Shown piece by piece: positions 1 through 18,744 of a DNA stretch of 18,744 bases. A model generated the notes under the pieces. It was given only the letters and a program-made list of their open reading frames with translations, was not told the origin of the DNA and searched no databases. The translations under genes and the position numbers were made by a program. Position 1 is the stretch's first letter. Every line of letters starts with the position of its first letter. Source of the DNA: Bdellovibrionota bacterium (lineage in GTDB: Bacteria > Bdellovibrionota_C > UBA2361 > CALJRW01); assembly GCA_041740355.1 (NCBI GenBank), contig JBGSMD010000040.1:1-18744 (forward strand). Reading direction: 5' to 3'.

Positions 1-62
1 GCAAATGGTAGCAAATCAGATAAGCAATCAGGATTTTCTTTATACTGTTTTAAGTTAAGCAT
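1..62 (-). CDS. trbE: Conjugal transfer ATPase TrbE (VirB4 family), N-terminal fragment running off the window edge
   Basis: Not in the ORF track. Reverse complement from ATG at 62-60 reads MLNLKQYKENPDCLSDLLPFA, resembling the usual TrbE start (MLNLxEY...LxDxLPWA). It overlaps the trbD stop, giving the canonical trbC-trbD-trbE order. Confidence 0.85.
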   Translation of the reverse strand, partial: MLNLKQYKENPDCLSDLLPF

Positions 63-312
63 GATAATACTTTTTTTGTTTTATTTGCCTTCTAAAAGTA
101 TCAAAGAATTGCTCATCTTCTTTAGTAAGGTGCATTGCTACTAAATGAATTATTAACCCAAGTGGGAAGCCCCAAAAGCTATGAAGCCCTAAAACGATAG
201 CGGACGTTATCGTGCCATTAATTATTGCCATCTCTCTTGGCACTCCAGCAATTAGAATTTGCTGAGTAAGGGAGCGATGGATTGGAATTTGAAATCCTTC
301 CATGCTAGACAA
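55..312 (-). CDS. trbD: Conjugal transfer protein TrbD (VirB3 family)
   Basis: EGFQIPIHRSLTQQILIAGVPRE motif, a hydrophobic segment, then HL...KEDEQFFD are typical of TrbD/VirB3. Lies between trbC and trbE. Confidence 0.92.
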   Translation of the reverse strand: MSSMEGFQIPIHRSLTQQILIAGVPREMAIINGTITSAIVLGLHSFWGFPLGLIIHLVAMHLTKEDEQFFDTFRRQIKQKKYYHA

Positions 313-625
313 TTAATGCTCCTGCTGAGAATCCAAAAAATGATAAGAAAAAACTAGTAGCAGAAAAAGCAATTGATAGTCCAAAAACAACCCAGAGCAT
401 CTTTCTCATTCCTCCACCACCTTCACCAAATGCAAGTGTAAGACCCGTAACAATAATGGCAATCACTCCAATTGCACGTGCTACTGGACCACTCATAGAA
501 TCTAGGATTTGCTCTAAAGGTCCCTCCCAAGGCATTCCACTTCCAGCAGCGTATACATTCTGAGTCAGCAAAAAGTATATTCCGAAAAAGATTAGTCCTT
601 TGTTTTTAATTAACTTGTTTATCAT
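305..625 (-). CDS. trbC: Conjugal pilin precursor TrbC (VirB2 family)
   Basis: Signal peptide ending VYA, then AGSGMPWEGPLEQILDSMSGPVA, two hydrophobic helices separated by AFGEGGGG: the TrbC pilin pattern. Confidence 0.95.
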   Translation of the reverse strand: MINKLIKNKGLIFFGIYFLLTQNVYAAGSGMPWEGPLEQILDSMSGPVARAIGVIAIIVTGLTLAFGEGGGGMRKMLWVVFGLSIAFSATSFFLSFFGFSAGALIV

Positions 626-750
626 CTCGGCTTTTAAATAAATATAAACAGATACCTGCCTTTTATCTCTTTAATCGTAGTTTTATTTTGAAAGTTGCTT
701 AATCTCTCAAATATTTTTTATCTCCCTTTTATAATTTAACTTCAAATGCC

Positions 751-887
751 CCTTCTTTAGTTCTTAATAGTTCCAAAGTGCTACCCTTCGTCAAGGTCGG
801 GGCCCGCACCCCGCTTTGCTCCCACCGTGTTCCTTAATTGACTAAGGGCTCCCCGACACTTTGGTTTTTATCTTTCACTAAAGAAGG
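751..887 (+). other. Structured intergenic element, copy 1 (long imperfect hairpin enclosing two conserved boxes)
   Basis: Nested inverted repeats 751-761/877-887, 773-780/857-864 and 784-794/838-848 (one mismatch). They enclose box A GGGGCCCGCACCCCG (799-813) and box B CTCCCACCGTGTT (819-831), both repeated exactly at 18549-18563 and 18628-18640. Function inferred only. Confidence 0.75.
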
Positions 888-920
888 TTTCTTTTTTAGT
901 TTTAATACTTTGGAGATAAA

Positions 921-1304
921 ATGATTACTAAGAAAATTTACGCACAACTTAAACAAATAATTCCTAGCTTTGATAAAGATTACTACAAGCTAAAAAGTGC
1001 AGGCTTTATGGATTTAAATATTGATGTACTAGAGCGAGATGAAAACTTTCTAACTATTGCACTTAGTCATTACTACTTACATGAGTCAGGGGATCTAATT
1101 CCTGACCCTGATATGGAAGTCAGAATTAACCTTACTGACGAAACTGCCTTTGCAACTAGCTTCCAAGATTTATATAATTACACAAGTATTTATGAAGCGA
1201 ACCAAGTCATTAATGTTAAAAAAGCTACTGACCTAAATAGCTTCTTACTTTACTGGCTTAACAACATTAAGGAACAAGGACATCGTATTTTCACCAATAA
1301 ATAA
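921..1304 (+). CDS. DUF1249/DUF6908-like hypothetical protein
   Basis: GGAG RBS at 912-915. Motifs GFMDLxID, LSHYY...GDLIPDPDMEVRI and C-terminal LNSFLxxWLxNIKEQGH match my recollection of DUF1249 (YqiB-like)/DUF6908 proteins. Confidence 0.75.
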   Translation: MITKKIYAQLKQIIPSFDKDYYKLKSAGFMDLNIDVLERDENFLTIALSHYYLHESGDLIPDPDMEVRINLTDETAFATSFQDLYNYTSIYEANQVINVKKATDLNSFLLYWLNNIKEQGHRIFTNK

Positions 1305-1406
1305 TTGGTGGTACTACTTTTTAAAAGTATTTTTAATTAGCAGAGGATCAAATGAAATAAAGAAATCTTCTAGCAGTAGCAAAACTTGCCTTGAAAGCGA
1401 CCACAA

Positions 1407-2348
1407 CTAATCGATCAATATTTCATCAATATTATCAATGTGGACTTCTTTTTTTATATCTTCAATTATTATAGACCAAAGATCCTCTGAAACTTTAGCT
1501 TTCAAATATGTTGTAGCCATTAAATGAAAATTTAATGCTGTATCATAGAGTTTTATTAAATAATCTTCATATATTTCGATAACATCATTGCCATAAAATA
1601 AAGGTAATGCCTTTCGATAATTTGTAGTTATTCGTGCTCCATAAATTACATCCATAAAACCTATTTTTGCTTTAGCTAAAGCCTCGTCTCTAGCTACTCT
1701 ATTTACTTTAGATTTAAAATTTTCATATCCTCTTTCCTTCTTTAGCCTAGACATAATCTCATTTATTTTCCATGTTGCATGACCATTTAATTTACACGCA
1801 AACGCACCTTCCGGATTAGCTAAAGCTTCCTCTTTAGTCTTTATAGATCTAGCTTTTTGATTACTATAAGAGTGAATTTGATTTTCTACATATTTTTTTT
1901 CTAATGAATCTAGCTTGCAATTATATGGATATAACATCTCGTCATTACAAAACATATTAAGCCACCCTTTTTTTACAACAGAATGATCAGAGATATTAGC
2001 CTCTGGATTTTTTAGTTTTATCATCATGGATGCACTACTATAAAATGTGTAATACCAACTTATAGAAGCCGAACGCAGAGTAGGTAATTTTTTTACGTTA
2101 GCTAAATCGCGAAGAGATGCTACGTGATTAATTGATAACAAAAAATGTGACAAAATAATCGAAAGTGTTTTGTCACAATAACTTTTCTTGTTATTCGCGG
2201 AAAAGGCAGATTCAAAATTTTGGTAATTATATTTACTGACTAATTTAGAATAACCGACAAGCCAAAGATATGTTCCGTGTAATGAATGAACAAACTGAGG
2301 ACTATCACCAGTCAATTCAATCATTTTATATATTTTCTTAATTTGCAT
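1407..2348 (-). CDS. Hypothetical protein with a probable HEPN-like domain
   Basis: 313-aa ORF. SWYYTFYSSA...SDHSVV and the C-terminal IYGARITTNY (Rx4Y) resemble the YY...H...RxxxxY pattern of HEPN-superfamily proteins, with a long insert. ORF secure, family tentative. Confidence 0.5.
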   Translation of the reverse strand: MQIKKIYKMIELTGDSPQFVHSLHGTYLWLVGYSKLVSKYNYQNFESAFSANNKKSYCDKTLSIILSHFLLSINHVASLRDLANVKKLPTLRSASISWYYTFYSSASMMIKLKNPEANISDHSVVKKGWLNMFCNDEMLYPYNCKLDSLEKKYVENQIHSYSNQKARSIKTKEEALANPEGAFACKLNGHATWKINEIMSRLKKERGYENFKSKVNRVARDEALAKAKIGFMDVIYGARITTNYRKALPLFYGNDVIEIYEDYLIKLYDTALNFHLMATTYLKAKVSEDLWSIIIEDIKKEVHIDNIDEILID

Positions 2349-2436
2349 AATAAATTACTTTTCATAGATTATTTAATAAATATAATCTTTTAGGTTCGAT
2401 CTTAAGCACTGTACCTTATTTTTAAATAATCCTTAT

Positions 2437-3219
2437 ATGGAAGAAATTATTAAAAAGTGTTGGATCTGTAAAACAAATAAGGCTGATAGTCGAGAACATA
2501 AAGTTTTAAAAGCAATATTAGATAAAGTCTATAATAAGTCGTTTCACCATAAAAACGATCTTGGATTCTTTAACAATGATTATTTTCAAATATTGAAAAG
2601 CTCGGGGGCTAATTTGCTTAAATTCAGTAAAACTATCTGCCAATATTGTAACAACTCTGCAACTCAACCCTCAGACAACTCTTTCTATATACTATGGTTA
2701 TTAGCGGTTAGAGATATTGAAACAATAATTACCACTAAACAACTTTCACTGAGTCAGTTTTCTGAAAAAAATTCTTTAGTTTTTCAAATGGAATGTAAAC
2801 GCTATTTAGCTAAACTTTTTGGTTGTAGTCTTGCTGAATCGAAGTGGTCTATTCCTGAAGACATCATAAATTTCGTCTCTCGAAAAAACGATTTTTCAAA
2901 TCTTATATTTACAGTAGAAATCAATAAGGACGTTATGTCCGTACCTAATCCGTGGAAATATATGCTAAGAATCCCAGTATCAAAAATTATAAATGATAAA
3001 AGCTATTATATGCTATATCAGCTTGGCCCATTGAGATTTAATTGTTTCTATAATCCTAGTATTGATATTGAGAATCTATGGGATGACAATACTCAATCAA
3101 TTAGCATAAATATAGAATCCTTTATTGACACATCCGAGAGGGAAATATTGAATGACAAATCTACTGATGCTAAATTCCTTGGTAACATGCTTATAAGAAA
3201 TCATTATTTTAAGGTCTAG
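2437..3219 (+). CDS. HNH-like (zinc-binding) endonuclease domain protein
   Basis: N-terminal CWIC...SREH...CQYCNN pattern (CxxC, EH, CxxCN) of HNH nucleases; C-terminal region not recognised. Confidence 0.65.
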   Translation: MEEIIKKCWICKTNKADSREHKVLKAILDKVYNKSFHHKNDLGFFNNDYFQILKSSGANLLKFSKTICQYCNNSATQPSDNSFYILWLLAVRDIETIITTKQLSLSQFSEKNSLVFQMECKRYLAKLFGCSLAESKWSIPEDIINFVSRKNDFSNLIFTVEINKDVMSVPNPWKYMLRIPVSKIINDKSYYMLYQLGPLRFNCFYNPSIDIENLWDDNTQSISINIESFIDTSEREILNDKSTDAKFLGNMLIRNHYFKV

Positions 3220-3253
3220 GTAGATAGTTTATGAAATAGGGTCTGCCCTGCTA

Positions 3254-4285
3254 TCAATTTTCTGCGGTTAGATCTTTGTTTATATTCGTCGCAGGATAAA
3301 GCGGATCTAGTTTATTAGCATAATCATGTGCCCAAGAAAGCCACTCAGCAAATTCATCCTTATCCTTAACAACATTTTCAAAACTCACTAAATATTCCCT
3401 AATAGCTTTTACTTTTTGAAACTTAAGTACATTGCTCTCTAAGGCCTTAATCCTATTCTCCTCTTCTTCTCTTTTTTGACGCGCAAGCTCTGAGCGTGCC
3501 TCGCTTTCAGCATACTCTATTGTCCGTAATCTCCTAGCCTCGGCAAGTTCTTCTAAATTAACAATAAAATCAGATAAGCAATTTTCAACTCTTTGCTTCG
3601 CACCATCTTTCCAAATCTGGCGATATGGGCGATACGCACTAAAGCATGTTAGTTGTAGCTTCCCAGTTGGAACATAAATTCGCTCATTATAATATTTATT
3701 CTGCTTGTATTCGGTTCTATCTAACTCTTGAAGTCCAAATCGTAATTTTTCACCTTTAAAAAATGAAAAAGTATTTTCCCTCTCCCTGTCATCAATTTTT
3801 ATAACATGCCCCCTAGCCTCTAAGGCAGTTATTAGAGTACTCATAATTTTTAATGCCCTGACCCTAACTTTTTTACTTACTCTGATATCTAAATGAGGAA
3901 GTTCAGCTAAAGGCTTTTTCCTTTCATTATAAGGTTTATCATCCTCTAGGAAATATTCTTTTGTTTGCTCAATAAGGGGATGGACTTTTGACTTACGGGT
4001 TGTTGGAATAATGTTAACGTCATTTGACTTAATGTACTCAGTTTTTGTTTTAGCATCATCTAAAATAATTACTTCCAGATAGCTACTTACTTCTGGAAGT
4101 TCTGGACGGACAAACTTTTCTCGGTTCTTGCTTGCCCAGAAACCAATTGGAGGAGTTGGAATTTCACGACTTTTACAAAGTTTTCCAAGACTATTACCAG
4201 ATAAGGGATATTTCTTTGCTAACTCTACTAAAGAATGTTCCCATACTTCCCTATAAAGTTGTTCCCTAGTAATCTTTAGAGACAT
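3254..4285 (-). CDS. Conserved hypothetical protein with N-terminal HTH-like domain
   Basis: ITREQLYREVW...LAKKY.LS...LGKLC...IPTPPIGFWA and C-terminal WLSWAHDYANKLDPL, a pattern I recognise from mobile-element hypothetical proteins. ATG at 4285 preferred over the track's TTG at 4306. Confidence 0.7.
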   Translation of the reverse strand: MSLKITREQLYREVWEHSLVELAKKYPLSGNSLGKLCKSREIPTPPIGFWASKNREKFVRPELPEVSSYLEVIILDDAKTKTEYIKSNDVNIIPTTRKSKVHPLIEQTKEYFLEDDKPYNERKKPLAELPHLDIRVSKKVRVRALKIMSTLITALEARGHVIKIDDRERENTFSFFKGEKLRFGLQELDRTEYKQNKYYNERIYVPTGKLQLTCFSAYRPYRQIWKDGAKQRVENCLSDFIVNLEELAEARRLRTIEYAESEARSELARQKREEEENRIKALESNVLKFQKVKAIREYLVSFENVVKDKDEFAEWLSWAHDYANKLDPLYPATNINKDLTAEN

Positions 4286-4302
4286 AATATTTGCTAGTAA
4301 TT

Positions 4303-4638
4303 TCAAATCCTAATGATCACGACTTCCTTATTACATTTATTAGCGTAATCAATTGCAGATTTAGTACCTTTTGATTTCCCATCCCAAAAGGCAATGACTT
4401 TTTCTGCTTGATTGACTATTTCCTTATTTCTAATTGGCCCAGCTGCACGGCCATACTTGTCCCAATCAGGAATAATTTCTATTAACTCAATATTATTTTG
4501 AATTGCATATCTCTTCGCAAGAGAATCTGCTCCCTTTGCTCCACCTGATATAATGACTGAAGGTTTATGATTATCTAATGTTGATTTTACTAAATCATAA
4601 TCATTAAATGTCCTAGATCCAATAACTGCTAATTTCAT
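4303..4638 (-). CDS. SLOG-superfamily protein (DUF2493 / YspA-related)
   Basis: MKLAVIGSR.F.DY, IISGGAKGADSLA, WDKYGRAAGPIRN and AFWDGKSKGT are hallmark DUF2493/SLOG motifs. Confidence 0.9.
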   Translation of the reverse strand: MKLAVIGSRTFNDYDLVKSTLDNHKPSVIISGGAKGADSLAKRYAIQNNIELIEIIPDWDKYGRAAGPIRNKEIVNQAEKVIAFWDGKSKGTKSAIDYANKCNKEVVIIRI

Positions 4639-4646
4639 ATTTGTTT

Positions 4647-5198
4647 TTAGTAAAGATATGATTCCAGGGTTTCCTCAACCTTTTCTCGAGATCGTGCTTT
4701 TTTTATAATTTCAATACAGGCGAGGTAATCATTGATGGTATAATCATCTTCAATTTCTACTAAACTCTCACCATCCGCAAAACTAATCTGCATTCCTATA
4801 ATCTGATCAATTTGATACTTTGTAAGTTCTAATTTTCCTAGTGGTTGAAAATCAATTCCACTGTGATTTAGAATTAAATTATCAGATCTGTAAATATTTG
4901 TATCACTACTTGGGGCTGTGTTATTAATTTCAATTTCTGCTTCATTACATCTTGTATTAGGATCACGCAAATCAAACGGTGCATTATTTAAGGCGAAATC
5001 AACCGCCTTGGCAGATGCTGGAAATAGATAAGTTAGGGTATAATAACAGTAGGTATTTACCGTTATATATCCTTCGATAACTTCACTAGTGTAATTACTT
5101 ATAAGCCCAATTTCTTTGGCTTCTCCAGAACCTCGGCATGTAAGTGTAATTTTATACTCTAACTTTTCTCGCTTATTTACCTTTAACTTAATAACCAT
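4647..5198 (-). CDS. Hypothetical protein
   Basis: 183-aa ORF with ATG start, ending 8 bp before the SLOG gene on the same strand; no recognised motif. Confidence 0.6.
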   Translation of the reverse strand: MVIKLKVNKREKLEYKITLTCRGSGEAKEIGLISNYTSEVIEGYITVNTYCYYTLTYLFPASAKAVDFALNNAPFDLRDPNTRCNEAEIEINNTAPSSDTNIYRSDNLILNHSGIDFQPLGKLELTKYQIDQIIGMQISFADGESLVEIEDDYTINDYLACIEIIKKARSREKVEETLESYLY

Positions 5199-5271
5199 AG
5201 ATCTGCTTTACAGTGTAAATAAGTTTTATTAGTTAGAAAATATTGTACGTAAAATGGGAAGCGCTATTTTT

Positions 5272-5994
5272 TTAGTTTTTTTTAGATTGCTTAAATTTTT
5301 CCAACCACTCTTTAGATAATTCTTGTCCTTTAACTATTTCTTCTGGAGTAAGTTTTTTTAATACTAATTCTCTTTTTTCTTCACCGCCAGTTCCAAAACT
5401 TGCTGAAATATTTAACCATTTATAAGCTAGAATAGAATCCTGGGGTAGCCCTCGACCCTCATCATACATCCACCCCAAGTTAATTTGCGCATCTGCATTT
5501 CCTTGCTCTGCCGCTATCTTATAATGTTTTATTGCTTCTTGGTAATCTTGTGAAATACCAATTCCCTTATCATACATTGATCCTAACCTGTAGTGAGCAT
5601 TAGAATCTCCTTTATCTATTGCTAATTTATAATACTTTATGGCTTCTTGATAACTCTCATGACCAAAGAGACTCCCATAATCTTCGCTTATAAAACCTAA
5701 GTTATAATATGCCTCAGCAATGCCTTGATTGGCAGCTAACTCATAATACTTAATTGCTTGTTGAATATCTCTGCTAACTTCTAGACCGTCAAAATACATC
5801 CCACCCAAGGTTAATTGAGACTTAACATCTCCCTGTTCAGCAAGAGTCTTAAGATCCTCGATTCGAGTGTCTGATTTAACTTCCTCTTGGTTGATTTTAC
5901 TTATAGTTTTATTTACTTCAATGTCATTAAAATTATTATGATATACAAAAAAACAAACTAACCCTAAGAATAAAACTGATAATAACTTCTTCAC
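5272..5994 (-). CDS. Sel1-like repeat protein with N-terminal membrane anchor or signal
   Basis: About four Sel1 repeats (e.g. AAEQGNADAQINLGWMYDEGRGLPQD) and a closing AYKWLNISA motif. Likely start is GTG at 5994 with TAAGGA about 10 nt upstream, which removes the overlap with rep. Hydrophobic KKLLSVLFLGLVCFFVY at the N-terminus. Confidence 0.9.
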   Translation of the reverse strand: MKKLLSVLFLGLVCFFVYHNNFNDIEVNKTISKINQEEVKSDTRIEDLKTLAEQGDVKSQLTLGGMYFDGLEVSRDIQQAIKYYELAANQGIAEAYYNLGFISEDYGSLFGHESYQEAIKYYKLAIDKGDSNAHYRLGSMYDKGIGISQDYQEAIKHYKIAAEQGNADAQINLGWMYDEGRGLPQDSILAYKWLNISASFGTGGEEKRELVLKKLTPEEIVKGQELSKEWLEKFKQSKKN

Positions 5995-6007
5995 TGAATT
6001 TTTATCC

Positions 6008-7441
6008 TTAGAAATTTTGACCCAATTCACGTTCAATCTGATCCTGAACAATTTTAGTTTTTAGAGTATTAAAAAAAGTACCCCCATCTTTTTTGCTTTT
6101 CTCATACTGAGATAATAAAAACGAACTGGCATTTTTAAATGCTTTTTCCTCTAACTCTTCTCTTTTATTGACCGATAAGCTTTTTAGGTAGATTTCATAA
6201 ACTTCCGTCTTCTCTTGATACTGCTGAGATAATTTGTTTTCCTCTTTCTTTTTAATTTCTTCAACTTGTCTTTTTACAGTCTCAGTTTTTTTTGCTTCTT
6301 CTTTTATCTCAATACTTGTCTTAAATGAATTTGGAAATCTAAATTCTGGATTATTAAAAGCTGATACTAGCCAAGCAGCTGTACTATTAATCGAGCTAAT
6401 TTTACTTTTAAGAGCAACATTCTCTAAGTATTCTAAAATTTTCTCTACATACTGCTCACCATGAAGAACGATAAATTTATTAGCTTGCTTTGCTTTTAAT
6501 CCGTGACTTATAAGTCGTTGCTGAAGTGGGCTCACTTGTTCGAGCTCTTTAACTCCAAGCTTACTAAAAGAGATTGTCCACTCTCCTCTTCTTTTCATTT
6601 GAAATCTTTTATCAACTGGAAGCGGCTTTATAAATCCTGCAACTTCTAATTCCTCAGCTGCTTTAATGAGTCTGGATTTTATTTTGGTTAAATTATTAGA
6701 AGCAGTTTTATTAATACCCATCTGCTTTGCAAATACTTCCATGTCGTACTCAAGGTAGGACTTAAAATAAAACTTCTTATCTAGATAGCGATACATGGCA
6801 AAAGCTAAATCACTTAGAGTTTGTAAGTATTCAAGCTTAATGTCTTTAACATTATTTTCTTTAAAACTTTTATAAAGAACATCACTCCACTTAAAGGAAC
6901 AGCTTTTCTTTTCCTTTACTCTTTTTCCTTGTTTTTCCTGCTCCACGATTTTTAGAGAATCAAGAATATTAAAATCTTCGGAAATATAGTTTTTATCCCC
7001 ATTACTGTACCAGCTATTTTCAAAGATAAACCTAATACTTCTTAGTCTATTTAATGCTTCTTTAAGGCGCTCATAGTTACGCCCATCTGGTGTCCAGTTA
7101 AGAATTTTTAAAATTTCACTTTGATTAAAATTAACTATTTGATTTTTGAAATCTCCAGGAGTTGTAAGGGCAATCAGAGCTACAAAAACTTTGGCATCTG
7201 ATGGAAGTGGAAGTCTGCAATTATCTGACGCTGAAATTGTTACTCGCTCAGTCTTTGATTGGCTTTTTGCAAAGCTTATGTGCTTAGTTTCTAAAGTTAC
7301 TGTTTTTTGATCCTGTGGATAGCCTGCAAAGATTAGACCTCCAACATCAGAGAAGTTCATCTCATCCTTTAACTTGTATGGTAACTCCATTTCAGTTAAG
7401 AGATTTTCTTGCTCTTTTTTATTAAGACTTAAAACTGTCAT
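6008..7441 (-). CDS. repA: Plasmid replication initiator protein (RPA / replication initiator protein A-like)
   Basis: DEMN..., LPLPSDAKVFVALI, FNQSEILKILNW..DGRNYERLKEALNRL, FNILD and MYRYLDKKFY fit RPA-type winged-helix initiators. Adjacent to an iteron-like array and parA. Confidence 0.85.
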   Translation of the reverse strand: MTVLSLNKKEQENLLTEMELPYKLKDEMNFSDVGGLIFAGYPQDQKTVTLETKHISFAKSQSKTERVTISASDNCRLPLPSDAKVFVALIALTTPGDFKNQIVNFNQSEILKILNWTPDGRNYERLKEALNRLRSIRFIFENSWYSNGDKNYISEDFNILDSLKIVEQEKQGKRVKEKKSCSFKWSDVLYKSFKENNVKDIKLEYLQTLSDLAFAMYRYLDKKFYFKSYLEYDMEVFAKQMGINKTASNNLTKIKSRLIKAAEELEVAGFIKPLPVDKRFQMKRRGEWTISFSKLGVKELEQVSPLQQRLISHGLKAKQANKFIVLHGEQYVEKILEYLENVALKSKISSINSTAAWLVSAFNNPEFRFPNSFKTSIEIKEEAKKTETVKRQVEEIKKKEENKLSQQYQEKTEVYEIYLKSLSVNKREELEEKAFKNASSFLLSQYEKSKKDGGTFFNTLKTKIVQDQIERELGQNF

Positions 7442-7575
7442 TTAAATTTTATTATTTAAATTTAAAAAATTACTACTAAGAAATTCTGTTTAAGTAGTTA
7501 CTTCTTTTACTAATAAGGTTTACTAAAGTAGGGCGTAAAATTTATGATGTTTTCTAGTGACTTAATTAAGTTTTT

Positions 7576-8035
7576 ACTCTCTTAGATCACGAAAATTACA
7601 ACTTTAAACTCCCTACCCTCACGTCTAATTTGTCTTCTTTACTCCTTAACATCACGAAGACCTGCTCCCTTAACTCACGACTTACACTTCCTACGATCAC
7701 GTTATCTCTTAAAGGTATAATGACACTCCCTAAAATCACGTCCTATTTTAGGATAAGTTATAAGTATTATTTACTTTCTTACCTTTAACTCTAGAGTTTT
7801 ATCATTATACTCACTCCCCATGATCACGATCTATTTTAGGGGGAATACTTACTCCCTAAGATCACGTATCTAAAGATAGCTAAGCTATTAATAAGTAACT
7901 ACTTTTTATTAATACCTGAGCAATCTCAAAAACAAATACTAAATTTAGACTCCCTTAGATCACGTCTAAACACCTACTTATTACTCCCTGTGATCACGAT
8001 CTATTTTAGCCAAAATTTTACACCCTTACCTCACA
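7576..8035 (+). repeat. Iteron-like array / putative oriV: 11 direct repeats, consensus ACTCCCnnnnATCACG
   Basis: 16-mers start at 7576, 7608, 7641, 7664, 7686, 7725, 7813, 7851, 7949, 7983 and 8020 (last one degenerate). All share one orientation and lie immediately upstream of rep; a very AT-rich tract lies at about 7441-7510. Confidence 0.88.
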
Positions 8036-8053
8036 TCTAATCGTGAAATATAC

Positions 8054-8671
8054 CTAAAGGTTTCTTAGTATTTGCTCCTTTATAAAACTTTTATCCTCAT
8101 TACTTAGTCCAGATATATAACTTATTACTTCACTATCTGGCTCTGTAAGCGATTTTATAAAACTTCTAACTGTAGCCTCTTTTAGGCTATTACCAATTTC
8201 TCTTTTAATTTTTTCAGTACCCTCTCCTGAGAGTTTGCCTCTTTTAAAATCGATATTTCTAAAACTAAGCTCTGGTTGGAGTTCTCTTACAAACTCTATA
8301 AATCCACCAAAAAGCTCTCCGTTATTAACTCCGTTGTTATCATTTGGAGTCTCTTTTTTTGCTTTGGTATGAAGTGAAGTTACAATCTTTTCATGTTCCT
8401 TACTAAGGCGAACTTCATACCTTGGAAGAGTAAAAGTTACTTTTTTCTTAACTGGCTTTTGTGACTTTTTAACTTCCACGGGAGCACTTGAGGCTTGAGT
8501 CTTTTCTTCTAAGGTTTCAGTTTTTATAACCTCTGTACTTGGAACTTCTGGAACCTCATCAACTTCTATGTACGGGGTAAATCTTCCTACAACAGGAGGC
8601 TTAACATTTCTTTTCTTAATCTTAATTCTAGACTCTATTGCCCTGCTTTGAAGTCCTGCTCCACTACTCAT
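8054..8671 (-). CDS. Putative centromere-binding partition protein (ParG-like, predicted ribbon-helix-helix)
   Basis: Overlaps the parA 3' end by 8 bp. Basic, low-complexity N-terminal tail followed by RYEVRLSKEHEKIVTSL...VNNGELFGGFIEF (strand-helix-helix pattern). No ParB CTPase GxxR box seen. Confidence 0.55.
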   Translation of the reverse strand: MSSGAGLQSRAIESRIKIKKRNVKPPVVGRFTPYIEVDEVPEVPSTEVIKTETLEEKTQASSAPVEVKKSQKPVKKKVTFTLPRYEVRLSKEHEKIVTSLHTKAKKETPNDNNGVNNGELFGGFIEFVRELQPELSFRNIDFKRGKLSGEGTEKIKREIGNSLKEATVRSFIKSLTEPDSEVISYISGLSNEDKSFIKEQILRNL

Positions 8672-9722
8672 TTGCTGCTACTCCTTTAAAGTCCTCTACC
8701 ATTTGTTCTTCATCATCATCTTCAGAGTAATGAAGATTATAGAAAAACTCTGGGGATACTGTTCTTGTTGCGCTGGTTGTTAATTCTCTTGAATACAATT
8801 CAGCTAGAAGTTTTCGGTACACTTCTTTATAGGCTTCACTATCCCTATGCTCACTCTCAAAAATTGTTTGGTCATTAGAAATGCTTTCTGCAATTCGAAC
8901 AGATCTTGGAATTTCAGTACTTAGCATTAACTCTTTACCGCTATATCTTTTAAGGACAATTGCTCTGATATCTTTTGAAAGTACTTCGCGCTCAAAAAGA
9001 TTATTAATTAGAATTCCTGCAACTGATAACTTTTGATTGTATGATGCCCAGCAATCAGCGATAAGTTGCTCCATCATAATTAGCCCATCAAGTTCTTTGG
9101 TCCCGGGAATCATGACAGGTAGTACATAGTCAGCAAGGCTGAGGGCAAACTGAGTTAGAAATCCCCTGCTTGGTGGTGTGTCTATTATTATATAGTCAAA
9201 TTTTCCAGCGAGCTCTTTTTTAAGCCTTTCTCTATATATCTTAAAAAAGTTAGTTTTCTTAGCTTCAAAAGCTTCCACATCGTATTGACCAATATACTCA
9301 ATTCCCTGTTTGCTCTTTAGAGGTGAGTTCCGCTTCATCTCAAACTCGATATCATCTTTTAGACTTTCAAGATCTATATGTCCTGGGAGCAGGTGAAGTC
9401 TTCCCTCGAAATATGGGCGATTAACATTGTAGAAAAATTGGTAAGTATCAATGTCGTTATTTTCAGGATCTAGAAATTCTGCAATTGTTGTTAGGTCTTC
9501 CCCAAACTCATTTTCAAGATCGTTAAGTCCAAATACTGAGGAAAGATTTGTTTGAGGATCTAGATCGATTAGTCCAACATTAAATTTATTTCCTGTTGGA
9601 CGCTTCTCAATAAGTGAAGCTGCAAGATTGGCACAAGTAGTAGTCTTTCCGACTCCACCCTTATTCATTATGATAGTAATGATGACAGGCTCTTTAAGAA
9701 CTGCCTTTTTTTCTGTATCCAT
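8664..9722 (-). CDS. parA: ParA/Soj family partition ATPase
   Basis: Deviant Walker A NKGGVGKTTT, A' LIDLDPQTNLS, Walker B YIIIDTPPS, and IPRSVRIAES. No N-terminal HTH, so type Ib-like. Confidence 0.96.
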   Translation of the reverse strand: MDTEKKAVLKEPVIITIIMNKGGVGKTTTCANLAASLIEKRPTGNKFNVGLIDLDPQTNLSSVFGLNDLENEFGEDLTTIAEFLDPENNDIDTYQFFYNVNRPYFEGRLHLLPGHIDLESLKDDIEFEMKRNSPLKSKQGIEYIGQYDVEAFEAKKTNFFKIYRERLKKELAGKFDYIIIDTPPSRGFLTQFALSLADYVLPVMIPGTKELDGLIMMEQLIADCWASYNQKLSVAGILINNLFEREVLSKDIRAIVLKRYSGKELMLSTEIPRSVRIAESISNDQTIFESEHRDSEAYKEVYRKLLAELYSRELTTSATRTVSPEFFYNLHYSEDDDEEQMVEDFKGVAANE

Positions 9723-9810
9723 AAACCTTATACTTTAAGTGACTTTCAACAAAAGCTTTAACCTACTTTAACTAGATAATGGATCATTTGCATTTTCGCA
9801 ACTGCCTTTT

Positions 9811-11052
9811 TAACTCTCGATGGTTGAAGCTCGATACTTTTTAACCATCGTGGGTTAGTTTTGTAATGCTCTTTACTCTCGATGGTTGGTAGTTGATATT
9901 TTATTAACCATCGAGGGTCTGGTGTAATTACTTTGAAAGCCTGTTATTTTTCGTATTTCAAGTAAGCCTACTAAGATTTTACCATCGATGGTAGAGGTTG
10001 ATAGGATTACTAACCATCGATGGTCTAAATATGACTTCTTGAAAAAAATTGCTGAAATTAGCAAGAATGTCCTGTCGGCTTGATCAAAATAACGTCTAAT
10101 TTAATCCTGAGGGACAAGTTTTTAAAAATTTGGTCAAACCCCTAGCTATACCCAAAACTCTTAAAATTAGATCAAATTCTGGCTCTGAAATAAACTGATT
10201 TTTGCAGATTGAATCTTCTAACCATCGATGGTTAATTTATATACTCAAGTTTGTGGCAGAAACATCGAGGGTCCGTTGTGGCTACTCACGGAGATAAGAG
10301 GTTTGCTCATCTCAAAGATTAGCTGACCATCGAGGGTTAAGTGAGTGCGGTGTTATAAGTTAGAAGGTAGGAATTCTTGATTATGGATACCGTCTAACCA
10401 TCGATGGTAATAGTTGCGCAGAATGGCTACCATCGAGAGTTGAGAATAAAAAATGGTGAAATTTATAATTGATAATCTGAAGTTTAAGGGAGAAAAGCTA
10501 ACAATGATAAATATCCATGTTTTAACTATCGAGGGTTGGATTTGACCATCGAGGGTAGAGAGGGAGCACCATGTAGTGATGTACGATAAATAAAATCTCG
10601 ACTTTAGCATATCTTAAAGATAATTAAGGAAAATGATTAAATTACTAACAACTATATTTTCAGTTCTGTTTATTACAAATTTAGCCTTCGCTATTAATCC
10701 ATGTAATTGCAAGGGGGATGATGGAATAGGAGGACCTTGTTACAAGGGAATAGGCGGTGGTGCATACGATGGCATTGGAGGACCCGCATACGCAGGTATC
10801 GGTGGTCCGTGTTACACAGGAATTGGGGGAGATGCTTACGACGGTATTGGTGGCCCAAGATATAAAGGAATTGGAGGGGACGCTTATGATGGTATCGGAG
10901 GTCCAGCCAACGATGGGATTGGTGGTCCGTGTTACGCAGGAATAGGAGGACCTTGCTATGATGGCATTGGCTCAGATCCAAAAGATTGTCCTAGTGTTTG
11001 TGATTAGGAGCTTCGGCCCTCGATGGTTAGAAGCATTAACCATCGACGGTTA
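9811..11052. repeat. Array of 15 palindromic 16-mers, consensus TAACCATCGA(T/G)GGTTA; putative centromere (parS/parC) and par operator
   Basis: Copies start at 9811, 9842, 9873, 9905, 9979, 10011, 10219 (perfect palindrome), 10259, 10324, 10395, 10427, 10523, 10543, 11014 and 11037. The array begins 89 bp upstream of the parA start. Confidence 0.85.
10633..11007 (+). CDS. Secreted Gly/Cys-rich octapeptide-repeat protein
   Basis: AAGGA RBS, Sec-type signal peptide ending AFA (residue 20), 11 tandem GIGGxx(Y)x units (10723-10986) and 8 Cys. Repeat codons differ at synonymous sites, supporting this reading frame. Confidence 0.85.
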   Translation: MIKLLTTIFSVLFITNLAFAINPCNCKGDDGIGGPCYKGIGGGAYDGIGGPAYAGIGGPCYTGIGGDAYDGIGGPRYKGIGGDAYDGIGGPANDGIGGPCYAGIGGPCYDGIGSDPKDCPSVCD

Positions 11053-11258
11053 GTTTTAAAAGACATCATCTTTATTGAGCAGATTTAGCAAAACATAACA
11101 GAGCTCTTATGAGCAAGTTGTAAGATGATAATTGCGACATTAATCTTTATTGCATATAGTTTAATTTATTAAACTAATTGAACAATGAGTACATAACAGA
11201 GGCCCACTAGGCTTTTGCAGTCTTCACAGAAAGGCTTCAATTAAATTTTATCTAGAAT

Positions 11259-14200
11259 ATGGCTAATGACTTTACTTTTATTACTAATGAAGATGGGTAT
11301 ACTTTAAAAGACCGTTTTGCCACTTTAATTAAAGAAACTCAGTTTTTTGATGTACTAGTTGGATATTTTTATACAAGTGGCTTCTATGCGATGTATCCAT
11401 CCCTAGAGCCAACTGAGAAGATAAGAATATTAATTGGCATTAGTACCAATAGCCAGACTTATGACTTGATACAAAAAGTTAAATCTCATAAGGAAGTTGG
11501 GGAGGAATTTAGTGCTACTGTTCAGCAAGAAATGGAGTCTAGCGAGAATAATCAAACTGTAGAAGCTGGTGTAAAGAAATTTATACAATGGCTTGAAAAT
11601 GGCAAACTAGAAATTCGCGCCTACCCTGAAGAAAAGATACATTCTAAATTATACGTGATGACTTTTAAAGAAGATCATGTCGATGATGGTAGAGTTATTA
11701 CTGGATCTAGTAACTTTTCTCAAAGTGGTCTAGTCGATAATCTTGAGTTTAATGTAGAGCTAAAATCTTCTAATGATTACCATTTTGCAAGAAATAAGTT
11801 TGAGGAACTTTGGAGTAAAGGAGTCGATGTAAGTGATAAGTATGTAGAAACAATAAGAGAACATACTTGGTTAAAAGAAGATATAACACCTTATGAGCTA
11901 TATCTTAAATTTCTCTACGAATACTTTAAAGAAGAAATAAATGAAGAAGAAGAGCTGGAACACAGCCATCGACCAGATAATTTTAAAGAATTAAAATATC
12001 AAGACCACGCCGTTATAAATGCCAAAAAAATTGTGGAAGAATACGGTGGAGTCTTTTTGTCAGATGTAGTTGGACTTGGAAAAACCTTCATGGGAACTAT
12101 GCTATGTGAAGAGTTGTCAGGCAGGACTCTTGTGTTGGCACCACCTCATTTAATTGATGAAAAAAATGAAGGTAGCTGGGAAAATGCATTTAAAAATTTT
12201 GGATTTCGTTCAAAGGATTACAAATGCGAATCAATTGGAATGCTGGAAAAGATAATTAAAAAAGAATTATATAAAAATTTTGAGATAATACTTATCGATG
12301 AATCACATAGATTTAGGACGGAAGAAACAAAAATTTATGCTGATCTTGCTCAAATTTGTAGAGGTAAGAAAGTAATTCTTGTAACTGCTACACCATACAA
12401 TAACTCACCGAAAGATCTACTAGCTCAAATTAAACTTTTTCAGCGTATAAAGAATAGCACCATACCAAATCTTCCGAATGTTGAAGGATTTTTCAAAAAG
12501 CTTGAAAGAAATTTAAAAGGATTAGATAGAAAGAGAGATAAAATAGAATATTTAGAGGTAACAAAAGCAAATTCCAAACTTATTAGAGAAAAAGTTCTCA
12601 AATATTTAATGGTGAGAAGAACTCGAAAGGAAATTCAGAAGTATTATGGCGAAGACTTAAAAAGACAAAATATGAGGTTTCCAGATATTGCCGATCCAAA
12701 ACCTGTTTATTATGAATTTAATAAAAAAGAAGATCGAGTATTTTTTAAAACTATCGAAATAATATCAAATGATTTTAAATATGCACGTTATACGCCTCTT
12801 CTATATCATATAGGCGAACTCGGCTCAGAGGAACAACGACAAAAAAACATGAGGAAATTCATGAAGATGTTGCTTATTAAGCGTTTAGAAAGCAGTTTCT
12901 TTGCATTTAATCAATCAATCAATCGTTTTATAGATTCTTATGAAAAATTTATCGCTGAATATGAGACAGGAAGCGTTTACGTCAGTAAAAAACATATAAA
13001 GAAAGTATTTGATTATTTAGAAAGTGGAAATATTGATGCCGTCGATCAATTGATATCTGAAGAAAAAGCAGAGAGATTCTCTACTAAAGAGTTTAAGAAT
13101 GATTTTATAAAAGATTTAAAAAAAGACTTAGATACTTTAATTAGAATTAAAGACTTGTGGAAAGATATTGACAGAGATCCTAAGATCATTGCGTTTAAAG
13201 AGAAACTAGCGATGGAGGAGCCATTAAAAGCTGGTAAATCAATAATATTTACAGAATCAAAAGAAACAGCTGAATATCTTTTTAAGAATTTACAAGATAC
13301 TTTCCAAGATCAAATCATCTATTTCTCTGGCGGGAGCTCACTGATGGAGAGAGAGGTTGTTATGGATAATTTTGATGCAAATTCAAAACAAATAAAAAAC
13401 GATTATAAAATTTTAATTACTACAGATGTATTAGCTGAAGGAGCAAACTTACATCAGGCGAATGTTGTCATAAATTATGATATACCATGGAATCCAACAC
13501 GAATCATGCAAAGGGTTGGTCGTATTAATCGTGTAGATACAAAACATGACAAAATATATACCTATACATTCTTTCCTACGGAACAATCTAATGAGCAAAT
13601 TAAATTAAAAGAGCTTGCCGAAGCAAAAATACAGGCATTTATTACGCTACTTGGCACAGATGCAAAATTACTAACAGAGGGAGAGGTCCCAGAAGGACAT
13701 AGCTTATTCAAACAAATTTTATCAAAAGAAATGATTGAGGGTGAGGACAATGCAGATGATAGTGAACTGAGGTATTTGCAGGAGATTAGGGAAATAAGAG
13801 ATAAGAATCCAGCCTTATTTGAAAAAATTAAAAAATTACCTAAAAAATCACGGACAGCAAGAAAATCCCAAGAAGAAAGTTCGGAGCTGTTAACATACTT
13901 TAGAAAAGGAAAGCTACAAAAATTCTTCATAGTTCAATCGGATACGCATTCTATCTCGTCAGAAATAGATTTTATAGAAGCTGCGAAAAAGCTAACAGCA
14001 AAGCAAACTGAAAAGAAGATAGGGCTAAACAAGCAGTTTTATGAGATGTTGGAAAGAAACTTAGAAATGCTAAGAAACGTAGATGAACATGATAAGGATG
14101 AGTATTTTTCGAAAAGAGGCAGCGGAGATAATGCTGCACGACTTTCCAAAATTTTAAATGCCAAAGAGATTAAGAAATATCAAGGTTTTACCGACGAGGA

Positions 14201-14444
14201 TGAAGTTTATATCAAACAAGTTATAGATGAACTTGACTCAGGTGGAATACCCAAAAAGATAACACAAAAGTTGTATAAAAAAATACAAGAAACTCCTGAT
14301 ATAATTAAAAATCCAATAAAACTTTTGGAAATTTTAAAATCGACTCTTCCGATCGATTTTCTTCAGCCAACACTAAACGATATAAACAAAGGAATAAATA
14401 CCAAGCAGGAGATTATTCTTTCTGAATATTTCAATGCTGAATAG
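11259..14444 (+). CDS. PLD-family nuclease fused to SNF2/SF2 helicase (restriction-associated)
   Basis: N-terminal VGYF, HSKLY...TGSSNFS (single PLD/Nuc-type motif). Helicase motifs DVVGLGKT, IDESHRFR, TATPYNN, KRLESS, TDVLAEGANL, NYDIPWNP and QRVGRINR. Confidence 0.92.
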   Translation: MANDFTFITNEDGYTLKDRFATLIKETQFFDVLVGYFYTSGFYAMYPSLEPTEKIRILIGISTNSQTYDLIQKVKSHKEVGEEFSATVQQEMESSENNQTVEAGVKKFIQWLENGKLEIRAYPEEKIHSKLYVMTFKEDHVDDGRVITGSSNFSQSGLVDNLEFNVELKSSNDYHFARNKFEELWSKGVDVSDKYVETIREHTWLKEDITPYELYLKFLYEYFKEEINEEEELEHSHRPDNFKELKYQDHAVINAKKIVEEYGGVFLSDVVGLGKTFMGTMLCEELSGRTLVLAPPHLIDEKNEGSWENAFKNFGFRSKDYKCESIGMLEKIIKKELYKNFEIILIDESHRFRTEETKIYADLAQICRGKKVILVTATPYNNSPKDLLAQIKLFQRIKNSTIPNLPNVEGFFKKLERNLKGLDRKRDKIEYLEVTKANSKLIREKVLKYLMVRRTRKEIQKYYGEDLKRQNMRFPDIADPKPVYYEFNKKEDRVFFKTIEIISNDFKYARYTPLLYHIGELGSEEQRQKNMRKFMKMLLIKRLESSFFAFNQSINRFIDSYEKFIAEYETGSVYVSKKHIKKVFDYLESGNIDAVDQLISEEKAERFSTKEFKNDFIKDLKKDLDTLIRIKDLWKDIDRDPKIIAFKEKLAMEEPLKAGKSIIFTESKETAEYLFKNLQDTFQDQIIYFSGGSSLMEREVVMDNFDANSKQIKNDYKILITTDVLAEGANLHQANVVINYDIPWNPTRIMQRVGRINRVDTKHDKIYTYTFFPTEQSNEQIKLKELAEAKIQAFITLLGTDAKLLTEGEVPEGHSLFKQILSKEMIEGEDNADDSELRYLQEIREIRDKNPALFEKIKKLPKKSRTARKSQEESSELLTYFRKGKLQKFFIVQSDTHSISSEIDFIEAAKKLTAKQTEKKIGLNKQFYEMLERNLEMLRNVDEHDKDEYFSKRGSGDNAARLSKILNAKEIKKYQGFTDEDEVYIKQVIDELDSGGIPKKITQKLYKKIQETPDIIKNPIKLLEILKSTLPIDFLQPTLNDINKGINTKQEIILSEYFNAE

Positions 14445-14446
14445 TT

Positions 14447-17400
14447 ATGAATAAAAACGAAGCAAAGGAAATAATTAACTTAACCTTCAGTAATGATTTT
14501 GATGAGGAAAGATATCAAAAGTTTGTATCTAATCTTTTTAAGCACTACAAGCTTGTTAATAGAATAACAACTGGTAGTTTTATAAAACAGTCTTTTATAC
14601 CTTTTGTTACTGAATATAAAGTACTTGGGAGTTTTGAAGATAGCGAAAGCAATACAATAGACATTCTTGAAGTAAGTTTACGTAAAACATCAACTTTAGA
14701 ACAAGCTAGATTAGCACAAAGAAATTTTATTGCAGAGTATCTTAAGTCAAGAAGCAAAGATGCTGCTCTAGTCGCCTTTATTTCACCAGATAGCACGGAT
14801 TGGCGACTATCCTTTGTAAAATTAGAACATTCTCTAGAAGTTATAGATGAAAAATTAAAAACCAAAGAGGAAATAACTCCAGCGAAGAGATGGTCTTTTT
14901 TAGTCGGGAAAAACGAGGGAAGTCATACTGCGCAAAGTAGATTTGTTAATCTACTTATGAGTAATCAAGAGCCTAATCTTGCTGAAATTGAGTCTGCTTT
15001 TGATATTGAAACTGTAACTAAGGAGTTTTTTAATAAATATGTAGATCTGTTTTTTCGCCTTAAAGAAAATTTAGATTCTTTATTAGAAAAAGATGAGATA
15101 ATAAAAAGAGATTTTGAAGCAAAAGAGATTTCTACTGTTGATTTTGCAAAAAAGACATTAGGACAGATTATTTTTTTATATTTCTTACAGAAGAAGGGAT
15201 GGTTTGGGGTAGCGCCTGATCAAAAATGGGGGGATGGCCCAAAGAAATTTTTGAGAGAACTGTTTGAAAGAAGAAGAAAATATGGAAACAATTTTTTTAA
15301 CAATATATTAGAGCCATTATTTTATGAAGCTCTTGCTCAAGACAGAGGTTCAGAGTCAATTTATCCACGGTTAAACAATTGCAGGATGCCTTTTCTTAAT
15401 GGAGGGCTTTTTGAGCCAATGAATGGTTATCTATGGGAAACTACAGATATAATTATTCCAGATGAACTTTTCTCTAATAACAATAGAACAAAAGAAGGGG
15501 ATCTCGGGGATGGTATATTAGATGTATTTGATAGGTACAATTTTACTGTAAATGAGAATGAACCTCTTGAGAAAGAGGTGGCGGTGGATCCTGAAATGCT
15601 TGGAAAAGTATTTGAAAACCTTTTAGATATAAAAGATCGTAAGAGTAAGGGAGCTTTTTATACACCACGTGAGATTGTGCACTATATGTGCCAAGAAAGT
15701 TTAATTAACTATCTAGATACAGAAACAAAGAATGAAATATCGCGCGAGGATCTGGAGCTATTTATAAAAAAAGGAGATCGGATCATTGAAAACGATAAAA
15801 TTGGTTTGGATAGAAAAGAAGAGAGGATAAATAAATACGGTAGTGATAAGTATAAGGATTCAACGTACGTACTTCTTTTACCAGAAACAGTAAGAGTAAG
15901 AGCTGATAAACTTGATAGTCTCTTAAAAAATATAAAGGTTGCAGATCCCGCAGTTGGCTCTGGCGCATTTCCCTTGGGCATGATTAATGAGATTGTGCGT
16001 GCAAGGAAAGTCTTGAATGTTTATATCCAAAATAATACTTCAGATTACGAACTTAAAAAACATACGATTACAAACTCAATTTATGGTGTTGATATTGATC
16101 AAGGAGCAGTAGACATTGCGAAACTCCGTCTTTGGCTAGCATTAATTGTAGATGAAGAGACACCACATCCTTTACCAAACCTAGATCATAAAATAATGCA
16201 GGGAAATAGCTTAATTTCTGAATATGAAGGAATTAAGTTATTTGATGATTCGATTCTTGAGGGATCTCAACAACAAGAAAGAGAAAAACTAAAAGCGACT
16301 ATGAATAGAAAATTGTCGTTGCTTCAGAAAGAATATTTTGATCTTCTTTCTGAAAAGAAATTAACAGTATTTAAAAAAACAGAGATTGAAAAAGAAATTA
16401 AATCTTTAAAGAAAAGACTTGAGGACACAAGTCAAAAAAAAGAAATACAAAATACGAATATTGGATTATTTGATATTCCTAATAAAAAATACATGTTAAC
16501 AAAAAAAGCAGAGCTTCTTCAAGGAAAGATTGAAGAATTTATTAATGAATCTCAAAGGAGTAAGAAGCAAAGTCTAAGAGAAGATATCGATAATTTAAAA
16601 TGGGAGCTTATTGAAGCAACGTTAAAAGAGCAAGGAAAGGAAAATAAACTTGATGAGATTCAACAGTTTCGGCGAAAAAATATTAAACCTTTCTTTATTT
16701 GGAAATTAGAATTTAGTGATGTTTTTCGCGAAAAAGGAGGATTTGATATTATCATTGCTAATCCTCCATATGTTGGAGAGAGCGGAAATAAAGAAATATT
16801 TCGTCCAATTGCAAAGGGCAATTTAAGAAAGTTCTATCAAGGGAAGATGGATCTTTTTTATTTTTTCTTTCATCTTGCCTTAGACCTTGGGCATCGCAAA
16901 GCAAAATGTGCATTTATCACAACTAACTACTTCTTAACTGCCTTTGGCGCAAGAAAGTTAAGAAAGGATCTGCAAGAAAGGGCTACTATTTATGATTTAA
17001 TTAATTTTAATGAATTAAAAATATTTGAATCTGCTCTTGGGCAACACAATATAATTACTATTTTTAGTAAAGAGAAAAATTTAGAACGACAAGCCAATAC
17101 AACTCTGACAAAGAATAAAGGAGTCGCAATAGAAAAAGTGCTGGCAGATATAGTTGAAAGGCGTGATACAAACACCGAGTATAATTTTGTATCGCAAGAT
17201 AATTTGTATGACGGAGTGGAGTCGTACATAAGGCTACAAGGAAATAGCAATCAAAAAGATCCTATACATATAATTTTAAACAAAATTCAAAATGCAGGTG
17301 ATTTGCTTTCATCATTTTGTAATATAAATCAAGGTGTTGTCAGTGGTTGTGATTATATAACAAAAAAACATTTTAAAAATATAAATGCTGATGCGGACAT

Positions 17401-18154
17401 CAAATTAAATGATGGTATTTTTGTATTCAATTTAGATAACCATAGAGATCGAGAAGCTGTAGCATCATTCAATGAGATAGAAAGAAGATTATTACGCCCA
17501 TTTTATAAGAATTCTGATATATATCGATTTTATTCTTCTTCCAAGCATACGAAACTTCTTTTGTACCATAATTGCAATTTAGAAACATCTCCTTATCAAA
17601 ACATCTTCAAATATATATTTAAATTTTCAGATATTTTGAAGCTAAGATTGATAAATTATAAGGAAAACTACCATTGGACTAAGTTGCACAGAACCCGAGA
17701 AGAAAGTATTTTTATTGGGAATAAGATAGTTGTTCCATATAGATGTAAAATAAATACATTTGCTATGAATAGTCTAGAGTGGTTTTGTCGATCTGATTGT
17801 TATGTAATTACAGAAAAAAATAACGAATGTGACTTAAGATATATATTAGCTCTACTTAATTCATCACTATATTTTCAATGGCTGTACCATCGGGGGAAAC
17901 GCAAAGGAGAGATCTTAGAACTTTTTCAGACACCATTATCCGAAATTCCTATCAAAAAAATTACTCATCATGCGCAAAAGCCCTTTATAGACTTTGTTGA
18001 ACAAATTTTTGATGAGACTTCCAAAGACGATTACGATCCTAATAAACCTTCAATTAAACAACAAGAATTAGAAAATGAAATTGATAAATTGGTTATGGAC
18101 CTATATGAGTTAACTGATGAAGAAAAAGATATTATTAGAAGAGCCTGTAAATAA
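14447..18154 (+). CDS. Type IIG/Eco57I-like N6-adenine DNA methyltransferase with TaqI_C-like target-recognition domain
   Basis: PFLNGGLF, VDPEMLGKVFENLL, GAFYTPREIV, motif I DPAVGSGAF, YGVDID, motif IV IANPPYV (gamma order), and C-terminal YILALLNS...IPI..IDKLVMDLYELT. Starts 2 nt after the helicase stop. Confidence 0.93.
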   Translation: MNKNEAKEIINLTFSNDFDEERYQKFVSNLFKHYKLVNRITTGSFIKQSFIPFVTEYKVLGSFEDSESNTIDILEVSLRKTSTLEQARLAQRNFIAEYLKSRSKDAALVAFISPDSTDWRLSFVKLEHSLEVIDEKLKTKEEITPAKRWSFLVGKNEGSHTAQSRFVNLLMSNQEPNLAEIESAFDIETVTKEFFNKYVDLFFRLKENLDSLLEKDEIIKRDFEAKEISTVDFAKKTLGQIIFLYFLQKKGWFGVAPDQKWGDGPKKFLRELFERRRKYGNNFFNNILEPLFYEALAQDRGSESIYPRLNNCRMPFLNGGLFEPMNGYLWETTDIIIPDELFSNNNRTKEGDLGDGILDVFDRYNFTVNENEPLEKEVAVDPEMLGKVFENLLDIKDRKSKGAFYTPREIVHYMCQESLINYLDTETKNEISREDLELFIKKGDRIIENDKIGLDRKEERINKYGSDKYKDSTYVLLLPETVRVRADKLDSLLKNIKVADPAVGSGAFPLGMINEIVRARKVLNVYIQNNTSDYELKKHTITNSIYGVDIDQGAVDIAKLRLWLALIVDEETPHPLPNLDHKIMQGNSLISEYEGIKLFDDSILEGSQQQEREKLKATMNRKLSLLQKEYFDLLSEKKLTVFKKTEIEKEIKSLKKRLEDTSQKKEIQNTNIGLFDIPNKKYMLTKKAELLQGKIEEFINESQRSKKQSLREDIDNLKWELIEATLKEQGKENKLDEIQQFRRKNIKPFFIWKLEFSDVFREKGGFDIIIANPPYVGESGNKEIFRPIAKGNLRKFYQGKMDLFYFFFHLALDLGHRKAKCAFITTNYFLTAFGARKLRKDLQERATIYDLINFNELKIFESALGQHNIITIFSKEKNLERQANTTLTKNKGVAIEKVLADIVERRDTNTEYNFVSQDNLYDGVESYIRLQGNSNQKDPIHIILNKIQNAGDLLSSFCNINQGVVSGCDYITKKHFKNINADADIKLNDGIFVFNLDNHRDREAVASFNEIERRLLRPFYKNSDIYRFYSSSKHTKLLLYHNCNLETSPYQNIFKYIFKFSDILKLRLINYKENYHWTKLHRTREESIFIGNKIVVPYRCKINTFAMNSLEWFCRSDCYVITEKNNECDLRYILALLNSSLYFQWLYHRGKRKGEILELFQTPLSEIPIKKITHHAQKPFIDFVEQIFDETSKDDYDPNKPSIKQQELENEIDKLVMDLYELTDEEKDIIRRACK

Positions 18155-18520
18155 TTTTGTGTAAGTGAAGTCCTACTAGCCTATTGTTCTCTTCTAGACT
18201 TTTAAATATTGCTTCTCGTAGTCTTGATTTAGTAAATATTTTCCAAATATATTATCTTTATAAAATTAAAACTAAGAACCTAATCCTAAGTTGTTTCAGT
18301 ATTAACTTTTAGATTCCACTCAATCATTAAAACTAAATTTTCCAAGCACCCTTTTAGTCTTATTTTACAGGCAAATCAGAGCCTAATCCTAATTTTTCTT
18401 TGTTGTAAATTTCATATTTCAATTGCCTGTTTATTCTAGTCTCGGTTATTTCTCCTAATTCTTCCAATCCTATTTTTTGAAATTCCATCTTTAAATTTAT
18501 TTTCGTGATTTTCATTCTTT

Positions 18521-18668
18521 AGCAGCTAGTTTTTTTAGAAAGTAAATAGGGGCCCGCACCCCGTTAAAATATTTTTCTTTTAAAACAAGTTTTAATTTTC
18601 CTTCGAAAAACCACAAAAATATTTTAACTCCCACCGTGTTACCTTTTTACTTTCCAAAACTAGTTGCT
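18521..18668 (+). other. Structured intergenic element, copy 2
   Basis: Outer imperfect stem 18521-18550/18642-18668 (possibly extending to about 18506/18682), box A 18549-18563, a perfect 14-bp inner inverted repeat 18563-18576/18615-18628, and box B 18628-18640. Confidence 0.75.
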
Positions 18669-18733
18669 TTTTAAAGAAATCAATCTCTTAAAAAATTAAG
18701 AGGGAATTTTAATTAAAAAACAGGAGAAATATC

Positions 18734-18744
18734 ATGGAAACAAA
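18734..18744 (+). CDS. Start of an unknown gene, truncated by the window edge
   Basis: AGGAG RBS at 18722-18726 followed by ATG GAA ACA; only three full codons are visible. Confidence 0.5.

Follow-up and report, generated by a model that had tools for sequence, protein, structure and literature searches.

Two hairpin elements with identical boxes on a conjugative plasmid from Bdellovibrionota: candidate single-strand promoters or priming signals in the leading region

The window, i.e. the whole stretch of 18,744 nt that was analysed, corresponds to one entire contig (C40) of its own genome (G000) and belongs to a conjugative plasmid of the MOBF/VirB type. Its proteins include TrbC/VirB2 and VirB3, encoded divergently from the first of the two hairpin elements described below (copy 1), a DUF6908 protein encoded after this copy, RepA, ParA, a PLD-SNF2 helicase and an Eco57I-like methyltransferase. 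The start of the contig overlaps contig C33, which carries the VirB operon onward, and its end shares an 86-nt overlap with the starts of contigs C1 and C14, two versions of one region with about 95-97% similarity. The joins C40-C1 and C40-C14 are ambiguous in the assembly.

The gene located directly downstream of copy 1 (921..1304, + strand; RBS GGAG at 912-915) encodes the DUF6908/DUF1249 protein (PF21849, E = 2e-19). This domain was found in 1 of the 124 genomes of the phylum, the window's own, and gave two distant matches in PLSDB. The gene downstream of the second element (copy 2) starts at the extreme end of the window (18734..18744, + strand; RBS AGGAG at 18722-18726), runs on into C1/C14 (C1 76-306) and encodes a protein of 76 aa. 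On C1/C14 it is directly followed by an ardA gene (PF07275, E = 5.5e-35), then by four more same-strand genes, a 111-aa accessory gene and the genes for a TrwC-type relaxase and a coupling protein. Profile searches in Pfam, NCBIfam, PHROGs and PDB assigned the 76-aa protein to no family; it displays invariant W, N and D residues, and homologues occur in 8 of the 124 genomes of the phylum as well as on planctomycete and Ruegeria plasmids. As a guess, it could be a small ssDNA-binding protein. At eight homologous loci outside this plasmid lineage, the upstream regions lacked the boxes described below.

Between the partition region and copy 2, genes for a glycine-rich protein, the PLD-SNF2 helicase and the Eco57I-like methyltransferase occupy 10633..18154 (+ strand) and form, together with six genes of C1, an unbroken run of nine non-overlapping + strand ORFs. 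The 124-aa product of the first of them (10633-11007, +) has a signal-like N-terminus, followed by some ten glycine-rich repeats of the GIGGP(A/C)Y(D/K/T) type, and gave no Pfam match. The helicase and the methyltransferase, the latter Eco57I/MmeI-like with a TaqI_C domain, constitute a two-gene block (11259-18154, +) among the genes templated by the transferred strand (T-strand), and may represent a restriction or anti-restriction module in the leading region. No other hairpins were found before leading-region operons; the segment from parA to the helicase gene (10230-11262) contains instead a CCCTCGATGGT-like repeat in eight or more copies, partly arranged as inverted pairs, which are probably iterons or a partition site.

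Both elements share two short boxes. Box 1 (GGGGCCCGCACCCCG) occupies positions 799-813 and 18549-18563, and box 2 (CTCCCACCGTGTT) at 819-831 and 18628-18640, always on the + strand. As claimed in an earlier note made from the letters alone, the matches are exact in both places, and each box occurs exactly twice in the 18,744-nt window; two matches for either box were obtained in 0 of 200 dinucleotide shuffles, with 2-3 mismatches permitted. Copy 1 has both boxes in the apical loop of the hairpin, with 5 nt between them. In copy 2 they are separated by a 64-nt inserted branched hairpin (18564..18627) with a perfect 13-bp closing stem, so that the two boxes become neighbours only in a folded single strand. 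On the transferred (-) strand, box 1 was predicted to form in both copies the GGGG/CCCC mini-hairpin already proposed for it (pair probability 0.5-0.73, the higher value being that of copy 1), and box 2 to be mostly unpaired. Neither box sequence was found in a literature search. A resemblance of box 1 to 16S rRNA, considered as possible mimicry, was dropped, as the host's own 16S deviates in that stretch.

Copy 1 (751..887) is a long imperfect hairpin, as seen from DNA folds and arm alignment, in which an outer stem of 11 bp (751-761 pairing with 877-887) gives way to an internal loop, followed by a middle stem of 8 bp (773-780 pairing with 857-864) and an inner stem. Copy 2 is likewise a long imperfect hairpin, whose boxes occupy an internal loop or a junction; its core covers 18521-18668 and its outer pairing reaches approximately 18506-18690, beyond the limits first drawn at 18521-18668. 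Predicted DNA folds were more stable than those of all 200 shuffles in each case, with z-scores of -3.7 (+ strand) and -3.9 (- strand) for copy 1, and of -6.0 (+ strand) and -6.7 (- strand) for copy 2. For copies 1 and 2 alike, the - strand folded better than the + strand by 3-4 kcal/mol. When the 59.5 kb of plasmid contigs were scanned with a sliding fold of 160 nt, copy 2 and its twin on contig C45 (see below) occupied ranks 1 and 2 of 1471 windows, and copy 1 rank 8, by a window cutting through the hairpin. Counting G-T versus A-C mismatches was uninformative as a strand indicator: the outer stem of copy 2 contains one of each and that of copy 1 none.

Copies 1 and 2 have arms of unrelated sequence. 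The local alignment score observed between the left arms was reached by 202 of 500 shuffles, and that between the right arms by 40 of 500; both regions nevertheless fold into long hairpins, which bears out the observation that the flanks are unrelated from copy to copy yet complementary within each of them. The two copies also have the same orientation and a comparable position: the hairpin of copy 1 ends at 887, 33 nt before the ATG at 921 (GGAG at 912-915), and the core of copy 2 ends at 18668, 65 nt before the ATG at 18734 (AGGAG at 18722-18726), in agreement with the spacing of 33-65 nt before an RBS-led ATG given earlier.

A search of both boxes across the replicon and related contigs, as had been recommended, yielded a third copy on contig C45 of the same genome (minus strand, 105-196), with three differences from copy 2 across 18506-18690, and a single copy 2 orthologue in a genome of the same genus (G002), where it precedes the same 76-aa gene and ardA. 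Among the genomes of the family, order and phylum (3, 91 and 124, respectively), the box 1-box 2 pattern, with up to 2-3 mismatches permitted, was present only in G000 (three copies) and G002 (one copy); searches with up to three mismatches in the 91 genomes of the order and in the class, which here equals the phylum (124 genomes), gave no match beyond these two. Exact trimmed cores retrieved three stretches from GTDB species representatives, namely G002 and two chance matches in GC-rich DNA, and ten stretches from JGI metagenomes, all of them GC-rich and apparently coding (53-74% G+C). A distant blastn search of PLSDB with both regions returned no match. The whole window contained no Rfam family at E <= 1, and the two small regions gave only noise at E <= 10, the best scores being 9-23 bits against gathering scores of 39-140. 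A covariance model (R1), built from the four sequences and poor in information with two of them independent, was scanned over the 124 genomes; it was significant for the four known copies only, and the eight weak matches inspected among the 18 listed were all devoid of boxes.

The notion of a structure conserved without sequence rests on two independent copies, too few for covariation statistics. A lack of further homologues with compensatory stem changes had been named beforehand as evidence against the interpretation, and none was found. Since this plasmid lineage is sparsely sampled, the lack of homologues was not counted against a function. Arms, insert and boxes have no further copy in the 3.27-Mb genome and no transposase was found among the neighbouring genes; a MITE or an IS end, which the earlier note had named beside Rfam families, was excluded on these two grounds. 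Judged from such comparisons, the element falls outside the Frpo sequence family, any Rfam family and any MITE or IS family. It could also be the functionless remnant of some small segment that was duplicated or mobile, or else an operator working as double strand, that happens to lie in palindromic AT-rich spacers. The confinement of the element to one plasmid lineage would suit a relic, but neither the lack of other arms, insert or boxes in the 3.27-Mb genome, nor the shared orientation and position of both copies before RBS-led genes, nor arms that are unrelated yet self-complementary in each copy is expected of one, and spacings of 5 and 64 bp between the boxes do not fit a double-strand operator. 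These explanations are considered very improbable, all the more so as arms and boxes are conserved above the neighbouring genes.

This conservation was apparent within the copy 2 family, which comprises copy 2, its twin on C45 and the orthologue in G002. Arms, boxes and spacer showed 0-1 changes in 165 nt, and the insert 2-4 changes in 64 nt, which makes it the least conserved part of the hairpin. The corresponding numbers were 4-7 changes in the 231-nt segment of the 76-aa gene and 31-42 in the ardA region of about 590 nt. A conservation of arms and boxes above that of the gene and ardA segments was counted in favour of a folded single strand. No RNA run was listed among the sequencing runs containing the stretch. 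Contigs from another study's run covered positions 1-1284 at about 94.5% identity. Among contigs of other metagenome runs, one record stops at 18573, just past box 1, and in some the agreement with the reference ends within the insert, at 18604, where a different sequence takes over; variant forms of copy 2 may exist in nature.

Sense-oriented hexamers resembling sigma-70 promoters lie just upstream of both hairpins. Upstream of copy 1, TTGAAA-16/18-AATATT/TATTTT (688..717, + strand) is a candidate promoter with 9 of 12 matches, and two such sites were found in this region, where shuffles would lead one to expect 0.8. Copy 2 is closely preceded by TTGAAA-15-TATTTT at 18477..18503 (+ strand). 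The homology between C40 and C45 starts at 18473, so the shared module opens 4 nt before the -35 box of this second pair, which suits an ordinary promoter. A sigma-70-like promoter upstream of each hairpin keeps alive the alternative of a structured 5' leader RNA of about 200 nt, made from ordinary double-strand promoters, in which the hairpin would serve for attenuation or termination, for stability or for the gating of translation, with the boxes as a binding site for a regulator. The two hairpin regions do have stable RNA folds (z = -3.9 and -4.7), in which pairing takes place between the 5' flank and the region of the RBS or start codon, and TTTCTTTTTT follows the outer stem of copy 1 as a T-run like that of an RNA terminator. 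In addition, a natural variant in the insert, 18600 C>T, turns a C-G pair into T-G, a change tolerated on the + strand only.

Several observations are at odds with such a leader. Hexamer matches are common in DNA of 33% G+C, with 0.8-2.7 expected per region, and the -35 box is disrupted in G002, where the hairpin remains intact. A terminator scan of the + strand of both regions found none, and no Rfam family was matched. Moreover, the better fold is in both copies that of the - strand, and the position in the leading region, together with the template logic of the T-strand set out below, would be a mere coincidence if the hairpins worked as RNA. A leader RNA, the main rival reading, is on balance doubtful, but it has to be taken seriously.

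The orientation of the elements relative to transfer was assessed from the putative origin of transfer. The minus strand of C1 contains at 3590-3625 an F-like nic core (TGCGTTGGGTGTGG), and the sequence located on this strand 140 nt upstream of the 111-aa accessory gene (GGTGCGTTGGGTGTGGGAG) can be compared with the F nic region on the strand opposite traM (TTTGCGTGGGGTGTGGTGC): the C1 core agrees with the F stretch TGCGTGGGGTGTGG at 13 of 14 consecutive positions. For F, TraI is described as remaining joined to GGT after cleavage, the cut falling after GGGGTGT (PMC3074121). In both F and this plasmid, the nic core is opposite to, and upstream of, the relaxase/tra genes, and in the F record the genes ssb, psiB and ygeA, which head towards oriT, are on the traM/traJ strand. 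With the nic core on the - strand, as in F, the - strand would be the T-strand and the template of every + strand gene. By this analogy with F, on which the nic position is based, the - strand of the window would enter the recipient with C1:3602 first.

The first 11.7 kb or so behind the putative nic site are occupied by the nine non-overlapping ORFs mentioned above, all on the + strand. If C40 joins C1, copy 2 is about 3.6 kb and copy 1 about 21.4 kb from nic. Copy 2 precedes the 76-aa gene and ardA, and copy 1, which as seen from nic lies beyond rep and par genes of opposite orientation, a remote place that counts against the single-strand reading, precedes the lone + strand DUF6908 gene. 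Mapping the copies against oriT and the transferred strand, another proposal of the earlier note, thus places the putative T-strand as template of both downstream genes. A second version of the nic core is present on C14 (9327-9342); there, conservation does not extend to the adjoining inverted repeat and the relaxase gene is broken up into two ORFs, and this version of the nic/relaxase region looks as if it were decaying. The same oriT core, with 1-2 mismatches, was also encountered on long chromosomal contigs of both genomes (G000:C64 near 100251 and G002:C55 near 5148), adjoining a small gene of accessory type and a pair of AbiE-like genes, with an integrase-like gene nearby in G002. These two loci, which have no box hairpins, are probably integrated mobilisable elements borrowing the relaxase of the plasmid.

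The boxes bear some similarity to the nic core. Read on the T-strand, there is GGGTGCGGG in box 1 as compared with GGGTGTGGG in the nic core, and box 2 has GTGGGAG in common with the bases just across the putative cut. Outside the elements, GGGTGCG (from box 1) occurs once and GTGGGAG (from box 2) twice in the 59.5 kb of plasmid contigs, and a pair of these, one of each word, falls on the same strand within 14 nt at the nic core; the 3.27-Mb genome has 12 occurrences of the pattern GGGTGYGGG, of which 4 belong to plasmid contigs. With the boxes predicted to be displayed at the tip, unpaired or as a mini-hairpin, these data could be accounted for by a single-strand or cruciform docking site for a DNA-processing plasmid protein, e.g. 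the relaxase piloting the T-strand or the accessory protein, rather than by a promoter. However, the similarity was noticed post hoc, three of the four plasmid matches are copies of the same element, and the two shared words stand in reverse order with respect to oriT. The F-like recognition stretch TGCGT.GGGTGT before GG is absent at the boxes, box 1 sharing only GGGTG.GGG, with no preceding TGCGT, and box 2 only GTGGGAG; the bases 5' of the would-be cut likewise fail to resemble the stretch of a TraI site, with 2 of 8 positions for box 2. The chromosomal elements with the same oriT core have no boxes. On balance, a docking site that is not a promoter appears improbable.

The reading tentatively preferred here, at somewhat less than an even chance, is that the elements represent a new class, in terms of sequence, of Frpo-like single-strand promoter or priming signal in the plasmid's leading region. 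A T-strand that is template for the downstream genes, the ardA context and the fact that these hairpins rank among the most stable of the plasmid fit an action as single-stranded DNA well. The earlier note had proposed a functional ssDNA element or a cis-regulatory RNA. The first part gained from the plasmid nature of the contig, the ardA gene, the strand and the fold stability, and lost from the number of independent copies (two) and from weak promoter hexamers; the sigma-70-like sites upstream of both hairpins leave the RNA part in place beside it. The likeness to Frpo and ssi elements is meant as an analogy in function and no homology is claimed.

According to this single-strand reading, as the T-strand (the - strand of the window) enters the recipient, each region would snap into its long imperfect hairpin, and the double-stranded stem would allow the host RNA polymerase to start an RNA on the T-strand, directed towards the adjacent gene. 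The outcome would be an immediate and transient expression of the 76-aa protein and ArdA from copy 2, and of the DUF6908 protein from copy 1. The hairpin would probably also provide complementary-strand synthesis with a primer or a pause. Once the DNA becomes double-stranded, the hairpin would be lost and the signal switched off. We infer that the boxes, which at the tip or junction would present a GGGG/CCCC mini-hairpin beside a 13-nt unpaired G-rich stretch, may serve as a fast-folding nucleation clamp or as a docking site for a protein.

Promoter hexamers in the stems are weak. In copy 1, the -35-like TTGACT (838-843) reported in the earlier note is present, and the partner arm of the hairpin reads TTGACG-16-(TG)-AACTAT, in which the -10 matches 3 of 6 positions; the double-strand version of that arm has no -10. 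In copy 2, no -35/-10 pair was found on either arm at the thresholds used. The host may have another promoter consensus. It is also conceivable, with a low probability, that the boxes are read by a specific factor, perhaps the incoming relaxase in view of the likeness of box 1 to the plasmid's nic core, which would recruit RNA polymerase or primase and make the elements factor-dependent single-strand promoters. Promoter identity would then reside in the loop, so that the stems would be free to vary and the -35/-10 hexamers could be poor.

In the literature surveyed, experimentally characterised single-strand promoters come only from enterobacterial IncF and IncI plasmids. The present element is a candidate from a Bdellovibrionota-like host, i.e. 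from a little-sampled phylum, and bears on how anti-restriction genes are switched on before a complementary strand exists in plasmids of other phyla. Its variable stems and identical tip boxes, split by an insert in one copy, make for a cleaner separation of structure and recognition sequence than is seen in Frpo. With a length of 137 nt, copy 1 offers a compact test object for what a single-strand promoter needs besides stem hexamers, although its value is limited by a family of two independent copies and by an uncultured host.

Among known systems, integron attC sites act as folded single strands, combining conserved boxes with a middle part that varies. Their boxes are at the base of the hairpin, beside an integrase, whereas those described here are at the tip with no integrase nearby. 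The CUP repeats of the IncN plasmid pKM101 are repeated conserved upstream elements before leading-region genes, each corresponding to several hundred bp of a conserved double-strand promoter/operator. STAXI and similar Rfam motifs are structured, lie near ssb or anti-restriction genes and have been proposed to act as ssDNA; neither STAXI nor the other Rfam motifs gave a covariance match above noise to the window or its two regions. At ssoA, a single-strand origin of rolling-circle plasmids, RNA polymerase reportedly makes the primer, as is said to follow from work by Kramer et al. in 1997/1998. Origins of this type carry RSB and CS-6 boxes in hairpins (PMC4598088) and thus resemble the present elements in having two short conserved boxes in a hairpin that is otherwise variable, orientation-specific and functional in single-stranded DNA only. 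They differ by their box sequences and by the mode of replication, the plasmid studied here having a RepA initiator (PF10134) and not a rolling-circle one, and the elements found here are situated right before genes.

The Frpo1 and Frpo2 elements of F and ssi1-3 of ColIb-P9/pESBL (class 1) are closer. They too are long imperfect hairpins of the transferred strand in the leading region, directly before RBS-led early genes with the T-strand as template, and more than one is present per plasmid (PMC9849209, PMC12672017). In F, Frpo2 and Frpo1 (upstream of ssb and ygeA, respectively) are imperfect T-strand hairpins of about 300 nt that end about 45 nt before the gene, compared with 33 and 65 nt here, and the + strand run of genes described above mirrors ssb, psiB and ygeA on the traM strand of F. 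The elements studied here are about half as long and far less stable (-26 and -33 kcal/mol versus -89 and -93 for Frpo), and the -35/-10 hexamers known from Frpo are weak or absent. In a blastn comparison with 12.5 kb of the F leading region including both Frpo, the best match had an E value of 0.39 and consisted of 12-nt AT-rich words. Frpo1 and Frpo2 are given as 92% identical over the whole region (PMC9849209), in contrast with the present copies, where two tip boxes are common and the arms unrelated.

The pESBL report of 2025 describes large hairpins before all six early operons of that plasmid, belonging to three sequence classes, one of which is upstream of ardA, with starts confirmed by 5' RACE (PMC12672017). 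According to a 2026 preprint, such a promoter also blocks complementary-strand synthesis. The present elements agree with this picture in their place, orientation and strand and in their rank among the structures of the plasmid. The existence of sequence-unrelated classes on pESBL implies that new sequence classes of single-strand promoter do exist. Classes 2 and 3 of pESBL and F, located before ardA, klcA and M.EcoGIX, are alike in being sequence-unrelated hairpins, detected by folding the leading region with no recourse to homology; their hosts are Enterobacteria (PMC12672017).
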